Below are positions 1 through 64,000 of a stretch of 64,000 nt of DNA, piece after piece (position 1 is the first letter of the stretch; every line of letters starts with the position of its first letter). The DNA lies in IMG/VR virus record IMGVR_UViG_3300002030_000028; one strand, written 5' to 3'. Under the pieces are notes generated by a model. It had not been told where the DNA came from. It worked only from the letters and a program-made list of their open reading frames with translations, and did no database searches. The position numbers and the translations under genes were made by a program. The DNA is from a virus.

Positions 1-2
1 TT

Positions 3-731
3 GAGCGCGGCACTGATGGCTTTCTGAGGCATAAGCAGGCGTTGACCGATCGTGGTGAGAAGATAGCCGCTTGGGCTCTGATCAGAACAAAGGATGGCGG
101 CAAGTATTTCGACGTGATGGGCAAGGATGAAATCTTGCAAATTAAAGCTGCCGTTAAAGCCAAGAAGGGGCCTTGGTTCAACGCAGCCCATGAAGGTGAG
201 ATGTGGCGTAAGACCGCTCTCCGACGCGCGGGTAAAGTGGCGCCTCTTTCGAGTGATGTTCAGAATATATTCGACCGCGATAACTCGATGTATGATTTTA
301 GCGGTACGCAGGAGGAAACTGTTGCGGACAGAATGCGCCGGAACGTCACCGATATGCAGAACGGGAAATCATTACCCCTGATACCCCCCGAGGGCGGTGA
401 TGCGGAGCCTGAACCTGAAGCGAAACCTAAAGCCAAAGACCCTGAGCCGGAAGTTATCGAACACCAAAGGGCTAAACCAAGCGGTCGGCAGCGTCTGGGT
501 GAGCCTCAAAAGACACCTGATAGCGCTGATGGAAGTCGCGTCAGTTTCTCCAAAGACCCAGATGAAATGACTGATGCTGATTGGGAGGCGTTTGCCACGG
601 CCCTCATTGATGATTTCAACACGCGCGGTATGTCGTTTGAGGATTTCGATCAGTTTTATGTCGAAGAGCTCAATCACCTCGCCGAAGCGTCAGATACTCA
701 ATACAGTCGGATTCTGGGATTGAGTAAATAA
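3..731 (+). CDS. recT: RecT-family single-strand annealing protein, 5' end cut by window edge
   Basis: Frame is open back to base 3. Core KKGPWFNAAHEGEMWRKTALRRAGKVAPLSSD resembles the conserved RecT core, followed by an acidic tail. The ATG at 42 is probably internal. Confidence 0.7.
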   Translation, partial: ERGTDGFLRHKQALTDRGEKIAAWALIRTKDGGKYFDVMGKDEILQIKAAVKAKKGPWFNAAHEGEMWRKTALRRAGKVAPLSSDVQNIFDRDNSMYDFSGTQEETVADRMRRNVTDMQNGKSLPLIPPEGGDAEPEPEAKPKAKDPEPEVIEHQRAKPSGRQRLGEPQKTPDSADGSRVSFSKDPDEMTDADWEAFATALIDDFNTRGMSFEDFDQFYVEELNHLAEASDTQYSRILGLSK

Positions 732-770
732 ATATCAAACTGCACAGGTTTTGTTAACCACAGAGTTATA

Positions 771-811
771 TCCTTTCGGCAGGGCAATGACGCCCACCGA
801 AAGGAAAAACC
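771..811 (+). promoter_or_regulatory. Structured 5' leader with copy 1 of a 26-nt motif (781-806)
   Basis: TCCTTTCGG (771-779) pairs with CCGAAAGGA (797-805), which is the SD region, and encloses a GGGC-AATGAC-GCCC hairpin. The motif AGGGCAATGACGCCCACCGAAAGGAA recurs on the minus strand at 53782-53807. Confidence 0.45.
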
Positions 812-1015
812 ATGTTCTCGTTAACCCAAAGCATAGCCGATCACCACGTCAGGGTGGCCCGTCAGGCCGAAAGAGGAGTCATCAGAGCTCTTAGGGTAGG
901 TCGGCCCAATGCAGAGACAGCCTGCCGCCTCGTAACGCCGTTGCAAAAGCTAACTAAACGTCACAGAATTGATGCTGAGGATAAACTTCACAGAATAAGG
1001 GAAAAAGATGGATAA
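812..1015 (+). CDS. hypothetical protein (67 aa)
   Basis: ORF track entry. ATG lies 6 nt after GAAAGGAAAAA. Confidence 0.5.
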   Translation: MFSLTQSIADHHVRVARQAERGVIRALRVGRPNAETACRLVTPLQKLTKRHRIDAEDKLHRIREKDG

Positions 1016-1160
1016 GGATGATTTCAATTCTTTACTGCGGGAAGCCAAAATGCTTCGGCAGAAGGCCGATGCGGTCAGAAAATCGAAGCCCATAGAGGCG
1101 TCTCGGCTTGATGAGCAAGCACGTAAGCTGGAAGAGAAAGCCGATACTTACAAAACATGA
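1008..1160 (+). CDS. hypothetical small coiled-coil protein (50 aa)
   Basis: Hand-translated MDKDDFNSLLREAKMLRQKADAVRKSKPIEASRLDEQARKLEEKADTYKT. SD-like GGGAAAAAG upstream. Below the track size cutoff. Confidence 0.3.
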   Translation: MDKDDFNSLLREAKMLRQKADAVRKSKPIEASRLDEQARKLEEKADTYKT

Positions 1161-1173
1161 TTGTGTGAAATAT

Positions 1174-1216
1174 ACCCCTCCGGATGTAAAATAGGATAAA
1201 AACATCACGGAGGGGT
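1174..1216. other. 14-bp imperfect hairpin upstream of terS
   Basis: ACCCCTCCGGATGT (1174-1187) pairs with ACATCaCGGAGGGGT (1202-1216) with one bulged A and a 14-nt loop. No U-tract follows. Confidence 0.5.
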
Positions 1217-1403
1217 AAACAAGCTAATTTGAGTTGCTGCTTCACAACCCGACTCCCAGATTCGTCGGCAAACTCTGCTTATGTCGTTTTTGGGAAGACA
1301 GTCAAAACAGAGAAAATCGGTCTTCACGAACGAGCCTATCAAATCAATTCTGGAAATCAAGCATGAGATTGCCTGTCGTTAAAAAATACGATAGGAATTT
1401 TTC

Positions 1404-1949
1404 ATGCCTAAAAAAGTACAAACACCAAGAGACGTTCTGGACGACCCAAAATATACCGAGGCCGCTCGGAACTTGATGGAAAATTCAGGAAAGCCCGGTC
1501 CAAAAGGCGGCAGGCCAACAGATTATCATCTGGTATTGACGCAAAGTCTTTGGGATCTGAGGGATGAAAATCCCGATAAGGTTTGGACACAAGCGGAGAT
1601 ATGCCGGTTTCTGGATATATCGGAAACCACATGCAGGTCATGGAAAAGAAAATATTCTGAATTTGCTGAAGTGGTCGATTCTCATCGTTTGGGCAATAAG
1701 GTCTTCTATGAAAAGGCGTTACGTCACAGCGCGGCAACCGGAAAAGGTAACAGTAGAAGCATTCAATTTGGTTTGATGAATTCCTACGAAGAGGACTATC
1801 GAAACCGTAATTCAGATGAGTCGATCGTTGATCAGAAGGTAAACACATCTGATGCACCGGATGTTTCTTTCCTGTCTCTCGACAGAAAGCGAAAAATGCT
1901 CGCTTTGATCAACTCCGGAGAGCCGCATGAACCTGCCGACGACGCATGA
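1404..1949 (+). CDS. terS: terminase small subunit (putative)
   Basis: 181 aa, directly upstream of terL and overlapping it by 23 nt. HTH-like segment QAEICRFLDISETTCRSWKRKY. Confidence 0.6.
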   Translation: MPKKVQTPRDVLDDPKYTEAARNLMENSGKPGPKGGRPTDYHLVLTQSLWDLRDENPDKVWTQAEICRFLDISETTCRSWKRKYSEFAEVVDSHRLGNKVFYEKALRHSAATGKGNSRSIQFGLMNSYEEDYRNRNSDESIVDQKVNTSDAPDVSFLSLDRKRKMLALINSGEPHEPADDA

Positions 1950-4431
1950 TGTAATCGAGTACGCGGAAAAGAACCCAGACCGGTTACAGTACATACTCGA
2001 AAAATCTCTGTGTCAGGAAAGCCTGATTGACTTCATACGTGTGTTTTGGAGTGAGGTTGAGCCATCGGTTGACCTCGCAACGAATTGGGCGCTCGAGGCT
2101 ATGGCGGAACATCTCGAGGCCGTTTCAAATGATGAGATAGATAATTTACTCATAAATGTCCCGCCGGGCATGATGAAAGCCGCCCCTTACTACCTCCCTG
2201 TTTTAACAACACACGGATGGAAGCAGCACGGTGATCTTGATGTAGGTGATTTTGTGTATGGGCCTGATGGTCGGCCTAAGTGCGTGCAAGCCAGAACTCC
2301 AGAGGTGATGGAGGCTTGCTATAGGGTCGAATTTAATGATGGTACAAGCGTTGATATTGGATCAGGGCATGAGTGGGTTGTCGAACGCGACATATCGGAC
2401 GCCACGACGAAGCATAAAAGGCGACGGATCTTGAAAACCGTCACAACGCTTGATTTGAAAGCTGGCGAGCGGGGGGACAGGATACCAACCGCTGCGCCAA
2501 TTCATATGCCACCGTCAAAACAATACATAGACCCGTATCTTCTAGGGGCGTGGCTTGGCGATGGCTCAAGTCGTGGCGGGACTATCTTTGCCGCAGAAGA
2601 CGATGCTGAAACAATTTTGCCCTATGGTGAGGTATCTAAGCGACTGCCTGCTGATGGGCTTCGCAGAAAAAAACCATTCTTAAAAATAAAAGTGCTGGGG
2701 CTTGCCAAATCTTTGCGGGTCATGGGGCTTATTGAGAACAAGCACATACCGTATGAATACCTTCATGCATCTATTGATCAGCGGATTGCTCTTTTGCAGG
2801 GGCTTATGGACACGGACGGGCACTGTGACAAAGGTGGGCGATGCACATTTACAAACAAAGAAAAACGCCTCGCTGATGGCGTCAAGTGGATCGCGGAGTC
2901 GCTAGGAATGGTCGCGACCATAAAAAGCCGATTCACTGAATTGAATGGAAAAACATATGGTCCTCATTACAGCGTTGGATTTAGGCCTTGGGATGGACTG
3001 CAAGTCTTTCGGATGAAAAGAAAGCAAGACCGAATTATTCCAGTTAAGCAGTCACGTTATAGATCAAGATATGTTAAATCTGTTTCTCCCATAGGAAAAA
3101 AACGCGTTAGGTGCATTCAGGTCGAAGGCGGTATCTATCTGATTGATCGCCATATGTGCCCTACTCACAACAGTCTTATGTGCGGGACTTTTTGGCAGGC
3201 TTGGGAGTGGGGTCCGAGGGGCAGGCCGGATCTTCAATATATTACGACCTCTTATGCCGCCGATCTCGCTAAACGCAATCACATGAAGACAAGAAGCCTC
3301 ATCGAAACTGATAAGTTTATGGAGTTTTATGGCTATCTTGTAAGTAAAAACCCAAAGAAAAAAGACAATGAAACTGAATACTGGCTGGCTGCTAACGGTA
3401 TGTCGTTCGCCACCGGAACGTTGGGGAAGCTTACGGGGTATCGCGCCGACCGCATCATCGTTGATGACCCTCACTCAGTCGACGGGGCTGAGAGTGAGCT
3501 TGATCGAGAGAGGACCGTTCGGTGGTTTACCGAAACTCTTTCAACGCGCTTCAACAACGCTAAAACGATCAAGCGCTTGGTGATTATGCAGCGTATTCAT
3601 GAGGGTGATGTTAGCGGCCATATTCTTGAAAACATGAAGGGTCGATATGAGCATTTGATGCTTCCGATGCGGTATGAGCCTGATCGTCGCTGCCATACCG
3701 TCATTGGTTTCAAAGACCCTCGTAAGGAAGATGGGGAGCTTTTGTTCCCTGAGCGTTTTCCTGAAAAAGAACAGACGGAAATCGAAGAAGATATGATGTC
3801 TCAGGGCGGTGAGTATTCGGTTGCGGGTCAAATGCAGCAAAGGCCGGCACCTCGCGGTGGTGGAATGTTCAAGGTCGACAAATTGAACTATTGCGAAATG
3901 GCTCCATCAGGGGGGAAGTTCGCAAGAGGCTGGGATTTTGCAGGTTCGGTCAAAAAGAAAAGTCCATACACGGCGGGCGTTAAGGGGAAGCTTGTTAAAG
4001 GCAACCTGTATATAACTGACGTGGTTAGGGTTCGGCAGAAGATTTATGAAGCCGAGGACACGATTGTTACCACATGCAAGGACGACACAAGATCCGTCCG
4101 GCAGTCACTTCCCCAAGACCCCGGACAAGCTGGTTTGTCTCAAGTGAATAATTTGGCGGGCCGATTGATAGGTTTAGATTTTACTTTCTCGCCCGAATCC
4201 GGGGCCAAAGAGGATCGCGCTATTCCGTTTGCCAGCTATGTGAATGCCGGCAAGGTTTACCTCGTTAAGGGCGATTGGAATAAGGCTTTCGTGAGTGAGC
4301 TGAAAACTTTCCCGCGCGGTACTTACAAAGATCAGGTCGACGCTGCGTCTCGTATGTTCACGGAGGTTCAGCGTATGCCGAAGCGGGCATCTTCAGGGGC
4401 TAAAGGTAAGAATTTCCCGGCTGAGGAATAA
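1927..4431 (+). CDS. terL: terminase large subunit, intein-containing precursor (834 aa; 503-aa exteins)
   Basis: Walker A is split: INVPPGMMK | intein | SLMCGTFWQAWEW. Walker B-like RIIVDDPHS, and a C-terminal nuclease-like region (WDFAGS, QDPGQAG). Confidence 0.9.
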   Translation: MNLPTTHDVIEYAEKNPDRLQYILEKSLCQESLIDFIRVFWSEVEPSVDLATNWALEAMAEHLEAVSNDEIDNLLINVPPGMMKAAPYYLPVLTTHGWKQHGDLDVGDFVYGPDGRPKCVQARTPEVMEACYRVEFNDGTSVDIGSGHEWVVERDISDATTKHKRRRILKTVTTLDLKAGERGDRIPTAAPIHMPPSKQYIDPYLLGAWLGDGSSRGGTIFAAEDDAETILPYGEVSKRLPADGLRRKKPFLKIKVLGLAKSLRVMGLIENKHIPYEYLHASIDQRIALLQGLMDTDGHCDKGGRCTFTNKEKRLADGVKWIAESLGMVATIKSRFTELNGKTYGPHYSVGFRPWDGLQVFRMKRKQDRIIPVKQSRYRSRYVKSVSPIGKKRVRCIQVEGGIYLIDRHMCPTHNSLMCGTFWQAWEWGPRGRPDLQYITTSYAADLAKRNHMKTRSLIETDKFMEFYGYLVSKNPKKKDNETEYWLAANGMSFATGTLGKLTGYRADRIIVDDPHSVDGAESELDRERTVRWFTETLSTRFNNAKTIKRLVIMQRIHEGDVSGHILENMKGRYEHLMLPMRYEPDRRCHTVIGFKDPRKEDGELLFPERFPEKEQTEIEEDMMSQGGEYSVAGQMQQRPAPRGGGMFKVDKLNYCEMAPSGGKFARGWDFAGSVKKKSPYTAGVKGKLVKGNLYITDVVRVRQKIYEAEDTIVTTCKDDTRSVRQSLPQDPGQAGLSQVNNLAGRLIGLDFTFSPESGAKEDRAIPFASYVNAGKVYLVKGDWNKAFVSELKTFPRGTYKDQVDAASRMFTEVQRMPKRASSGAKGKNFPAEE
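2179..3171 (+). mobile_element. Intein (331 aa) with LAGLIDADG homing endonuclease, class 3 (WCT) signature
   Basis: Starts at Ala (AAPYYLPVL) and ends THN followed by Ser+1. LAGLIDADG motifs LLGAWLGDGS and LLQGLMDTDGH. Block B GSGHEW (Trp at B12), block F VRCIQVE (Cys where Asp is usual), block G T-H-N. Confidence 0.85.
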
Positions 4432-4471
4432 CAAAAAAATAAGATTTATTCTTGACTGCTGTAATCGAAGG

Positions 4472-4870
4472 ATGTTTTCTAACCCTGCGAAATTTGAAAA
4501 AGGTATTCAGGAAATGTCATTGTCGACAGAACAAATGATCAAACGTATTGAGGTGGCCATAACACCTCCCGCTGGATCATTGTCAGTAAACCATATCAAG
4601 GCAAACGCGCTTCTGATGAAAGCTGAAAGCTTGATCTCTGACGGCCCAGAAACACGAGATTTGTTTTTCGATATCGCGACTGTTCATAGCTGCCTTCATG
4701 ATCATATTGTCCCATCAGACATACTGGTGATGTTGCGTCGTCTGGAGGCACTTGAAGAGATGATGGAGTCGATTGAGACGCACTACCCCAATCAAGATAT
4801 GGACCATGTCACTTTCAGAATAAAAGCTATGGAAAACGTCGTTGTAATTCGGGAGAAGTTTTATGATTGA
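4472..4870 (+). CDS. hypothetical protein (132 aa)
   Basis: ORF track entry. GAAGG lies 2 nt upstream of the ATG. First gene of the accessory island. Confidence 0.5.
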   Translation: MFSNPAKFEKGIQEMSLSTEQMIKRIEVAITPPAGSLSVNHIKANALLMKAESLISDGPETRDLFFDIATVHSCLHDHIVPSDILVMLRRLEALEEMMESIETHYPNQDMDHVTFRIKAMENVVVIREKFYD

Positions 4871-5144
4871 TAATCGAAAGTTTACTGCTTTGCTCAGAAA
4901 ATGTTCACGGGCGGCAGCTGCGCATACCGACATTTCTAATAAAATTGGAGAAATTTTTGAGGAACGATATGGCGTAACATATTCAGATGTTGATTGTGAT
5001 TGGTTAATTGATGAGCTCGACATTGTAGGTAGTTACAGCTCTTCAGTAACAGCAAAAATTGCTGATTATTACATGGAAGAATGTGGATACAAGGTTCTTG
5101 AAAAAGAGAATACGGAAATCAAAGAAGATATTAAAAAGCTATGA
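4863..5144 (+). CDS. hypothetical protein (93 aa)
   Basis: ORF track entry. Overlaps the upstream stop, suggesting coupling. Confidence 0.5.
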   Translation: MIDNRKFTALLRKCSRAAAAHTDISNKIGEIFEERYGVTYSDVDCDWLIDELDIVGSYSSSVTAKIADYYMEECGYKVLEKENTEIKEDIKKL

Positions 5145-5383
5145 TCTCTGAGAATTACAGCATTCCAAGGATCAAGGGTTTCGTTATTAGCCTGAACTCC
5201 GTTTCATCAATAAGTGCTGTTATTCTCGATCAATATTCCGTTTATGATTACCGCGTTGAGTTGAATCTCGAGGGTGCCGTATCGGGCTCTCTTCAGTTTC
5301 ATTTGCATGAAATCGAATATAGCGACCTGCGCGATCAATTACATTTTGTAAAACGTTTCACTCAACCAAGGAGGTCAAAATGA
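5141..5383 (+). CDS. hypothetical protein (80 aa)
   Basis: ORF track entry. ATGA overlap with the previous gene. Confidence 0.45.
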   Translation: MISENYSIPRIKGFVISLNSVSSISAVILDQYSVYDYRVELNLEGAVSGSLQFHLHEIEYSDLRDQLHFVKRFTQPRRSK

Positions 5384-5580
5384 ATAAGGAACGTAGGGAG
5401 GCCATCAAGGCCGTATGTCACGCAAGTGGTGAGCTGTTGAGATCCGAGAAGGCCGTCCGGTCTATCGATATAGACACCAAGACGAAGCAGGACGCGCTTG
5501 AGCGCCCATTAAATGCTTTCCTTGAGGCTATGGATACGGCACAAGATTTGTTCGATGAGGAGATCGAGTTAACTAAATAG
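5380..5580 (+). CDS. hypothetical protein (66 aa)
   Basis: ORF track entry. ATGA overlap and AGGAGG SD upstream. Confidence 0.5.
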   Translation: MNKERREAIKAVCHASGELLRSEKAVRSIDIDTKTKQDALERPLNAFLEAMDTAQDLFDEEIELTK

Positions 5581-5597
5581 TAGATTTTGGGTGATGT

Positions 5598-5966
5598 GTG
5601 TTGAAGTATGATGATCGGAAAACAATCGAGTTCTTTCGTTCCTTCATAATTGATGAGAGGCAGGCTCCGATGAGCAATCCGTATGATCTTAGCAACAGAA
5701 CAAACGAGAAGAAGTCTGATGTATGTTGGTTCTGTGACGGGTGGACGGGCTATGAAATAGGCGACCCTTATGCGTTGTATATAGGGGACGCCGGTCCTTT
5801 CTGTGAGCGATGCCACGACAATCTTTTATGCAAAAAATGCAATGGAAGCGGGAAGGTTTCACTTCTTCTCGACCGACGAGGAGACCCAGATTTCCTTACT
5901 GGTTTCCCCAATGGACAGGCGATTGAATGTCAACAATGCAACGGAGAAGGTTGGAAAGATGAGTAA
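5598..5966 (+). CDS. small protein with DnaJ-type CxxCxGxG zinc-finger repeats
   Basis: CKKCNGSGK and CQQCNGEGW, plus CWFC and CERC pairs. Start is uncertain (GTG 5598 or ATG 5670). Confidence 0.5.
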   Translation: MLKYDDRKTIEFFRSFIIDERQAPMSNPYDLSNRTNEKKSDVCWFCDGWTGYEIGDPYALYIGDAGPFCERCHDNLLCKKCNGSGKVSLLLDRRGDPDFLTGFPNGQAIECQQCNGEGWKDE

Positions 5967-6249
5967 AAAGCTAGAAGAATACAGAGCTAGATATGAGATT
6001 GCTGCGCATAGGGTTCAGACGGCTCTTTCTCTTATGCCCGGCGATAGGCGCATGACACCTAAGCATATCAGGGTTGGTCTCGATATGGGTAAATCAGATC
6101 AAGGCGCTTTGGTTACTCTGCTGATTGAAAAAGGTGTTTTCACTGTTGAGGAGTATTACCTCAAAGTCGCTGAGTTCGCTGAACAGGAAGCCGACTCTTA
6201 TGAGAAGGAAATAAATCAGCGCACAGGAATGAACATCAAGACCCTTTAG
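5959..6249 (+). CDS. hypothetical protein (96 aa)
   Basis: Track ORF 5803-6249 trimmed to the ATG at 5959 (MSKKLEEYRARYE), which overlaps the upstream stop by 8 nt. Confidence 0.5.
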   Translation: MSKKLEEYRARYEIAAHRVQTALSLMPGDRRMTPKHIRVGLDMGKSDQGALVTLLIEKGVFTVEEYYLKVAEFAEQEADSYEKEINQRTGMNIKTL

Positions 6250-6251
6250 AT

Positions 6252-6528
6252 ATGTCTTTCGATTTGGAACTATTGAGGCGAAAGGTTGAGCAAGGCCGAA
6301 TCCCTTGCATAGTTCCATTCTGTAGCGTTACGTCTGAAGCCAGACGCGCGATACGGCCAGATGATCTGTCGGACACACTGGAGATGTGTTAAGAAGAGGA
6401 CGCGACGATATCACCCTCTTTGCCAGAAAAGAGCCAGAAAAACGAATTTGGATATTGACTGGCAGCGGGCAAATGAGGCTTGGTTAGCCGTCACTAATGA
6501 GGCTGTTTTGTCAGGATCTCTATTATGA
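6252..6528 (+). pseudogene. Cys/His-rich small gene split over two frames (6252-6392 and 6361-6528)
   Basis: Frame A: MSFDLELLRRKVEQGRIPCIVPFCSV...EMC stop. Frame B: MICRTHWRCVKKRTRRYHPLCQKRARK...SGSLL stop. The span is 277 nt (3n+1). Either two coupled ORFs or a +1 frameshift. Confidence 0.35.
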
Positions 6529-6719
6529 AGTCAGATTTGCTGGATATAGATGTTGAGCTGCATCATGAGACTGATGCGGCATACCGTGTGTCCACTAACG
6601 GCGAAGATAAGAACGCGATATGGATTCCCAAGAGCCAATGCGAAATGGAACGTCAGCGTAACGGGGCCTTCATTTTGACCTGCACGGAGCGGGTGGCTAT
6701 CGATAAGGGTCTGATATGA
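6525..6719 (+). CDS. hypothetical protein (64 aa)
   Basis: ORF track entry. ATGA overlap with the upstream ORF. Confidence 0.5.
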   Translation: MKSDLLDIDVELHHETDAAYRVSTNGEDKNAIWIPKSQCEMERQRNGAFILTCTERVAIDKGLI

Positions 6720-6865
6720 TGTATATCATTTTCGGAGCTATCGCGGGTTACGCCTTATCGGGAGCGTGGGACGAGGTGAAGAAGAATAACAAAGTTCACA
6801 CCATTGCGTATCTATTCCTTTTCTTGATCTGTATCGGCGTTCTCGCGTTCGAGTTTTTCGTATAA
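6716..6865 (+). CDS. small membrane protein (49 aa)
   Basis: Hand-translated MMYIIFGAIAGYALSGAWDEVKKNNKVHTIAYLFLFLICIGVLAFEFFV, with two hydrophobic segments. ATGA overlap. Confidence 0.35.
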   Translation: MMYIIFGAIAGYALSGAWDEVKKNNKVHTIAYLFLFLICIGVLAFEFFV

Positions 6866-6915
6866 AAACATCCATAAAAATCTTGATTTTTTGTTATTTT
6901 TGATGCATCGTTTGA

Positions 6916-7179
6916 ATGCGAAAAATGAAAGATACGTCAATGTCAGAGAATGTCAGCTATAAAGCTCAACCTAAACCCGAGTGGAAGCCCGGCCCGATGT
7001 ATTACACGGCTGTTTATTGGCCGAGACGCGGGCGCCGAGGCTCAACAGTCAAGGACGAGGATGGCAACCCTCAACAATTCATAACAGAAGCCGTCGCTAA
7101 TATGGCGGCTGAGGCGGCTTGGCGAGAATCGCAAGACCTCATCGACGCTGGGGAATTTACTGGGAGTGATGGACGATGA
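6916..7179 (+). CDS. hypothetical protein (87 aa)
   Basis: ORF track entry. Confidence 0.5.
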   Translation: MRKMKDTSMSENVSYKAQPKPEWKPGPMYYTAVYWPRRGRRGSTVKDEDGNPQQFITEAVANMAAEAAWRESQDLIDAGEFTGSDGR

Positions 7180-7346
7180 GATCAAGTGAATGGTCAAGAC
7201 GAAAGCCTGAGATTGAGGCGAAGCTGAAGCGTTATGAGCGTGCCCTTAAGGAAATATCACAGGGGGATGGCTGCTATGGTGCGCAAGGATTTAAGTTCAA
7301 GAATATAGCGCGTGAGGCCCTTGGGCTTAGGAAAGTGGGTTGCTGA
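7176..7346 (+). CDS. hypothetical protein (56 aa)
   Basis: Hand-translated MRSSEWSRRKPEIEAKLKRYERALKEISQGDGCYGAQGFKFKNIAREALGLRKVGC. ATGA overlap. Confidence 0.35.
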   Translation: MRSSEWSRRKPEIEAKLKRYERALKEISQGDGCYGAQGFKFKNIAREALGLRKVGC

Positions 7347-7573
7347 TGTTGATCAAGAATAGGATATTTTATCTATACATCGGTAAGGATGTCGTGAGGC
7401 ATATGCCTTTGAATATTTGGTTTCTCATAGGACCAAGACCAGCGCTTATGAGAGAAGATGAAAATGGCCGTATGCTGTTAGCGGCTTTCGGCTTTGAGTT
7501 TATCTGGGGTGGTCACTTCTATTTGTGGAATGATGTGCGCGAGATAACGCTTAGGATGGCGGGGAAAGCCTGA
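7346..7573 (+). CDS. hypothetical protein (75 aa)
   Basis: Track ORF 7340-7573 trimmed to the ATG at 7346, which overlaps the upstream TGA. Confidence 0.4.
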   Translation: MLIKNRIFYLYIGKDVVRHMPLNIWFLIGPRPALMREDENGRMLLAAFGFEFIWGGHFYLWNDVREITLRMAGKA

Positions 7574-7652
7574 TGCGCGAGAGTTTGAGCGATATTTATC
7601 ACCGATGGGACGAGATTTTGGAATTTCTCCAAGAAGAATGAAAGGAAATATC

Positions 7653-8501
7653 ATGGGATTGACGATAACGAATGAAAACGGGAAACGGGTTAGCTTCAAA
7701 ATGTTCACGTTTCCGGGTGGCGAGCGGCATGTACAGATAAAGAATTTTGAGAAGTCGGATCTGTACAAAGTCCGCGCGGCCCTCAATTCTTCAGATGAGA
7801 TAATGGATCTTCTTCTGGCTTGCGATGCCCTTCAGGAGTTAAGCGGTGGGTGCCGTATAGCGCTCCTGATACCCTATATGCCGTATGCGCGTCAGGATCG
7901 CGTATGTGCGCCCGGTCAGCCTTTCTCCATGAGGGTCATGGCTGATATTCTGCATACAATTCGCAATGTCGTTTCGATCACGACTTACGATATTCATAGT
8001 GATGCGGGATGCGATCTCGTCAATGCCAATAATATTCCGGCCTGCGATTTGATTATGGCCAGTCATGAGATTTCAAGCCTAATCCGTGAGAAAGATACGG
8101 TTATCGTTTGCCCGGATGCTGGCGCCGTTAAGAGGGTTGATGAACTCGCGGACTTATTCGGTAAGGCGCGTGATGTTGTTTACTGCCAAAAGGTCAGAGA
8201 TCCCGAAACTGGATTCATAAGCGAGATCACCGTCGGTGCGGAAACGCTCGAGGGCAAGACGGCTTTCATAGCTGACGATATATGCGACGGCGGCAGAACG
8301 TTCACCATGATCGCGCGCGCGCTCAGGGAGCTATCTGTCGAGCGTGTGGTGCTTTACGTTACGCACGGTATCTTCAGTAAAGGCATTGAGGCCGTCCTGC
8401 GCGACACTGAGACGGACCAACTTCTCATCGACAAGATATTCACCACCGACACGATAACGAACCATGTTCACCCGAACCTTGAAGTAATCAAATTAAAATA
8501 G
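7653..8501 (+). CDS. ribose-phosphate pyrophosphokinase family enzyme (Prs-like; candidate ADPR pyrophosphokinase Adps of NARP1)
   Basis: LLIPYMPYARQDR, TYDIHSD and the PRPP-loop FIADDICDGGRTF. Trimmed to the ATG at 7653, 4 nt after AAAGGAAA. Adjacent to the Nampt-like gene. Confidence 0.85.
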   Translation: MGLTITNENGKRVSFKMFTFPGGERHVQIKNFEKSDLYKVRAALNSSDEIMDLLLACDALQELSGGCRIALLIPYMPYARQDRVCAPGQPFSMRVMADILHTIRNVVSITTYDIHSDAGCDLVNANNIPACDLIMASHEISSLIREKDTVIVCPDAGAVKRVDELADLFGKARDVVYCQKVRDPETGFISEITVGAETLEGKTAFIADDICDGGRTFTMIARALRELSVERVVLYVTHGIFSKGIEAVLRDTETDQLLIDKIFTTDTITNHVHPNLEVIKLK

Positions 8502-8525
8502 CGAAAATTGAAAAGGAAAACAGCT

Positions 8526-10025
8526 ATGCGCTTAAACCCACTGACCGCGATCGACTTCTATAAGGCCGATCACCGCCGACAATACCCTGAAGGGACGGAG
8601 TACGTTTATTCAAATTTCACCCCGCGCTCGTCAAAGCACGCGCCAGTGCTCGATGATTTTGACGACCGCGTGGTTTTCTTTGGCCTTCAGGGTTTCATCA
8701 AAAGCTTTCTGATTGATGCTTGGAATGAAAATTTCTTCAATCGCCCGATAGAGCAGGTTCTGTACGACTATCAGGTCCGGATGGATAAATCGCTTGGCGT
8801 CGGAGTGATATCGGTTGAGCACATCGAGGCGCTCCACCGTCTCGGTGCGCTGCCCATTCACATCAAGGCCCTACCCGAGGGGTCTCGGGTCAATATGCGG
8901 GTTCCGATGTTCACGATCGTAAACACGCTGCCGGAATTCTTCTGGTTGACGAATTATCTCGAGACCTCGATGAGCGCGGGTATTTGGAAATCATGCACCA
9001 CCGCCACGATAGCATTTGAATACCGTCGGCTGCTTACGCATTTCTACAAAGAGACCGGCGCGGATCTTCGCGATATCGCGGTCAACGTCCATGACTTCAG
9101 TTTTCGCGGTATGAGCGGAATACATGACGCTGCTCAATCGGGAGCTGGTCATCTGTTGAGCTTTGTCGGAACCGATACCGTTCAGGCAATTGATTATGTC
9201 GATGAATATTACTTCGGTGCCGAGAGTGGGCCGGCGCCGATCGGCCTGTCTGTGCCCGCGACAGAGCATAGCGTGATGTGCATGGGCACGAAGGGGGATG
9301 AGGTCGGAACGTTTAGGCGCCTAATCACCGAGACCTACCCCACGGGGATTGTCTCGATCGTGTCCGATACATGGGATTTCTGGCAGGTCATCACGGAATA
9401 TTCTGTGTTGCTGAAGGATGAGATATTAGCCAGAGAACCCAATAACCTCGGACTGGCCAAGGTGGTATTCAGACCAGACAGCGGTGATCCGGTCAAAATA
9501 CTATGCGGTGACCCCGCAGCGCCTCTGGGTTCTCCGGCCCGTAAAGGGGCTGTGGAATGTCTCTGGGACATTTTCGGCGGCACTCACACGCCTGCTGGCT
9601 ATATGCAGCTACATGAGCGCGTGGGCCTCATCTATGGGGATTCTATAACGCTTCAACGCGCGAAGGACATTATGGAACGATTGAAGCTGAAGGGCTTCGC
9701 GGCAAATAACGTGGTGTTCGGGGTCGGGAGTTACACGTACCAATACGTGACCCGCGATAGCTTTGGGTTCGCGATGAAAGCCACTTGGGGTCAGGTCGAC
9801 GGTGAAGGCCGGGATATATTCAAAGACCCGATTACGGATGATGGATTGAAGAAATCCGCCAAAGGTCTGTTGAGGGTTGAGGAGACAGATCAGGGCTTTG
9901 TGCTTCATGATCAACAAACCGCCGATCAGGAACGCGAAGGCGCCATGAGGTCGGTGTTCCATGAGGGACGGTTGATTGTTGAGGATACGTTTCAGCAAAT
10001 CCGTCACCGCCTTATGGGCTTTTAG
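8526..10025 (+). CDS. nicotinamide phosphoribosyltransferase family enzyme (NadV/Nampt-like; candidate Namat of NARP1)
   Basis: N-terminus NPLTAIDFYKADHRRQYPEGTEYVYSNFTPRS plus FRGMSG, PATEHSVM, RPDSGDP and IYGDSIT, all typical of the Nampt family. ATG at 8526 follows AAAAGGAAAA. Confidence 0.9.
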   Translation: MRLNPLTAIDFYKADHRRQYPEGTEYVYSNFTPRSSKHAPVLDDFDDRVVFFGLQGFIKSFLIDAWNENFFNRPIEQVLYDYQVRMDKSLGVGVISVEHIEALHRLGALPIHIKALPEGSRVNMRVPMFTIVNTLPEFFWLTNYLETSMSAGIWKSCTTATIAFEYRRLLTHFYKETGADLRDIAVNVHDFSFRGMSGIHDAAQSGAGHLLSFVGTDTVQAIDYVDEYYFGAESGPAPIGLSVPATEHSVMCMGTKGDEVGTFRRLITETYPTGIVSIVSDTWDFWQVITEYSVLLKDEILAREPNNLGLAKVVFRPDSGDPVKILCGDPAAPLGSPARKGAVECLWDIFGGTHTPAGYMQLHERVGLIYGDSITLQRAKDIMERLKLKGFAANNVVFGVGSYTYQYVTRDSFGFAMKATWGQVDGEGRDIFKDPITDDGLKKSAKGLLRVEETDQGFVLHDQQTADQEREGAMRSVFHEGRLIVEDTFQQIRHRLMGF

Positions 10026-10149
10026 GATGCGGCCCCGGTTCTTCCGCATAGCGAGAACGCTTGATAAATGTAACCGGCATCCCCCGGCGGAGGGTTGATA
10101 ATATCCGCCACTTTTCACGAATACCAATTCCCATAGGCGAGGCTTTGAG

Positions 10150-10347
10150 ATGAATATTAGCGATATGATAGTGGTGGTGAAGACGTTCGACGATGAGAAC
10201 CAAATCAAAAACGTAACGTTTGAAGGCACGAACGGCTATACCATCGATGGTGGGGTTTTGCAGATAGTCTATGCCGATCATTGCGCCCACGTTTATGCGC
10301 CAGATCAATGGCTCGAGATATCCTGTACACCTAAAAAGGATTCGTGA
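10150..10347 (+). CDS. hypothetical protein (65 aa)
   Basis: ORF track entry. Confidence 0.45.
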   Translation: MNISDMIVVVKTFDDENQIKNVTFEGTNGYTIDGGVLQIVYADHCAHVYAPDQWLEISCTPKKDS

Positions 10348-10383
10348 TGTTCATTTTTGCTGCCTCATTTGTGGTCGAAAAAA

Positions 10384-10575
10384 TTAACATGGTGGTTCTT
10401 TTTTAAGAAAGCGATCGACCATAACCTCTGGGCTAGGCATCTCTAATCCTAATTCTTCAAGTTCATTTTTCGTATATTGAGCAGTCTCAATTAGCTTGCA
10501 CCTTTCCCTACATACGCGATACGCCACAGCAAGCCTCAAGGTAACGAAATCACTAGGGGGCATATGCATCATCAT
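10384..10575 (-). CDS. hypothetical protein (63 aa), co-transcribed with the XRE regulator
   Basis: ORF track entry. 4-nt overlap with the upstream minus-strand gene. Confidence 0.45.
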   Translation of the reverse strand: MMMHMPPSDFVTLRLAVAYRVCRERCKLIETAQYTKNELEELGLEMPSPEVMVDRFLKKEPPC

Positions 10576-10784
10576 TTTTGCTCAAGCTCCCTATCAAGCA
10601 GGAACTTGTATATAGCGGCCTGCGCTATACCGGGGACGTTCTTACGCCCGCTCTCAAATGCACTTATTTCGGGCGCGCTATAGGGTTTATTTTTCCCCGT
10701 TCTGTCCGATAGCCATTGACCAAATTCAATTTGCTTCATCTCCATGTGGGATCGGAAGTCCTTAAAGTCTTTTGCTGTCATCAT
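10572..10784 (-). CDS. XRE/Cro-type helix-turn-helix regulator (70 aa)
   Basis: MKQIEFGQWLSDRTGKNKPYSAPEISAFESGRKNVP is a typical HTH_XRE layout. GAGGAG SD. Divergent from the ribozyme operon. Confidence 0.7.
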   Translation of the reverse strand: MMTAKDFKDFRSHMEMKQIEFGQWLSDRTGKNKPYSAPEISAFESGRKNVPGIAQAAIYKFLLDRELEQK

Positions 10785-10833
10785 GTGATCAGTCTCCTCT
10801 GTATTTTCCCGAGATAATCATGTTATGTAAAAA

Positions 10834-10886
10834 AATCAAGTTTTTTAATTTTAGGACTTGATTAAAAAGCATAAGTTATCTATATA
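10834..10886. promoter_or_regulatory. Divergent promoter/operator: inverted repeat AATCAAGT(10834-10841)/ACTTGATT(10856-10863) plus a plus-strand promoter
   Basis: Plus strand: TTGATT (10858-10863), 17-nt spacer, TATATA (10881-10886). The left arm read on the minus strand is also TTGATT, so both -35 boxes lie inside the palindrome. Confidence 0.5.
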
Positions 10887-11023
10887 GGTTGTATCAGAGA
10901 TGATCACGGCGGACGCGAAACCGCCACGGCATAAACCAAAACTCGACGCCACTACGCGGGAAACAACGACCCGCGCGAACGTGGGAATCGCGACGATGAA
11001 ACGAGACGCGGTGAGGGAGACAG

Positions 11024-11074
11024 GTCAACGGCAGATAAGCGAGCCGTTCTGATGAGATAGCTTAATTCGAAACC
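11024..11074 (+). ncRNA. Hammerhead-like element HHR-0, permuted (type III-like) variant, activity doubtful
   Basis: GUC 11024-11026. Stem I 11027-11032/11043-11048. CUGAUGA 11049-11055. 5-bp pseudoknot 11036-11040 with 11060-11064. UUCGAAAC (11066-11073) lies 3' of the core. Stems II and III are only 2-3 bp. Confidence 0.3.
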
Positions 11075-11085
11075 GAGGAAATATT

Positions 11086-11298
11086 ATGAAACTTACATAT
11101 TGGATTGCGAAGCAAGAAAATGACCATACTTGCTATGATGTGCGAGCCAAAACGCGCAAAGAATGTTCACGTCTAGTGTCTGAACTACATAACGCGAAAT
11201 ATTATGGCAAGCCTGAAAAGGTAACTGTCGAATATGAAGATGCTTTTGATCTTATGATTGAGTGTCGCGGGCATGAGGATTCAGGATATTGGGAATAG
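11086..11298 (+). CDS. hypothetical protein (70 aa), cistron 1 of the ribozyme operon
   Basis: ORF track entry. GAGGAAA SD. The TAG stop overlaps HHR-A stem II. Confidence 0.6.
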   Translation: MKLTYWIAKQENDHTCYDVRAKTRKECSRLVSELHNAKYYGKPEKVTVEYEDAFDLMIECRGHEDSGYWE

Positions 11299-11360
11299 TC
11301 GAAACCGGGTTTTACCCGGTCAGCCGAGGACCAGCCACCCGGCTCTGATGAGACAGGCTG
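11296..11360 (+). ncRNA. Type II hammerhead ribozyme HHR-A
   Basis: UAGUC-GAAAC (11301-11305). Stem III 11305-11309/11315-11319. Cleavage after C11321. Stem I 11322-11326/11340-11344. CUGAUGA 11345-11351. GAC pairs GUC. Pseudoknot CAGCC 11332-11336 with GGCUG 11356-11360. Confidence 0.85.
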
Positions 11361-11376
11361 CAATAAGGAATTTATC

Positions 11377-11609
11377 ATGAATATCGACGCAATTTTTACC
11401 GGCCTATATGCTTCAATCATGGTTCGTGACGGCAATGTCACCCATGTCGTTCAATACACGAAAGAAGAGGTTCGGGAGCTTTAACCGATGAGCAGCTTAC
11501 CTTTCTGATTAACGGTGAGATGCCAATCATCACGGACCCCGTCACGAGAGCTCAGACGGTTCATATCAGTATGGACATTCAGGCTCGCAGGGTTCTGTGT
11601 CCGAAATAA
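11377..11609 (+). pseudogene. Cistron 2: two short ORFs (11377-11484, 35 aa; 11520-11609, 29 aa) or one frameshifted gene of about 77 aa
   Basis: The span is 233 nt (3n+2). ...KEEVREL stop in one frame reads on in the -1 frame as ...LTDEQLTFLINGEMPIITDPVTRAQ... The TAA at 11607 is embedded in HHR-B. Confidence 0.35.
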
Positions 11610-11669
11610 TCGAAACCGCCCCTTGGCGGTCTGTCGGGAATGATCCCCCGGCACTGATGAGATAGATTG
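11607..11669 (+). ncRNA. Type II hammerhead ribozyme HHR-B
   Basis: UAAUC-GAAAC (11612-11616). Stem III 11616-11620/11625-11629. Cleavage after C11631. Stem I 11632-11638/11647-11653. CUGAUGA 11654-11660. GAU pairs AUC. Pseudoknot UGAUC 11641-11645 with GAUUG 11665-11669 (two wobbles). Confidence 0.8.
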
Positions 11670-11681
11670 AAAGGAAAAATT

Positions 11682-11909
11682 ATGCCTCACGTATCAACAT
11701 ACGATAGCGCGCCGTTTGCAAAAGCTTATAAAGCTACAGATAGACTAGAAACTTCTGATAGACGCGCTATGGCGAAGGTCGGGGTTGAGTATGCATATTA
11801 TTCATACTTGCTGTTTTTAGGCGTAAGTTATGAGACTGCAATTCAGGCATTTGAAGGAATAGGATCTAACGCTCATAATTTAAATGAGGTTGCTCGTAAA
11901 TTTCCATAA
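11682..11909 (+). CDS. hypothetical protein (75 aa), cistron 3
   Basis: Track ORF trimmed to the ATG at 11682, after GAAAGGAAAAA. Tandem TAA TAA stops. Confidence 0.55.
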   Translation: MPHVSTYDSAPFAKAYKATDRLETSDRRAMAKVGVEYAYYSYLLFLGVSYETAIQAFEGIGSNAHNLNEVARKFP

Positions 11910-11913
11910 TAAA

Positions 11914-11979
11914 TAATCGAAACCGGCGCGCACCGCCGGTCTGGCAAGGGTTAGCCGCCTGCCACTGATGAGATAGGCT
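11914..11979 (+). ncRNA. Type II hammerhead ribozyme HHR-C
   Basis: UAAUC-GAAAC (11919-11923). Stem III 11923-11928/11934-11939. Cleavage after C11941. Stem I 11942-11946/11960-11964. CUGAUGA 11965-11971. Pseudoknot AGCC 11953-11956 with GGCU 11976-11979. Confidence 0.85.
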
Positions 11980-11995
11980 TTTAAAGGATGAACAC

Positions 11996-12145
11996 ATGAC
12001 AAGATCAGAACGTTTCGCGAAAGGCTTTGTTGGCTTGCTTCTGGGTGGTTTCGCCATCTGGTGTTGGCTCAAGGCCGTACCCGCGTACCCGATGATTTTC
12101 GGAATGGGAGCGATGTATTTTTTCTATCGCGCCGCTGAAACCTAG
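11996..12145 (+). CDS. small membrane protein (49 aa), cistron 4
   Basis: Hand-translated MTRSERFAKGFVGLLLGGFAIWCWLKAVPAYPMIFGMGAMYFFYRAAET. AAAGGA SD. The TAG stop is embedded in HHR-D. Confidence 0.5.
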   Translation: MTRSERFAKGFVGLLLGGFAIWCWLKAVPAYPMIFGMGAMYFFYRAAET

Positions 12146-12205
12146 TCGAAACGCGCTCCGGCGCGTCAGCTTGGATTTATCACCATGCTCTGATGAGACA
12201 GATTG
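12143..12205 (+). ncRNA. Type II hammerhead ribozyme HHR-D
   Basis: UAGUC-GAAAC (12148-12152). Stem III 12152-12156/12161-12165 with a UCCG loop. Cleavage after C12167. Stem I 12168-12174/12183-12189 (one U-U mismatch). CUGAUGA 12190-12196. Pseudoknot is only weak (AUC/GAU). Confidence 0.8.
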
Positions 12206-12218
12206 AAAGGAAAACGGC

Positions 12219-12389
12219 ATGGGACCGACAAAGGTAGATATAGAGCCAGTGACTGATCAGGTCTTCTGGGTCACGGTAGACGGAAAGCGGTTTAAGAAAT
12301 TCACAAACATGGGATTAGCATGGGCGCACGCGAAAACGATAGTCGATTTCTATGAGTTTGAAGGCCGGACTGCTGAGTTAGTTCAATAA
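12219..12389 (+). CDS. hypothetical protein (56 aa), cistron 5
   Basis: Hand-translated MGPTKVDIEPVTDQVFWVTVDGKRFKKFTNMGLAWAHAKTIVDFYEFEGRTAELVQ. GAAAGGAAAA SD. The TAA stop is embedded in HHR-E. Confidence 0.5.
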   Translation: MGPTKVDIEPVTDQVFWVTVDGKRFKKFTNMGLAWAHAKTIVDFYEFEGRTAELVQ

Positions 12390-12447
12390 TCGAAACGCCT
12401 TCGGGCGTCTGTCGCATATGGGCAAGCGGCACTGATGAGATAGCCCA
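12387..12447 (+). ncRNA. Type II hammerhead ribozyme HHR-E
   Basis: UAAUC-GAAAC (12392-12396). Stem III 12396-12399/12404-12407 with a UUCG loop. Cleavage after C12409. Stem I 12410-12415/12426-12431. CUGAUGA 12432-12438. Pseudoknot UGGGC 12419-12423 with GCCCA 12443-12447. Confidence 0.85.
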
Positions 12448-12462
12448 CAGTGGAGAATGTAT

Positions 12463-12702
12463 ATGTCGAAAACATCCAAAACCATTAAGCGTGCTCGCCG
12501 GATCAACCTCCGGATGGAGCGCATAAAGAAAGCCGTACAGGCGACCGACGTGTTGCTTGATACCTATTTCGATATGCGGGCCTCGGAAATCGAGGACTTC
12601 AATGCTGATCTGGAGAAGATGACCACTACGGTTGACGCCGATAAAATGGCTGACACCGAGCCGCCTAAGAAGAAGGCAGGCAATTCCGGAAAAACCGGAT
12701 AG
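12463..12702 (+). CDS. hypothetical protein (79 aa), cistron 6
   Basis: Track ORF 12457-12702. The ATG at 12463 has better spacing from GGAG (12452-12455). The TAG stop is embedded in HHR-F. Confidence 0.55.
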   Translation: MSKTSKTIKRARRINLRMERIKKAVQATDVLLDTYFDMRASEIEDFNADLEKMTTTVDADKMADTEPPKKKAGNSGKTG

Positions 12703-12836
12703 TCGAAACCCAAAGATTCCCCACAGCTAAAGGCTTTAAGGGAATGGGGTACTGCTGAAATTCATCATTACCGAAAATCAGGAATACCCCTTGGGTCCGC
12801 GTAGACTTATCCCTGCGCGCTGATGAGACAGATAAG
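12700..12836 (+). ncRNA. Type II hammerhead ribozyme HHR-F with an 86-nt branched insertion in stem III
   Basis: UAGUC-GAAAC (12705-12709). Stem III base 12709-12713/12791-12795, with hairpins 12716-12745 and 12746-12790. Cleavage after C12797. Stem I 12798-12804/12813-12819. CUGAUGA 12820-12826. Pseudoknot CUUAUC 12806-12811 with GAUAAG 12831-12836. Confidence 0.85.
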
Positions 12837-12847
12837 GGAGATTGATA

Positions 12848-13051
12848 ATGAAAAAAGTGCCAAGTGTAATAATGCACCATACCTTCAGTAACGGTAGTGA
12901 ATTGGGCACCTCTGTTCATGCAGATGGGTTCAGAGTCGAGTATTATAACGCTAAGAACGGGCAATTTAGGACTTTGAGTAGCGGCCATAAAACACAGCAG
13001 TTATGCCGTCAATCATTCTGGGACATACGCGACCACATCTGGAGCAATTGA
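12848..13051 (+). CDS. hypothetical protein (67 aa), cistron 7
   Basis: Track ORF trimmed to the ATG at 12848, 7 nt after AAGGGAG. Confidence 0.55.
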   Translation: MKKVPSVIMHHTFSNGSELGTSVHADGFRVEYYNAKNGQFRTLSSGHKTQQLCRQSFWDIRDHIWSN

Positions 13052-13111
13052 ATTCGAAACGCCGCGAGGCGTCATGCCGAGATGACCACCGGCATCTGAT
13101 GAGATAGGTCA
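13051..13111 (+). ncRNA. Type II hammerhead ribozyme HHR-G (stem II weakened)
   Basis: AAUUC-GAAAC (13056-13060). Stem III 13060-13063/13068-13071 with a GCGA loop. Cleavage after C13073. Stem I 13074-13079/13090-13095. CUGAUGA 13096-13102. Pseudoknot UGACC 13083-13087 with GGUCA 13107-13111. The third stem II pair is U-U. Confidence 0.65.
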
Positions 13112-13124
13112 AGGAGAACATTCA

Positions 13125-13955
13125 ATGAAAAATGTAACCCATATCATTACCGGAGCTGCGATAGCGGCTTGCGGTTTGCTCATTCTCGCCGTTTCAGCAT
13201 CCATGAGCTTTCAGGGATATGAGCGGGAATTCGAAAGCCTGTCGGGTGCGGGCCTCATAGGGGTCGGTATCGCGGGTCTGGCTTTCCTCTGCGCTGGCGC
13301 GGTCAGGATATCCCTTAAACAGGATATGCGGGACGTCGCCATCATCGCGGCCATCATGGCTGCGGTGTGCTTTGCCGGAGACGTATACGGTAACAACCTC
13401 GCCACCGGCGGGGACGTGGAACAAGAGATACAGCAGGCCCTCGCGGGTCAAGCGGCTTATGATACCGCCGAGACAGCGCTTCCACTGGTGAGGCAACGCT
13501 TGAAAACATCTCAGTCAAAGCTCGATACCGTATCGGGTGATGACATTTGCGCCGCGCAGCGCCTTCTTAAAGCTGAAGGTTTGTACGGCGGCGCTATCGA
13601 TTGTCGCAACGGACCAGTGACCGAAGCGGCCATGCTGTCCTTTGGCAGTGATCTGCGGGTAAAAATAGCCACTCTCGAGGCATCAGAAATGAAGCATCAA
13701 GGGGTAGTTTCTGTGGGTCGGCCTACAGCACCCCATGATTTATCTAAATTGTGGGCCAGCATAATCGCTTTTTTACTGACCTCGCTCTCTATGGCGTCGT
13801 CAGCGATCGGCCTACCTCTCATGGTGGGTCAGAAGCGTGAGCCGAGCGTCGATGAGGCGTTCAGCGAGATTGAGGATAGCCTTGATGACATGGAGGACGG
13901 CCTTGGTGAGTTGTTTGACTTCGTTAAGGAGGTGAGCGAGCGCCGGGCCGCATAG
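13125..13955 (+). CDS. membrane protein with peptidoglycan-binding-like repeat (276 aa), cistron 8
   Basis: Several hydrophobic segments. CAAQRLLKAEGLYGGAIDCRNGPVTEAAMLSFG resembles the PG_binding_1 motif. AAGGAG SD. The TAG stop is embedded in HHR-H. Confidence 0.6.
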   Translation: MKNVTHIITGAAIAACGLLILAVSASMSFQGYEREFESLSGAGLIGVGIAGLAFLCAGAVRISLKQDMRDVAIIAAIMAAVCFAGDVYGNNLATGGDVEQEIQQALAGQAAYDTAETALPLVRQRLKTSQSKLDTVSGDDICAAQRLLKAEGLYGGAIDCRNGPVTEAAMLSFGSDLRVKIATLEASEMKHQGVVSVGRPTAPHDLSKLWASIIAFLLTSLSMASSAIGLPLMVGQKREPSVDEAFSEIEDSLDDMEDGLGELFDFVKEVSERRAA

Positions 13956-14013
13956 TCGAAACCCGCTTCGGCGGGTCCATCGGGGATAATCTTCCGATGC
14001 TGATGAGACAGAT
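13953..14013 (+). ncRNA. Type II hammerhead ribozyme HHR-H
   Basis: UAGUC-GAAAC (13958-13962). Stem III 13962-13966/13971-13975 with a UUCG loop. Cleavage after C13977. Stem I 13978-13983/13994-13999. CUGAUGA 14000-14006. 4-bp pseudoknot AUCU 13989-13992 with AGAU 14010-14013. Confidence 0.8.
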
Positions 14014-14027
14014 AAAGGAGAATATTT

Positions 14028-14309
14028 ATGGGAAAATTCATTTATCATCACCCAAGCCGAAGAGTTGATGACTATCGTTTCTTGTCTTTGAGCAAATATA
14101 AAGCTGGACATACGCCGTTAAGTTACGAGGTCGCTATGCGAGGACTAGAAAATCTGGGTCTTTATTGTGATCCTTATTTTTCTGATTTGACGCATCATAG
14201 GCGAAACGAACGCCCAGATTTAAATGACCTGTCTGTGATCTCTTATTGCAAGATACGCGATGAAAGCTCTGGCATGGTTTGCGATGAATTATTACAAATA
14301 AAAACTTAG
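14028..14309 (+). CDS. hypothetical protein (93 aa), cistron 9
   Basis: ORF track entry. AAAGGAG SD. The TAG stop is embedded in HHR-I. Confidence 0.6.
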   Translation: MGKFIYHHPSRRVDDYRFLSLSKYKAGHTPLSYEVAMRGLENLGLYCDPYFSDLTHHRRNERPDLNDLSVISYCKIRDESSGMVCDELLQIKT

Positions 14310-14386
14310 TCGAAACGCTGTTTTGCGAAATTTCGTAATTCGGCGTCTGCCGGAGATTGGTTCCCCGGTACTGATGAGACAGACCA
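14307..14386 (+). ncRNA. Type II hammerhead ribozyme HHR-I (extended stem III)
   Basis: UAGUC-GAAAC (14312-14316). Stem III 14316-14320/14341-14345 plus inner helix 14325-14328/14333-14336. Cleavage after C14347. Stem I 14348-14353/14365-14370. CUGAUGA 14371-14377. Pseudoknot UGGUU 14358-14362 with GACCA 14382-14386. Confidence 0.85.
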
Positions 14387-14400
14387 GAAAGGTAATATCA

Positions 14401-15027
14401 ATGTTCAATAAGGAAGAAATTAAGAGCCAACTCGAGGCGTTTATCACGGCAGCGGGTATCGTTGATTTTAAGGTGAGCGCGACCCAAACGGGCACATTTG
14501 CATGCCTGTTTCAGGAGCAAGAGGATGCCGAAACAGTTAAGGGGCTTATGCCTCCAAGGTTTTCGAACAAAAGAGTCCTTTATGATCGTACAGAAAACGC
14601 ATACGTCGTGACGGGTTCATATTCTCCGCCTGTTATGAAAGAAGAAACCGTCCTTCATATAACGAACAAGACCATCACGACGGCCAAAACGGCTGACGGC
14701 GCCGAGGCGTCTGTGACGAGCATCACGGAGCATGAAGCACCGCGCACCGATCGCCTGCCCGATACGACGATTGAACAGGTCAATAAAGCTATCGTGATGG
14801 GCAATTTTCACGATATGACGGCAACGGAATTCATCATGTTGTCATCAGGCTTCAGCATCTATCCCGGCACAAAGTACCGGATACACAAGCCGCCACAGAA
14901 CTCTGAAGCCGTCATCATGTGCATGAGGCATGACATTCCCAGAATATCGCTAACGATTATTGACCTCCGCGACCCTGATATGATCTGGGGCGTGGATATG
15001 GAGAAAAATGAGATTTACCAGACATAA
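14401..15027 (+). CDS. hypothetical protein (208 aa), cistron 10
   Basis: Track ORF 14323-15027 trimmed to the ATG at 14401 (MFNKEEIKSQ) after GAAAGG. The longer version would read through HHR-I. Confidence 0.6.
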   Translation: MFNKEEIKSQLEAFITAAGIVDFKVSATQTGTFACLFQEQEDAETVKGLMPPRFSNKRVLYDRTENAYVVTGSYSPPVMKEETVLHITNKTITTAKTADGAEASVTSITEHEAPRTDRLPDTTIEQVNKAIVMGNFHDMTATEFIMLSSGFSIYPGTKYRIHKPPQNSEAVIMCMRHDIPRISLTIIDLRDPDMIWGVDMEKNEIYQT

Positions 15028-15113
15028 ACGCCTGTCTCCCTTAGCGCCCTTGTGCCGGCGAATTATTTGTGAGACGAAGGGTTATTGGTTAAGTCTTACG
15101 TAGTGACCTCCCT

Positions 15114-15140
15114 AGCCCGCCACGTGCGGGCTTTTTTTTT
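15114..15140 (+). terminator. Rho-independent terminator closing the ribozyme operon
   Basis: GCCCGC (15115-15120) pairs with GCGGGC (15126-15131), followed by nine T residues (15132-15140). Confidence 0.8.
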
Positions 15141-15148
15141 GCCGCGTT

Positions 15149-16666
15149 ATGACCCATAAGGGTGAAAACGAGGAGTTGATGTTTATGGCCAAGGGTAGCG
15201 CAAAAAGCTCAAGTACAATTCAGAAGGCTATTCTGAGCAGCCGGGGCTCATCGGGCTCTTCAAATCTTGGCGGCATTAAGAGCCGCTCGACCAGTATCAC
15301 CAAGCCCGGCGGTACGTCGGCGGTACGGCATTACGCTGGTTTCATCGCCACGCGTGAGCGAAACCCCAAGCTTCAACGCCACAAACGCTATGAAGAGTTT
15401 GGCGAGATGCTTCTCAATCAGCCCGTGGTGGCAGCGAGCGTTCGGTTATTTCTTCAAATCGTTAAAGGCATCGAGTGGAACGTTGTGCCGATCGAGGGTG
15501 ATGCGGACTCGAAACGATACGCTGAAGATCTTGAGGAGGTGATTGATAATCTCGAGAGCGGCTGGCCTCAAATTGTTCAACGTTTGTCAGCTTTCGTATA
15601 TTGGGGTTTTAGCATAAGCGAGTGGACAGCGAAGCAGCTCGAGAGCGGGATTGTGGGCTTCAGCGATATCGAGCCCCGTTCTCAACATACCATTCACCGT
15701 TGGGAAATTCAGGATACGGGGAAGATTACCGCCGTTACGCAGCTAAATCCCAACACCGGGGAAGAGCTATTGCTTGAGCGCCGGCGTCTCATATACGCGG
15801 TCGACAACAGCCTGAATGATGACCCGGAGGGGCTTGGCCTGTTTAGGCAGCTGTATTCGGCATACCGGCGTATTGAGAATTACAAGGTCATCGAGGAGAT
15901 TGGTTTTGATACCGACCTGCGCGGGGTGCCGATCGTCAAAGCGCCCCTCGAGGAGCTCAATCAAATGGTTGAGGAGGAAATCATAACGCCTGAGCGCCGT
16001 GAGGAAATCCTATCCGTGTATGAGAACTTCCTGAAAAACCATCAGCGCAAGAAGTCTCAAGGCATGATGATCGATAGTGAGACCTATCTTGATAACGATC
16101 GTAATCCTAGCAACATTCAGAAGTTTGAGATTGAGCTTCTGCGCGGCGATAGCTCAGGCATCATGACGGATTTGCAGAACGCCATTAACCGCGAGCGCAA
16201 CAACATAGCGATGATTGCGAACACGGGATTTCTGCTTCTGGGTGAAGACGGCGCGGGCTCTCTGGCCCTAAGTGAAACGAAGATGGAAACGATATTCATG
16301 TTCGTGAGCTCAACGCTTCAGGATCTGGCGTTCATTCTGAAGCGCGATATGTTCAGATCAGTGGCAAAGCTGAACGGCTGGAATGAGGCTTCGCTGCCGG
16401 ATCTCGATTACGAAAAACCGACAGTTCAGGATATCATCAAAATCACGGAGGCGCTGCGTAACACCTCGACGGCCTTTGGTCCGCTGCCCTCAACGTCTCA
16501 AACCATCAACGAAATCTTCTCAATCATGGGTCTTGAGCCTATACCGGAAGAGGAGTTTGATGCTCAGGACGACGCCCTATTGCCGGGCTTTGATGCTGGC
16601 GGCACTGGGGATCAGCTCGATATGTTCAACGAACCAAAGGAGGAGCCTGAAGATGGCGACGATTGA
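15149..16666 (+). CDS. portal protein (putative)
   Basis: 505 aa, first large gene of the morphogenesis block, acidic C-terminus. Start is uncertain (15149, 15179 or 15185). Assigned by size and position plus general resemblance, no diagnostic motif. Confidence 0.6.
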   Translation: MTHKGENEELMFMAKGSAKSSSTIQKAILSSRGSSGSSNLGGIKSRSTSITKPGGTSAVRHYAGFIATRERNPKLQRHKRYEEFGEMLLNQPVVAASVRLFLQIVKGIEWNVVPIEGDADSKRYAEDLEEVIDNLESGWPQIVQRLSAFVYWGFSISEWTAKQLESGIVGFSDIEPRSQHTIHRWEIQDTGKITAVTQLNPNTGEELLLERRRLIYAVDNSLNDDPEGLGLFRQLYSAYRRIENYKVIEEIGFDTDLRGVPIVKAPLEELNQMVEEEIITPERREEILSVYENFLKNHQRKKSQGMMIDSETYLDNDRNPSNIQKFEIELLRGDSSGIMTDLQNAINRERNNIAMIANTGFLLLGEDGAGSLALSETKMETIFMFVSSTLQDLAFILKRDMFRSVAKLNGWNEASLPDLDYEKPTVQDIIKITEALRNTSTAFGPLPSTSQTINEIFSIMGLEPIPEEEFDAQDDALLPGFDAGGTGDQLDMFNEPKEEPEDGDD

Positions 16667-17159
16667 TTTAGGCGATAACCAGTATTCCTCATATGCGACC
16701 GCTGCTGAAGCCGATACATATCTCGCGGCTGATGTGGGCTTGTCCGCGCCGTGGGCCGCGCTGAGCGATGAACAGAAGGCCCGAGCCCTCATAAGCGCCA
16801 CCCGTCACCTTGTGGGCCTCACGTGGACAGCCGGTGATGCGCCGGAGTTTACCGATATACCGGACACCGTGCGGGACGTGTGTTCAATCCTTGCCGCTAA
16901 TGTAGCGGCTGACCCGTCAATTCTCGATGGCACTTCAGGGGAGTCGAACATTCGCAAAGCCGGCGCCGGTAGCGCGCAGGTTGAGTTTTTCAGTCCGACA
17001 CGAGGCCGTATATTGCCTAAGCGTTTGACCGGTATGCTGGGAGCTCTTGTGTCGATCGGTAGGGGCGCGTCCGGTGCCGCTGGTCCGTTTGACGCCTCTG
17101 TGGGCGCCGAGCGTTGCCCCGATGGGGTTAATCTGGGCCTCATAGGCCCGCTGTCGTAA
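16653..17159 (+). CDS. head-tail adaptor-like protein (gp6/DnaT_2-like N-terminus)
   Basis: Track ORF 16383-17159 trimmed to the ATG at 16653. MATIDLGDNQYSSYATAAEADTYLAADVGLSAPWAALSDEQKARALISATRHL resembles the connector/adaptor N-terminal pattern. Confidence 0.45.
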   Translation: MATIDLGDNQYSSYATAAEADTYLAADVGLSAPWAALSDEQKARALISATRHLVGLTWTAGDAPEFTDIPDTVRDVCSILAANVAADPSILDGTSGESNIRKAGAGSAQVEFFSPTRGRILPKRLTGMLGALVSIGRGASGAAGPFDASVGAERCPDGVNLGLIGPLS

Positions 17160-17169
17160 GGGGTTTGTC

Positions 17170-17583
17170 ATGGGTAACAATCTATTTGGTGCGAATATTT
17201 CGGGCGTTATCGCGAATGCGCTGGGCTCAGGTGGGCCGGCGCCATTGTTGGGCTTGACGTTGACGCAGTTTACCGAGCGCCCAAACCCCGCGCGGGCTTT
17301 GGGTAAACCCCTGAAGACCCCGACGCCATATACCTCGAGCGGTATCGAGGACCAATTCAGCAAGCGTGAGCGTGAGAGGCCAGAGATCCAATCAAACGAT
17401 GTGAAGATATTGGTACTCGGTGACCCGCTAGGTAACGACGCAGATGGTAATCCCGTTGTCCCCCAAGAGGGCGATACGATTGTTTTCACCGATGGCGTAA
17501 CTGCCGGCAAGGTGTATAACGTTCAGGACTTACTTGAGCGCGACCCCGATGCCGCGACATATCTGGTTCACGCGAGGCCTTAA
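17170..17583 (+). CDS. hypothetical structural-module protein (137 aa)
   Basis: ORF track entry, tightly packed within the module. Confidence 0.5.
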   Translation: MGNNLFGANISGVIANALGSGGPAPLLGLTLTQFTERPNPARALGKPLKTPTPYTSSGIEDQFSKRERERPEIQSNDVKILVLGDPLGNDADGNPVVPQEGDTIVFTDGVTAGKVYNVQDLLERDPDAATYLVHARP

Positions 17584-18564
17584 ATGCTTGAAGAGAAGCA
17601 ATTCAGAAGAATACTCAATCGTCAAGAAAGACGAATTAGACGTGTATTCACATTGGCTCTTGAGGAGTACAAAGATAATCTTAATCTATCTCAAATAATA
17701 CGCTCTCTTGAGGCTGGTAATATACCACAAGCTTTAGTTGAGGTTGAAACTGTAGCCCGAACAGTGACCTCAGCATCGCAGCAAGCTTTTATCTCAACCG
17801 CACAGGCAATAACAGCTTCTATTCCCACCACTCAAATTGCATTTAATGTTGTTAACGATCAGGCCGTATCTGTTCTTAGAACAAATGATCTTCGCTTCGT
17901 TCGTAACTTCACCGAGCAGCAAATAGCCGCCACGAGATTGGCCTTAACTGAGGGCGTAAGGGAGGGCCTCGGGCCGCGCGCGCTTGCGCGATCGTTTCGG
18001 GATAGCATTGGTTTGACAGAAAAGGGGGAGGCATCAGTTCGTAATTATCGAAGACTTCTTCAGCGCATAGGACAAGATGATATTCCAAAAAAGATCCAGC
18101 GTGAATCTTTATCTAGAGCCCTGCGTGACCGAAGAAGTGATAGCCTATTGAGGAGGCTTGTAAGAGAAGAAAAGAGCCTTACAGCAGCTGAGATTGATCG
18201 TATGGTTGGGCTCTATCGTGACCGGGCGATTAAGCATAGAGCCTTAACAATCGCTCGAACTGAAGCGCTATCAAGCGTTCATCAAGGCCAAGAAAACGCA
18301 ATTCGGGAGGCTATCCAAAATGGAAAACTCAATCATGAAACCCTTGTATCCGAGTGGCTAACCCGTGTTGATGGTCGTGAACGTGAGTGGCATGAGGCCC
18401 TGAATGGCGTGATGGTTCCTTACGGCACAGCCTTTGAAAACGAAAAGGGCCTCATCATGCACCCCGGTGATAGATCAGCCTCGGCGGAGAATATCATAAA
18501 TTGCAGATGTGTTCGCACAATACGGATACGCAGTCAGGCTTTTGTCGAGCGTCTCGCGGCATAG
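17584..18564 (+). CDS. head morphogenesis protein, SPP1 gp7 / Mu F family
   Basis: 326 aa. C-terminal ...SAENIINCRCV... matches the conserved NCRC signature of this family. Lies downstream of the portal gene. Confidence 0.7.
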   Translation: MLEEKQFRRILNRQERRIRRVFTLALEEYKDNLNLSQIIRSLEAGNIPQALVEVETVARTVTSASQQAFISTAQAITASIPTTQIAFNVVNDQAVSVLRTNDLRFVRNFTEQQIAATRLALTEGVREGLGPRALARSFRDSIGLTEKGEASVRNYRRLLQRIGQDDIPKKIQRESLSRALRDRRSDSLLRRLVREEKSLTAAEIDRMVGLYRDRAIKHRALTIARTEALSSVHQGQENAIREAIQNGKLNHETLVSEWLTRVDGREREWHEALNGVMVPYGTAFENEKGLIMHPGDRSASAENIINCRCVRTIRIRSQAFVERLAA

Positions 18565-18619
18565 CGAATTATTTACACACCAAGCTCGCTGACATACAGG
18601 TCAATAAAGGAGACCTGTC

Positions 18620-18937
18620 ATGGAATTTAAGCGCGGCGATAGTTTTGACTTCAGCGGACCCGTAACGATCAAGAACGCTGACGGCGCCGAGGTCACTGAT
18701 CTGACGGGCTGGACGGCAACATCACAGATTCGGGATAAGGATGGCGAGCTCATATCTGACCTCGAGGTGACGATCACGGACCCCGCAACGCGGAAAATAC
18801 GTGTTCGCGCTACCGGCTCAACATCTGATTGGACCCTCGGGAGGGCCTTTACGGATATTCAATTCCTCAGTCCTGATGGGATTATTTCATCAACCCAAAC
18901 CCGAGAGTTTGAAATCACAGAAGGGCCTACGCGATAG
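18620..18937 (+). CDS. hypothetical protein (105 aa), beta-rich
   Basis: ORF track entry. AAAGGAG SD. Confidence 0.5.
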   Translation: MEFKRGDSFDFSGPVTIKNADGAEVTDLTGWTATSQIRDKDGELISDLEVTITDPATRKIRVRATGSTSDWTLGRAFTDIQFLSPDGIISSTQTREFEITEGPTR

Positions 18938-19435
18938 ATGCCTTTGAGACCCGCATACCGTGTTTCGGCTTATCTGATCAGTAACGCTCTGGGGGAAATT
19001 GACCTTCAATCCTCGGGCGCACAGATAAGCGCAAACCTCAGACTGACCTCGTTATTTGACGATGACGTGGTTCCGGGCACGCCGTCAGGGGGCGGTGGGG
19101 GCGATGTAACGTCAGATCAGTTGGCCGCGCTACTGTATGGAACCGACGGCACTGATGGCGTTCTGCGTCTCAGCTCGGGCTTGAGCTTTCAGTTTGATGA
19201 GCAGAACAATTTCTTCACTATCGTTTTGCGAAGCCCGTTCCTACCCGTACCTACCGAGATTGATGAGACCGGCGATACGTTCTTTTATTTCGGTTGGCAG
19301 GACGGTGATTTCTGGCGTGTCGAGCGTCAGGTTAGAGCAACATCTCAACGCCAGCTTGCCATGATGGATAATAACCCATCATATGATGATTTAGATGAAG
19401 CTTGGCCTGATCGCTTCATTCTGACATATGAATAA
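18938..19435 (+). CDS. hypothetical protein (165 aa)
   Basis: ORF track entry. Starts at the base after the upstream stop. Confidence 0.5.
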   Translation: MPLRPAYRVSAYLISNALGEIDLQSSGAQISANLRLTSLFDDDVVPGTPSGGGGGDVTSDQLAALLYGTDGTDGVLRLSSGLSFQFDEQNNFFTIVLRSPFLPVPTEIDETGDTFFYFGWQDGDFWRVERQVRATSQRQLAMMDNNPSYDDLDEAWPDRFILTYE

Positions 19436-19447
19436 TGTGAGGTAAAA

Positions 19448-19678
19448 ATGACACAGAAATGCGATCAATGCTCCCGCGAGACAGATACGTATTATACCCT
19501 TAAGATGGATTTTTTCATTAGTGAGGATAAGCAGCCAAATCAAAACGAATATCCAAAAAAGCAAACAGTGTGCGGGCCAAAATGCGCGCGCATCGCGGCG
19601 GCTAATATCGCTTATGCTTATGAAGCGCAACCTGATGCTGATGCCAAAGCGAAAGCACGCGCGAAAGATAAAGGTTAA
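19448..19678 (+). CDS. hypothetical protein (76 aa)
   Basis: ORF track entry. Confidence 0.45.
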   Translation: MTQKCDQCSRETDTYYTLKMDFFISEDKQPNQNEYPKKQTVCGPKCARIAAANIAYAYEAQPDADAKAKARAKDKG

Positions 19679-19683
19679 GCGAG

Positions 19684-22377
19684 ATGTCGTTTAATATTAG
19701 CTTTAATACTGGCAATCGCGCTGAAATGAATTCGGCATTCACATTTGTCGATAGAAGTGGTGCCGTTCAACCGGACCTGTCTGATGATGGGGTTCAGGGT
19801 GATCTTGATTTCGGTGATGGGACTACTGCTTCAGGTAATACTGGACCAACCGTCAATCCCGCTGGATTTAATGGTTACATCTACAGTGAAGCATCAGGCG
19901 GTGGTACTCCAGCATCATCTACTTGGTGTATGGCTCTTGATGCAGGTCAGCCTGTTGTTGCTGGCGAAGAAGTAACGATTGAATTTCAAGCCTCCTTAGA
20001 CGGGCTGGCGGGGTCTGAATTAATTGTAGAATACGCGCCAGCCGGGACAGCAATCACGGGAAACGCTGGATGGGTTAATATTGCAAATATTCCCGCGACT
20101 GATGGGAATGGTGCCTTTGTGGCGCAATCATTCACGTTCACGGCCATTACCACTGGCTCAACAGTTTTCCGTATTCGTTGGAACACGACGGGTAATTTTG
20201 CAAACGATTTAGCGGTTGGCGGCACTTTGAGTATTGTAAGTGTTTCGACGGTTATTGGCGCAGCGCCAGAGATCACGCTTTCAGGTGATGCAAATATTAT
20301 TCTGCAGCGCGGTGACGTTTACACAGATCCGGGCTTTAGCGCTATGGATGCAGAGGATGGTGATTTAACTGCTAACGTTGTTGTGGGTGGCGATACGGTT
20401 GATGTCGATAATTTCGGAACTTACGAGGTCACATATACAGTAACGGATGCTGATAGTAATACTGTCACGGTTTCACGCTTTGTAAGCGTAAGTCCGTATT
20501 TGTTTATAACAGATCCGTTTGTCGGTCCTTTTCCAAGCGGTCCAAGCACATGGACTCTTAACGGCAACCAGATCGTTCAAACCGGCTCAGGTACGCTTGA
20601 AGGCATGGACGCAATTGCAGGAGTTCAGCTTTGCGAAATAGACGGAAAAAGGGTCTATGACGTACAGGACGGAAACCGAGAAGTCATTGTTGAAGGAACA
20701 CTATTTATTGACCCGGAAGAGGAGCAACTTCTTAATGGGTATGATGGAACCACTGATTTATTTCAGGTCGTTAATAACGGTCATCTCATTATTGGTAGGT
20801 TCATAGATCAGAATGGATTTCGCAGACACAGTTCCGGCACGGCTATAGACTTTGAAAACACCAATACCGTTGGAGCATTTATTGATCGGGTTTCATTTCG
20901 TGACAATGCTAGGTTTGACTGGTTCGGTGGAACTATCGCGCTAGAAGGCGGAAAGTTTGGGTTCTATGATGATAACGTTACGGTTAGAATATATAGCCTT
21001 GAAGCTCGGTTAATTTTTAGAACGCAAGATGTTCAAAACCAGATACGGCAAGAGACTGATGATTTCATCTCTGAACAATTAGACTTTATCAATGGTGAGC
21101 TAACTATCGTTGGGGTGGACCAACAATTAAACGGATACCGACCTACACATTGCACTGGCGCATTAGCTTTTTCGAGCGCTACGCCGAATGTTGACGTGCC
21201 GATAAGAAACTATGCCGGGGGCGGGCGCGGAAACGTCATAGACGTGAAGCACTGGCAAGGTTCCAGACCATTTCTGATCAACTCAGAAACTGGATCAGAT
21301 CTGAATACAGGTCCGCACATCGCAGGAAATAATTTGTCCTTTGGCGCGGCCCGTGTCGAGCAAGAAATAGTCGTACAGCTTCAAGATCAGGCAAATAACG
21401 CGATTGCGGGCGCGTCCATATTCATCAGAGATGCGAACCACGGTAATCGTAGAACTTATACTCAGGAGGGTAATAATTTTAATCAACTTGCCGATAATGT
21501 TTATTTCGAGACTACGAGTTTAGGTGGTTCAAGCCCTACGCTTTCTGTTCGACTCGCTAACTGTTTTGCTTCGCAAGCGGTCGGATCAGCTAATGATCCT
21601 GTGAATACAGGAAGGTACACATGGGATCGCCGGGGAAAAACAAATGACGGACAAGACTTATTTGATATTCACGTCTGGGCATATGAGTTTATTTATCAAC
21701 CTTTCGCTGACGCTGTTCTGAAAGGCGCGAACGGACTTTCATTGTCTCAACGCATGTCCACCGATGCTTTGGTTACGAACCCTGATAGGACAGCCGTGGT
21801 TGCCTATACGGTTCTTGAAACCCCGCAAAAAGCTTATGATTATGTTAAGCAGTGGAAGTTAGAACAGGCGAATATAGAGCTGCCGACAATCGAGACCTTG
21901 CCGCTCACTCGCGAAGGAGACTTGATTGATGCCGGAAGCTTTGATGTTGACTTAGTTGATACCGGTCCGCCTTTTGCGCTCGCGGGAAGCACGTTGACGA
22001 TCAATACAGGTCCAACTTTCACCGGATCGATTATTACAACGGGCATTGTAACAAACCCTGATGTTTCTGTGGTTGGTCTTGTGACGGATGCTAATGGCCA
22101 GCGATCAACAGTCAGTATTGATTTCACAACAATTGTGCCGGGTTCTCGGTTGCTAGTGCAAGCCTTGTCCGGCGGGCCTCTTGCTGAAGGTTCTGTAATT
22201 TTCAATGATATCGTTACCGGGTCGAATGAATCTATTCCTTTCGCATTTGCTGGAAATCAGCCCATCATTGTTCGAGTGAGAAACTCTTCTAATGAGCCAT
22301 TTTATCAACCATTTATCGCGTCAGGCACAATCACAAGCTCAGGCTTTTCGTTATCTGTAAATCAAATCCTTGATTAA
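19684..22377 (+). CDS. large virion-associated/adhesin-like protein with Ig-like (DUF5011/HYR-type) domain
   Basis: 897 aa. PEITLSGDANIILQRGDVYTDPGFSAMDAEDGDLTANVVVGGDTVDVDNFGTYEVTYTVTDADSNTVTVSRFVSV fits the bacterial Ig-like repeat consensus. Remainder is beta-rich. Confidence 0.55.
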   Translation: MSFNISFNTGNRAEMNSAFTFVDRSGAVQPDLSDDGVQGDLDFGDGTTASGNTGPTVNPAGFNGYIYSEASGGGTPASSTWCMALDAGQPVVAGEEVTIEFQASLDGLAGSELIVEYAPAGTAITGNAGWVNIANIPATDGNGAFVAQSFTFTAITTGSTVFRIRWNTTGNFANDLAVGGTLSIVSVSTVIGAAPEITLSGDANIILQRGDVYTDPGFSAMDAEDGDLTANVVVGGDTVDVDNFGTYEVTYTVTDADSNTVTVSRFVSVSPYLFITDPFVGPFPSGPSTWTLNGNQIVQTGSGTLEGMDAIAGVQLCEIDGKRVYDVQDGNREVIVEGTLFIDPEEEQLLNGYDGTTDLFQVVNNGHLIIGRFIDQNGFRRHSSGTAIDFENTNTVGAFIDRVSFRDNARFDWFGGTIALEGGKFGFYDDNVTVRIYSLEARLIFRTQDVQNQIRQETDDFISEQLDFINGELTIVGVDQQLNGYRPTHCTGALAFSSATPNVDVPIRNYAGGGRGNVIDVKHWQGSRPFLINSETGSDLNTGPHIAGNNLSFGAARVEQEIVVQLQDQANNAIAGASIFIRDANHGNRRTYTQEGNNFNQLADNVYFETTSLGGSSPTLSVRLANCFASQAVGSANDPVNTGRYTWDRRGKTNDGQDLFDIHVWAYEFIYQPFADAVLKGANGLSLSQRMSTDALVTNPDRTAVVAYTVLETPQKAYDYVKQWKLEQANIELPTIETLPLTREGDLIDAGSFDVDLVDTGPPFALAGSTLTINTGPTFTGSIITTGIVTNPDVSVVGLVTDANGQRSTVSIDFTTIVPGSRLLVQALSGGPLAEGSVIFNDIVTGSNESIPFAFAGNQPIIVRVRNSSNEPFYQPFIASGTITSSGFSLSVNQILD

Positions 22378-22452
22378 CTGATGGGGGATTGTGCGAGGTC
22401 TTTGCCTTTGTTACAGGCAAATTAAGCACTTCACCCTAAGAGGATTTGACGA

Positions 22453-23904
22453 ATGGCATTTTTTGACGATTTCAGCATCACACAAAACGGTGCCGCGTAT
22501 GACTTGAGACACGTGAGCGGGACCACGCGATACAGCGTTCTGGAGGCATATCGAGCTATTCAGGCGCTCGCTGATGACGAGACCGCGGCCAGCGACGATT
22601 TCAACGATATCTTGCAACCAAACCTTGCCACACGTCAGACGGACCAAGCGATCACGTTCATCAACGGATTGAACATCGATGACGCTTCAGCGCAATTCAT
22701 ATTCGGTGGCTCTATTACACAAGCGGGCGGTGACGAACGTTACTCAGGCATTGACCTTCAGTTCCTTGTGCAGCCATTCACCGCTAACGTTTATATGGAC
22801 CAAGGCGGCTCGCGTGTTGATCTTCCGGTTCCGAGCGGTAACTCGATTACGAATAGCTTGGCGTTCTTGGTCAATGTTCGTTCAGGTGGAACCGATATCG
22901 CGAACGGCGACATTCGCTTTTACACGCGCGACCTTGGCAATGTTTATTCTGACTTGGCGGTTAATGTTGCCGCCGGTGGCCAAACAACGGTCTTCTTGGG
23001 GCCGGGTCAGGATTCTAACGTAGATGCTGCTGATGGGACAACTTACGCAGCTGTGCTGGCCGACCTCACCGTTGAGACTGGCTCATTCACAAATAACGCC
23101 AACAATGGAAATGGCTCTCAGAACTATGACGTCCGTGTCACCGTGGCGGGGGGACGCTCGCCGGTCGAGGTCTATCAGGCGCTTCAATATCTCACGCGGG
23201 ATGGATCAGCAGAGCTCGTGGGCGGCGTCGGTGGTCTCGCGGGGCAATTCTATCGCCTTGCTGACCCGACATATACGCCGATTCCGGGCTCTCCTCTGGC
23301 CACCTTCGCGGGCGGTAACATCACCGGTGCGCAGGGCGTATTCTTCACCGGATTTGATGCCGAGTTTGCTCAAAACTTTATCGGTCGTGATGCCAACAAT
23401 ACCGCGCAGACGCCTCCGAATACCGTGCCGGTCAGCATGACTGGTGTGGTAACGGGTGACCGGATTGGTATCTACAGAACCGCAACGCTTGGTGGTCCTA
23501 TTCAAACGGATGAGTTTACCCTTGCGGCTGACAACCTGACCGGCGAAAGCGTTCTCGAAGTGACGACAACCATCGGCCCTGATCACCCCCAATCGGGTAT
23601 CGTTAGGGTTCAGGATGGGAACCGCTTCCTTGCTCTGGCCTATGACAGTTTCTCCGGATCTGCATTCAACTTATCGGCGCCACTCGCTCAGGATTTGGTC
23701 GATGGAGCTGATGCATTTGTGCCATTCCTCGATGAGCTCGCAGCGGCTGACGGTACGGCCTCAACGACAATCATTCAGACCGCGCCTATCTTCGTGCTGT
23801 CTCGTTTGAGAAATGGTGGCCAGAACATTGTACCTTTCCAAGTTCCGGGTACTATCGGCCCAGCGGGTATTTCGGTATCAGCTATTAGAAACTCGGATGC
23901 TTAA
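22453..23904 (+). CDS. hypothetical structural protein (483 aa)
   Basis: ORF track entry. Gly/Thr/Ala-rich and beta-rich composition. Confidence 0.5.
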   Translation: MAFFDDFSITQNGAAYDLRHVSGTTRYSVLEAYRAIQALADDETAASDDFNDILQPNLATRQTDQAITFINGLNIDDASAQFIFGGSITQAGGDERYSGIDLQFLVQPFTANVYMDQGGSRVDLPVPSGNSITNSLAFLVNVRSGGTDIANGDIRFYTRDLGNVYSDLAVNVAAGGQTTVFLGPGQDSNVDAADGTTYAAVLADLTVETGSFTNNANNGNGSQNYDVRVTVAGGRSPVEVYQALQYLTRDGSAELVGGVGGLAGQFYRLADPTYTPIPGSPLATFAGGNITGAQGVFFTGFDAEFAQNFIGRDANNTAQTPPNTVPVSMTGVVTGDRIGIYRTATLGGPIQTDEFTLAADNLTGESVLEVTTTIGPDHPQSGIVRVQDGNRFLALAYDSFSGSAFNLSAPLAQDLVDGADAFVPFLDELAAADGTASTTIIQTAPIFVLSRLRNGGQNIVPFQVPGTIGPAGISVSAIRNSDA

Positions 23905-23912
23905 ACGGATGA

Positions 23913-24335
23913 TTGCTTGTGGGTGTTACTTCGGTCGAATGGGATACAAGAACAATATTCTTCGATGGCAACATTGATGTTCCGGTAACTCGTCGTGAGT
24001 TGCGGGAGATCGAGGCCAGTCAGGATGGTATTGTTTTTGACGAAATCATAAGTGTGACCGGAAACACCCTCATCGGAGCAGGCCGGAACGCTCTCAACGT
24101 CACACTCATAAACGGTTACGAATGGGTGTTTAACGGGGTTGGAGATAGAGAATCCTTTAATGGAAACTTTATCGGTATCGTTCGCCCTATACCGGGCATC
24201 TTCTTTCAGAGAGAGCTATCGCTGGCGTTTGCCGCGACCACGGCGCCGCTCAGTGATGAGCAGGACCGTAGCCTCGAGCTCGCGCGCGATCACGCAAGGG
24301 CCGCTAATATGCAGACGAAGCCTAATCCTGATTGA
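23913..24335 (+). CDS. hypothetical protein (140 aa)
   Basis: ORF track entry with a TTG start. Convergent with the minus-strand methylase. Confidence 0.45.
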   Translation: MLVGVTSVEWDTRTIFFDGNIDVPVTRRELREIEASQDGIVFDEIISVTGNTLIGAGRNALNVTLINGYEWVFNGVGDRESFNGNFIGIVRPIPGIFFQRELSLAFAATTAPLSDEQDRSLELARDHARAANMQTKPNPD

Positions 24336-25572
24336 CGGTTCGCTCGGCGGTGATCTGATCGAACGTCTTATCGGTGCCGTTCAGGATAGCCTTCTGGCCC
24401 GTATAATCCTGCCAGCGCTTAACGATCACGTCGATATAGTTCGGTGAGAGCTCAATCATAAATCCACGCTTGCCTAAATCATGACAGGCCAGAAGCGTTG
24501 ACCCTGAGCCCGTGAACATGTCGAGGATGTTGTTGCAGTTTTCCCCGTATGTCTCGAGGCACCACACCGCAAGCGCAACAGGCTTTTGGGTTGGATGTAC
24601 CCGTTTATTGCTGCGCTCTGACGCGCGGAGCATGCCATTCCACATATGTTTAAACTGACGAACAGCGGTCTTCTGATTTGTCCAAGCAAGCTCGCAATCT
24701 GCAAAATTATTTTTGCCATTCTCTTTGTCCCATACAATCCAGCATGGGGAGTTTGGTAATTCGTTCGCGTAATAATTTCCGCCCCATATGATTTGAAGCC
24801 TTGGTGCTATCTTCTCGATGAGCCTTATGGATCTGACGGCTGTATCGATACTGTCGTCACCAATAACAGGAGCATAATTTGTGGCCTTTGCTAGCTTGCC
24901 TGTCCCTATAGTTCCCTTTTTCACTTTACCGACCGGCGCATCACCGCCGACCTTACCGCCACCGTTCACGATAGATACACCATAGGGCGGGTCCGTATAT
25001 ACGCAGTCCACAGCGGCGCCATCCATGAGCGTGTTGACGGTATCCTCGCTTGTTCCGTCGCCACATATGACGCGGTGAGGGCCGCATATCCACAGATCAC
25101 CCTCTCGGCTGATAGCGGCATCCTGATATTCAGGGGTCGCGGGCTCCTTTTTCTCAGCCGGGTTCGTTGATTTCAGGACTTCACTGAGAAAGCTTTCATC
25201 GAAGCCCACCATATCCATATCAATATCGGTCTCCATGAGGTCCGAAATCTCGCTTGCGAGAAGGTCTTCATCCCACCCGGCGTTAAGCGCCACCTGATTG
25301 TCTGCGAGGATGTAAGCGCGCTTGGCGTCCTCGGCCCAATCTTTGGCGATAATCACCGGGACTTTATCAAGCCCCATCTTGAGCGCGGCTTTCTGACGGC
25401 CATGCCCAGCTATAATCTCATCGTTCTCATCAACCAGAATAGGCGTGGTCCAGCCGTACTTGTCTATGAGGGCGATGATCTGTTCGACTTGTTTGTCGCT
25501 GTGCGTGCGCGCATTGCGGGGGTTTGGCTTCAGCTTATTGGGGTCGCGGCGGTAAATCTTTGAGGCGGCCAT
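24322..25572 (-). CDS. ParB-like nuclease domain fused to a beta-class (DPPY) DNA methyltransferase
   Basis: N-terminus LKPNPRNARTHSDKQVEQI...GHGR (ParB/Srx fold). Motif IV VYTDPPYG followed by C-terminal motif I ILDMFTGSGSTL, the circular order of CcrM-type N6A/N4C methylases. Confidence 0.85.
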   Translation of the reverse strand: MAASKIYRRDPNKLKPNPRNARTHSDKQVEQIIALIDKYGWTTPILVDENDEIIAGHGRQKAALKMGLDKVPVIIAKDWAEDAKRAYILADNQVALNAGWDEDLLASEISDLMETDIDMDMVGFDESFLSEVLKSTNPAEKKEPATPEYQDAAISREGDLWICGPHRVICGDGTSEDTVNTLMDGAAVDCVYTDPPYGVSIVNGGGKVGGDAPVGKVKKGTIGTGKLAKATNYAPVIGDDSIDTAVRSIRLIEKIAPRLQIIWGGNYYANELPNSPCWIVWDKENGKNNFADCELAWTNQKTAVRQFKHMWNGMLRASERSNKRVHPTQKPVALAVWCLETYGENCNNILDMFTGSGSTLLACHDLGKRGFMIELSPNYIDVIVKRWQDYTGQKAILNGTDKTFDQITAERTVNQD

Positions 25573-25582
25573 GCTTGTTCGG

Positions 25583-25957
25583 TCATTTGTTTCTTTCTTT
25601 TTCTATTGATCTATAATCAAGAGATATGTGTGATCTGTTGCCGTCGTGGTGTTGATTTGCATGATCCTGTGATTGAATTTTGAAATCAACAGGAAGCCCA
25701 ATAATGTCAAAACCAAGAGCCATCCATGCTCGACAAATTGCACGCCATTTTGGTTTTAATGGAGCGTGTTCGGGGTCTCCGTATTCCTCGCGATAAACCT
25801 CGTCCGGAAGCATTACCACTATATCAATATCGTTGAAGTCTTTTCGGTGAAGGCTTGATCCCACCTGATAGACTGAATACCCAAAGGCATCTTTTACTAA
25901 GCACCCAAAATCCATTATCTTCATTTGTGTATAAACGTCAGGACCAGTTTTACCCAC
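25583..25957 (-). CDS. minimal nucleotidyltransferase-fold protein (124 aa)
   Basis: YQVGSSLHRKDFNDIDIVVML matches the GS-x(n)-DxD Pol-beta-type NTase signature. Confidence 0.55.
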   Translation of the reverse strand: MGKTGPDVYTQMKIMDFGCLVKDAFGYSVYQVGSSLHRKDFNDIDIVVMLPDEVYREEYGDPEHAPLKPKWRAICRAWMALGFDIIGLPVDFKIQSQDHANQHHDGNRSHISLDYRSIEKERNK

Positions 25958-26363
25958 TATATATATCCTCTGAATATGTTAAACAGCAAATTCTCTGCAT
26001 AGGGTTCCTAACGATAGATATTTCAACCAAGTCAACAAGAGATATGGTTCTTATGTGCTTGGATATCGTGTAATGGTGGGCTCTAAACCCTACAGATAAG
26101 CCGTCTATTCCGGCTATAATTAGCCTTCTAACAGCTCTGTCTGTAACGATACCCGACACGTGTAGGCCGGTATTGTCTTCTTTGATGGATGACCATTTTC
26201 CGATTGGGTGTAAAGAGCGATGCTGATGCAGCATGGGTATAGGCCGTTGATCGATATCCACATTCCGGAAGGCGCCTATAATGAACCTATCTTTTGACAA
26301 ATCGATATGATCGAATATCGCGGCATAACCTGATACGATGAATTGTTTCTCAGGCTTCTGCAT
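25950..26363 (-). CDS. HK97-type (S78) prohead protease homolog, antisense to the head module
   Basis: FIVSGYAAIFDHIDLSKDRFIIGAFRN, IPMLHQHRSLHPIGKW, GLSVGFR and LVEISIVRNPM match S78 blocks including the His and Ser. Track ORF extends to 26531. The ATG at 26363 is the likely start. Confidence 0.65.
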   Translation of the reverse strand: MQKPEKQFIVSGYAAIFDHIDLSKDRFIIGAFRNVDIDQRPIPMLHQHRSLHPIGKWSSIKEDNTGLHVSGIVTDRAVRRLIIAGIDGLSVGFRAHHYTISKHIRTISLVDLVEISIVRNPMQRICCLTYSEDIYSG

Positions 26364-26469
26364 ATCCGTTTTCCCATCCGCATTTACAACAGGTGAGGGG
26401 CGTTTCTGTGCAGGCTGAGCAAGGCGGATTGCCCATGTGACATGAGCAGCCTTTAATATCGTAACCCAT
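26350..26469 (-). CDS. Cys-rich mini-ORF (39 aa) inside a 97-codon open frame lacking an upstream ATG
   Basis: Hand-translated MGYDIKGCSCHMGNPPCSACTETPLTCCKCGWENGYAEA. Its stop overlaps the protease start. The frame is open back to 26643. Confidence 0.25.
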   Translation of the reverse strand: MGYDIKGCSCHMGNPPCSACTETPLTCCKCGWENGYAEA

Positions 26470-26755
26470 GATGCCTTCACATTCAGAGGCAGGACATTGG
26501 TCGCCTTCTTCGCGATTAAAAGCAGCAACAAATCCTAACCGAAAGCAGTCTGATAATTGAGAAGGCGTTTCTGTCGCGAGCCCATGTTTTCTCAGTCCAG
26601 AAAGTATTTCGAATAACGTGGCTTCCTGAATTGTCCAAGCAGTTTAACAAAAAAATACGATTTATCTGGTTTCAGGCATCCCGATACGAGGCATTTTCTT
26701 GACCTTTTTGCTCATCGCGCATACGGGGAATTATAGATTGAATTGGGAAAGCCTC

Positions 26756-27169
26756 ATGAAAAAGCGCTTAGCGACAACGCAGATCCTGAAAGTAGATAAA
26801 GAGCTAGGTCTCGTTTTCGGGTATGCGATTGTCTGCAAAGAGATGCAGGGCGGGCAAATGGTTGAGCATTTTGACCTTCAGGATGACCATATTCCGGAAG
26901 AAACAATGCTGAAGTCTGCGCTTGATTTTCAGATGAACTATAGTGTGGCGAAAGAGATGCACATCGGCAAGACGTTCGGTGGTTATCCTTTCCTCTTTCC
27001 CATGACTGAAGAGATTGCTAAGTCGCTCAAAATCCAGATTAAGAAATCAGGACTTTTGGTTGGCTTTAAACCCGATCGCGCTGAAGTTTTGGAGAAGTTT
27101 GCCAGCGGCGAGTACACTGGGTTTTCGATCGGAGGTTCTGAAATCTCCGTGGAAGAGGTGGAAGACTAG
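26756..27169 (+). CDS. XkdF-like putative prohead serine protease domain protein (137 aa)
   Basis: Track ORF trimmed to the ATG at 26756. ILKVDKELGLVFGYAIV...FDLQDDHIPEE...SGEYTGFSIGGSEISVEEVED parallels the body of B. subtilis XkdF-type proteins. Confidence 0.6.
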   Translation: MKKRLATTQILKVDKELGLVFGYAIVCKEMQGGQMVEHFDLQDDHIPEETMLKSALDFQMNYSVAKEMHIGKTFGGYPFLFPMTEEIAKSLKIQIKKSGLLVGFKPDRAEVLEKFASGEYTGFSIGGSEISVEEVED

Positions 27170-27853
27170 ATGTTTATTTGTAAATCTTGTGGCATCCATT
27201 TTGATGCTCCATCAAGCAGAAAGAGGGATCAAAACCGTATATACTGTACGTCTTCTTGTTACCGAAATCATATGCGTAAAAATGGCCGTCCAGAAATATC
27301 TAAACAAGCGTCCAAGAAATGCGGTCATTGCCAAAATTTGTTTACAGACAAACCTAGCAAAATTCAAAATAGAATATTTTGTTCATCAAAATGTAGGGCC
27401 AAATGGCAATCTAGCCTTCCTTATGATCAATGGCGGAATAAAATAAGTGAAGGCAACAAGGGAAAATGCGTCGGAAACAAGAATGGAATGTATGGCGTAA
27501 GCCCAAAGCACCCCGGAAAGATTAAACCATTTGTTGATAGGTTGGGCCGAATTACAGTCTTTCGAAGCTCTTGGGAGGTTGTGGTTGCCAAGTATTTGGA
27601 TGGCCTGTCTATAAATTGGCTCTATGAACACAAAAGATTCCGTTTCCCCACGGGCACATATGTGCCGGATTTTTATTTGCCTGATCTTGATTGCTATTGG
27701 GAGGTAAAGGGGTGGTTTAACGAGAAGTCACAAGAAAAGGTATCTCAGTTTAGACGCCTATATCCTGAATTAAATTTAGTCGTTCTTACGAAACCCGCAT
27801 ACGATCAAATCGTGAAATTGAACAAATCCTTAATTAGGGAAGATGCCGAGTAA
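27170..27853 (+). mobile_element. free-standing homing-endonuclease-like gene (zinc-ribbon repeats, NUMOD3-like, PD-(D/E)xK core)
   Basis: CKSC...CTSSC and CGHC...CSSKC pairs, GNKNGMYG, and TYVPDFYLPDLDCYWEVKG (nuclease core). Stop/start overlaps with both neighbours (TAGATG, TAATG). Confidence 0.6.
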
Positions 27854-29109
27854 TGGGAAAGAAACGTATCCTCAAAGAAATCAAAATCATGGAAATCAGC
27901 GCGGTTGATAAACCCGCTCAGCCCGGCGCGACGGCGACAATCATGAAGCGTCATTCCAATGATATTATTGGTAAAAACGTAAAAATGACGACGATTTCGG
28001 GTGATCACCAACACCTGATTGATATGACGGATTATGAAGGCCGTCAGATCAGCGGCGGCATGACGAGTTACGTTGAAAATGATGAGGGGGAAGGCATGCA
28101 TGCCCACCCTTGGGTCATACTACCCGACGGCACTATTGCCATTGGAATGGCTTTAGGTCACAAGCATGAAATCGACAGCGTTAGTAAATCGCACCACTTA
28201 AACGGAGATAAATCGATGAAATTTAACAAAAGCCTTCTTACTACAGCGGCATCGGTTGCCGTTCTGGTGGCAAAATCTGGAACCGATGAAGCCTCAGATT
28301 GGGGTGATGAGGAGCATACCGCTATCCGAAAGGCCGCGGTTGACCTGAATGTCGTGGGTATCCTTCCCAATGATGGCCCTCTGAAGCTTACGAAAGCTGA
28401 CGAGGATGACCTGGACGACGATGCTAAGAAGAAGCGTGAGAAGCAACTCGCGGATGAAGAGGCCGAGAAGGTCAAGAAACGTCTCGCGCGCGCTGAAAAG
28501 ATTGCTGAACTCACTGCCGTCGAGAAGGGTCATTTCGATACCCTCGATGATGCCGGCAAAGACAGCTTCCTTGGTCTTGAGAAATCAGACCGCACGACCG
28601 CGATCAGCAAGGCAAACGAGGCCGACCCCGTTATCGCAACGATCGACGGTATCGAGATCCGCAAATCAGCCGACCCCGCTATGGTTGCTATGGCGAAGCG
28701 GATGGTTGACCTCGAGAAGAGGGCTAAAATTGAGAAGGCTGCGGCTCGCGGTTCTGAGATTGAGAAGCGTGTCGACAAGCTCGATAAGCTTCCGGGTAAA
28801 TCTGATGTCAAGAAAGCGCTCGTTGGCGCGGTTCTGGATATCGAGGACGGCGATATTCGCAAGCAGGCTTTTGAAATTCTCAAGGCCGCTAACGATCGTA
28901 ACGATGGCGACTTCAAGACCGGCGGCAGCATCAGCAAAGCCGACGCGGAAGACGCTGAAACTAAAATTGAGACTATGGCGAAAGCCTTGGTCGCTGAGAA
29001 CCCTGAGCTTTCCGAAGAGCAGGCATTCAATAAGGTTCTGTCCACTCCGGATGGCCGGAAGCTTTACGCCAAAATGAGAACCTATGAGGCGGAACAAGAC
29101 GAAGACTAA
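27853..29109 (+). CDS. scaffolding-like protein with protease-type N-terminal strand motif
   Basis: 418 aa. N-terminus IKIMEISAVDKPAQPGATATIMK. Long charged coiled-coil region (KKKREKQLADEEAEKVKKRLARAEKIAEL). Lies upstream of the capsid genes. Confidence 0.6.
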   Translation: MGKKRILKEIKIMEISAVDKPAQPGATATIMKRHSNDIIGKNVKMTTISGDHQHLIDMTDYEGRQISGGMTSYVENDEGEGMHAHPWVILPDGTIAIGMALGHKHEIDSVSKSHHLNGDKSMKFNKSLLTTAASVAVLVAKSGTDEASDWGDEEHTAIRKAAVDLNVVGILPNDGPLKLTKADEDDLDDDAKKKREKQLADEEAEKVKKRLARAEKIAELTAVEKGHFDTLDDAGKDSFLGLEKSDRTTAISKANEADPVIATIDGIEIRKSADPAMVAMAKRMVDLEKRAKIEKAAARGSEIEKRVDKLDKLPGKSDVKKALVGAVLDIEDGDIRKQAFEILKAANDRNDGDFKTGGSISKADAEDAETKIETMAKALVAENPELSEEQAFNKVLSTPDGRKLYAKMRTYEAEQDED

Positions 29110-29163
29110 TCAGGCCCGTAACAAAGGTCATTTACCTAACGATAACGCCTAAAGGAGCAAAAA

Positions 29164-29541
29164 ATGCACAAGGCAAATTATGAACAGCAGAAAGTTATCA
29201 CGGTCTTCGCTCCAAATGGAACGCAGCGTGGTCTCTTCACAACCATTCTAGCCACCGGACTCATCGGTGTTGCACCGGCAGGTACTATGCCGGATGTCAT
29301 CACTATGGCTCAGGCCGAGTCCGAGGGCGATGCGATCGAGGGTGCTATCCCGAACGGCGGTATCGTTCTGGTTCAGGCCGGCACCGCTATCACTCGGGGA
29401 ACCGAAGTGACCGGTGATGCGAATGGGCGTGCGGTTGCGGCAGCATCCGGAAATGCCATCGCTGGCAAAGCTCTAACGTCCGCTGATGCGGCCCGAGAGT
29501 TCATTGCCGTTCAATTCAACTATCGCGGTACGGCGGCATAA
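29164..29541 (+). CDS. DUF2190-like head decoration/capsid-associated protein
   Basis: 125 aa, Gly/Ala-rich, with the GDANGRAVAAASGNAIAGKALTSA pattern. Immediately precedes the major capsid gene. Confidence 0.5.
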   Translation: MHKANYEQQKVITVFAPNGTQRGLFTTILATGLIGVAPAGTMPDVITMAQAESEGDAIEGAIPNGGIVLVQAGTAITRGTEVTGDANGRAVAAASGNAIAGKALTSADAAREFIAVQFNYRGTAA

Positions 29542-29578
29542 GCCGAGCCATAACGGAATCTCAAACAGAGGATATAAA

Positions 29579-30607
29579 ATGTTTAAAGCTAAAATGCTAA
29601 AATCCGTGCCGAGGAATCTCCGGAGCAATCGTCACACGGACAAGCCCCTCACCAACATGCTGGTGGGTTTCTTTCAGGACGATGATGCGTTCATCGCTGA
29701 TAAGGTTTTCCCAATTGTGACGGTCAAGAAATCAACCGATTTCTATTACCGCATTCCTCGTGGTTACTTTAACCGCAATCAGATGCAACGCCGCGCGCGT
29801 GGCGCCGAGCCAGCAATCGCGAACTTCGATTATGAGAAGACCGCGTTCAACGTCGATATCTATGCCCTCATGCTGGGACAGACAGACGAGGACGAAGTCG
29901 ATATCGATGAGGTTCTTGATTGGGATATGGATGCGGTTGAGTTCCTTCAGGGGCAAGCCCGCCTTCAACGTGAAATCTCCTTCAACGACAACTTCTTCAA
30001 GTCTGGCGTTTGGGAAACCAGTCGCACAGGTGTCGCGGCAGCGCCCGCGAACGCCAATGAGTTCAGACGTTGGAGCGATGATGCATCAAACCCCATCAAG
30101 GATATTCGGAATGCACGCCGGACTGTTCTTGAGAGCACGGGCAAGATGCTGAACACGCTGACAATCGATTACGATACCAAGGACGTTCTTATGGAGCACC
30201 CTGAGATCATTGATCGCTTGAACCGTGGGCAAACTCCCGGCGGTGCCGCTCAGGTATCCCTGAATGACCTGAAGGCATTGTTCGAAGTCGACAACATCTA
30301 TGTCGGTAAAGGCATTCATAACGTCGCGGTCGAGTCCAATGACCCTGATGCAGAAGATAGCCATGAGTTCATCATGAGCAATGGCGCGCTTCTCACGCAT
30401 ACACCTAACCGTATTGGTCGCCGTCAAGCGGCAGCCGGTTACAACTTTGTGTGGGACGTGTATTCGGATCTTGGCATGCGTATGCGTAAGCACCGCAAAG
30501 ACCTTGCGTTGACCGACCTGCATATCATTGATGACGCTTACAAGCAGAACCAAGTTTCTAGCGAACTGGGCTACTTCTTTGATCAGACGGGTACTCTTCC
30601 TAACTAG
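29579..30607 (+). CDS. major capsid protein (lambda gpE-like family)
   Basis: Track ORF trimmed to the ATG at 29579 after AGAGGA. 342 aa. FIADKVFPIVTVKKSTDFYYRIPRGYF...AEPAIANFDYEKTAFNVDIYAL resembles the capsid E family. A strong terminator follows. Confidence 0.75.
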   Translation: MFKAKMLKSVPRNLRSNRHTDKPLTNMLVGFFQDDDAFIADKVFPIVTVKKSTDFYYRIPRGYFNRNQMQRRARGAEPAIANFDYEKTAFNVDIYALMLGQTDEDEVDIDEVLDWDMDAVEFLQGQARLQREISFNDNFFKSGVWETSRTGVAAAPANANEFRRWSDDASNPIKDIRNARRTVLESTGKMLNTLTIDYDTKDVLMEHPEIIDRLNRGQTPGGAAQVSLNDLKALFEVDNIYVGKGIHNVAVESNDPDAEDSHEFIMSNGALLTHTPNRIGRRQAAAGYNFVWDVYSDLGMRMRKHRKDLALTDLHIIDDAYKQNQVSSELGYFFDQTGTLPN

Positions 30608-30635
30608 GGGAGTGTAATTTAACCCATTGTGAAAT

Positions 30636-30670
30636 AGCCCCGCTGGAGTATTCTGGCGGGGCTTTTATTT
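30636..30670 (+). terminator. Rho-independent terminator after the capsid gene
   Basis: AGCCCCGC (30636-30643) pairs with GCGGGGCT (30656-30663), then TTTATTT. Confidence 0.75.
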
Positions 30671-30684
30671 GAAAGGAAAGAACT

Positions 30685-31473
30685 ATGAAGAGAATACGAC
30701 GAGACCGCCGCCTTTATGACGATAGCCGTACAACGGTGGCATGCCTGCGTCCTATCAATACAAACGGTGAGCAGATTGCCGTTGGTGATCCTATCCCGAA
30801 AGACAAGACAGACGTTGCCTTTAGGCGCCGTTTTTGGTCTTCAGGCCGGATTTGCTACATAGAGGAATACGTTCCTGTCGATGTAGCTGAAGACCTTGTT
30901 CAGCTTTCTGACGACCAGAAGAAAGAGCTTCTGATCGCGCGCATCAAGGAGCTTAATTCTGAAGCCAAGGTCGATAAGCGTAAGAAGGTCGATACACTTG
31001 AGGCTGAGCTTAAAGCTTACGGCCTTGACCCATATCACCTATACGGGCAAGCCGTTAAAGAGGGTCTTAAGCCAGAAGGCGCGCCGGATGAAGGTGAAGA
31101 AGGCTCAGGTGATGGCTCTGAAGGTGGCGAAGGTAATGAAGGTGGCGAAGGAGAAGGCTCTGACACCGGTGACGGTGAAGATGGTTCCGGTACTCCCGGA
31201 TCTGACGGACAGTCTGGTGATGAAAACACTGGTGAAGGAACTACCGACACTGGAACCGGTGAAAATTCTGAGCAATCCGAGGGTACCGAAACTCAGGACA
31301 CCGGTGAAGGTACGGATGGTGCCGGTGATACCGGAAACCAGGCCGACACAACCGACGAAACCACAGTAGATACTGGTGAGGGCGAGGGTGAAGGTACTGA
31401 AACTCAGGACACACCCCCGATTGAAGGGGTTACTGAGGATCAGGAAGGCACTGACACCGGTGCCGGTAACTAA
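30685..31473 (+). CDS. protein with folded N-terminal domain and a roughly 130-aa acidic Gly/Glu/Asp/Thr-rich tail
   Basis: 262 aa. Tail sequence EGEEGSGDGSEGGEGNEGGEGEGSDTGDGEDGSGTPGSDGQSGDENTGEGTTDTGTGENSEQSEGTETQDTGEGTDG... Confidence 0.55.
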   Translation: MKRIRRDRRLYDDSRTTVACLRPINTNGEQIAVGDPIPKDKTDVAFRRRFWSSGRICYIEEYVPVDVAEDLVQLSDDQKKELLIARIKELNSEAKVDKRKKVDTLEAELKAYGLDPYHLYGQAVKEGLKPEGAPDEGEEGSGDGSEGGEGNEGGEGEGSDTGDGEDGSGTPGSDGQSGDENTGEGTTDTGTGENSEQSEGTETQDTGEGTDGAGDTGNQADTTDETTVDTGEGEGEGTETQDTPPIEGVTEDQEGTDTGAGN

Positions 31474-31486
31474 TTTTGGTGAATAA

Positions 31487-31894
31487 ATGCCGGTCGACAA
31501 ACTTGAAATCGTCTTTGATGAGCTTGATGAGTTTGTCGACCAGCAGATGATAGGTCTCCTGTTCGAGGTTCATGCTAACCTCGTTCAGGATACGCCGGTT
31601 GACCTCGGCTGGGCTCGGTCACAATTCGTTCCCCGCATTGGACAGCCTTACAGAATTTCTCTCACCGATATCGAACCCTCGAGCGGCGCGGCGGCAGCGG
31701 CTTCAAGTCAGGCTCAATCTGAATTAACCGCGATCGCGGCATCATATAGTTCCAGTCAGGGTAAGATTTTCATTTCCAACAATGTGCCGTACATACAAGC
31801 TTTGAATGACGGACACAGCCCACAGGCCCCTCCGGGGTATATACCGGCTGCGGTTCAAAGAGCCGTTATGAGGTTTGGAGGCAGGTTGATATGA
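31487..31894 (+). CDS. HK97 gp10-like head-tail joining protein
   Basis: SNNVPYIQALNDGHSPQAPPGYI matches the conserved C-terminal block of the gp10 family. Confidence 0.65.
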   Translation: MPVDKLEIVFDELDEFVDQQMIGLLFEVHANLVQDTPVDLGWARSQFVPRIGQPYRISLTDIEPSSGAAAAASSQAQSELTAIAASYSSSQGKIFISNNVPYIQALNDGHSPQAPPGYIPAAVQRAVMRFGGRLI

Positions 31895-32313
31895 GCGTTA
31901 AAAAAGACTTTAAGGCCGAAGTTGCGGATAGATTTCTAGCCGAAGGGCCGGGCGATATCGTTAAGATATTACCTGAAATGACCACAAAACCGGGTCTTGA
32001 TGAAGATGAATATCTTCGTCTTAGCATACGTCATAGCGCGGGACGACAGATTACGATCGCCGGCAAGGGTAAGCGCCGATATGAATTTACGGGACTGATA
32101 AGCATCCAGATATTCGTACCCCCAAATGAGGGTCCGGAGCGCGGTGATGAGTTGGCCGATATCATGGAATCCATGTGGAGGGGGCGCTCAATAGCTGGTT
32201 TTCAGTCCCTTCGCTTCACGGGTGTTCACACTCGAGAAACCGGTAAGGATGAAACCGGCAGATACAATGTACTTTTAACCGAGGCTACTTTCGTTTACAG
32301 GGCAATAATGTAG
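31891..32313 (+). CDS. tail completion/terminator-like protein (putative)
   Basis: 140 aa. ATGA overlap. Assigned by its position between the gp10-like and tail tube genes. Confidence 0.4.
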   Translation: MSVKKDFKAEVADRFLAEGPGDIVKILPEMTTKPGLDEDEYLRLSIRHSAGRQITIAGKGKRRYEFTGLISIQIFVPPNEGPERGDELADIMESMWRGRSIAGFQSLRFTGVHTRETGKDETGRYNVLLTEATFVYRAIM

Positions 32314-32336
32314 CCGCCTGTCTTAAGGAGAAAAAA

Positions 32337-33848
32337 ATGGCCGATACAAACAACACCGAATTGCTATTCGCGCGCCAGTCAGGATTTGGCGGAACACTTC
32401 CGGCAACACCGGATTGGAGAATTATGGAACGCGCGGATATTAGCGCTTTCGGAAACACAGTGTCGAAAACGGAGCCGACACGGATCTCACGCAATCGTAA
32501 CGCTCGCAGGAAGAAAGTTACGGCGATCGATAGCACCGTTGAGGCTTCAGCGCCTATGGATTTTGATGGCGTTCTGGAATTCATGCAGGGCTTTATTCAT
32601 GCTGAGCTTGCCGGCACAGCCGTTCTCATCGGTACTGGGGCAACAGCCACCGGGGTGACCATTCAGGCGCTCGATGCGGCTGTATCGGGTCAGTTTGTTG
32701 ATGGAGAGACATTGATTGAGGTCAAGGGCTTCAAAACCCAAAGCAATAACGGCCTTAAGGTTCTGGACGGTGCTGCCGCGACAGGCGCCACCGAGATACC
32801 TCTCGCGGGGATTGTTGCTGAGACAGTACCAGCCACACGCCGCGTCGACGCTTATGTCGCAGGTCGCCGCTTCCCTTCAGGTGACCTATCGGTAAATGCT
32901 GACGGTAATCTCGTAACCGCCGGTGGCGCGGGCTCGGTTGATTTCACGACGTTGGGTATTGTCGAGGGTCAGGCGATTTATGTTGGGGGCGTCGACGCCA
33001 TCAACACCTTTTCAGAGGAAGAAAACTCTGGGTTCGCAATCGTTTCCCGTATTGAGGCAAACCTTCTGACCCTTGTTAAGCGTGATCAGGCATATGTTGC
33101 TGAGAGCGGTGCCGGCCTTCAAGTTGATCTTTTGTTCGGCCCGTATCTGCGAAACTATTCTCGAGACCACGCCAAGTTCCTTCGTGCGTATTACATGTTT
33201 GGCCTGAAAACGGTGTTTGAAGACCCCGCTGTGGCCACCACGTATGAGTATGCGAAAGACAACGCGTGCGACTCCCTCGCGATTGAAGCCAGCACTGACG
33301 GCTTCGTTAACCTGTCATTTGGCTTCATCGGAAGTATTACCGATAACCCCGTGACCACGCAGGCCACCGGCCTGGCTGACGCTAAGGCTTTCAATGCAAC
33401 CGAGGAATTCAGCACATCAACTGACCTTATCCGGTTGTCGATCGATGACCTTGACGAAACTGGCCTGATGACTGACTTCGATAGCCTGAACCTTACGGTC
33501 GGAAACGGCCTCTCAGCTCGCAAAGTTATGGGTCAGGTTGAAGCTGCTCAGATCAATCTGGGTGATCTGGCGGTTACGACAGAAGGCACGGCGTTGTTTA
33601 CGAACCCAGATGTGATCGAGCGTATTCGCTGCGATAAGGTTGTAAGCCTGCGTATGCCGTTCTGGAATGAGGATGGCGGCGTTTATTTTCATATCCCGCA
33701 AATGACCCTTGAGGGCGGAAATCGTTCATTCCCTGAGAATGAGAGTGTAACGATCGCCAGCACGGGCTCGGCCTTCAATCAGGATATCGACGGTTCATCT
33801 CTTGAGGTGAGCTTCTTCCCGGCCTTGCCTGAACGCCCATGCGCGTAG
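32337..33848 (+). CDS. major tail (tube) protein, putative
   Basis: 503 aa. AAGGAGAAAAA SD. Lies before the chaperone pair and tape measure gene and is followed by two terminator-like hairpins. Confidence 0.5.
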   Translation: MADTNNTELLFARQSGFGGTLPATPDWRIMERADISAFGNTVSKTEPTRISRNRNARRKKVTAIDSTVEASAPMDFDGVLEFMQGFIHAELAGTAVLIGTGATATGVTIQALDAAVSGQFVDGETLIEVKGFKTQSNNGLKVLDGAAATGATEIPLAGIVAETVPATRRVDAYVAGRRFPSGDLSVNADGNLVTAGGAGSVDFTTLGIVEGQAIYVGGVDAINTFSEEENSGFAIVSRIEANLLTLVKRDQAYVAESGAGLQVDLLFGPYLRNYSRDHAKFLRAYYMFGLKTVFEDPAVATTYEYAKDNACDSLAIEASTDGFVNLSFGFIGSITDNPVTTQATGLADAKAFNATEEFSTSTDLIRLSIDDLDETGLMTDFDSLNLTVGNGLSARKVMGQVEAAQINLGDLAVTTEGTALFTNPDVIERIRCDKVVSLRMPFWNEDGGVYFHIPQMTLEGGNRSFPENESVTIASTGSAFNQDIDGSSLEVSFFPALPERPCA

Positions 33849-33894
33849 TATAGATAAATCCTGCCTCCTAGTGATGTGGGTTGATCTGGTGAAA

Positions 33895-33924
33895 GTCCTC
33901 GGTTGTTTGACCGGGGGCTTTTTT
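33895..33924 (+). terminator. terminator-like hairpin 1 after the tail tube gene
   Basis: Stem 33895-33903/33910-33918 followed by TTTTTT (33919-33924). Confidence 0.6.
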
Positions 33925-34006
33925 CATGTCAGAAATGAATGCGGATAGGATTTCCCGGCATACCACACCCCCCGAGAGGGGCTGAGTCCCAGCCCCATAC
34001 ACCGAG

Positions 34007-34041
34007 CCTCCTGATCATTTTGGGTCAGGGGGTTTCCTTTT
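34007..34041 (+). terminator. terminator-like hairpin 2
   Basis: CCTCCTGA (34007-34014) pairs with TCAGGGGG (34025-34032, one G-U pair), then TTTCCTTTT. Confidence 0.5.
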
Positions 34042-34089
34042 GGATAACAATAAAATATGAATTGTTGACCATAGAAAAGGACTTACCAG

Positions 34090-34707
34090 ATGAAAAACAA
34101 CTTCTCTCAGCTCTTTGATGGCCTCACGATCACCGATGAGACCACGAAGCCATATCAGTTTAGCGTTTTGCCAGAAGGCATCACTTGTTTCTTCAAGCCC
34201 GGCACAGAGGATAATAAGGCTTTCGCGTCTGCTCTCTTGGCTTTGTCAGATAAGCGCTCGCGTCGGAACAAGCGCGGCAATAAGATCAAGAAACCAACGA
34301 CCAAGATGATGCAGCGTAATCGCTCTGAGAACATTATTCTGGTAGCGAAATACTGTCTTGTCGGCTGGGAAGGCATGACATACCAAAAAGAAGACGGAAC
34401 GACCACCGGCGAGTTCTCTCAGGCGGCTGGATTGGACTTCCTGAAACAGCTTCCGCATTGGGCTTTTGATGATCTGTTTCATAACTGGCTTCAAGATCCG
34501 CTCAACTTCATTGATGACGATAGCGGAGACGATGACGACGATGACGACGATGATGAAGTCACTATCGACAATATTGATCAAATCGTCGCGGATGCTACAA
34601 ACCCAAACCAGACGGATAAAAAGGATGAAGAGCCTGAAACGCTGGGAAAGCCCTCAGAAAGTCCGTCGAATGGCAACTCCGATATCAGCGAGAAAAGTTC
34701 CGCATAG
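34090..34707 (+). CDS. tail assembly chaperone (lambda gpG-like)
   Basis: 205 aa with an acidic C-terminal region including a poly-Asp run. Lies directly upstream of the tape measure gene and contains the slippery site. Confidence 0.7.
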   Translation: MKNNFSQLFDGLTITDETTKPYQFSVLPEGITCFFKPGTEDNKAFASALLALSDKRSRRNKRGNKIKKPTTKMMQRNRSENIILVAKYCLVGWEGMTYQKEDGTTTGEFSQAAGLDFLKQLPHWAFDDLFHNWLQDPLNFIDDDSGDDDDDDDDDEVTIDNIDQIVADATNPNQTDKKDEEPETLGKPSESPSNGNSDISEKSSA

Positions 34708-34973
34708 AAAAAGACATAAAATATAATCGTGATTTCCCGGAGTGGTACTTGGATAAACCCGAGGTGCCGCCGGGATCTTACTTCATCATAGATGCGTTTT
34801 GGGACTTAGATACCGATCGCTCTCATGACGGCAACATTAGATGGTCCGTAGCTCGAGAATGGTTTGAGTTTAGCGGATATGATGAAAGAGTTTGGTCTAT
34901 ATTTTGGGATTGTGTAACCGAAATTGACATAGGCTATCGCGCCGCAAGGGCGCGTGCTACGAGGAATCAATAA
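34090..34973 (+). CDS. tail assembly chaperone frameshift product (gpGT-like), join(34090..34650,34650..34973)
   Basis: After the slip the read is ...GKALRKSVEWQLRYQREKFRIEKDIKYNRDFPEWYLDKPEVPPGSYF... to the stop at 34973. The downstream ORF has no ATG of its own. Confidence 0.65.
34644..34650 (+). other. -1 programmed ribosomal frameshift slippery heptamer G GGA AAG
   Basis: GGGAAAG lies in the X XXY YYZ register of the chaperone frame. The -1 frame is open from 34638 to 34973. Confidence 0.75.
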
Positions 34974-34997
34974 CAGTTTTCTTGGGAGGCACGCGCC

Positions 34998-37900
34998 GTG
35001 GCCACGTTTCCAATTGATGTAACCCTAGACCCCGCCGGCGTGAGAGCTGGCGCTCGTCGGGCCAAAGGTGAGCTTAGGGGCGTCCGTCAGGAAGGCGAGC
35101 GCACCCAATCAACTCTTTTAAAGCTATTCAGCGGCGCCGCGCTCGGTGTTGGTATTCAGCGCGGCATCAGCCTGCTGGCGGACTTCAGCCAACAAATGTC
35201 AACCGTTCAGGCGGTTTCCCGCGCGACAGAGACGGAGTTTCGACAGTTACAGGCCACGGCGGAGCGTCTGGGCCGTACAACGCGCTTCAGCGCCTCGCAG
35301 GCCGCTGAGGGCATGACGTTCCTCGCGCGCGCTGGTTTCAGTGCCAGTGAGGTTCTGGGGACCATCGAGGGAACGCTTCAACTTGCGCAAGCGGGTGCGT
35401 TGGGTCTCGGACAGGCTGCTGATATCGCCTCAAACGTATTGCAGGGCTTTCAGCTTAATGTCGCGGAAACCGGTCGGGTCGTTGATGTTCTGGCTCTCGG
35501 TGCGAACTCGGCGAATACAAGCGTTAGTCAACTTGGTAATGCGTTGTCCTTCGCCGCGCCCGTGGCATCTGGTCTGGGCGTGAGCCTTGAGGAAACAACA
35601 TCGGCGATCGGGGCACTATCGAATGCTGGTGTACAAGGTAGCCGCGCCGGTACTGGTCTCAACAGAGTTCTGGCCGAGCTTGAGAACCCGGCGGCTGGTC
35701 TCAAAGGTGTGCTGGAAGAGCTTGGATTGGCCGCTGATGAAGTGAGTATCAGTAACGTCGGCCTTGCCGGCGCCCTGAAGGTTCTGGCGGACGCGAATAT
35801 TGATACCGGGCAGGCTCTGGCGGCGTTCGGGCAGCGCGGTGGACCGGCGGCAAATATCCTGATTGATCTATTCCGTAACACTGAGCTGGCCGATAGCGCA
35901 TTCGTTCAATTTACAGGGTCTCTTGAAAATGCAGATGGGACGGCGCAGCGTATCGCGGATACGATGGACGACAATCTCAACGGCGCCATATTGTCAGCCC
36001 GTTCAGCCCTCGAGGGGTTTATTATTGCGGTCGGGAACGCCGGTGCCACCGAGGCTCTCGTTATGGGTGCTCAGGGACTCGCGACAACACTTCGTTTCGC
36101 AGCCGATAATGCCGATATTTTGGTCGTCGGTCTTGGGGCGTATGTGGCTGCTACGGCGCTCGCGGCGGCGGCAAACTCGACCCTCGTAGCAAGTACGGTC
36201 GCAAGTACGCAGGCGTTTTTCGCAAAAACGGCACAGCTCAGGGTCTCCACAATTGCTATGATCGCCGCCAGCGGCGCTGCAAGGACGTTGGGCGCGGGAT
36301 TGTTGGCGCTCGCTGCGAACCCCGTCGTGATCGGCGTCACGGCTGTCGTGGGTGCATTCCTGCTTCTGCGTGATACTGCCAAGGATACCGGTGACGAAAT
36401 ACAGAAAACAGAGTCGCTTTTACAGCAATATCAGAAGACCGCGAGCAGTGTTGAGCGTGATACTGACCTATTGAGGCGCCGTAATGAAGAGCTGGCGAAG
36501 GCCATTAAGAGCACAGGTGAAGAGGCCACAGAGGCCGTGCTGCTTGAGCGTGATGCTATTCGGCGCCGGATAGGTAATAATCGTAAGCTTCTGAGGGAGT
36601 ATCAAGCTCAGTTACGCGCGCAGCTTGCCGTCACAAGAGCAACTCAGAAAACGAATGATGTTCGGGCTCTCTCTGACGTAACGGGCCTTCGCCGGGAATC
36701 CAGACAGGTTCAGGACTTTGGTGCAGGCACAGGCCCGAGCGGCATCAGCACAATACGTGAAAGTGAAGCATCCTTCATCTCTCGAGCAACAAGAGAGCTT
36801 GAGCGTCAAGCAGAGCTGGCCGTTGAAGCTGATCAGAATGGCATGATTATAAGCGACCGTCAGGTCAAGATACTTGAGTTCACGCAGCGCCGGCGACAGG
36901 AATTAGAGAAGATCAATGGTCTTGAGGAGGCTATTGCCGCTCTCGACCCGAGTTCTGAATTTGATGAATTTGGCGGATTGTCTGCGTTCCTTGAGGACCA
37001 GAGGAATAGACCCCCTCCCCCTCCCCCTTCTGCCGGCAGCGCGGCTAGCCCAGATTTTGATAAGCAATTTTCTGAGCTTCAGTCTCTCACAAACGCTATC
37101 GGTGAAAACGAAGCAGCGCTTGAGCGCCGGAACGGTGTTCTTGAATTTGCTCGTGAGCTCGAAAGAGACCTTACGGCGGAGGAATCCGCGCGCGTGGACG
37201 CTGAACTTCGTCGCCAGCAAGTGCTGACAGATAATCAGGCGTTTGAGCAACGAGCTCAAGATATCGCACGCGAAACGACCCTGATTGGCGAGAACGCGCG
37301 TGAAGCCGAGATACTTGCCGAGATATACGACGCTGAGCGTAACTCGCTCCTTGGCCTGTCTACGGCCCAAGAACAGCGTATTCGTAACCTCGTCGAGGAA
37401 GGTCAGGCCGCTCGGGATGATGCAACGATACAGCAGCGCCTCGATACGCTTGGGCAGGAGGCTCAACTTTTGATGCTTGTGGGCACTGAGGCCCGTGTGA
37501 TGACGGAGGTTCTCAGGCTTCAGAACCAGCTTCAGCGTGATTTGACGGAGACAGAGGTTGACTGGATCGATACCGCTATCCGGACAAATGAAGAGCTCGA
37601 GCGCCGTAATCGCATTCTGACAAATGCCCAGAACCCGACGCAACAGGCGAAGGATGATTTACGGTCTCTGATAGACCTTTATGAAGAAGGAAGGCTTTCG
37701 CTTCAGGAATTCAATCGTGAGCTTCAGGACAATCAAGTCGCTAACGATGTCGCTCGGCTTGATCAGCAGCTGGGGGCTTCTGGTTTTGGTGTGGGGCCGT
37801 CTGCGTTTGAAGAGCAAAGGCGTAATGCCGAGCTCGCGCAACGTGCGCAAGAGGGCGGCGGGATAGATGATGGCTTTGGTGGAAGCTTCTTCGGCCTTGG

Positions 37901-38792
37901 CGCTGATGCGCTTGGCGTCGGTGATGAAGCTGAACGCCTGCGTGAACAGACGCAACAACGTCTCGAGCTTCTTCGTGAGGCGCGCGAACAAGAGCTTTTG
38001 ACCGAGCAGGAGTTCATCGAACGCAAAAACGCTCTCTTTGAAAGCTCAAACCAACAGCAAACTACTATCTTGCAGCGCGGGCTTAATGATCAGCTTCAGG
38101 GCGCCCAGAACCTATTTGGTAGCCTTGCGGATATCGCTCGCCAGACCGCCGGCGAACAGTCAGGTATCTATCGGGGCTTGGTAGCGGTTCAGCGCGCTGC
38201 CGGCATTGCGCAGGCGACTATCGCTATCAGTACAGCTATCGCTCAGGGTATACAGCAATCTCAGTCCTTGCCATTTCCCGGTAATATCGCCGCGATCGCC
38301 ACAACTATCGGCGCGGTGACGGCTCAAACCGCTGGCATCATATCGACCATCAGGGGTGTGCAGCCTAATTTTCGTGATGGTGGATTGCCGGGCGGCGTTC
38401 TGGGCGGGGTAGGGGGGCCGCGTGAAGATAGTAATCTGGTACGGGTGAGCCGTGGTGAGTTCATCGCTAACGCGGAATCGACGCGCCGTAACCTGCCGCT
38501 TCTTCAGGCGATCAATGATTTCGGTCGAAACAGAACACTCAACTTCCGCGATGGCGGGCTTGTAACGGGTCGTGATCTGGCCAGGCCGAGGCGTGCCGCA
38601 AATGACAACATACCGCGTGCCGGTATCATGATATCGGTGGAAGGTATCAATATACAGATGCCTGAGAGCGCCGATCGTGATACGGCCCGCGAGCTTGGAG
38701 AAGAAGCTGGTCGGGCATTCGTTCGGTCGGTTATTCAAGAGGAATCCCGGTACGGTGGTTTGCTTGATCCCGGTGCGAGAAGGGCCTCTTAA
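34998..38792 (+). CDS. tape measure protein
   Basis: 1264 aa, GTG start after GGGAGG. N-terminal TMP-type region (SVSQLGNALSFAAPVASGLGVSLEETTSAIGALSNAGVQGSRAGTGL), hydrophobic segments and long coiled coils. Confidence 0.9.
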   Translation: MATFPIDVTLDPAGVRAGARRAKGELRGVRQEGERTQSTLLKLFSGAALGVGIQRGISLLADFSQQMSTVQAVSRATETEFRQLQATAERLGRTTRFSASQAAEGMTFLARAGFSASEVLGTIEGTLQLAQAGALGLGQAADIASNVLQGFQLNVAETGRVVDVLALGANSANTSVSQLGNALSFAAPVASGLGVSLEETTSAIGALSNAGVQGSRAGTGLNRVLAELENPAAGLKGVLEELGLAADEVSISNVGLAGALKVLADANIDTGQALAAFGQRGGPAANILIDLFRNTELADSAFVQFTGSLENADGTAQRIADTMDDNLNGAILSARSALEGFIIAVGNAGATEALVMGAQGLATTLRFAADNADILVVGLGAYVAATALAAAANSTLVASTVASTQAFFAKTAQLRVSTIAMIAASGAARTLGAGLLALAANPVVIGVTAVVGAFLLLRDTAKDTGDEIQKTESLLQQYQKTASSVERDTDLLRRRNEELAKAIKSTGEEATEAVLLERDAIRRRIGNNRKLLREYQAQLRAQLAVTRATQKTNDVRALSDVTGLRRESRQVQDFGAGTGPSGISTIRESEASFISRATRELERQAELAVEADQNGMIISDRQVKILEFTQRRRQELEKINGLEEAIAALDPSSEFDEFGGLSAFLEDQRNRPPPPPPSAGSAASPDFDKQFSELQSLTNAIGENEAALERRNGVLEFARELERDLTAEESARVDAELRRQQVLTDNQAFEQRAQDIARETTLIGENAREAEILAEIYDAERNSLLGLSTAQEQRIRNLVEEGQAARDDATIQQRLDTLGQEAQLLMLVGTEARVMTEVLRLQNQLQRDLTETEVDWIDTAIRTNEELERRNRILTNAQNPTQQAKDDLRSLIDLYEEGRLSLQEFNRELQDNQVANDVARLDQQLGASGFGVGPSAFEEQRRNAELAQRAQEGGGIDDGFGGSFFGLGADALGVGDEAERLREQTQQRLELLREAREQELLTEQEFIERKNALFESSNQQQTTILQRGLNDQLQGAQNLFGSLADIARQTAGEQSGIYRGLVAVQRAAGIAQATIAISTAIAQGIQQSQSLPFPGNIAAIATTIGAVTAQTAGIISTIRGVQPNFRDGGLPGGVLGGVGGPREDSNLVRVSRGEFIANAESTRRNLPLLQAINDFGRNRTLNFRDGGLVTGRDLARPRRAANDNIPRAGIMISVEGINIQMPESADRDTARELGEEAGRAFVRSVIQEESRYGGLLDPGARRAS

Positions 38793-38794
38793 CC

Positions 38795-39142
38795 ATGCAA
38801 CAACTCCCTGATATTCTGATTTCAACAGCTCGTTTGAGGCAAGACCTCGGCATGAAAAGCTTTACGTTTGGTGAGAATTACGCTGCGCAGGGGTTGCGCG
38901 GTATCAACTCGAGGCGTGAAATATGGCAGTGGACTTGGGATGATCTGACGCTCGAGCAGTATACGACGCTCTCGAATTTCTTTCTGGCTCTCGAGGGTGA
39001 TGTGATATTGTGGACCGCACCCGGTCGTACCGAGAAGCGCTATGAGGTCATAAGCTCTGAAATCGGAACCAATATACCGGACGGTCAGGTTGACGGATTT
39101 TCTATTCGGGTTGAAGTAGGGCAGACATTCCGAAACGGGTAA
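38795..39142 (+). CDS. minor tail protein, lambda gpM-like
   Basis: 115 aa. FTFGENYAAQGLRGINS...ILWTAPG... parallels gpM. Position follows the tape measure gene. Confidence 0.65.
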   Translation: MQQLPDILISTARLRQDLGMKSFTFGENYAAQGLRGINSRREIWQWTWDDLTLEQYTTLSNFFLALEGDVILWTAPGRTEKRYEVISSEIGTNIPDGQVDGFSIRVEVGQTFRNG

Positions 39143-39148
39143 CGCAAT

Positions 39149-39916
39149 ATGGTCACTATCATCAAAGAACATGTTCAGGGATTGAATTTAGGTCTCGATA
39201 TCACCCTGTATGAATTTGATCTTCAATCATATGGGCTGGGTTTTATCAGAATTTATGGTGGTGATCAGAACGCAAACGAGCTCGGGACCGGTGTAGGGCC
39301 GATATCGTTCGCCGGCCTTCAGTACAATCCGTGGCCAATACAAACCACAGGGTGGCGCACGGGCTCCGGTGGATCTCTGCCGCGCCCTAGATTTGCTGTA
39401 ACCAATGTCAATCAGGTGTTCACACCAATGCTTTTGCAGGCTGATGGATTTCGTTACTCGCCATTCAAGCGCATCAGAACATATGAGCGCTTTCTTGATC
39501 AGCTCAGAGATGGCACCCCGAACCCTAATGCTGATGGAACCCAGCATAAGCCGATTGACCGGTATGAGGTGAATAGAGTTCTCAACCAAGGCCGAATTGA
39601 TGACGTTGAGGTGGTGCAATGGGAATTACGAGCACCGATCGACCGACCGAATGCGACCCTTCCGAGGATTACGCTTACGCGCGATATCTGCCAGCATACC
39701 TATCGCGTATTTGATCCCGCGACGGGAGACTTCAATTATGAAAATGTGACTTGTCCCTATGTTGGCGCGGCATCTTTTGATGCTGATAACAACCCAACGA
39801 CACCGCAAAATGACGAGTGTCCTCAGTTTGAAAGAAACTGCACGAGGCGTTTTGGTGACAACGCTGTGCTGCCACGTATTGCTTTTCCGGGGATTGAGCG
39901 CGTAAGATTGCGCTGA
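39149..39916 (+). CDS. minor tail protein, lambda gpL-like
   Basis: 255 aa. C-terminal Cys cluster ICQHTYRV...VTCPYVG...DECPQFERNCTRRFG, as in the gpL Fe-S region. Confidence 0.8.
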   Translation: MVTIIKEHVQGLNLGLDITLYEFDLQSYGLGFIRIYGGDQNANELGTGVGPISFAGLQYNPWPIQTTGWRTGSGGSLPRPRFAVTNVNQVFTPMLLQADGFRYSPFKRIRTYERFLDQLRDGTPNPNADGTQHKPIDRYEVNRVLNQGRIDDVEVVQWELRAPIDRPNATLPRITLTRDICQHTYRVFDPATGDFNYENVTCPYVGAASFDADNNPTTPQNDECPQFERNCTRRFGDNAVLPRIAFPGIERVRLR

Positions 39917-40692
39917 TGGAACTTGTTTACCGTGATGAAATTATGCCGCGCGATATCGAAGACGATATTCGCTTCGATGCCACAGCCCGCTATCCGGAGG
40001 AATCCATAGGCGTTATAGCGCAGGGAAAGTACGTCGCGCTTAAAAATGTCGCTGAAGATCCCAAGCATTTCGCAATACCGGAGCCAGAGAAGTATAGAAA
40101 TATGCTCGCTGACGGCATCATTGACGCTGTTGTCCACAGTCACCCAGATGCACCTTTTTGTCCAAGCGGCGCCGATATGCAGTCACAAATAAACACCGAT
40201 GTTCCCTTTGGGGTTCTGGGAGTTTACGGCGGTGCGTGCTCGAGGGTTGCTTTGTGGGGCGATACCCTTGTCCGACCTGATATGTACGACCGTCCATTTC
40301 AGCACGGTATAACGGACTGTTATGAGGCAATCAGGGATTGGTATTTCGTCGAGAAGAATATCCTGATGAAGCAATTTGTTCGAGATTGGGAATGGTGGAT
40401 AGGCTCAGAAAACCAGCGTTTGTATATTGAGGGATTCGGGGAAGCTGGGTTTGAGGTCGTGCCTACGTCTGAGGGTCAGCCCGGAGATGTGATCTTATTT
40501 CGTATAAGAAGCCAGACGCATAATCACGCCAGCGTCTATCTGGGCAACAATCTGATGTATCATCATTCGACGCATTTTGAGCCATACGCGCCAAAGCATC
40601 TCGCTAAAAAAGAGCCGATCGCGAGATGGATGAACTATGACCCTATATTCGTCAGACCGATTGAGGGACATGAAGCCATAGAGCGCGTTTAG
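39916..40692 (+). CDS. tail tip assembly protein, lambda gpK-like (JAB/MPN plus NlpC/P60)
   Basis: JAMM motif AVVHSHPDAPFCPSGADM. NlpC/P60-like DCYEAIRDWY...GDVILF...HNHASVYL. Confidence 0.85.
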   Translation: MELVYRDEIMPRDIEDDIRFDATARYPEESIGVIAQGKYVALKNVAEDPKHFAIPEPEKYRNMLADGIIDAVVHSHPDAPFCPSGADMQSQINTDVPFGVLGVYGGACSRVALWGDTLVRPDMYDRPFQHGITDCYEAIRDWYFVEKNILMKQFVRDWEWWIGSENQRLYIEGFGEAGFEVVPTSEGQPGDVILFRIRSQTHNHASVYLGNNLMYHHSTHFEPYAPKHLAKKEPIARWMNYDPIFVRPIEGHEAIERV

Positions 40693-40753
40693 CTTGTGCT
40701 GATTTGCGTTAGGTTTTACACGGCTAAGAGACACCTAACTCCGGAGCCAACTC

Positions 40754-43700
40754 TTGAAAACCGTAAAACTACATGGCCTGCTGGCCAAGAAATTCGGTAA
40801 AGAGCATCGTTTTGATGTTGAGAGTCCGACCGAAGCGGTCGCGGCTCTGCGCTCGAATTTCCCCGGATTTATGGGCATCATACGTGATGGTAACTGGTGT
40901 TTCTACAAAACGCGGGATGACGAAACCGGGGATGTTATCGATGAGAGAACGCTCGGTTTTCCTTTCAAAAGCTCAGAGACGCTCCACATCATGCCGGCCT
41001 CTGAGGCGTCAGGTATTGTCGCGGGTATCGTAATTACGGGTGTTCTAGTTGCAGCTGCCGTGACAGCAGCTTTCACACTTCTGGCTCCAAGCCCGCAAGC
41101 CCCGGACCCAGATGAGCGCGAGCAGGACACCACAAGCGGTATCGCGGACGGCTCCACGAACCGTGTGTCACAAGGGCATGTCGCGCCTCTGATATACGGT
41201 GAAGTTATCACTGGAACGATTGTCGTTTCAGCCGGGTTTGAGGTCAGCGATATCACTGACAGCTATTTCGGTTCTGGTGACGGCGGAACGGGCACTACTT
41301 TTGGGGGTGGCGGGTCAAGATTTTGGACAAATGGATTTGGTTTCACGCCTCTCCAGAAAGGCGGTAAGGGCGGGGGAGGTCAGGCTCGGGCGGCGCAGGA
41401 AGACCCCAACACGCTTCAGTCAAATGCTATCGTTCGCACGCTCGAGGTTGTCGGGGCCGGCCATAACGAGGGTTTGGTGAATGGCCTTCAATCTCTTTTC
41501 CTCGACGACACGCCGGTTGCTAATCCAGATGGATCTCTGAATTTTAACGGAGTAGCGATCGATGTTCGAACAGGTGATGAGAACCAGACATATATTGAGG
41601 GATTCCCCGGTCAGGAAGCGACAATTCAAATCAATACGGAGGTGTCTCAAGCGAGTGGCGCTATAACGCACACCGTTACGGACCCGGAGATTGATACTCT
41701 CAGAGTGACATTGCGCCTGCCGCAATTGTACAGGCAGAACACCGAGAACGGTGATCTCAACTTCCATCAGGTTAGCTGCGATATTGAAATCCAGTCAGAC
41801 GGCGGCGGCTTCACCAGTATATTCCCTGCCGGCAGTCCTCGCGCATTCTTTGATGGCAAAAACACATCACCATATCAGCGTGATTATTCCCTGAGATTGC
41901 CGCCCGGCGGTGATCCGTGGGATGTTCGTGTTCGAAGAATCTCTCCAGATGAAGATCTGGCCAGTATTCAGAGTGATACGTTTTTTGATTTCGTAACTGA
42001 AGTCACGGAGACGAAGCTCAATTGGCCGGGTATCGCGCATATCGGCGTTACAGCAAACCTGAAGCAGCTTGGCTCAAATGTTCGCCGGCGCAGCGTTCAC
42101 TGGCGTGGCCTTCACGTACAGGTTCCGACAAACTTCGACCCTGTGGCGCGTACCTATACAGGCGTTTGGGATGGCACGTTCAAAACCGCATACACCGATG
42201 ACCCCGCGTGGTGCCTCTATGACCTTGCGAATAACACTTTCTATGGTGGCGGTCAGCTCACTCAGGGCATGATCGATAAATGGTCATTCTTTGAAGCTAG
42301 CGTTTATTGCAACGAGATGGTTCCAGATGGCCTTGGGGGCATGGAGCCGCGCTATCGCATCTCGGCAATCATTCGAACACGCCAGCAGGCAATTCGTATA
42401 TTTAACCAGATGGCGTCTGTTTTCCGAGGCGCGGCATTCTGGGGAACCAACGGTCTTACGGTTACGCAGGACAGGCCCGAGCTCGATGCCGATAAACCTC
42501 TTCTGGTTCCCGCGAACATAGGCCGAGAAGGCTTGAATTATGATGACCCGGATTCCGGTGACCAGTTTAGCGCTGTCATCGTATGGTGGAACGATATCGA
42601 TGAGGGTTATGAGCTTCGTCCGGTTCCGGTGCGCGACAATGCCCTGATACAAAGGCTTGGCTTTGACCCTTGTGAGATCACCGCTTGGGGTGCTCCGTCT
42701 CTTGGACAAGCTCGGCGTATGGGTCTGTGGAAGCTCGAAGAGCAAGCCCGGCAATCAAATGGAGTAACGATACCGGTCGGCCCTGATCAGTCTTTCACGC
42801 AGCCCGGACAGGTTGTGAAGGTCCATGATGATCGATTGACCCAAAACAGTATGGGTGGGCGGCTGCGCGGAGCCACGGCTACGGTTTTGACGCTCGATAG
42901 GGTTTTCACCGAACAGGCCGGACAAACCTATACGATCAATGCCATTCTCCCGAACGGTGAGGCCGAGATACGCAACGTCGTCAGCTTCCAAACCGTTCAG
43001 GTTGATGGTGTAGATAGCCATAGCCAAGTCACGGTTGACCAAGCATTTACAGCGGTGCCGGTTGTGGATGGTGTATGGGCGATTGAAAGTAACGTTGTAC
43101 GGCTTCAGCAATTCCGTGTTGTTGGCATCGAGGATCTCGACGACGGCCTTGGTTATCGGGTGCGCGGGGAGTCCCATGATCCCACAAGCTATCCGCGCGT
43201 CGAGCTTAATGCTGACATAGCTCCCGAGCCATTTACGGACTTGCCGTCCGGATCTCTGCCAACCATCATGCCCGGAAGCATATCGGTTCTGGAATATCAA
43301 GCGATCGATGGCGATAGCAGCGTTCCCTCGGTCCGCATTAGCTGGACGCCGGCACGCGACCCTCGGATAACCGGTTATGATTGTGAGATCCGTGAAGCGG
43401 ATTCTATGGGTTATACGCGCGTCGTTGGGAATGATGAGACTGCCCGAGATTTTGAGGCGATCGGTCAGGGTGATTTCAGCATACGCGTGAGAGCTTATGA
43501 TGGCCTTGGACGTGCGAGCGCTTGGGTTGAGCAGGACTTCACTCTCGATGGCGGAACCGCGACACTGCCTGCCGTCACGGGTCTTGCTATCCGTTCCGAT
43601 AATGAGGCTATGCAGACATGGCTAACATGGATTTCACCGCAAGACGTAAGGCCGCTTCGGTTTGACGTGTTCAAAGGGTCGACAGCGGTATTCGCTAACG

Positions 43701-46441
43701 CTGAGCTCATCGGTCAGACAACCGAGATGGAACAAATCATCACGGAGTCGGGGTTCTATTTTGTCAGAACCGCATACATGGACACGCGATCGGCTGTTGT
43801 TTCAACTGAGGTCACGACCTTACTTTTAGCCGCCCCTTTATGGGACAGAACCGTTGGGCGTCCAACGACGCTTGCTGAGCTTGACGCCGCAGCTCAATCA
43901 TCACTCGATGGCGTTGAAATGTCTGTAGCCGCTGCGAACGTAGCCGTAGCTCAAGCTCAATCTGACGCAACGCAAGCAATCGCGGATGCACAAGCTGCAT
44001 TCGATGCGTCTAACGCAAACGCCTCAGATATTTTGAACGTTGAAAGTCAAATAGCTAACGAAACATCTGCCAGAACGTCTCAGTTTAATGGTCTGATAGC
44101 CAGCACAACCCGTTTGGGGATAATCGATAATGGAAATTTCCAGCAAGGTGATGTTGGCACAGGAACACCGGTTTCTTGGCCGTTAAGTCCTCAGAACGCT
44201 GCCGGTATATCAACCATAATTTCCGAAGATCCATTTTCAGAATTACAGGTCATCAGGGTAAACGCGCCTGCTGGTGTGAATACATCTTTCAGGCAGGCGA
44301 CAAATGTAACGCCAGAAGCTTTCTATGATCTTGAGTATACGCTTGAGCAAATTTCCGGTGACGGAACTGGCTCAGGGGTGCTGCTAATATGGAGGGACGC
44401 AGCTGCCGCTCAGGTTCAGCCCATTCATAGATCAAGAGTAAGGCTCATACCTGATACTGAGGGTGACGTTAGTGTTACGAAAACAGGTGTTAGAACTTTT
44501 TATGAGCGTGTGCAGGTTCCGCCTCTAGCTGTCCGATGTGATGTACTTGTCGGATCGAGCGCGAGCCTTGGAACCGTGAATGCGAATGTTACAGATTATC
44601 ACCGTGTCGAGTTCAAGCCTTCCGGTGGAGCTGAAGCCATAGCAACATCAAATGTTGTGGCGATAGCTAATGAGGAAACAGCTCGCATCAATGCGGATAA
44701 TGTAATTTCAGCCAATGTGGCGAGTAACAACGGATTTATCGTCCAGAACCAACAGGCGATTGCAACTGAGGTTTCCGTAAGAACGTCTGAAACCTCTTCG
44801 CTCCAATCTCAAGCAAACAACAATAACGCGCTCATAGTCTCAAACCAAACAGCTATCGCAAACGAAACTTCAGCTCGGTCGACAGCTATAGGGGTTGTTG
44901 AGGCAAGTCTTGCTGATGAAACAAACAGAAACTTGCGAAATAGTTTCCCAATTGGTTGGGCTGATAACACTCAATGGACAACAAGTAGTTCTGGCGCACC
45001 TTCTGTGGTGGCTGACAATCCAATTGGAGATTTTGTTAGCGTCAGTCCTCATGGATTTGGGCCTCACTTTGGGAGGACTGGGCAAAGAACAGTCTATGCA
45101 AAAGCTCAAGTTCCTTTCATCCCGGATCAGGGTGTTACAATGAGGGTAACTGGTTATGTTGATACCGTTGGGGATGGTGAAGTGCCGGGCACAAACACTA
45201 TCAATCTTGTAGGTATCGCGCATGATGAGAACTCAGCGAATATTGGTGGAAGATTATTTTTCGTAGACCAAGATAATAGAGCTAGGGTAAGGCCTTCCAC
45301 TACAGGTGAGTTTGTACTTACGGCAGAGCTTACACCGGACGATGTTAATGCGATTATTAACTCTCGAACTGGAATGGTCTATATGCGGCCCGGAGTTGAG
45401 GTAAATCGCGGAAGCTCAAACGGTCGTGCTGAACTTTGGACTTTTGACATATCTTTCGGTCAAGAAACATCTCGTGTCAGTCAGGTTAGCGAAGCAGTCT
45501 TTGAGCCAAACGGAAGCTTTTCACGTTGGGGTATCAACACCTCAGTGCCGGGCGCTGATGCGTTCATTCAGGCTCAGGCGTTTAACGCTGACGGAACCAG
45601 TCAAGGCACTGTGGCTATCGGCGCGGACGTATTCACAATATTCAATCCCGTTGGAGGTGAATTTGTCCCTGTGGTCAGTGTATCTGGTGGCGATGTGATC
45701 GTCGCAGGCTCTCTGACTGCTGGCGCGGGCATATTTGTTGGCGCCGGCACCACACGCTGGCCGGTAGCTCTTGAGCCCCGAGATTTCGCTTTGCTTGATG
45801 GTGAGAGCGTGAGTTACGGGTTTGATTTTGGCATCCCGGCGCAAATAGGTTTTGATACAAGAAACCTTCCCGGCCTTGATCCAACTGATGTCTATGACAT
45901 TCAAGCGATCAATAGCAGCGGAACCGGATTTACGCTTAGTGCCAAGAAAAGAGCCGCCGGAACAATCACGACAAGAACCGGAACTGTTGACGGCAGTGGT
46001 GCGTCAGAAGGATTTGACCGCCTGATGACTTCATTCTTTAACGATGAAGCATTTGACGGAAACTATCAGTTTGATTTTGATGTTAATGTTCAATTTCAAG
46101 AGGATTTTCTAGGTGGGGGAACGACTTCGTTTGGCTTTGCGAACGTAGATGTATTTGTTCACAATGGCAGCGGATGGGTTTTGATAGGCCAGCTTGGCGC
46201 TGGTGGCTCAGGAAGCTCACCCGGAATACAAAATGTCAGGACAACAGGCACAATAAATTATACAGGTTTGGTAAGAAACTCAGGAGCCGCGTTTGCGGCT
46301 GAGGTTAGAAACCCAGCTACAGGCGAGGCCGTTACGGACATAAACAGTGTGTCATATGAAACACAATCATCGGCCTCAGAAACAAGTGCAACGGTAGGAG
46401 GTCAGCGTGTCATCTGCACAGTCCAGCCACGGAACGCCTAA
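40754..46441 (+). CDS. fused tail assembly protein I-like and host specificity protein J-like central tail fiber (1895 aa)
   Basis: Roughly the first 170 aa (boundaries approximate) parallel lambda gpI (VKLHGLLAKKFG..., TM segment, APLIYGEVITGTIVVS). After a Gly-rich linker the sequence parallels gpJ (EDPNTLQSNAIVRTLEVVGAGHNEGLVNGLQSLFLDDTPV..., YTGVWDGTFKTAYTDDPAWCLYDL). The C-terminus has fiber-like ANETSAR repeats. Confidence 0.85.
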   Translation: MKTVKLHGLLAKKFGKEHRFDVESPTEAVAALRSNFPGFMGIIRDGNWCFYKTRDDETGDVIDERTLGFPFKSSETLHIMPASEASGIVAGIVITGVLVAAAVTAAFTLLAPSPQAPDPDEREQDTTSGIADGSTNRVSQGHVAPLIYGEVITGTIVVSAGFEVSDITDSYFGSGDGGTGTTFGGGGSRFWTNGFGFTPLQKGGKGGGGQARAAQEDPNTLQSNAIVRTLEVVGAGHNEGLVNGLQSLFLDDTPVANPDGSLNFNGVAIDVRTGDENQTYIEGFPGQEATIQINTEVSQASGAITHTVTDPEIDTLRVTLRLPQLYRQNTENGDLNFHQVSCDIEIQSDGGGFTSIFPAGSPRAFFDGKNTSPYQRDYSLRLPPGGDPWDVRVRRISPDEDLASIQSDTFFDFVTEVTETKLNWPGIAHIGVTANLKQLGSNVRRRSVHWRGLHVQVPTNFDPVARTYTGVWDGTFKTAYTDDPAWCLYDLANNTFYGGGQLTQGMIDKWSFFEASVYCNEMVPDGLGGMEPRYRISAIIRTRQQAIRIFNQMASVFRGAAFWGTNGLTVTQDRPELDADKPLLVPANIGREGLNYDDPDSGDQFSAVIVWWNDIDEGYELRPVPVRDNALIQRLGFDPCEITAWGAPSLGQARRMGLWKLEEQARQSNGVTIPVGPDQSFTQPGQVVKVHDDRLTQNSMGGRLRGATATVLTLDRVFTEQAGQTYTINAILPNGEAEIRNVVSFQTVQVDGVDSHSQVTVDQAFTAVPVVDGVWAIESNVVRLQQFRVVGIEDLDDGLGYRVRGESHDPTSYPRVELNADIAPEPFTDLPSGSLPTIMPGSISVLEYQAIDGDSSVPSVRISWTPARDPRITGYDCEIREADSMGYTRVVGNDETARDFEAIGQGDFSIRVRAYDGLGRASAWVEQDFTLDGGTATLPAVTGLAIRSDNEAMQTWLTWISPQDVRPLRFDVFKGSTAVFANAELIGQTTEMEQIITESGFYFVRTAYMDTRSAVVSTEVTTLLLAAPLWDRTVGRPTTLAELDAAAQSSLDGVEMSVAAANVAVAQAQSDATQAIADAQAAFDASNANASDILNVESQIANETSARTSQFNGLIASTTRLGIIDNGNFQQGDVGTGTPVSWPLSPQNAAGISTIISEDPFSELQVIRVNAPAGVNTSFRQATNVTPEAFYDLEYTLEQISGDGTGSGVLLIWRDAAAAQVQPIHRSRVRLIPDTEGDVSVTKTGVRTFYERVQVPPLAVRCDVLVGSSASLGTVNANVTDYHRVEFKPSGGAEAIATSNVVAIANEETARINADNVISANVASNNGFIVQNQQAIATEVSVRTSETSSLQSQANNNNALIVSNQTAIANETSARSTAIGVVEASLADETNRNLRNSFPIGWADNTQWTTSSSGAPSVVADNPIGDFVSVSPHGFGPHFGRTGQRTVYAKAQVPFIPDQGVTMRVTGYVDTVGDGEVPGTNTINLVGIAHDENSANIGGRLFFVDQDNRARVRPSTTGEFVLTAELTPDDVNAIINSRTGMVYMRPGVEVNRGSSNGRAELWTFDISFGQETSRVSQVSEAVFEPNGSFSRWGINTSVPGADAFIQAQAFNADGTSQGTVAIGADVFTIFNPVGGEFVPVVSVSGGDVIVAGSLTAGAGIFVGAGTTRWPVALEPRDFALLDGESVSYGFDFGIPAQIGFDTRNLPGLDPTDVYDIQAINSSGTGFTLSAKKRAAGTITTRTGTVDGSGASEGFDRLMTSFFNDEAFDGNYQFDFDVNVQFQEDFLGGGTTSFGFANVDVFVHNGSGWVLIGQLGAGGSGSSPGIQNVRTTGTINYTGLVRNSGAAFAAEVRNPATGEAVTDINSVSYETQSSASETSATVGGQRVICTVQPRNA

Positions 46442-46757
46442 AGGATGGGTCAAGTGTCCAACTTGTGAGACCTTTCGCCCTCATCAGACTATCAGAAGCA
46501 ACCTAACTTGCGATGAGTGTGAAACTCTCGAGGTTCGGCTTTCCACTGTCCCGCACAAGATAAGATGGGATGATGTTCGTGCTCAGCGTGACGCCTTGGT
46601 CCGCCAGTGCGATTGGGTGGATATGCCGAATGCTATAGCTCGTTTAGGCGCCGAGAAGCATGCGGAGTGGATTGAATACCGGGAAATCCTTTTTGATATT
46701 ACGAAAATATTTGGTAATCCTTGGGAGGTCGTTTTTCCAGAGCGGCCAAAAACATAA
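46407..46757 (+). CDS. tail fiber assembly/chaperone-like protein
   Basis: GTG start 5 nt after AGGAGG, overlapping the end of J. RAQRDALVRQCDWVDMPNA...EWIEYREILFDITKIFGNPWEVVFPERP matches the tail-fiber-assembly C-terminal pattern. Confidence 0.55.
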   Translation: MSSAQSSHGTPKGWVKCPTCETFRPHQTIRSNLTCDECETLEVRLSTVPHKIRWDDVRAQRDALVRQCDWVDMPNAIARLGAEKHAEWIEYREILFDITKIFGNPWEVVFPERPKT

Positions 46758-46767
46758 GGATAAGACT

Positions 46768-47070
46768 ATGACCAAAGCGAAAATGCAGAAACTGGCCAAA
46801 ATTCAACGCCAGCAAACAATAGACCTCGCTACATTATTTGAGCCTATGATTGAAGACCTTGAGACTGCTGTTGAACATCTGAAGCTCTTTACCGAACATG
46901 GTCCAAATATGCCGGGATCAAACGAAGCTCGTGCTGCCGTATCTCAGCTTGAGCAAGGGTTTTTAGGAACCGCGAAGGCATACATTAACGCTGCTGAAAC
47001 TTACAGAGAAGAAGATGCGGCGGCAAAAAAAACCGCTAAAGCCACACCTAGAAAGAGTAAAACGTCATGA
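46768..47070 (+). CDS. hypothetical protein (100 aa)
   Basis: Track ORF 46660-47070 trimmed to the ATG at 46768 (MTKAKMQKLAK). Confidence 0.45.
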   Translation: MTKAKMQKLAKIQRQQTIDLATLFEPMIEDLETAVEHLKLFTEHGPNMPGSNEARAAVSQLEQGFLGTAKAYINAAETYREEDAAAKKTAKATPRKSKTS

Positions 47071-47858
47071 ATAAAATTAGGGTAAATGCAGGGCAAATAG
47101 GTGTTGAGGTTATCGAGGATATATATCGTCGAGCTCAGGCTGACCCAACAAACGCCGGTATGACATTCAATGAATCCATGCTCGCGATGTCGATGACACA
47201 GATAGCGCCGAGCAGCGTACAGCGTCTAAGCAGTATCGCGGCATATGGATTTACTTCCCTTGGTCCAGACACCATAGCTAGACTTCAGAATGATTATTTC
47301 GTCACCGCTGAGGTATCCAATATCTTATCTTCACCACCAGCAGAATGGCCGGCGCCCATCGAGGCTGAAGACACGACTGATGAAGTGACACCTGAAGACC
47401 TCTCCTTGTATAAGGCCCAGCAAAGGCGGCGAGTCACCAATTCGGCTAATGATCAATTGTCTCGCATCGCGACACAAAATTTCCGTAAGATCATGACCTA
47501 TATCGAAAAGCGGCGTGAGGCGGCTAAGTATAGGTCAGAAGTTACAGCCGGTGGGACGCCAGATCCGCTAGGAAGCAATTACATTCATCTGATGGTGGAT
47601 GTTGCTGCTGGTGAGGTTCCGGATCTTGAAGCGTCTGTGACGCGGGTTGAGGAAACGGCGGAACAATGGCGCGGTATCAATGCCAGCATTGAAGGAATTG
47701 AACGCACGGCCAATCAATTGATTGAAAACTCTTCTGATCTGGGCGGGGTGTTGGTGGCCGCAAATAATGCCGTGACCGAGATGCGTATCACTATGGATAC
47801 GGTATTGCAGCAACAGCAACAGGCCGAAGAGGGCTCTGGTTCTGAAACGCCTGAGTAA
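47067..47858 (+). CDS. hypothetical protein (263 aa)
   Basis: ORF track entry. ATGA overlap. Confidence 0.5.
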   Translation: MNKIRVNAGQIGVEVIEDIYRRAQADPTNAGMTFNESMLAMSMTQIAPSSVQRLSSIAAYGFTSLGPDTIARLQNDYFVTAEVSNILSSPPAEWPAPIEAEDTTDEVTPEDLSLYKAQQRRRVTNSANDQLSRIATQNFRKIMTYIEKRREAAKYRSEVTAGGTPDPLGSNYIHLMVDVAAGEVPDLEASVTRVEETAEQWRGINASIEGIERTANQLIENSSDLGGVLVAANNAVTEMRITMDTVLQQQQQAEEGSGSETPE

Positions 47859-47882
47859 GCGGCTCACGATCAAATTATGAAT

Positions 47883-47914
47883 AAGGGCGATCAATCAATG
47901 GTCGCCCTTTTTGT
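47883..47914 (+). terminator. Rho-independent terminator after the tail module
   Basis: AAGGGCGA (47883-47890) pairs with TCGCCCTT (47902-47909), then TTTGT. Confidence 0.65.
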
Positions 47915-47993
47915 ATGTATCCATATTCTTGTCAGGATTTACAGACAGGTTCGCCTATGACACAGATGATTTTAGCAACTAAAAGGTGCGGTC

Positions 47994-48305
47994 ATGGGAA
48001 ACGATATCAATAGAAAAATTCATGAAGCTGTCGAGCGCGTGATTCCGGCGTATTACCAGCCTGATGGTACGGCTTTCAAAACCGGTGAAATTCTTCCACC
48101 CGAGGACGTTGAGCATTTTCGCGGATTTCTACAAGCCGGTATTTCTCAATACGTTGGCCAGCGCGTTGTCATTGATTTCAACGATGCCGAGGAGTCCATA
48201 ACCATAACGCCGGTATCGGAATCCGGGGAACGCCTCGATGACCTTTCGGCTATGTGTAAATACGAGCTCGGAACTGGAATTGATATTGACGGGGACGGAA
48301 AATGA
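47994..48305 (+). CDS. hypothetical protein (103 aa)
   Basis: ORF track entry. AAAGGTG SD. Confidence 0.5.
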   Translation: MGNDINRKIHEAVERVIPAYYQPDGTAFKTGEILPPEDVEHFRGFLQAGISQYVGQRVVIDFNDAEESITITPVSESGERLDDLSAMCKYELGTGIDIDGDGK

Positions 48306-48814
48306 CACCTCTCGCGACACATAACGCTGTCGCCATCCACCGAGGCGTTCACGGTCAATCGTGGGACGTTCTCGAGGGAGAGGTTTGGGGGCCGGCGCCG
48401 CACACAGATTTCTATTCTATCGTTTCCAAAAAGCGATGGCGTCAGGTTTCCCCATACTTCAGTCCGAGCGAATTAGCCTCAAAGGGTGACGGGTATCTGC
48501 TTGTGCATTTACCGATGCTCATGGCGTTTAACCAGGTTCGGAAAGAGGGGAAGATTACCGCCCACACTCCGAACAGTTTTTATCGGTCGCCTCCACATAA
48601 CAAAAACGAAGGTGGCTCCAAGCGCTCGCGCCACATGTTCTCCGCTGTTGATGTGCCGAGATCAGCTATCCCGAACGTATCAGCGATGCTCAAGCGAGCC
48701 GCTGAGCTCGGGTTTAACGGTTTCGGAAGGTACAATTCATTCATTCATATGGATTGGCGAGCGAGGCCGGCTATTTTCCCATCCTCTGCCAGAGCCTCAT
48801 GGCCTAACTGGTAG
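48302..48814 (+). CDS. endolysin, peptidase M15 (DD/LD-peptidase, DUF882-like) family
   Basis: YRSPPHNKNEGGSKRSRHMFSAVDV ... GFGRYNSFIHMDWR carries the H-x-D ... H zinc-peptidase pattern of M15 lysins. Confidence 0.75.
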   Translation: MTPLATHNAVAIHRGVHGQSWDVLEGEVWGPAPHTDFYSIVSKKRWRQVSPYFSPSELASKGDGYLLVHLPMLMAFNQVRKEGKITAHTPNSFYRSPPHNKNEGGSKRSRHMFSAVDVPRSAIPNVSAMLKRAAELGFNGFGRYNSFIHMDWRARPAIFPSSARASWPNW

Positions 48815-48872
48815 GGTTTCAGCAGAGCCGGTCGGCTGTGAGTGATCGGCAATTAGGAAGAAGGAATTCGAT

Positions 48873-49163
48873 ATGAAAGACCGTATTCTTAGCTCCTTGG
48901 AGCCTCTTGCGTTTTTGGCACTGAACTCAGTTGCCGGTATGCTGGACGATGAGGCCGTGGAGATTGGCGCAAAGCTTGGTGACAAGCTTAATGATTTGAT
49001 TGAGTCCACCGAGACTGAGTTTGATGATTATGCCAAAGCACGTCTTGTGGTTGGTCTCGAAGCCGCTATTGCTCAATTGAAAGTCGAGGGTGTCGATGAC
49101 GATTTCCCGGCTGAGGCTGAGGAAGCGCCGGCTGAGGCACCACCAGAAGGTGGAGTCGCATAG
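48873..49163 (+). CDS. hypothetical acidic protein (96 aa)
   Basis: ORF track entry, within the lysis cassette. Confidence 0.45.
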   Translation: MKDRILSSLEPLAFLALNSVAGMLDDEAVEIGAKLGDKLNDLIESTETEFDDYAKARLVVGLEAAIAQLKVEGVDDDFPAEAEEAPAEAPPEGGVA

Positions 49164-49397
49164 GTGTCAACCGAGCTAATCGGAGCCCTTGCGGGTATTG
49201 GTGGGGTCATAGGTTTACTCCTATGGTCCCACTTTCGCACGCGTAAACAGACCCGGCTTGAAGAGCGGGTAAAAGCGCAAGACGAAACTATTGAAAATCA
49301 GGAGGCAAGAATTGAAGCTGTATCGGAAAATGCTAATCGGAGCGATGATGCTCTGTCTGACCGGTTGTCTAACCTCGAGAGAAACACGGACGATTGA
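49164..49397 (+). CDS. i-spanin-like protein
   Basis: GTG start. N-terminal TM segment (LIGALAGIGGVIGLLLW) followed by a charged coiled-coil. Confidence 0.55.
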   Translation: MSTELIGALAGIGGVIGLLLWSHFRTRKQTRLEERVKAQDETIENQEARIEAVSENANRSDDALSDRLSNLERNTDD

Positions 49398-49554
49398 TTG
49401 CCCTATCAAGCCCACTTGGGTAAAGGGCGAAACCGTAAACTGGTCGACGGTGCATAAGCGTCAGGTCAGCACAATTATTGATGAAGGAATAAAACGAAAG
49501 AATTGTGATTGGACCGACGACACGGTTTTTCATGTAGATGAAGATACTGAATAA
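49291..49554 (+). CDS. o-spanin-like lipoprotein, overlapping the i-spanin in another frame
   Basis: Lipobox MLCLTG|C. Alternative start at 49330 (MLIGAMM). Begins inside the i-spanin gene and extends past it. Confidence 0.5.
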   Translation: MKIRRQELKLYRKMLIGAMMLCLTGCLTSRETRTIDCPIKPTWVKGETVNWSTVHKRQVSTIIDEGIKRKNCDWTDDTVFHVDEDTE

Positions 49555-49613
49555 GTCGCACACGTTTTTTTGATCCCGGAAGCACGCAAAAACATTCTAC
49601 AAGAAAGCCTATT

Positions 49614-49964
49614 ATGAGCAAAGAAACCAGATCAACACCACTTGAAAGTATCCTAGTTCGTTTGACGGCGCTTGGGACGGCGCTTAGCGCTGCTTTGTAC
49701 TTTTTGTTCGACAATTGGGGGATGTTGGAGCCTATTCTTATGTCACCGACTGGCGGCATAATGGCTATCATATCCTCATTTCTGGGCGGAGCGACGGGAT
49801 ACCACATATGCGTATACGCCCCGCTTGTGACCCGCTTTCAAAAACTCGAGGTCAAATTCGATATCGAGCGTGCCGCGAGGCTTGAAGAAACTGCTGAACT
49901 TGGCATGCTGAGAGGCCGAATAAAGGCTCTTGAGGAAATGAATGTTTTAGGTCAAAGAGAGTAA
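49614..49964 (+). CDS. holin-like membrane protein (putative)
   Basis: 116 aa with two hydrophobic segments (LTALGTALSAALYFLF; GGIMAIISSFLGGATGY) and a charged C-terminus. Lysis-cassette context only. Confidence 0.4.
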   Translation: MSKETRSTPLESILVRLTALGTALSAALYFLFDNWGMLEPILMSPTGGIMAIISSFLGGATGYHICVYAPLVTRFQKLEVKFDIERAARLEETAELGMLRGRIKALEEMNVLGQRE

Positions 49965-49966
49965 TC

Positions 49967-50368
49967 ATGGATGGTAGCATCAACGATTTCGCAAGGAATC
50001 AAGCTGTTGGTATGGCTTGCCTTGAATACAGCGACAAACCGATATTGATGATCAGTGCCGACAATATAATTGTTCGGATATCTCATGCGTTCTGTGACCT
50101 AATCGGAAAGACCCAAGAGGAAATGCTCGGGCAGCACTTGGGTAAATTCATACCAGACAGCCACAGCGATCACCCTCATAATGAGCCAATCGACTGGATT
50201 GCCGAGAAGTATCATACCGATCAAGTGCCGAGTATCACGCGCGTTCCTTTTATGTGTCCCAGCGTGAAGCAGAAAGTATGGTTAAACCTTCGTGTTCTGA
50301 TCTTGAAATGGCCCGGTGATGTCAGACCGGACTTCATAGCTTTCGCCCAAGTCGCGAAAGATAACTAG
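49967..50368 (+). CDS. stand-alone PAS-like domain protein
   Basis: ILMISADNIIVRISHAFCDLIGKTQEEMLGQHLGKFIP resembles the PAS core pattern. 133 aa with no output domain. Confidence 0.45.
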   Translation: MDGSINDFARNQAVGMACLEYSDKPILMISADNIIVRISHAFCDLIGKTQEEMLGQHLGKFIPDSHSDHPHNEPIDWIAEKYHTDQVPSITRVPFMCPSVKQKVWLNLRVLILKWPGDVRPDFIAFAQVAKDN

Positions 50369-51459
50369 TACACAATCGTTATCTGGTCAGACGCCCGTGT
50401 GATGCCGGTATAAAGATGCCTTTCCCACTCTTTAAAATTAGAGCTCTGGTCAAACAAAACGACATTTCCCCACTGCGAGCCCTGAGATTTATGGACCGTC
50501 AGAGCATACCCGTAAGTAAACTGTTGAAGTCCCATAAGGTCTTGCCAAGGTATGTCCTTCTCGCCGCCGAGAAAAAACTCTTTGCGAACTTCAGCCTCGA
50601 CGAAATCCGCCTCCGGAAAGTCTTCTGAGCGAACCACAAGCCCTATGGTTTCGGGATCACCCGTTGAAGCGATACTATCAACTGTGTAAATCCCGCCATT
50701 GAATATTCCGAGTGCGTGGTCATTCTTCAAACATACCAGACGGTCGCCCGGAACCGGCAAGCCTTTAGGTTTTTCAAGCAGCTCACGTATCCGGTTGTTA
50801 TAAAGCTCACGCGTTTTGTTCCTCCCGACGAGGATCTGATCAGCGGACATAATGGTTTGAGAGGTTATGGAAGCCGAGTCGATGACTGCTGACTGGCCAT
50901 ACGTGTTTATCGGGGGCCGCTGCCCATTTCGAACCATAGTAGCTAGATGAATGATTGGGTTCCCTTCAGCTTGACGGTGAATTTCTGTCAACATCATATT
51001 CGGCTCTCGCTCTGTGAAGAATCCACCTGATTTGATTGGTGGAAGCTGAGCAGGGTCACCAAGTACAAGAACAGGGCGCCCATAACGAAGAAGATCCGCG
51101 CCAATCTTTTCGCCCACCATCGAACACTCATCAATGACGATAATGCCGGCATCCGCGCAGGCACCGTTTTCATTGAAACGAAACACATACTTTCCGGTTC
51201 TCTCATTGCGCTTTGCTTCATAAATTGTGCTGTGGATAGTGTTCGCGTTATAGCAACCCGATTTCCTCATGACGACAGCAGCCTTACCGGTATAGGCCGC
51301 ATACACGGTCTTGCCCTTAGCCTGTTTGGCCAAGATTTGCGCGATCGTGGTTTTACCGGTGCCAGCGTAACCCGCTAGATAGAAGACCTGCTCTTGCCCG
51401 GCCTTAAGCCATGCTGATATTTTTTCTGAAGCTTCTTTTTGCTGAGGTGATAATTCCAT
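50365..51459 (-). CDS. SF1B RecD/Dda-like DNA helicase
   Basis: Walker A GYAGTGKT, Walker B IIVIDECSMV, VLGDPAQLPPI, and C-terminal ALTVHKSQGSQW. Confidence 0.85.
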   Translation of the reverse strand: MELSPQQKEASEKISAWLKAGQEQVFYLAGYAGTGKTTIAQILAKQAKGKTVYAAYTGKAAVVMRKSGCYNANTIHSTIYEAKRNERTGKYVFRFNENGACADAGIIVIDECSMVGEKIGADLLRYGRPVLVLGDPAQLPPIKSGGFFTEREPNMMLTEIHRQAEGNPIIHLATMVRNGQRPPINTYGQSAVIDSASITSQTIMSADQILVGRNKTRELYNNRIRELLEKPKGLPVPGDRLVCLKNDHALGIFNGGIYTVDSIASTGDPETIGLVVRSEDFPEADFVEAEVRKEFFLGGEKDIPWQDLMGLQQFTYGYALTVHKSQGSQWGNVVLFDQSSNFKEWERHLYTGITRASDQITIVY

Positions 51460-51716
51460 TATTTTTTCTCCCCACCCTTGTGAAATAAAGCTCTATGCTC
51501 CCAATCAAAGAAGCCAGATTTACGCATGACCATAGCGGCCTTTCCGGTATAAGCCATATAGACAGGTCGCCCGCCAAACTGCTTAGCTATATGGCGCGCA
51601 ATGGTTGTTTTGCCCGTGCCCGCGTATCCAGCCAGATAAAAGAATGGGAAGTTCATTGTCTTCTTCCATTCCAGGATCATATCAATCGCTTGTTTTTGCT
51701 GTGGTGAAAAATCCAT
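51459..51716 (-). CDS. truncated paralog of the helicase N-terminus (85 aa, P-loop only)
   Basis: MDFSPQQKQAIDMILEW...FYLAGYAGTGKTTIARHIAKQ...VYMAYTGKAAMVMRKSG aligns with residues 1-68 of the downstream helicase. Its stop shares one base with the helicase ATG. Confidence 0.6.
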   Translation of the reverse strand: MDFSPQQKQAIDMILEWKKTMNFPFFYLAGYAGTGKTTIARHIAKQFGGRPVYMAYTGKAAMVMRKSGFFDWEHRALFHKGGEKK

Positions 51717-51717
51717 T

Positions 51718-52245
51718 TTAACCCCCTAAATCTTTGCTTGTGAATTCAGTCATCCACTTAGCTGGAGAAACACCAGATTTTTTTGCAATGCGTGGGCGCC
51801 AATTAAAAAAACCAAGATTTCCTTTAACGATATCACCATCATCAATGGGGGCGGCATAATCTATAACCAGAGCTTTAGGGCCAAAGAACCAGGGTGACTT
51901 ATGATCTGTTACAAAGTCTGTAGCGTTTGCGACTCCTACAATTCTTCCTCTTATCAACTCATCAGGGCGTGGGCACGTTACGCCAAGTTCAGCCATGAAT
52001 GCAGCGGCTTCTATATATTCATCACGTTTCATGCCTGCTGAAGCATGAACGGCAAAATTGCCTCTAAATTTTGAGGCCGGATTGCGCCATCCCCAATCCC
52101 TATTTTCAACATCCTTATGACCATTCACAACAGCCCATGCCCATGGCTGGCGTATTGAAAGCGCCTTTCCGGGCAGTACGAGTTCTTCTGGTTCTTGTTC
52201 CAATGTCTTTTTCCTTTTCGCATTTGTTTCACGTGAAACGTTCAA
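51718..52245 (-). CDS. ASCH (PUA-fold) domain protein
   Basis: LSIRQPWAWAVVNGHKDVENRDW is the typical ASCH N-terminal block. Confidence 0.65.
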   Translation of the reverse strand: MNVSRETNAKRKKTLEQEPEELVLPGKALSIRQPWAWAVVNGHKDVENRDWGWRNPASKFRGNFAVHASAGMKRDEYIEAAAFMAELGVTCPRPDELIRGRIVGVANATDFVTDHKSPWFFGPKALVIDYAAPIDDGDIVKGNLGFFNWRPRIAKKSGVSPAKWMTEFTSKDLGG

Positions 52246-52820
52246 AATTTACCAACTTCATCACCGAACGCATCCCAGCCCTCGCGTTCCTCGCGCGCAA
52301 ACAAATCCATACGGTTATTGTTCGGGAACGGGTTCGGGAATAAGCTGATCATGTGATTGATGAGCTCATAAGCTTCTTCAGGTTTCCGGCTATGCTCACG
52401 CGCAAGCCCATCAAAACAAGTCGGGATATCTCTGGGTGTAGGGATATCTCCCATGATACCCAGAATGAAAGGCTCGGTCACTGATCTCAGGCGGTAGCCT
52501 GTACCCCATCGCATTTTCTGGTTTTTTGTGACCTTGCGCCAAACCCCATTGGCGATCGGGTTAAATCCCCACGCGCGCACGACACTAAATTGATGTTCAA
52601 GCATCGGGTGTGTTGCCCATAGCCATAGGAGGCAATCTCGTGCGCATGTCTGACCGATCGGCATGGCTTTAATTTGGTCGAGGCTCATAGTTTTGTATTG
52701 CCCGCCCGCGCCCTTCTCATTGCCGGCCTCGCTATACGTCTCAAAGCGCCACGGAGGGTCAGCGCATATAAGACTATATCTGAACAAAGGAACTTTTGAG
52801 ATGTCAGTGTAAACCGTCAT
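52242..52820 (-). CDS. MT-A70 family N6-adenine methyltransferase
   Basis: Catalytic CADPPWRF motif. 192 aa. Confidence 0.8.
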   Translation of the reverse strand: MTVYTDISKVPLFRYSLICADPPWRFETYSEAGNEKGAGGQYKTMSLDQIKAMPIGQTCARDCLLWLWATHPMLEHQFSVVRAWGFNPIANGVWRKVTKNQKMRWGTGYRLRSVTEPFILGIMGDIPTPRDIPTCFDGLAREHSRKPEEAYELINHMISLFPNPFPNNNRMDLFAREEREGWDAFGDEVGKF

Positions 52821-53311
52821 GACAATGACCGACTAAGGGCTTTATCAAAAGGATAATTATCAATTGTGGTCCCACGAGTCCTTTTGTGTTGACCTTTAAA
52901 AGAGTAGCCCGGCGGCATAAATTGACAGGTCTGAGCCACTTCTTCTATTGGTAAGTACGCAATTTTCATAATATCAAACGCAAGCATAGCAACTATATCG
53001 CACTGCTGTTTTGTTAAACGCTTACCGCCTGATTTACCTCTACGCCTTACATGAAAAGAATAACCTATTCTCTCGGTCTTACCTCGAGTGTTTATGTTTT
53101 TAGCAAATACTGTTGATTTCACCTGAACTCTTATAAGTCTCCCATCTATATCGACGACGATATCATACGGAAGTCCTTGGTCGCTTAGATACGCCTGATA
53201 ACCCATCATGATCAGATGCGCGCACACCATATGTTCAGCGGCCTTACCTGTTGGAAGCGCGCTTATAGGATTAGCTAGTGCCTTTAGTTGAGCTTCTGTA
53301 ATATCCATCAA
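52817..53311 (-). CDS. PD-(D/E)xK nuclease-fold protein
   Basis: AEHMVCAHLIMMGYQAYLSDQGLPYDIVVDIDGRLIRVQVKS fits the D...(D/E)xK core arrangement. Confidence 0.5.
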   Translation of the reverse strand: MMDITEAQLKALANPISALPTGKAAEHMVCAHLIMMGYQAYLSDQGLPYDIVVDIDGRLIRVQVKSTVFAKNINTRGKTERIGYSFHVRRRGKSGGKRLTKQQCDIVAMLAFDIMKIAYLPIEEVAQTCQFMPPGYSFKGQHKRTRGTTIDNYPFDKALSRSLS

Positions 53312-53547
53312 ATCACCCAGACTTTGATTTCAAGGAGGGGGTCTGGATTGTTTGGTTCTGCGTAGCTGTAATCGACGCTCTCAATCTTATACCTAGCATT
53401 CTCGATTGTTACCAAATCGCCTTTATTTGGGATGTGACGGAATGGCCATTCGGTTATAAATCTCGGCATGGTGGCCGATATGTTTTGCCAAACCTCGGCC
53501 TTATATTGCGCTTCAATCGCCATTGTATTGCTCCTCTTGATCTTCAA
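53308..53547 (-). CDS. hypothetical protein (79 aa)
   Basis: ORF track entry. Confidence 0.45.
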   Translation of the reverse strand: MKIKRSNTMAIEAQYKAEVWQNISATMPRFITEWPFRHIPNKGDLVTIENARYKIESVDYSYAEPNNPDPLLEIKVWVI

Positions 53548-53776
53548 TGAGCCGTCCGGGCCAGAACGGTGGTATCAGCAATGGGAATGATTTGATTACC
53601 TGAAGGTAAATAACAGCCGTTGGGTGCGGTCCAATCCCGCCTTTTTTCTGCCCTTCCCATTTCCGAAGTGTGTCGACCGTCACGTTCAGGACTTTAGCGG
53701 CCTCAGCGCGATCAAGCCCGAGGGACTTTCTCAGCGCGTAAAACTCATCTTTGGTCATTGACGTTTTAAAAGTCAT
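53513..53776 (-). CDS. helix-turn-helix protein (87 aa)
   Basis: MTKDEFYALRKSLGLDRAEAAKVLNVTVDTLRKWEG. The ATG at 53776 is preceded by copy 2 of the 26-nt leader motif. Confidence 0.6.
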   Translation of the reverse strand: MTFKTSMTKDEFYALRKSLGLDRAEAAKVLNVTVDTLRKWEGQKKGGIGPHPTAVIYLQVIKSFPLLIPPFWPGRLIEDQEEQYNGD

Positions 53777-53781
53777 CAAGC

Positions 53782-53807
53782 TTCCCTTCGGTGGGCGTCA
53801 TTGCCCT
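53782..53807 (-). repeat. Copy 2 of the 26-nt leader motif AGGGCAATGACGCCCACCGAAGGGAA
   Basis: The reverse complement of 53782-53807 matches 781-806 at 25 of 26 positions. Both copies end 5-6 nt before a start codon. Confidence 0.6.
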
Positions 53808-54041
53808 AAAAATGATGCGGGCCGGTCGTTACCCCGGCTCGGTCGGTTCCCGGTATTTCACCGGCTCGCCACCACACGTAGCACTCACGACCTGACCCCC
53901 AATCTAATTTAACGTCTCTCGAATTACCCGTGAGCACAGGACACCCCGAAGGGGTTATTGGTCAGGCTTGCGCTTCTAACTTTCAGCGCCGCCGCATCTC
54001 GATGCACCATACGCATCCGTGATACGCATGCAAGTGAAATC

Positions 54042-54230
54042 TTATTTTTTTGTTATTTTTGTTAACGTAAGGCATCCTGCGAAAGTCCTAAGAATGCGTT
54101 CAAATTCTTGATGGCATTCGTCATCTTGATGAGGATGAATAAGGTCATAATAATCTTCGATATGATTTTCGATATCCTGTATAAATCTGTAATAATCATG
54201 GGAATCAAATTTTAGAGTTAAAGTCATCAT
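54042..54230 (-). CDS. hypothetical protein (62 aa)
   Basis: ORF track entry. 4-nt overlap with the primase gene. Confidence 0.45.
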   Translation of the reverse strand: MMTLTLKFDSHDYYRFIQDIENHIEDYYDLIHPHQDDECHQEFERILRTFAGCLTLTKITKK

Positions 54231-55909
54231 TTTTCTGTCCTCCGTCTTCGACGCTGTTCAAAAATAGCGTCATGAAGGGCTTTAGGTTCATCTGAGGGTG
54301 GTTTAAGGTGATAAACAGATCTCACAACCGAATGCCACTGTGACGAGCCTGAATCTATGCTGCCGGAATAAGGGTAACTCTCAAGCATATCAGCGGCGAT
54401 ATTGTTGAACTTGACCAATAGCGTATCTATTACCACTGATCTGTTGATATCCATCCCGTCTTGGTAAAGTTGAAACATGGCTTCAAAAATGGAGTGGCAT
54501 TCCGATGACCAATGAGCGGTGGCTAAGTCCTCGGCTATCTCGTCAATGAGGTCCGGATTATCGATACATGTCGCTAATATGCCCAGCCCCCTGTGGGAAG
54601 CGATATCCCCTGATGCAATTGACTTGCTGTTATTCTTCTGGCCCCGGCGATAGTGCTCTCGGGTCCATTGAAAGAAAGCTTCGCGATAGTGCTTCTGAGT
54701 TTCGCGGTCTTTTATCAAAGACAGGTGTTCATTCAGCCGAGTTTTGAACGCTGTCCGGCGCTCGGGGGTGTCGAGGGCGTCAACTTCCCGTTCAAGTTCC
54801 CATGTCTTGCGTGGCAACGAGGTGGGGTTTTTGACAATATCAGCAAGCCCGCGCGAGCCTTTTTGTCTTAATACGTCATCAGGGTCTTGCCCGGCTGGTA
54901 TCTGGGCAAATAGCACCGTTCGGCCTTGTTCAACCTCGGGGAGAACCTTTTTTATCAGCCTCAAGGCCGCGCGACGGCCCGCTGCATCGCCATCAAGGCA
55001 TATTATGGGCTCCGGTCCCCATCGCCATATCTCGCGCATATGGGCTTCTGTAACGCTGGTTCCGAGAGGCGCGACCGCTATTGGAAGACCTGCTCGAGCG
55101 AAAGCGATAACATCAAGATACCCTTCGGAGAGTATGAGGCCCTGTGCATCGCGCTTTACCGTAAGTCCTTTTTTGGCAGTATCGATGCCGTACAGCGTGT
55201 TTGATTTGTGAAATACCGGGGAGTCCGGTCCATTAAGATATTTTGGTTTTTGGTCCTGATCGAGAGCTCGGGCACCGAATGAAACAACGCGGCCTTGCGT
55301 ATCACGTATCGGAAAGGTCAGACGGTTTCTATAAAAGCCGAATTGCCCGCGCGAGCTCTGTTTTGTCAGACCGGCCTCGATAAGGATATCGTTATTGTAT
55401 TTTCCAGATAGAAATCTTGGTATCGCGCTCCAGTCTTCTGGCGCGAAACCGATACCCCATTCCTTTATGGTTTGAGCGTCTATCCCTCTTGACTGAACAT
55501 ATGATTTTGCAAGTTCGCTATTGTTGAGCTCGGCAGAAAATAACGCTTGAGCGTCATTCATCGCGGCGTATATGAGCTTCCGGCGGTCATCTTTCTGACG
55601 CTCTTCCGGGGTATATTTTGGCAGCTCAACGCCGGCCATATCCGCAAGCCGTTCAATCGCTTGCGGGAAGGTGCAATTTTCAAACTCCATAAATAGCGTG
55701 AATACGTCACCACCTATTCCTGAAGAGAAGCATTTAAATATTTGCTTAGTGTCATTGACGTAAAAGCTTGGCGTCTTCTCTTGGGTGAATGGTGACAGGC
55801 CCGCGAGCTCACGGCCCGAGCGTTTAAGCTTGACCCGCTTGCTCGCGATATCACTGACCTTTATTCGTTTGCGAATCTCATCTTTGAAACTGTCCGAATA
55901 GCGAGGCAT
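54227..55909 (-). CDS. dnaG: DnaG-type primase (TOPRIM) with a degenerate zinc-binding domain
   Basis: SPFTQEKTPSFYVN...FKCFSSGIGGDVF aligns with CPFHxEKTPSF...CFGCG, but three of the four ligands are replaced. TOPRIM motifs LSEGYLDV and CLDGDAAG. Confidence 0.8.
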   Translation of the reverse strand: MPRYSDSFKDEIRKRIKVSDIASKRVKLKRSGRELAGLSPFTQEKTPSFYVNDTKQIFKCFSSGIGGDVFTLFMEFENCTFPQAIERLADMAGVELPKYTPEERQKDDRRKLIYAAMNDAQALFSAELNNSELAKSYVQSRGIDAQTIKEWGIGFAPEDWSAIPRFLSGKYNNDILIEAGLTKQSSRGQFGFYRNRLTFPIRDTQGRVVSFGARALDQDQKPKYLNGPDSPVFHKSNTLYGIDTAKKGLTVKRDAQGLILSEGYLDVIAFARAGLPIAVAPLGTSVTEAHMREIWRWGPEPIICLDGDAAGRRAALRLIKKVLPEVEQGRTVLFAQIPAGQDPDDVLRQKGSRGLADIVKNPTSLPRKTWELEREVDALDTPERRTAFKTRLNEHLSLIKDRETQKHYREAFFQWTREHYRRGQKNNSKSIASGDIASHRGLGILATCIDNPDLIDEIAEDLATAHWSSECHSIFEAMFQLYQDGMDINRSVVIDTLLVKFNNIAADMLESYPYSGSIDSGSSQWHSVVRSVYHLKPPSDEPKALHDAIFEQRRRRRTEK

Positions 55910-56118
55910 TACCGCGCCTGCTTTTTCACCGGATAGCCATTATGGGTTTCGGAGACAATCACATGCCGAATTTGCTTTCGATGACCGTTCCCAAATTTTT
56001 GTTTTTTTGGTCTCGCGCGTGACAGAAAGCCTCTGGATAACCAGTACTCATTGATCTTTTTGGCGAGTATCTGGTTGTTACGCAGGTCAGTTTCCAAGTC
56101 TCTTTTCGCGGAAAGCAT
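55909..56118 (-). CDS. hypothetical basic protein (69 aa)
   Basis: Track ORF trimmed to the ATG at 56118, 6 nt after GGAGG and 1 nt after the upstream stop. Confidence 0.45.
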   Translation of the reverse strand: MLSAKRDLETDLRNNQILAKKINEYWLSRGFLSRARPKKQKFGNGHRKQIRHVIVSETHNGYPVKKQAR

Positions 56119-56119
56119 A

Positions 56120-57415
56120 TTACGCCTCCGAGTTAATCTGACCGTTCTCAATAACGATGCCAGATTTTCCACTTTGATCAACACGCTCAATCCAGATTTG
56201 GAAATCGTGCTTCTCGGCGTATTCTGCGAGGGCTTTCATGCCATCCTTATCGATCAGAGATCCGTCGCGCACCCGGCATATGCGGAGCTGAGGGTTCATC
56301 GCGATCGCTATCTCAATAGCCGCGCGAAGCTGTTGCGCGTCACTGGCTTGCGAGAAGGGGATATCGTTGAGCAGGATATGATCGTCACTAAACGAAATAC
56401 CGTCGACCGGCATATCGCTATTCAAAACAGCAGTGGCCTGCTCTGCATCTAAGGCTTCTATCTTCGCACTGAGCTCTTCCGATGACCGTTGCGCTTCTTC
56501 AAATTCAGCTTGAAGGCGTTCACGCTCTTTTTGTTGGGAGACTAATTCTGATTGTGATCGCGCTGTATCGAGGTCTGCTTTGAAAGGCATCAGGTCAACA
56601 TCTTCTGCATGGTCCCGCTGCGATATACGCTTTAACCCTATAATCTGATCATTGTGGGTGCCGCGCTGGGATTGCAGGCTTGATATTTTTGCTTGCAAGT
56701 CAATAATCTCATTATCAATTACCGCGATTTGCGTTTCATGATGTGCTTGATCTGATATCGCTTTAGTTATTTTAGCGTTTCTCTCTGAGACCTCGCGGGA
56801 TCTTTTCATAGCCTCTTCGTAAGCCGACATTGCTTTATCGAGGTCAATAATCTCTCCATCAGATGGTTCAGGAATCGCATCAATGCGGCTTTTGAGGTTT
56901 TTCACATCCCGGTTCGCGTCTGTGCGATCGTCATACAGACCCTTTCGGCGTTGCGCCGCGTCCTGAAAGTCAAAGTCAGTGACGAATTCCCGTAATATTT
57001 TGAGCTGATCGACGGGCTTTTGGCGTGTGAAATGTAGCGGATCAAAGGTGAGGTCGCCCACGATGGCGTCGAGAATGGATTGGGGTGAACCGTATTTCGC
57101 GCCGTCTTCATTTTGAACCAGAAGCTTAGTGGTATAGCCGCCATCTTCTTTGGCCGTGAAGGTGCGGGTGACGATCAGAGATCCGAGGCTCAATTCGATC
57201 ACGGCCTGCTCTTCACCGTCACGGATAGGTTTACCTTGAACATTTTTGGTTCCCGCGAGCGCCCACCAGATGGCATCCAGAACGCTGGTTTTGCCGGCGC
57301 CATTCCGGCCCGTTATCTCAACCATGTTGCCATCAGGTTGGATGTCGACCGCCACAAGGCGTTTGATGTTCTCGGCTGTTAGGCGGACAATGCGATATGA
57401 TTTGTCGTTTGACAT
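56120..57415 (-). CDS. SMC/RecF/SbcC-like AAA ATPase (431 aa)
   Basis: Track ORF trimmed to the ATG at 57415 after AAGGAG. N-terminus RLTAENIKRLVAVDIQPDGNMVEITGRNGAGKTSVLDAIWWAL, central coiled coil, C-terminal ATPase lobe. Confidence 0.7.
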   Translation of the reverse strand: MSNDKSYRIVRLTAENIKRLVAVDIQPDGNMVEITGRNGAGKTSVLDAIWWALAGTKNVQGKPIRDGEEQAVIELSLGSLIVTRTFTAKEDGGYTTKLLVQNEDGAKYGSPQSILDAIVGDLTFDPLHFTRQKPVDQLKILREFVTDFDFQDAAQRRKGLYDDRTDANRDVKNLKSRIDAIPEPSDGEIIDLDKAMSAYEEAMKRSREVSERNAKITKAISDQAHHETQIAVIDNEIIDLQAKISSLQSQRGTHNDQIIGLKRISQRDHAEDVDLMPFKADLDTARSQSELVSQQKERERLQAEFEEAQRSSEELSAKIEALDAEQATAVLNSDMPVDGISFSDDHILLNDIPFSQASDAQQLRAAIEIAIAMNPQLRICRVRDGSLIDKDGMKALAEYAEKHDFQIWIERVDQSGKSGIVIENGQINSEA

Positions 57416-57497
57416 GATGTTCTCCTTTTCAATTTTCGCTCTTCCAGCATAGCTGCACCTAAAAACCACTTCAAGTAAAATATGAAAATATTGTGCT

Positions 57498-58172
57498 GTG
57501 GCTGGATCTCGGTATGATCTGCGAATGCGAGAAATACCCCAGCCCCCGGCTGTCAAAACCATTCCTGATAAGAAATGCGATACACCCAGCTTGAGGGTTG
57601 ATCGCTACTGGCACCGCCACCCCGTGCGGGCCTTCGCGCTTATGCGTGCCCTGATGAGGTCAAACCCGAAACCATATGAAAATGAATGGCCGAAGTTTGT
57701 TGCGCCATCTAAGTGGTGCCCGGTTGAAAGAAAACGCATCTATGGAACCGAAAAACCAAAATTCAGAATACCCCCACAGCCCTATAAGTACGGATGCCCA
57801 ATGTGTGGTTTGACGCGCTATAATTTAGGGTGGCATAGTGATTGGGACGGTCAAGGAATGTCCGATAGGGGGTATTGGCACAAAGCCTGCGGGGCCGCAT
57901 TTGGAATGATGCAGGCGCCCAATAGTTACAATAAGTTTTTCAAAGAACGTCAGAACGGGCTGTGCGCCATAACGGGAGAAAAGCTTGTTTCGAATGAATA
58001 TAATATAGATCACATGATACCGCTTTACCGAGTATACCGTGATTTCGGTCACTTGCCTCTCGATGAGATTATAGGGTTTTGGGGTCCGAAAAATTTGAGA
58101 GCGATATCGCTCGAGGCCCATAAGGTGAAAAACAAAGAAGAAGCTGAAGAGCGCGCATCTTATGCCGGGTGA
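57498..58172 (+). CDS. HNH endonuclease (plus-strand gene inside the minus-strand module)
   Basis: YNIDHMIPLYRV...NLRAISLEAHKVKN is an HNH core. Start is uncertain (GTG 57498 or ATG 57525). Confidence 0.6.
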   Translation: MAGSRYDLRMREIPQPPAVKTIPDKKCDTPSLRVDRYWHRHPVRAFALMRALMRSNPKPYENEWPKFVAPSKWCPVERKRIYGTEKPKFRIPPQPYKYGCPMCGLTRYNLGWHSDWDGQGMSDRGYWHKACGAAFGMMQAPNSYNKFFKERQNGLCAITGEKLVSNEYNIDHMIPLYRVYRDFGHLPLDEIIGFWGPKNLRAISLEAHKVKNKEEAEERASYAG

Positions 58173-58714
58173 CGGCCCAGCGATCGGCAGTAATGAGCGC
58201 CACAGTATTTCCCTTTTTCACGCTTTGCCCCGCATGCTCTGACGTGATCGATCGGCCATAGGCATGTGTCGGCCACTATCGCGTCGTAATAATCAATCGG
58301 GTTAATTTCGTGAATGGATAGCTCATAATTACACCTTTTCGCCGCGATACGGATATCGGTGATATTGCAATCAAACCCATGTTTTCGAGCTGCCCAGCAT
58401 ATGGTTTCTTCGCTCTGTCCCTTTGGTCTCGCATTGACGTAATCGACGAGAGCCTTTGTCTTTTTCAAGACCCTTCTCCCCGGAGGCGCTGCGGTTATTC
58501 CGATTATCTGAGATTTAGAACGCGCTTCTGAGGCTATCCTGATTTCATCAATTATGTGCGGCGCGCGCTCGGTTATTTCATCCTCGATACGCTGCGCCGT
58601 CATGAGGCCAGAACCGTTACGGCTCATAATTTCAGCGGTTTCTTTGAAACCGTACCCCTGAACGCTCGTAAGTTTTATTGCCAAATCGAGTTCGTTTGTC
58701 GTGAATGGCGTCAT
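58160..58714 (-). CDS. gcrA: GcrA-like cell-cycle regulator homolog
   Basis: C-terminus CLWPIDHVRACGAKREKGKYCGAHYCRS resembles the conserved GcrA C-terminal block (C-WP...CG...YC..H). Confidence 0.5.
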   Translation of the reverse strand: MTPFTTNELDLAIKLTSVQGYGFKETAEIMSRNGSGLMTAQRIEDEITERAPHIIDEIRIASEARSKSQIIGITAAPPGRRVLKKTKALVDYVNARPKGQSEETICWAARKHGFDCNITDIRIAAKRCNYELSIHEINPIDYYDAIVADTCLWPIDHVRACGAKREKGKYCGAHYCRSLGRHPA

Positions 58715-58742
58715 AAATTTTTCTCAAAAGAATCGGTGTGTA

Positions 58743-59711
58743 TTATTTTTCTATCCCAAAACCGTTTTCTTTCAAAATATCAGCAGGCGCTAAGCAGCCT
58801 TCATCGCCCGGGGGTGGTCCCATTCCGCTCCAATCGCCCTGATCGGCAAAACGCCGGACGCATCCGCGCCAATAATCCAGCGGAAGACTTTCAACATCAA
58901 CGCCGGCGGAATCTTCCGTCTCATTACCGGATCTATGATCGAAAGGTTTATCGCGATATCTGGTTTTATAATCGATAGCTTTTCGGTCCAGCCAGCTTTT
59001 GAATGTTCGCTTCCATCCGCTAGCCGTCTTCTTACCTTTTTTGGTCTTTGCCTGATCTCGCCAGTAATCCACCATCTCAGCAATGATGTTATTGAACTCC
59101 TGAAGTTCAAAGCGTTTATCGATAAGGGCGTAATCCTTGAGCTCAGCACCGATATAGAACGGTGTTGGTAAAGCATACTTTTGGTCTTTCTCCATAATCG
59201 CAAGACTGCCAGCTTTTTTGTCAGCCTTTGACCAATCTATATCAGGCTTTTTCGCAGGAGGGTCGCTCGCGACCCCACCTTGTTTATCCTTTATATTTGT
59301 CTTTCCTTTATCTTGTTTATCCTTATGCGGGCGGGTTTCCCGAACTTCGGTTTTACCGACGGTCGGGTTTTCCGGCGGTCGGTTATCCGGTAGTGTGTCC
59401 GGGTTTTCAGGAATGGATTTGTCAGGGGTTGGGTAGATATGCCAATCATATCCCTGCCATCTGCCTTGAGCATCATGAGCTTTTTTTATCTCAAGATATC
59501 CCGCGTCGATCAACTCCCGCCTCATGCGATCATATTTCTCTTTACCGCACGCGCATTTTTTAATCATATCGTTGCGGTTAAAGGTCCACTCAGAGCTATG
59601 CGTCATCATGAGAGCCAAGAGACCGCGCGCGCCAATCGATATATTCTCATCCCTCATAGCGGCGTATGGAACGGGAGCAAATCCGCTTTCATATACAAAC
59701 CTATTGCCCAT
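58743..59711 (-). CDS. replication initiation/organizer-like HTH protein
   Basis: Track ORF trimmed to the ATG at 59711 after GGGAGGA. Winged-helix-like N-terminus FAPVPYAAMRDENISIGARGLLALMMTH...RRELIDAGYLEI. Lies upstream of the GcrA-like gene and downstream of dnaB. Confidence 0.5.
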   Translation of the reverse strand: MGNRFVYESGFAPVPYAAMRDENISIGARGLLALMMTHSSEWTFNRNDMIKKCACGKEKYDRMRRELIDAGYLEIKKAHDAQGRWQGYDWHIYPTPDKSIPENPDTLPDNRPPENPTVGKTEVRETRPHKDKQDKGKTNIKDKQGGVASDPPAKKPDIDWSKADKKAGSLAIMEKDQKYALPTPFYIGAELKDYALIDKRFELQEFNNIIAEMVDYWRDQAKTKKGKKTASGWKRTFKSWLDRKAIDYKTRYRDKPFDHRSGNETEDSAGVDVESLPLDYWRGCVRRFADQGDWSGMGPPPGDEGCLAPADILKENGFGIEK

Positions 59712-59867
59712 TTTTGTCCTCCCGTTTGATGTAAATTCTTTTCTTGTCTTTAGTGTTGAACATGCGGTAAAACCTATTTGTTGATGATGGTGACGCGCCT
59801 TTGGCCGTTTAACTTTTTCAATTTTCGCACGAGCCTCAGATTTCGGTCTGAGGCTCATTCGTATCTG

Positions 59868-61316
59868 TTAGAATATTGATGTGCCGTGGAGGTCATGCGG
59901 GTCGCAGTCGCCGACATAACCGGTCAGTGTGTCACACCAAAACGTATCAGATCCCACAGGTCCAATCCTTTGTTTTCCGATGATCAGTTGAAACTGATGG
60001 CGTGTTCTTTCGAGCTCGACAGTCCATTGAATATGTTTTTCGTTGGATTTGTCAGCTGGTTCAGAGCGTTCGACATAGTAGTGATGCCGGTACGCGAACA
60101 TTACGATATCGGCGTCTTGCTCAATCGAGCCGGAGTCTCTGAGGTCGGATAATTGAGGGCGTTTGTCGTCTCTGTTCTCAACTTGTCTCGATAGTTGAGA
60201 GAGAGCTATAACGGGTATGTCGAGCTTTTTAGCGATACGCTTCAGGCCCGCCGATATGTTGGTTATAGCGGCCTGCTTATTGCCTCGGTCTTCAGGTGGC
60301 GGGTTAATGATTTGAAGATAGTCAACCACGATCATATCGAGATAACCGTGCATGCGGATAAGGTTGAGTGCGCGGATCTCGATATCGCGAATTGTGATGC
60401 CAGCATCGTCATCAATACTGATGTTCTCACCGATATCGGCGGCATGGGTGCCCATAGCGTCCAGATGCTCTTCAGAGATATCGTATGATCGCATGTTCAG
60501 TGATGAGTATCGTTTACCGAAACGCTTGTGCGAATTGGTTGTCATAAAGCGCCCGAGAACCTTATCGGTATCCATCTCGAGGCTGAAAAATGCCACATGT
60601 GCGCGTTTTCCGGGAGCCTTCAGAGAGGGGCTTGAGGCCACGCCTTCGATGATATTCAGGGCTTTCATGGTCTTACCCATACTTGGGCGCCCGGCAAGGA
60701 TGATCAGGTCGCTGGGAAAGAACCCGCCGCCAAGTCGCCTGTCCAGAACCCCGCTGCCACTTGATAGAAACGGTTTATCATCGGCATTTTTTCCCGCCCG
60801 TATGCGCTCCACGTACTCTCTGATGCCCGGAATGATCTTCACCGGGGGTTTGACGGTACTGCCCATCATGACGGCTGATAGCGTCTCTGATGCTTTCACC
60901 GCTATATCGCCAGCTTTTTGGCCGACCTCTGGCTTAACGCATGCGGCTTCGATCGATTGCGACATTCTGATCAGCTCTCGCCGGTTTTGAAGGTCGATCA
61001 GGATTTCAGCATATTCAGGTATCTCTGGCTCGAGCGCCGCGTTGCTAACCATCTTCGCGAGGTATTGTTCACCGCCAATCTTTTTCAAAAGGTCTTCGCG
61101 GTGAAAGAACTCAAGCAGTGTATTTGGGTCCGCTGAGCTTCCCTCAGAGTTTAATTTTGTGAGTGCGTTCCATATGATTTGATGTTGTTCACCAAAAAAA
61201 GAGGCGTCGGACAGTTTGTCCGACACCATTATGATTTCGCGGTTGTCAAAGATCAGGGCGCCCAAAAGTGACTGCTCAACGCCCAGATTACAGGGTAGTG
61301 TATGTATGTCTTGCAT
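59868..61316 (-). CDS. dnaB: replicative DNA helicase DnaB
   Basis: LPCNLGVEQSLLGALIFDN N-terminus, Walker A GRPSMGKT, Walker B MIVVDYLQ, ALSQLSRQVENR, DSGSIEQDADIV. Confidence 0.9.
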   Translation of the reverse strand: MQDIHTLPCNLGVEQSLLGALIFDNREIIMVSDKLSDASFFGEQHQIIWNALTKLNSEGSSADPNTLLEFFHREDLLKKIGGEQYLAKMVSNAALEPEIPEYAEILIDLQNRRELIRMSQSIEAACVKPEVGQKAGDIAVKASETLSAVMMGSTVKPPVKIIPGIREYVERIRAGKNADDKPFLSSGSGVLDRRLGGGFFPSDLIILAGRPSMGKTMKALNIIEGVASSPSLKAPGKRAHVAFFSLEMDTDKVLGRFMTTNSHKRFGKRYSSLNMRSYDISEEHLDAMGTHAADIGENISIDDDAGITIRDIEIRALNLIRMHGYLDMIVVDYLQIINPPPEDRGNKQAAITNISAGLKRIAKKLDIPVIALSQLSRQVENRDDKRPQLSDLRDSGSIEQDADIVMFAYRHHYYVERSEPADKSNEKHIQWTVELERTRHQFQLIIGKQRIGPVGSDTFWCDTLTGYVGDCDPHDLHGTSIF

Positions 61317-61317
61317 C

Positions 61318-61887
61318 TTATGCCCATCTCTTCTTGTTTTTTATTCTGCTTATTTGAGATTGGTTAACCCCATATAGTTTTGCTATTTCGTACTGTGGTG
61401 CTTTTGATTTTTTTATCTGGTCCACCTGTTCTTGCGTTAACTTCGAGACAGGTGACTTGTCTCCTCCAAGGTCCGTTCCGTCTAACACGCGGTCTTTTTG
61501 ATTTTCAGATCTGGTGGCCCAGCGTAAATGTCTTGGGTTAACGCATGCGCGATTATGACAAATCACCGGAGCATGAGCTGCGTCGTGTTTTTGAGGTCTT
61601 GGGCCTACGGACTTTGTGAGAACATAAGCATGAGCAAGCCACCTGATTCCATCAATCTGTATTTCTCCATACCCCTTGCATGCGAGACTATAGGGCCAGA
61701 TGATACATTCATCTGTTTGACTGTTAATTGCCTCATTTATGAAATCGAGTTTATCGCTTGAGCTGATTTGAATGAAGTGTTCTGGATCTCCATACTTACG
61801 CCATTTTTGATAATGCTTTGAGCACATTTGTTTAGCGCGCACGCTATTGCCGCAGTGTCTAATTTTGCATATATTGGGGGTATTCAA
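61318..61887 (-). CDS. HNH_3-type homing endonuclease-like protein with C-terminal HTH
   Basis: CIIWPYSLACKGYGEIQIDGIRWLAHAYV...ICHNRACVNPRHLRWATRSENQKD. TTG start after AGGAGG. Ends 1 nt before the dnaB start. Confidence 0.7.
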   Translation of the reverse strand: MNTPNICKIRHCGNSVRAKQMCSKHYQKWRKYGDPEHFIQISSSDKLDFINEAINSQTDECIIWPYSLACKGYGEIQIDGIRWLAHAYVLTKSVGPRPQKHDAAHAPVICHNRACVNPRHLRWATRSENQKDRVLDGTDLGGDKSPVSKLTQEQVDQIKKSKAPQYEIAKLYGVNQSQISRIKNKKRWA

Positions 61888-61964
61888 ATCGAACCTCCTA
61901 TGTTCGTTTGTTGTTAAGGCTGACCTTGTGATGGAGGTCAGCCTTTTTATTAACTACAAAATGA

Positions 61965-62555
61965 TTATAGCAGAGAATCGGAACCTGCAACTGGTTTAAA
62001 TTTTTGTGGCTTCTTTTTCTTCTCTTTAGCCATGAAAGGAACAAGGGGAGATTGAACTTTTATGGTTTCCCAATGTTTAAAATCTTCCTCATACATCTTC
62101 TGAGTGGCATATAGAAAAACCCCGCACGCGTCAGCCTCGTCGTCGTTTTCGCATTCAAACCCCCATGCACCTGCCAGCTCAACAGTGTTGGTAGGCTTAG
62201 CTCCGCCTTTACCATATATGAGCTTTTTGTGCTTGCCGTTTTGAACGTCATAACACGGGATATCGTAATCGATTGCCAAAACCTCGACAATTCCAGCTAT
62301 GCCATATAGGACTCGCAGCGTATCGTAATTCAGCTTTCCGAACGGAAGAACGGGGCGTTCAAGTAGAACAATCTCAACGCCTTTCATTCTGGGTATCAGT
62401 TGCTCTCTGAAGTTATGGATTTGAGCACCAACATCTCCTCGGCATTTCTTATTTACCGAGAAGGACGAAATAGTAAGGGGGCCAGACCCATCGGTCGGCC
62501 CCCTCACGTACCCGGTCCTGCTGGACGAGGTATCGAGCGCAAGAGCGATCGGCAT
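61965..62555 (-). CDS. ruvC: RuvC-like Holliday junction resolvase
   Basis: IALALDTSSSRTGY (catalytic Asp block), LLERPV, DDEADACGV. Confidence 0.7.
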   Translation of the reverse strand: MPIALALDTSSSRTGYVRGPTDGSGPLTISSFSVNKKCRGDVGAQIHNFREQLIPRMKGVEIVLLERPVLPFGKLNYDTLRVLYGIAGIVEVLAIDYDIPCYDVQNGKHKKLIYGKGGAKPTNTVELAGAWGFECENDDEADACGVFLYATQKMYEEDFKHWETIKVQSPLVPFMAKEKKKKPQKFKPVAGSDSLL

Positions 62556-63061
62556 CAGGTGTCGTCTTTCTCTTTAGCCTTCTTTTTCTTGGCAATCATA
62601 TCCATCGCGAGGCTATTTTGCCCGGCATCGTATCCCTCAAGCCATTTCTGACTGTTATCAAGATGTTCCTCCGGCGCCTTTTTGACCCCCCCAATGATCC
62701 CGGCCTGATAACCCTTAGAAAAGGCGATATCTTCGGATGTTTCAGTCCCAGTGGTGTCTTCTTCGTAAGCTAGTCGGCCTTGGGTACCGATCGGGAGATT
62801 GAGCCATTGAGCGTATTGAAGTCGGCGATCGAATGTCTCCGCAACCTCTTCACGTTGCCAATCCATCATACGCATCATGGCGTCAAAGTCGCCGAGTTGA
62901 ACGCCGGCGGCTTTAAGCTCTTTTCTGAGCTTCTTTCGTTTTTCGTTAGCGGCCTTACATTCCTGATCGGCCTCACTCATCATTCTAACGAACGCCCTAA
63001 GCTGGTCGCCCGTAAGCTGATTGCTGCCATCTTTAGCAGCATCATCAACAGATTTTGCCAT
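62555..63061 (-). CDS. hypothetical protein (168 aa), possibly DUF2312/GapR-like N-terminus
   Basis: Track ORF trimmed to the ATG at 63061. QLRAFVRMMSEADQECKAANEKRKKLRKELKAAGVQLGDFDAMMRMM loosely resembles DUF2312. Confidence 0.4.
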   Translation of the reverse strand: MAKSVDDAAKDGSNQLTGDQLRAFVRMMSEADQECKAANEKRKKLRKELKAAGVQLGDFDAMMRMMDWQREEVAETFDRRLQYAQWLNLPIGTQGRLAYEEDTTGTETSEDIAFSKGYQAGIIGGVKKAPEEHLDNSQKWLEGYDAGQNSLAMDMIAKKKKAKEKDDT

Positions 63062-63065
63062 TGGT

Positions 63066-63326
63066 TTAAGTCTCCTTTTGCGCCTTTCTATTTTTCTTGA
63101 GCTTTGAAGGGCGCGATTTCCCCAAAGCCTTACACAAACTATCGATGGCCTCATCGAGTTTAGCCAAATTGTCGAGAGTTCGATTTGTCTTACCCGGCTT
63201 CAATATGCTGCGCAGGGTCGGATCATGAATACCCGATTCCGAAGATAGCTTCGCGATTGTTATTTTGTACTCAGGATCGTTTACGATTTTCCGAGCTTCT
63301 TCGAGTAATTCATATGCCTGTTTCAT
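63066..63326 (-). CDS. small HTH-like regulator (86 aa)
   Basis: Track ORF trimmed to the ATG at 63326 (MKQAYELLEEARKIV...ITIAKLSSESGIHDPTLRSIL). Divergent from the exonuclease gene. Confidence 0.5.
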   Translation of the reverse strand: MKQAYELLEEARKIVNDPEYKITIAKLSSESGIHDPTLRSILKPGKTNRTLDNLAKLDEAIDSLCKALGKSRPSKLKKNRKAQKET

Positions 63327-63454
63327 GGCGAGAGAATTAGCGGATGGTTTTTTCAAGTCAATAAAAATTACAAAAAAATACGATATTCTGCTTGACTGAA
63401 GCCTCAACGGATGGCTAACCGGAGAGGCGAAAATTAGAAAAAGGAACTATCACA
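63327..63454. promoter_or_regulatory. Divergent control region between the regulator and recombination genes
   Basis: Near-palindromic AAGTCAA (63355-63361) and TTGACT (63391-63396) give facing -35-like boxes. CGGATGG is repeated directly (63341-63347, 63407-63413). The -10 elements are weak. Confidence 0.35.
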
Positions 63455-64000
63455 ATGTCAGAAATAACTGTTCGTGAAATCAATGATGGCCAGCAGATTA
63501 CCGAAGATGGTGTCTATCTTGTCCCGATTGATCGTTACCATAACGACCCTAATTTATTTCCCGGTCATTCGGTCTCGAGCACAGGTCTTCGGCGCGCGGC
63601 GAACAGCAAAGTCAGCATGCTTGAATACTGGTATAAATCAACGCTGAACCCGAACCGTGCGCAAGATGAGGGCTCTGAAGCCCTTCGCTTTGGTAAAGGG
63701 GTTCACTCATATTTGCTCGAAGGAAAACTTCCCGAAGACGAGTTCGCTTACCATGAGTTTGAAAACTGGTCCTCGAATGAAGGTCATGAGGGTGCCTTCA
63801 AAGACGAAAGCGGTGGTCGCCATAAGAGCTTTCTTGCCTACAAGCGCGCTTGGAAAGCTGAACAGGAGGCGGCTGGTAAAACCCTTGTGTCTCAAAAAGA
63901 CATTGAGGTTTTTGACAGGATGGCGTCTGTCTTAGCCGATGACCCTATGGTTAAGGTCGGTTTGATGGAAGGGCTCGTTGAGCACACGATTGCTTTCAAA
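63455..64000 (+). CDS. PD-(D/E)xK exonuclease (RecE/YqaJ-like), 3' end cut by window edge
   Basis: Hand-translated MSEITVREINDGQQITEDGVYLVPIDRYHNDPNLFPGHSVSSTGLRR...ALRFGKGVHSYLLEG..., open through base 64000. AAAGGAA SD. Confidence 0.6.
   Translation, partial: MSEITVREINDGQQITEDGVYLVPIDRYHNDPNLFPGHSVSSTGLRRAANSKVSMLEYWYKSTLNPNRAQDEGSEALRFGKGVHSYLLEGKLPEDEFAYHEFENWSSNEGHEGAFKDESGGRHKSFLAYKRAWKAEQEAAGKTLVSQKDIEVFDRMASVLADDPMVKVGLMEGLVEHTIAFK

Follow-up and report, generated by a model that had tools for sequence, protein, structure and literature searches.

Upstream stop codons in stem II of type II hammerhead ribozymes in a phage gene array

Nine type II hammerhead ribozymes were found on the plus strand between positions 11296 and 14386 of a 64,000-nucleotide stretch of viral DNA (IMG/VR record IMGVR_UViG_3300002030_000028; the whole stretch is referred to as the window). 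In several of them the stop codon of the preceding gene forms part of stem II. The question arises whether this overlap is a dedicated switch that couples translation to ribozyme folding, or a by-product of other constraints.

Judged from its sequence, the region of about 10.89–15.14 kb on the plus strand reads as one phage transcription unit. It contains ten small orphan ORFs, called as simple longest open frames, with the nine ribozymes between them, a permuted hammerhead first and an intrinsic terminator last. Phage genes separated by ribozymes are an already known arrangement.

10858–10886, plus strand: possible promoter (TTGATT, 17 nt, TATATA), assigned tentatively by eye
11086–11298, plus strand: ORF1, 70 aa, SD GAGGA 5' of the ATG; stop UAG 11296–11298 corresponds to positions 11.5–11.3 of copy A
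11377–11609, plus strand: ORF2 region, from three-frame translation; SD-led ORF 11377–11484 (35 aa) and, in a second frame, 59 codons open from 11430 to UAA 11607–11609 in stem II of copy B
11682–11912, plus strand: ORF3, 75 aa; tandem stops UAA UAA 11907–11912 just 5' of copy C
11996–12145, plus strand: ORF4, 49 aa; stop UAG 12143–12145 within stem II of copy D
12219–12389, plus strand: ORF5, 56 aa; stop UAA 12387–12389 within stem II of copy E
12457–12702, plus strand: ORF6, 81 aa; stop UAG 12700–12702 within stem II of copy F
12848–13051, plus strand: ORF7, 67 aa; stop UGA 13049–13051 abuts copy G, its A being position 11.5
13125–13955, plus strand: ORF8, 276 aa; stop UAG 13953–13955 within stem II of copy H
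14028–14309, plus strand: ORF9, 93 aa; stop UAG 14307–14309 within stem II of copy I
14401–15027, plus strand: ORF10, 208 aa, last cistron, followed by no ribozyme
15114–15140, plus strand: intrinsic terminator, 7-bp GC-rich stem and T8

The possible promoter lies in an AT-rich stretch just 5' of the leader and is absent from the list of the consensus scan; the terminator closes the operon before the portal gene at 15149. The ORF2 region is either a frameshifted gene or two mini-ORFs. Family searches gave no significant match for ORF1, no match for ORF10, and only a sub-threshold PG_binding_1 match for ORF8. No relative of the phage was found with which orthologous junctions could be compared. 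The DNA just 5' of the array seems to be non-coding over about 650 nt (10.23–10.89 kb).

Each ribozyme is marked by the 5' element TCGAAAC (at 11299, 11610, 11917, 12146, 12390, 12703, 13054, 13956 and 14310) and the 3' element CTGATGAGAYAG (at 11345, 11654, 11965, 12190, 12432, 12820, 13096, 14000 and 14371). The score for Rfam Hammerhead_II (RF02276) and the further evidence are given in brackets.

11296–11360, plus strand: copy A, type II hammerhead (35.2 bits, structural finder, pair counts); stem II GUC/GAC; predicted cleavage after C 11321; pseudoknot CAGCC/GGCUG
11607–11669, plus strand: copy B (54.7 bits, structural finder, pair counts); stem II AUC/GAU; predicted cleavage after 11631
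11914–11979, plus strand: copy C (40.6 bits, structural finder, pair counts); stem II AUC/GAU; predicted cleavage after 11941
12143–12205, plus strand: copy D (40.9 bits, pair counts, MFE fold); stem II GUC/GAC; predicted cleavage after 12167; U·U mismatch in stem I
12387–12447, plus strand: copy E (39.0 bits, structural finder, pair counts); stem II AUC/GAU; predicted cleavage after 12409; pseudoknot UGGGC/GCCCA
12700–12836, plus strand: copy F (21.5 bits, structural finder, MFE fold); stem II GUC/GAC; predicted cleavage after 12797; stem III with a branched insert of ~84 nt; 6-bp pseudoknot CUUAUC/GAUAAG extending into the SD (AAGGGAG)
13049–13111, plus strand: copy G (32.5 bits, structural finder, pair counts, MFE fold); stem II UUC/GAU, i.e. 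2 bp and a U·U; predicted cleavage after 13073; core intact; 5-bp pseudoknot UGACC/GGUCA
13953–14015, plus strand: copy H (51.8 bits, structural finder, pair counts); stem II GUC/GAC; predicted cleavage after 13977
14307–14386, plus strand: copy I (44.5 bits, structural finder, MFE fold); stem II GUC/GAC; stem III extended; predicted cleavage after 14347; pseudoknot UGGUU/GACCA

Six copies (B, H, I, D, C and E) reach 39–54.7 bits and pass the gathering score of 37; A (35.2) and G (32.5) fall narrowly below it, and F (21.5) scores low because of the 84-nt insert in stem III. These three scores would fit the explanation that the repeats merely resemble hammerheads and that their overlap with stop codons is coincidental. 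It is extremely improbable and was rejected. With at most one mismatch, the 3' core motif occurs 11 times in the window versus 0.5 expected, and compensatory changes occur in all four helices. In the seven copies that were aligned, 94% of the cells pair, 12 of 18 pairs vary on both sides, and the pseudoknot between loop I and the 3' tail is in register; none of 500 shuffles matched this pairing and two-sided change. In a survey of at least 300 non-identical type II hammerheads from at least 239 viral contigs, decoy cores gave 3 matches and the real core 319 among the matches listed; 98% of the cells pair in 142 viral sequences among the matches listed. The survey samples are pattern matches, many of which are related, forming 76 clusters at 80% identity among the matches listed.

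In six clear cases (A, D, E, F, H and I), the UAG or UAA of stem II ends an SD-led ORF in frame and supplies a base of the third stem II pair. Chance could hardly bring six of nine ORFs to an end at a single ribozyme position, which likewise speaks against coincidence. The sequence-only reading had counted B as a seventh case, which is ambiguous because the SD-led ORF starting at 11377 lies in another frame and stops at 11484. For copy C it had correctly placed the end of the ORF upstream of stem II, although not at the right distance: the tandem stops start 7 and 4 nt, rather than 5 nt, before the UAA 11914–11916, which is out of frame with ORF3. The use of an upstream UGA at copy G was borne out (13049–13051). 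The suspicion that copy G is slow or inactive need not apply, as one entire class of these ribozymes normally has a stem II of 2 bp (PMC3088659 and the family survey described below); copy G also has an intact core and a 5-bp pseudoknot.

The triplets of the open 3-bp stem II are those originally proposed, namely GUC/GAC in A, D, F, H and I, AUC/GAU in B, C and E, and UUC/GAU in G. The third pair (11.3–10.3) is accordingly G-C in the first group, A-U in the second and U·U in G; among the seven aligned copies there are three A-U, three G-C and one other. This pair has the last base of the stop codon as its 5' partner, and the type of stop tracks the other partner. The association of G/A with C/U within the window (5:0:0:3, exact p = 1/56) agrees with the proposed covariation. 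This pair is real and covaries; the window alone, however, may record just one or two events because copies B, C and E share the flanks AAUAAUCGAAAC and GUCUG...CACUGAUGAGAUAG. Strong support comes from sequences outside the window. Among the matches listed, the third pair is G-C in 120, A-U in 14, G·U in 4 and unpaired in 4 of 142 distinct viral sequences; the corresponding family survey, again among the matches listed, gave 107 G-C, 15 A-U, 3 G·U and 12 others. In the family sample, UAG occurs with C in 36 and UAA with U in 8 cases, with 2 exceptions (among the matches listed).

The shared flanks of B, C and E are also what would be expected of a hitch-hiking module, i.e. a ribozyme that spreads within and between phages carrying a UAR at its 5' end and an SD at its 3' end. 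New ORFs would inherit the stop, and the covariation would reflect a few duplicated lineages instead of repeated compensation. Arrays are indeed frequent (L156 has as many as 11 ribozymes and L024 has 8, among the matches listed), an out-of-frame UAG is kept in some members (e.g. L052, L060, L100 and L105), and the flanked genes are non-conserved cassettes, as seen in the family searches performed here and in PMC6155905. Against this, the pair variants G-C, A-U, G·U and C-G are found in 24, 8, 3 and 1 of the 80%-identity clusters (among the matches listed), and compensation has therefore happened repeatedly. The window copies have diverged in stems I and III and in the pseudoknot, so any duplication must be old. 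Moreover, hitch-hiking accounts for descent and not for the absence of stops inside the ribozyme; as an explanation of the overlap it is quite improbable.

The stop overlap is shared beyond this array and represents the most frequent arrangement in phage type II hammerheads. In the UC class, the upstream stop lies exactly at positions 11.5–11.3 in 46 of 122 cases; another 24 stops lie one nucleotide upstream, and just 6 are located within the ribozyme or past it (among the matches listed). In the GC class with its 2-bp stem II (n = 132), URA-GC occurs 38 times and UAG-C 12 times, the stop lies one nucleotide further upstream in 20 cases, and the ORF runs into the ribozyme in 8 (among the matches listed). 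The distance from the start of the stop codon to G12 is at most 12 nt in 84% of the UC class and in 77% of the GC class, and the exact overlaps fall into 10 of the 80%-identity clusters (both among the matches listed). The same position is taken by the stop in 17 of 30 covariance-model ribozymes from outside the search-pattern selection, including a UAGCC/GGC class.

One explanation for this accumulation is a translation-gated ribozyme. Selection would have put the stop into stem II, where terminating ribosomes or a queue would keep the ribozyme unfolded; the junction would be cut only after, or inversely to, translation of the upstream cistron. In a reverse version, the folded ribozyme would affect termination or recycling. 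Such gating appears physically plausible. By the established ribosome footprint, the mRNA channel covers about the next 10 nt when a stop codon occupies the A site. Here these are UC, GAAA and the beginning of stem III; a terminating ribosome must cover the 5' strand of stem II, as was initially supposed, and the GAAA core. Occlusion at termination is the norm and clearly not selected against, given the 84% and 77% of stops close to G12, and ORFs almost never enter the ribozyme (6/122 and 8/132; all among the matches listed). Downstream, the pseudoknot borders on the SD or runs into it, for example in copy F, and Perreault et al. speculated on regulation of phage hammerheads (PMC3088659). However, stops at –6, –8 and similar distances would occlude equally, so that exact overlap is not required, and it is missing in copies C and G and in about half of the family (among the matches listed). 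A U11.5 that is not used for a stop is not conserved, occurring at background frequency (23/88, 26%, among the matches listed), and the ribozymes can act in the absence of a ribosome, since arrays from A. tumefaciens cleave efficiently during simple in vitro transcription. Selected gating is considered unlikely. The pile-up of stops means that occlusion of stem II by the ribosome is at least tolerated; a selected coupling would look equal.

We favour as probable that the array is processed by self-cleavage and that the stop overlap is a by-product of a wall and ratchet effect together with compaction, rather than a dedicated switch. The ribozyme itself fixes an unpaired A at 11.4 (conserved in 119 of 137 cases, among the matches listed) and a paired purine at 11.3, 5' of UC-GAAA. 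One U in front of them is thus enough for UAG or UAA, and the overlap can be explained without gating because two of the three stop bases are conserved by the ribozyme. If purine 11.3 is an A, its partner is a U, which results in the covariation. ORF ends would gather at the last position that the ribozyme permits, and it can be argued that a stop made of constrained bases would be hard to lose; a terminating ribosome would then unavoidably keep the ribozyme unfolded for a short time. Phages usually keep the spacers between genes short. Spacing is just as close on the 3' side, where the family has a median of 24 nt from G10.1 to the next start codon (among the matches listed) and SD and ATG lie 15–24 nt past G10.1 in all scorable window copies. 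Compactness alone nevertheless explains such a sharp pile-up only poorly, since the gain of a few nucleotides per junction is trivial and about 650 nt of seemingly non-coding DNA are tolerated.

Judging from the published behaviour of the family, each ribozyme would cleave itself after its GUC. The upstream cistron would retain its stop and a 3' stem III hairpin with a 2',3'-cyclic phosphate end; the downstream cistron would begin with a 5'-OH, followed by the stem I hairpin with the pseudoknot and the SD. Joined solely by the 2–3 bp of the open stem II, the products would be expected to separate. By analogy, this agrees with the known role proposed for clustered phage and prophage type II hammerheads, the processing of long polycistronic transcripts to single-gene mRNAs (PMC3088659).

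For clusters of hammerheads that flank single prophage genes, cleavage has been shown both in vitro and in E. coli (PMC3088659). Those type II clusters, described by Perreault et al. in 2011, have the same core (CUGAUGA ... GAAA), the same GUC cleavage site and the same Watson-Crick pseudoknot between loop I and the 3' tail, and several copies likewise flank single small and varied phage genes. The array described here comprises nine, possibly ten copies, whereas the cleavage-tested tandems have two or three (PMC3088659), and it is additionally bracketed by a permuted leader copy and a terminator. The text of PMC3088659 contains no mention of stop codons, and the location of stops in stem II was not found described in the literature searched. 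What is added here is that the upstream stop lies within or right next to the 5' strand of stem II and that the type of stop is linked to the partner at 10.3. Small non-conserved ORFs flanked by hammerhead arrays are known (PMC6155905). Type II hammerheads of D. vulgaris, located beside hypothetical or phage-like genes, were shown by cyPhyRNA-seq to be active in cells and cleave in their native context (PMC8782182); in contrast to the phage array, they occur singly or in pairs in a bacterial chromosome.

In synthetic biology, ribozyme insulators such as RiboJ, engineered as single units from type III ribozymes, are inserted between the RBS and a promoter or preceding gene. Self-cleavage yields a defined 5'-OH end and a hairpin before the RBS, which uncouples the cistron from its upstream context. 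The units found here differ in being natural, of type II, arrayed and overlapping with the upstream stop codon. In ATGA and TAATG junctions of phage and bacterial operons, ORF ends extend to a constrained sequence and share the stop with the neighbouring element. Here this neighbour is a catalytic RNA helix and not the next start codon, and coupling of termination to reinitiation is not implied because the next start is about 75–90 nt away.

The leader contains the putative tenth copy, identified by reading core order and pairings.

11023–11074, plus strand: copy 0, permuted (type III-like) hammerhead; GGUC with predicted cleavage after 11026; stem I 11027–11048; CUGAUGA 11049–11055; loop-closed stem II GAU-A-GCUUA-A-UUC 11056–11068; GAA 11069–11071; stem III 3' strand ACC 11072–11074

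The order of cleavage site, stem I hairpin, CUGAUGA, closed stem II, GAA and open stem III is that of type III hammerheads with a pseudoknot between loops I and II (PMC3088659). As in the other copies, a 5-bp pseudoknot is formed, here between UAAGC of loop I and GCUUA. In comparison with these type III hammerheads, stem III has just 3 bp and its 3' side enters the SD. Rfam returned no type III match for copy 0, which scored only 15.7 bits as type II, and its activity appears uncertain. L128 and L140 have comparable permuted copies, which were returned by the same descriptor search as copy 0.

On the + strand between the NAD genes and the portal gene, nine copies (A to I) of a repeat unit were found that consists of UCGAAAC, a hairpin, GUC, a second hairpin and CUGAUGAGAYAG. 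The core elements CUGAUGA, GAAA and GUC follow each other in the correct order in 9/9 copies, as read from the sequence, and the array copies possess the catalytic core of hammerhead ribozymes (C3-U-G-A-N-G-A9, G12-A-A14, A15.1-U16.1, non-G at position 17). The pair A15.1-U16.1 is invariant in 7/7 aligned copies of the window and in 142/142 family sequences among the matches listed. Six copies exceed the gathering threshold of 37 bits of the Rfam model RF02276 (39-54.7 bits). Copies A (35.2 bits) and G (32.5 bits) lie just below it, owing to a weak pseudoknot or stem in A and to the U·U in G, and copy F (21.5 bits) falls short owing to the 84 nt inserted into its stem III. A structural finder recovered 8/9 copies; the only reason for missing copy D was a U·U mismatch in stem I. 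Both hairpins are present in the MFE folds of the array copies.

In an alignment of seven window copies, stem II comprises the pairs 5-63, 6-62 and 7-61. Altogether, 94% of the cells are paired, both sides have changed in 12/18 pairs, and the observed score was reached by 0/500 shuffled controls. The corresponding values for the family alignment (142 sequences, among the matches listed) are 98.1% and 12/13 pairs. Type II hammerheads typically have a pseudoknot in which loop I pairs with the tail following stem II on the 3' side (PMC3088659). It is found here as helix 4, whose 5 pairs are in register in 7/7 aligned copies and 91% paired. Both sides have changed in 4 of these pairs; pseudoknots of different copies read CAGCC/GGCUG, UGGGC/GCCCA and UGACC/GGUCA, among others, and for copies F and I the pseudoknots CUUAUC/GAUAAG and UGGUU/GACCA were read by eye. 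A fourth stem II pair U11.5-G10.5 was considered and rejected; this G forms the first pseudoknot pair with an invariant C of loop I. Large stem III inserts were noted in copies F and I (12703-12800 and 14310-14350), the former branched and about 84 nt long, the latter forming an extra hairpin. The nine repeats are real hammerheads of the kind described by Perreault et al. (PMC3088659). For relatives of the RF02276 class, cleavage is documented both in vitro and in vivo (PMC3088659, PMC8782182), among them the type II hammerheads of D. vulgaris, whose activity was demonstrated in vivo (PMC8782182). By analogy, the array copies are predicted to cleave themselves site-specifically, leaving 2',3'-cyclic phosphate and 5'-OH ends.

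A reading of the sequence alone had assigned the stem II triplets GUC/GAC to copies A, D, F, H and I, AUC/GAU to B, C and E, and UUC/GAU to G, and this table is correct throughout. It had further placed the in-frame stop codon of the upstream ORF in stem II of seven copies. This is clear for A, D, E, F, H and I, where a UAG or UAA ending at position 11.3 closes an ORF that begins at an SD-led ATG after the preceding ribozyme. The seventh case, copy B, is ambiguous due to a frame change: the frame ending at its stem II UAA is open for 59 codons, and the SD-led ORF (11377) is in a different frame. Within this ORF2 region (11377-11609, + strand) the SD-led ORF stops at 11484, and the -1 frame is open from 11430 to the stem II UAA of copy B. 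The region could represent a gene frameshifted by an indel, a pseudogene, or two mini-ORFs. No slippery site of the type X XXY YYZ was found within the overlap, and a prfB-like +1 shift at CUU UAA C was discarded, as a UGA follows immediately. For copy C, the ORF had been described as stopping 5 nt earlier; instead, a tandem UAA UAA starts 7 and 4 nt before an out-of-frame stem II UAA.

Relatives with orthologous junctions were not found by blastn of the array against phage records, by scans for related loci in which the 276-aa array protein and the portal protein served as queries against viral, metagenome and genome contigs, or by exact-protein look-up. The ribozyme family was therefore sampled for comparison. 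Two pattern scans of viral contigs, which left the positions of interest free, defined the sample. On the scanned contigs, a structure-based finder identified at least 319 type II hammerheads in 2.3 Mb, compared to 3 matches for two decoy cores. Of the matches listed, 300 are non-identical and lie outside the window; many of them are related to each other. Upstream ORFs were called mechanically as the longest open frame of at least 66 codons running toward the ribozyme, and the position of the stop was recorded.

The following counts refer to the matches listed. Among 122 ribozymes of the UC class (U-A as second stem II pair, as in the window) with an upstream ORF, a UAR stop is located exactly at 11.5-11.3 in 46 cases. 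In another 24 the stop lies one nt upstream, as a URA sharing the conserved A11.4, and in 32 it lies 2-7 nt further upstream; only 6 ORFs end within or past the ribozyme. The 46 exact overlaps comprise 36 combinations of UAG with C10.3, 8 of UAA with U10.3, and 2 exceptions. For the GC/GC class, whose stem II has 2 bp (n = 132 with an upstream ORF), the peak is URA-GC with 38 cases, in addition to 12 cases of UAG-C and 20 one nt further upstream. The stop starts no more than 12 nt from G12 in 84% of the UC class and 77% of the GC class. Furthermore, 17/30 ribozymes that were found by the covariance model outside the search pattern, including a UAGCC/GGC class, have a stop at the same position. 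The original observation is confirmed and extended to the phage ribozyme family. As a rule, the stop of the upstream ORF falls within the 5' strand of stem II or directly beside it, and the SD sequence of the following ORF comes after the pseudoknot. Whether UAG or UAA is used goes together with the base that pairs on the opposite strand. For context only, a crude and noisy count of stop codons in the rest of the window gave TAA 28, TGA 24 and TAG 18.

The covariation claimed for the window copies is weak if judged from these copies alone (exact p = 1/56), and copies B, C and E appear to form a single lineage. Family-wide, the third pair does covary.

State of the third stem II pair (11.3/10.3) in the UC class, among the matches listed
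G-C: 107
A-U: 15
G·U: 3
C-G: 1
unpaired: 11

The table of G/A by C/U for this class gives a Fisher p of 7e-13 among the matches listed, many members of which are related. The states of the pair are scattered over many 80%-identity clusters of the listed matches, and an independent covariance-model alignment yielded 120 G-C, 14 A-U, 4 G·U and 4 unpaired cases, again among the matches listed. From the counts, the clusters and the second alignment, we conclude that this third pair is genuine and that compensation has taken place repeatedly. UAGCC/GGC, with a C-G second pair, is a third class of stem II and occurs in the viral contigs L006, L019, L028, L039, L060, L077 and others. There, the UAG of the upstream ORF serves as the 5' strand, and the class often shares arrays with UAGUC/GAC copies.

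Why does the stop lie at this position? The base 5' of the stem is an A in 119/137 members of the UC class among the matches listed, and position 1 of the Rfam consensus, the same base as 11.4, is an upper-case A. This A is conserved by the ribozyme, and position 11.3 has to be a purine able to pair with 10.3, so that two of the three bases of the stop codon come from the ribozyme itself. U11.5 is not required by the ribozyme: where it is not part of the ORF's stop, U occurs in 23/88 cases (26%, among the matches listed), which is the background level. In the UC class, 11.5-11.3 is moreover the deepest possible stop site, as the triplets AGU, GUC, UCG, CGA, GAA and AAA/AAC are never stops. ORF ends therefore pile up against this wall. 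A ratchet could contribute, in which a stop made of constrained bases would be hard to lose and stops further upstream could be lost, such that the ORF would extend to the wall. One argument speaks against pure compaction: it would save only a few nt per junction, in a genome that carries about 650 nt of seemingly non-coding sequence right before the array. We infer that the short intergenic spacers of phages combined with the ratchet offer the most economical explanation. In the related contigs L052, L060, L100 and L105, the ORF stops with a UAA 10 nt upstream, yet an out-of-frame UAG occupies 11.5-11.3; it may mark where the ORF once ended, or be due to chance.

With a stop codon in the A site, the mRNA channel of the ribosome encloses approximately the next 10 nt, i.e. 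UC, GAAA and the first pairs of stem III, as known from footprints and helicase studies. The ribozyme can therefore not be folded during termination, and its occlusion by ribosomes is normal in this family and at least tolerated. The sequence-only reading had gone further and suggested that translation could gate ribozyme folding, or the reverse. Accordingly worded for the family, the overlap of stop and stem II and the SD sequence behind the pseudoknot would be a selected coupling common to phage type II hammerheads. Terminating ribosomes would prevent the GAAA core and the stem II 5' strand from pairing, and translation of the upstream cistron would set the time or rate of cleavage at each junction of the polycistronic RNA. 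The physical premise is sound, and the interpretation is partly supported. However, occlusion is possible without an exact overlap, which is absent from about half of the family and from copies C and G, and related arrays cleave efficiently without ribosomes (PMC3088659). We regard a selected coupling as unlikely. If it did exist, hammerhead arrays would be translation-sensing RNA processing switches, and the hammerheads of bacteria and phages would have a specific function in regulation. Should the overlap be only a by-product, it would still be a neat example of RNA structure shaping a coding signal.

The array has the layout of a gene-flanking cluster (Perreault 2011, Fig. 3), with nine or ten ribozymes alternating with ten ORFs on one strand. 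As in the published clusters, several hammerheads of one orientation flank genes or short blocks in phage DNA, and the array is a large and tidy addition to those already described. Equally dense arrays were also seen in the viral contigs L156 (about 2.8-5.9 kb, 11 copies), L024 (8.1-11.3 kb, 8-10 copies) and L001 (6.2-9.6 kb, about 8 copies), so this phage is not alone in having about ten ribozymes in one array. In the family, the start codon that comes next lies at a median distance of 24 nt downstream of G10.1 (interquartile range 19-29), among the matches listed. In the window, the distance is 15-24 nt for the scorable type II copies and 30 nt for a further candidate, copy 0. Ribozyme and SD sequence therefore fill the whole intergenic gap in this phage and in the family. 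In copy F, the 6-bp pseudoknot strand GAUAAG even overlaps the SD sequence (AAGGGAG) of the next ORF (12831-12842), so that the 3' edge may be a further site of competition, here between ribozyme folding and the start of translation.

Functionally, the type II topology is suited to mRNA processing. Upon cleavage, the stop codon would be kept on the upstream fragment, about 25-30 nt from the new 3' end, so that normal termination would be possible. Stem III would become a 3' hairpin, and stem I, the pseudoknot and the SD sequence would head the downstream fragment. The products would be held together by only 2-3 bp.

Two elements delimit the array:
11023-11074, + strand: copy 0, candidate permuted hammerhead in the operon leader, GGUC / AACGGC-loop-GCCGUU / CUGAUGA / GAU-A-GCUUA-A-UUC / GAA / ACC
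15114-15140, + strand: strong intrinsic terminator, AGCCCGC-loop-GCGGGCT followed by T8, between ORF10 and the portal gene

Copy 0 has the core order of a type III hammerhead, with a stem I of 6 bp, a closed stem II and a stem III of only 3 bp. The loop of stem II contains the usual pseudoknot strand, GCUUA, which matches UAAGC of loop I. Permutation accounts for CUGAUGAGAUAG at 11049 and UCGAAAC at 11067, both of which would otherwise be orphans, and similarly permuted copies precede genes in contigs L128 and L140. An ordinary type II ribozyme was ruled out by a score of only 15.7 bits and a broken GAAA; an Rfam search at E <= 10 gave no type III match for copy 0. Judged by its sequence, copy 0 fits a permuted type III hammerhead better than type II, and it is listed as an unproven candidate. 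Its 3' side runs into the SD sequence of ORF1. No ORF lies upstream of copy 0, and the equivalent positions read AAUUC and not UAR, which fits the notion that the stop is a feature of the ORF.

The terminator marks the array as a transcription unit of its own; weak Trp_leader and sRNA matches at the same position are the terminator hairpin itself. If copy 0 is active, each of the ten cistrons would receive its 5' end from a ribozyme and would end in a 3' hairpin. An AT-rich stretch of about 650 nt (10230-10890), with only short ORFs on either strand, separates the NAD genes from the array leader. It may hold a promoter or regulatory region, including TTGATT-17-TATATA (10858-10886), which was noticed by eye; a scan with the promoter consensus gave no excess and did not list this site.

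Type II hammerheads have been published together with their pseudoknot, the way they cluster around individual prophage genes, and the mRNA-processing hypothesis (PMC3088659). Reviews call it an open question what hammerheads do in bacteria and phages (PMC6765202, PMC6155905). Three points were not found in the searchable literature, which most subscription journals lie outside: the stop-in-stem-II rule, the correspondence of stop type with partner base, and the resulting clash of ribosome and ribozyme. The phrase "stop codon" has 0 occurrences in the papers where it was counted, including PMC3088659, which is no proof of novelty. The rule pinpoints the nucleotides contested by ribosome and ribozyme, and turns a vague idea of regulation into a simple experiment. 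For annotation, gene ends become predictable from ribozyme positions, and there is a structural reason for the over-use of UAG at stem II stop sites. The compact arrangement could also serve the design of natural-style ribozyme insulators.

The window, a piece of a tailed-phage genome, offers a clean and unusually complete example of a hammerhead operon. Searches of Pfam and PHROGs with the ten array ORFs gave nothing above threshold, in agreement with the published description of the proteins flanked by such arrays as small and non-conserved (PMC6155905). The following genes were identified around the array:
1927-4431, + strand: large terminase, a long ORF of 834 aa
7605-10025, + strand: NAD-salvage pair, ribose-phosphate pyrophosphokinase-like protein (PHROG E-value 4e-74) and nicotinamide phosphoribosyltransferase (8e-192)
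15149-16666: portal gene
17584-18564: head morphogenesis gene

The portal protein shares only about 35% identity with any deposited phage; its best matches include those in RDJL-type Roseobacter phages. The NAD-salvage pair sits just upstream of the array. The N-terminal ~320 residues of the terminase also match primase and DnaC-like P-loop PHROG families, and the protein may be an unusual fusion, or these may just be cross-matches of ATPases.

Follow-up and report, generated by a model that had tools for sequence, protein, structure and literature searches.

The pseudoknot between loop I and the 3' tail of type II hammerhead ribozymes (Rfam RF02276) was described by Perreault et al. (2011, PLoS Comput Biol, PMC3088659), and truncation, disruption and compensatory mutants in that study showed it to be required for fast cleavage at 0.5 mM Mg2+. 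The same authors found prophage clusters of hammerheads which flank single genes and cleave both in vitro and in E. coli, with examples (their Fig. 3) from Agrobacterium tumefaciens (the ardA triple), Clostridium scindens and Azorhizobium caulinodans. The terms "Shine-Dalgarno" and "ribosome binding" are absent from the text of that paper, and what bacterial and phage hammerheads do biologically is regarded as an open question (PMC6765202). Within RF02276 the pseudoknot, taken as at least 4 bp between loop I and the nucleotides immediately 3' of stem II, occurs in most members without being obligatory.

In the early genes of phage T7, RNase III hairpins located between cistrons cut the polycistronic transcript and leave terminal hairpins, whereas cleavage in the present array would be autocatalytic, with no dependence on the host. 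RiboJ is an engineered ribozyme insulator in which an added spacer hairpin exposes the Shine-Dalgarno (SD) sequence. We know of no bacterial or phage type II hammerhead for which a translational role has been shown. In RNA viruses of fungi and plants, hammerheads within the 5' UTRs are required for translation (bioRxiv 10.1101/2024.05.16.594327). These viral ribozymes, RiboJ and the present array have in common a self-cleaving ribozyme directly upstream of the translation start that defines, or in the array would define, the 5' end of the mRNA; the RNA-virus hammerheads differ in being eukaryotic and cap-independent.

Organization of the array

The window analysed is a 64,000-nt stretch of viral DNA (IMG/VR record IMGVR_UViG_3300002030_000028). 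Ten hammerhead cores, all on the + strand, span positions 11024 to 14387 (3.4 kb) and are interspersed with ten small genes, so that each open reading frame is preceded by one coding-strand hammerhead. The array lies in a free phage genome between an NAMPT gene and the portal gene, with terminase, portal, head and tail genes as its phage surroundings. None of the ten reading frames (between 11086 and 15027) matched a PHROGs family at E ≤ 0.01 or a Pfam family at its curated cut-off. A putative sigma-70-type promoter (TTGATT-17 nt-TATATA) was read by eye at 10858 to 10886 (+); it agrees with 8 of 12 consensus positions, which is under the scan threshold of 9 of 12. An intrinsic terminator (15114 to 15140, +), with a T8 run after its 7-bp G+C-rich stem, closes the operon before the portal gene. 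The region is very probably one phage transcription unit of ten small orphan genes, each with a hammerhead upstream. The explanation that we favor, with high but not complete confidence, joins this single operon and its ribozyme for every gene with the canonical loop/tail pseudoknot and co-transcriptional cleavage into single-gene mRNAs.

As in the clusters of Perreault et al., several same-strand hammerheads separate single small genes of varying identity, and the role proposed for those clusters was likewise the cutting of long phage transcripts into single-gene mRNAs. The present array differs in packing ten copies, one for every gene, into 3.4 kb and in residing in a free phage genome. In related prophages, homologs of one array gene are found without hammerheads, so the association between a ribozyme and the gene that it flanks is not fixed. 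Among relatives of gene G, a conserved long hairpin replaces the hammerhead at the equivalent spot.

Individual ribozymes

The motifs CUGAUGA, (C)GAAAC and GUC are present in all ten copies, and the stem I hairpin measures 22 to 23 nt. In nine copies (HHR-A to HHR-I) loops close stems I and III and stem II is open, the type II topology, and in each of the nine the predicted cleavage site is directly 5' of stem I and directly 3' of stem III. With the RF02276 covariance model (gathering score, 37 bits), six copies scored above the gathering score (39.0 to 54.7 bits) and two just under it.

All of the following features are on the + strand. HHR-A (11297 to 11360; 35.2 bits, below gathering) has its predicted cleavage site after 11321 and pairs CAGCC (11332 to 11336) with GGCUG (11356 to 11360); the AUG that follows, at 11377, opens a reading frame (11377 to 11484) that is frameshifted and continues to 11608. 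HHR-B (11608 to 11669; 54.7 bits) would cleave after 11631, and its UGAUC (11641 to 11645) pairs with GAUUG (11665 to 11669) through two G·U wobbles, upstream of the AUG at 11682 (gene 11682 to 11909). HHR-C (11915 to 11979; 40.6 bits; predicted cleavage after 11941) forms 4 bp between AGCC (11953 to 11956) and GGCU (11976 to 11979) ahead of the AUG at 11996 (gene 11996 to 12145). The pseudoknot of HHR-D (12144 to 12205; 40.9 bits; predicted cleavage after 12167; AUG 12219, gene 12219 to 12389) is weak: within UUAUC/GAUUG, AUC (12179 to 12181) and GAU (12201 to 12203) form 3 bp, followed by a U·U and then a U·G. HHR-E (12388 to 12447; 39.0 bits; predicted cleavage after 12409) pairs UGGGC (12419 to 12423) with GCCCA (12443 to 12447) and precedes the AUG at 12463 (gene 12463 to 12702).

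HHR-F (12701 to 12836; predicted cleavage after 12797; AUG 12848, gene 12848 to 13051) was missed by Rfam because of an insert of ~85 nt in stem III, which forms two hairpins (fold z-score, −2.85, with stem III closed); its core and stems were located, and its pseudoknot is 6 bp (CUUAUC, 12806 to 12811, with GAUAAG, 12831 to 12836). HHR-G (13052 to 13111; 32.5 bits, below gathering; predicted cleavage after 13073; AUG 13125, gene 13125 to 13955) has 5 bp between UGACC (13083 to 13087) and GGUCA (13107 to 13111). HHR-H (13954 to 14015; 51.8 bits; predicted cleavage after 13977; AUG 14028, gene 14028 to 14309) again has a weak pseudoknot, in register, of 3 bp (AUC, 13989 to 13991, with GAU, 14011 to 14013). 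HHR-I (14308 to 14387; 44.5 bits; predicted cleavage after 14347; AUG 14401, gene 14401 to 15027) carries a 16-nt insert in stem III and pairs UUGGUU (14357 to 14362) with GACCAG (14382 to 14387), including two G·U pairs.

The type II copies thus have the core, the topology (an open stem II of 2 to 3 bp) and the phage or prophage context of RF02276 in common, and nothing essential differs; the departures are the branched insert in HHR-F and the three in-register pairs of HHR-D and HHR-H, which may cleave slowly. The tail of HHR-D together with its SD is identical to that of HHR-B, and the tail of HHR-H is similar to that of HHR-F. The mismatched pseudoknots of HHR-D and HHR-H are each other's cognates.

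The tenth copy, HHR-0, lies in the leader (11024 to 11074, +) ahead of the gene at 11086 to 11298 (+). The initial annotation had listed it as a variant beside the other copies while placing the feature at 11332 to 14392; HHR-0 falls outside that span and is a type III permutation rather than type II, with stem II closed and stem III open. It comprises GUC (predicted cleavage after 11026), the stem I hairpin (11027 to 11048), CUGAUGA (11049 to 11055), the closed stem II and then UCGAAAC, and its pseudoknot pairs UAAGC (11036 to 11040) with GCUUA (11060 to 11064) in the stem II loop. The order GUC, stem I, CUGAUGA, GAYA, pseudoknot strand, UCGAAAC and stem III strand, and the register, are those of type III hammerheads in which loop I and loop II form a pseudoknot (Perreault et al. 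2011, Fig. 2B) and recur in two further IMG/VR loci, L138 and L144, with a longer stem III. Stem III of HHR-0 is only 3 bp (ACC/GGU), compared with 7 to 8 bp in L144, and no Rfam hammerhead model matched HHR-0, a targeted scan included. Its self-cleavage is uncertain.

Register and covariation of the pseudoknot

It had been proposed from the sequence that the stem I loop is complementary to the nucleotides after GA(C/U)A, with a different sequence in each copy, and all ten of the listed pairs were found. Every one of the ten copies uses the same register, in which the tail strand begins at +5 after CUGAUGA and the loop strand finishes 8 nt before that motif. In this fixed register the pseudoknot is 4 to 6 bp in eight of the ten copies and 3 bp in HHR-D and HHR-H. 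The earlier view that only HHR-D is weak was right about HHR-D but overlooked HHR-H, which is equally weak; of the AUCU/AGAU pairing given for HHR-H, AUC/GAU is in register, while the fourth pair takes its A from GACA and its U from the closure of stem I.

The complementarity of such short A/U- and G/C-rich strings could in principle be produced by chance or by the alignment. The background is indeed elevated, with a mean of 3.6 of 5 positions paired in non-cognate combinations, because every tail begins with G and nearly every loop strand ends with C, and runs of at least 5 occur in 13 of 90 non-cognate combinations. Cognate strands, however, pair at 47 of 50 positions (ten copies by 5), and permutation of the tails among copies gave p = 7.5e-5 for pairs, 2e-5 for Watson-Crick pairs only and 3e-5 for the contiguous run. 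In alignment A1 the helix is 94% paired, with four of five pairs changed on both sides, and sliding the register reduced pairing to 21 to 44%. The same helix was 92% paired in 129 distinct type II hammerheads from IMG/VR, with compensatory changes at five of five pairs; in the external viral hammerheads at least 4 contiguous bp were formed in 83%, against 16% of non-cognate pairings. A chance origin is thus refuted by the permutations, the shift controls and the external covariation, and with mutational proof of the contact already published (Perreault et al. 2011, PMC3088659) its probability is negligible. The complementarity is the canonical loop I/3'-tail pseudoknot of type II hammerheads, as the initial annotation had recognized, and it covaries both here and in the 129 external sequences.

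Spacing to the Shine-Dalgarno sequence and to the start and stop codons

SD/anti-SD duplexes were computed with a generic anti-SD. The pseudoknot strand shares nucleotides with the best SD duplex only in HHR-F (2 nt) and HHR-G (1 nt; SD AAGGAG), and in the other type II copies 1 to 4 free nt separate the two. The spacing claimed initially, 0 to 8 nt or overlap, therefore holds for the nine type II copies, all at 4 nt or less or overlapping, but not for HHR-0, where it is 10 nt. Start codons lie 13 to 17 nt after the end of the pseudoknot strand and 21 to 25 nt after CUGAUGA, compared with an external median of 28 to 29 nt. The upstream stop codon (UAG or UAA) is inside the 5' strand of stem II and stands 2 nt before GAAA in most array copies and in 65 of 147 external copies; this stop and start geometry is documented here in addition to what was reported for the earlier clusters. 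The array is unusually compact, and the ribozyme occupies the whole space between two genes.

This proximity raises the possibility that the 30S subunit and the folded ribozyme, or its pseudoknot, compete for one stretch of RNA, such that folding would delay or gate translation of the downstream gene or ribosome loading would inhibit cleavage. In 30S-mRNA structures, the region 13 to 17 nt upstream of the AUG, where the pseudoknot strand ends, is at the edge of the 30S mRNA path, and structured mRNA elements on the 30S platform, such as the rpsO pseudoknot, delay initiation. The overlaps in HHR-F and HHR-G and the gap of 4 nt or less in nine of nine type II copies, against 35% of 89 external type II hammerheads, point the same way. 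However, the core G's of the SD are outside the pseudoknot in all copies, the nucleotides shared in HHR-F and HHR-G being flanking A/G, so the core is not paired in one of two structures as in an SD-sequestering switch; nested-fold predictions of SD accessibility in the 3' products, which were noisy and uninformative, revealed no alternative SD-sequestering pairing and none that was conserved. In the 89 external hammerheads the gap is variable (median, 7 nt; ≤1 nt in 18%) and uncorrelated with pseudoknot length (rho 0.03), so no conserved coupling between pseudoknot and ribosome is visible and the tight adjacency is a trait of the array rather than of the class. Nor are the pseudoknots of the copies closest to their SD systematically weaker or stronger (HHR-F, 6 bp; HHR-G, 5 bp; HHR-H, 3 bp). 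Competition is a purely geometric possibility, and we consider it improbable. The best reading of the closeness of pseudoknot and SD is the compaction of a cassette that combines ribozyme and ribosome-binding site, not a sequestration switch.

Proposed processing of the transcript

In the favored explanation, the stem I loop pairs with the 5 nt just past stem II (GAYA), keeping stems I and II parallel and therefore allowing quick cleavage of the core at physiological Mg2+. Co-transcriptional self-cleavage after GUC would then split the polycistronic RNA into single-gene mRNAs. The motifs, covariation and spacing are observed here; that the pseudoknot acts in catalysis and that such arrays cleave in vitro and in vivo is taken from the literature, and cleavage of these particular copies is predicted. 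The 5' product would have the stem III hairpin as its terminus and bear a 2',3'-cyclic phosphate, and the 3' product would carry a 5'-OH and open with the stem I hairpin without an unpaired nucleotide. This hairpin could retain the pseudoknot, with the SD following within 0 to 4 nt. Since only the 2 to 3 bp of stem II join the products, their release is expected to be fast.

These ends suggest, tentatively, that the stem I hairpin and pseudoknot left after cleavage serve mainly as a 5'-terminal protective cap, beginning at the very first nucleotide with its 5'-OH, and the stem III hairpin as a protective 3' end. On this view the array would determine how stable each monocistronic mRNA is, as well as its stoichiometry, and the short distance to the SD would simply minimize the 5' UTR. 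The topology, read directly from the sequence, agrees with this in placing the cleavage site between stems III and I in all nine type II copies, as do the stop codons within stem II. In E. coli, RNAs with a 5'-terminal hairpin or a 5'-OH end undergo slower RNase E-dependent decay. A further suggestion in the literature is that ribozyme processing of polycistronic RNAs could vary stability or translation efficiency (PMC6765202). A protective cap, which we rate as somewhat less than an even chance, is compatible with the favored explanation and not exclusive of it; any effect of cleavage on mRNA stability or translation is likewise a prediction.

A broader and unlikely proposal is that ribozyme and ribosome-binding site form one cassette which tunes both initiation and mRNA stability. 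If so, the cleaved stem I/pseudoknot fold would sit on the 30S platform 0 to 4 nt from the SD and adjust initiation, as a steric gate or a standby site, in addition to stability; through the stop codon in stem II, ribosomes that terminate on the previous gene would influence cleavage; and the mismatches of HHR-D and HHR-H would record shuffling of cassettes by recombination at the conserved core.

Significance

The loop/tail contact was already known and tested in 2011, and the new detail, the very tight spacing to the next SD, is modest. The added value is quantitative, comprising the register, the covariation and the spacing statistics; otherwise a published tertiary contact has been re-derived. 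A ten-copy operon with a ribozyme for each gene and a fixed stop/start geometry would nevertheless be a clean natural system, and it may be of use for probing whether self-cleavage sets the boundaries, stability and translation of phage mRNAs.

Hammerhead copies in the array

Ten hammerhead cores were found on the plus strand between positions 11024 and 14387, and none were found elsewhere in the window. The CUGAUGA motifs of the ten copies, designated HHR-0 and A to I, start at 11049, 11345, 11654, 11965, 12190, 12432, 12820, 13096, 14000, and 14371. Each type II copy has the order CGAAAC, stem III hairpin, GUC, stem I hairpin (22 to 23 nt), CUGAUGA, and GAYA. The Rfam type II hammerhead model, RF02276, matched B, H, I, D, C, and E above its gathering score (39.0 to 54.7 bits), while A (35.2 bits) and G (32.5 bits) fell just under it. 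F was not matched because its stem III carries a branched, roughly 85-nt insert, and HHR-0 was not matched because its strand order differs. The whole HHR-F element folded as a hammerhead, better than shuffled sequences (z = -2.85); its insert (12710-12793) contains hairpins near 12716-12745 and 12746-12790. A 16-nt insert was also present in stem III of HHR-I.

Register and covariation of the pseudoknot

The initial annotation described a covarying pseudoknot between the stem I loop and the tail directly after CUGAUGA-GAYA, and all of the pairs it named were present in the sequence. It had placed the feature at 11332-14392, an interval outside which HHR-0 falls, and had regarded D as the only weak copy; H likewise has just three in-register pairs, and copy C has four. 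A single register was observed in 10 of 10 copies, with the tail running from the fifth nucleotide after CUGAUGA, directly past GAYA, and the loop strand ending exactly 8 nt 5' of CUGAUGA. In this register, 47 of 50 pairs were standard and 43 of 50 were Watson-Crick, compared with a mean of 3.6 of 5 paired when tails were swapped among copies; the observed totals were reached in a fraction of 2e-5 to 7.5e-5 of permutations (n = 200,000). In the ten-copy alignment the pseudoknot helix was 94% paired, with changes on both sides at four of the five pairs. When stem I and the pseudoknot were tested together, sliding the partner by 1 to 3 columns lowered pairing from 96% to 21 to 44%.

No orthologous array was to hand because no phage relatives were found, and the covariation test was widened to unrelated type II hammerheads retrieved by a pattern search. 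The IMG/VR pattern scan returned 119 loci. At least four contiguous pairs in the same register were present in 83% of the external type II hammerheads (n = 138 distinct), compared with 16% for non-cognate tails and at most 12% for any shifted register. Searching with a covariance model of the window copies gave 142 matches (129 distinct), and in the distinct matches the pseudoknot helix was 92% paired. Compensatory changes were found at all five pairs in this set. The external sequences thus independently confirmed that the pseudoknot is general.

Such complementarity between loop and tail is the defining pseudoknot of most type II hammerheads, most members having at least four of these pairs (Perreault et al. 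2011, PMC3088659). Its truncation or mutation was reported to decrease k_obs by 20- to >100-fold at 0.5 mM Mg2+, and activity was regained in a compensatory mutant (Perreault et al. 2011, PMC3088659). The type II loop-tail contact proposed for the array is correct and matches this pseudoknot, and the structural reading is thus one already published and experimentally validated.

We also considered whether the distinct pseudoknots might be orthogonal, each preventing mispairing with its neighbors. This was rejected, as 13 of the 90 non-cognate combinations have a run of at least five pairs. The weak copies D (12177-12205) and H (13986-14016) were seen to be mutually cognate, the D loop UUUAUC forming 6 Watson-Crick bp with the H tail GAUAAA and the H loop UAAUC forming 5 bp with the D tail GAUUG; this swap was noted post hoc and is of a run length that the same 13 non-cognate combinations likewise reach. 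The tail and Shine-Dalgarno (SD) sequence of D are identical to those of B across 15 nt (AGAUUGAAAGGAAAA), and the H tail differs from the F tail at one position. Together, the cross-pairing and the shared tails suggest that recombination at the conserved core may have moved modules of tail, SD, and gene from one copy to another.

HHR-0 and other type III hammerheads

The elements of HHR-0 are arranged in the order GUC, stem I, CUGAUGA, GAUA, GCUUA, A-UUC-GAAAC, and CC. By this order HHR-0, a candidate ribozyme, is a type III permutation: stem II is closed, and its loop carries the pseudoknot strand. The pseudoknot UAAGC/GCUUA pairs without a mismatch in the standard register, but stem III comprises ACC/GGU only. 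A targeted Rfam scan of HHR-0 returned no ribozyme family, and the fold of its leader was no better than shuffles (z = -0.53). The upstream CGAAAC at 10916 was tried as the 5' half of a type II ribozyme whose stem III would hold a long insert; this was rejected, since stem II would then have only 1 bp and stem III would still have the same 3. The leader of about 130 nt (10893-11023) contains two more GAAAC motifs (10917 and 10998) and several G+C-rich hairpins, possibly the remains of hammerhead halves that have decayed.

The HHR-0 architecture was found twice in one external IMG/VR locus, L144 (1850-1960 and 2540-2650), with a stem III of 7 to 8 bp and the pseudoknots UGAGC/GCUCA and UAGGC/GCCUA, and once in another, L138 (540-640). 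In both loci, pairing between the loops of stems I and II follows the register of the type II pseudoknot, consistent with the statement that pseudoknots are found in all three hammerhead types (Perreault 2011, PMC3088659). An Rfam scan of the two loci gave no type III match, L138 matching the type II model only (23.5 bits). Upstream of its type III copy, L138 also has a degenerate 5' half of a type II hammerhead (GGUCGCAAC).

A near-identical type III hammerhead with a GUA cleavage triplet and a GACA/UGUC stem II recurred in very large IMG/VR contigs (L120, L122, L123, L127-L129, L131, L132, L135, L137, L139-L142, L146, and L147). Nearly all of these are 90 to 350 kb and are likely jumbo phages; this hammerhead is unrelated to the pseudoknot finding.

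Phage and operon context

The window is a tailed-phage genome encoding the large terminase (1927-4431), NAMPT (8508-10025), and the portal protein (15149-16666), together with a head morphogenesis protein, tail proteins, and a primase. A blastn search of 10800-15200 against INPHARED gave no match, and IMG/VR searches for related loci, using the gene G product or the portal protein as the query, found no relative; the portal protein was only ~35% identical to those of Roseobacter, Rhizobium, and Pseudomonas phages. The array appears to be one operon, with an intrinsic terminator at 15114-15132 followed by T8. A putative promoter, TTGATT-17-TATATA (10858-10886), was identified by eye only and was not reported by a promoter scan. 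The ten ORFs (35 to 276 aa) matched no PHROGs family at an E value of ≤0.01 and no Pfam family at the curated cut-off. The array architecture is already known.

The gene after HHR-A (11377-11608) is split. Its 35-codon ORF ends in CTT TAA (11482-11484) and continues in the -1 frame to a TAA at 11606-11608, adjoining HHR-B; adding one T to the TTT run would join the two parts into one ORF of ~77 aa. The split could represent a sequencing error, a pseudogene, or a frameshift site.

The product of gene G, the 276-aa ORF downstream of HHR-G, has homologs of ~50% identity in Hyphomonas-like prophages (L149 [4921-5000], L151, L152, L153, L154, and L155 [3921-4000]), one of them from a MAG named Hyphomonas sp.; no database record of the exact protein was found. 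No hammerhead was found at the homolog loci. The 77-nt spacer before these homologs holds a nearly invariant long imperfect hairpin (GGUGCUGAC..GAGCCCAU-loop-GGUGGGCUU..GUCAGCAC) that matched no Rfam family and had too few distinct sequences for covariation. This hairpin may serve as an RNase III-type processing site where the window has its hammerhead.

Proximity to the ribosome-binding site and proposed processing

In the nine type II copies, the start codon lies 21 to 25 nt past CUGAUGA and the 3' end of the pseudoknot strand falls at -13 to -17, counted from the A of AUG. When SD duplexes were scored against a generic anti-SD, the best duplex shared nucleotides with the pseudoknot strand in F (2 nt) and G (1 nt) only, and the other seven copies had 1 to 4 nt free between the two. 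The tight spacing and the F overlap noted initially are real, the exception being HHR-0 with 10 free nucleotides. The core G's of the SD lie outside the pseudoknot in every copy.

The spacing was also surveyed in 89 external type II hammerheads that have both a pseudoknot and a start codon close by. Their start codon was a median of 28 nt past CUGAUGA and their free spacer had a median of 7 nt, being ≤1 nt in 18% and ≤4 nt in 35%, which places the array at the compact end of the range. Spacer and pseudoknot lengths were not correlated (rho = 0.03; n = 89). This proximity is the one line of sequence support for the hypothesis that the pseudoknot and the ribosome compete at translation start, and steric interference with 30S loading is possible. 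No sign of SD sequestration was seen in the sequences; nested-only partition-function folds of the 3' products gave noisy, copy-specific SD accessibility and were not used as evidence. The survey indicates that a ribozyme directly upstream of the ribosome-binding site is a general feature of this phage class.

The upstream stop codon was observed inside the stem II 5' strand as UAG-UC-GAAAC or UAA-UC-GAAAC (11296-11300, 11606-11610, 12143-12147, 12387-12391, 12700-12704, 13953-13957, and 14307-14311), so that a terminating ribosome would cover the ribozyme. The third base of the stop codon covaries with the opposite strand (UAG/GACA and UAA/GAUA) in eight of nine copies. The stop codon ended 2 nt before GAAA in 65 of 147 external type II hammerheads and 3 nt before it in a further 30.

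Given the type II strand order, the cut site is directly 3' of the stem III hairpin and directly 5' of the stem I hairpin, and stem II (2 to 3 bp) is the only join between the cleavage products. Over the ten copies, cuts are predicted after 11026, 11321, 11631, 11941, 12167, 12409, 12797, 13073, 13977, and 14347. The two products would be expected to part readily, leaving an upstream mRNA that would end in a hairpin with a cyclic phosphate and a downstream mRNA that would begin with a 5'-OH at a hairpin able to retain the pseudoknot, with the SD directly after it. Such a mechanism would fit the published suggestion that these ribozymes split polycistronic RNAs into pieces that each have a stability or translation efficiency of their own (PMC6765202).
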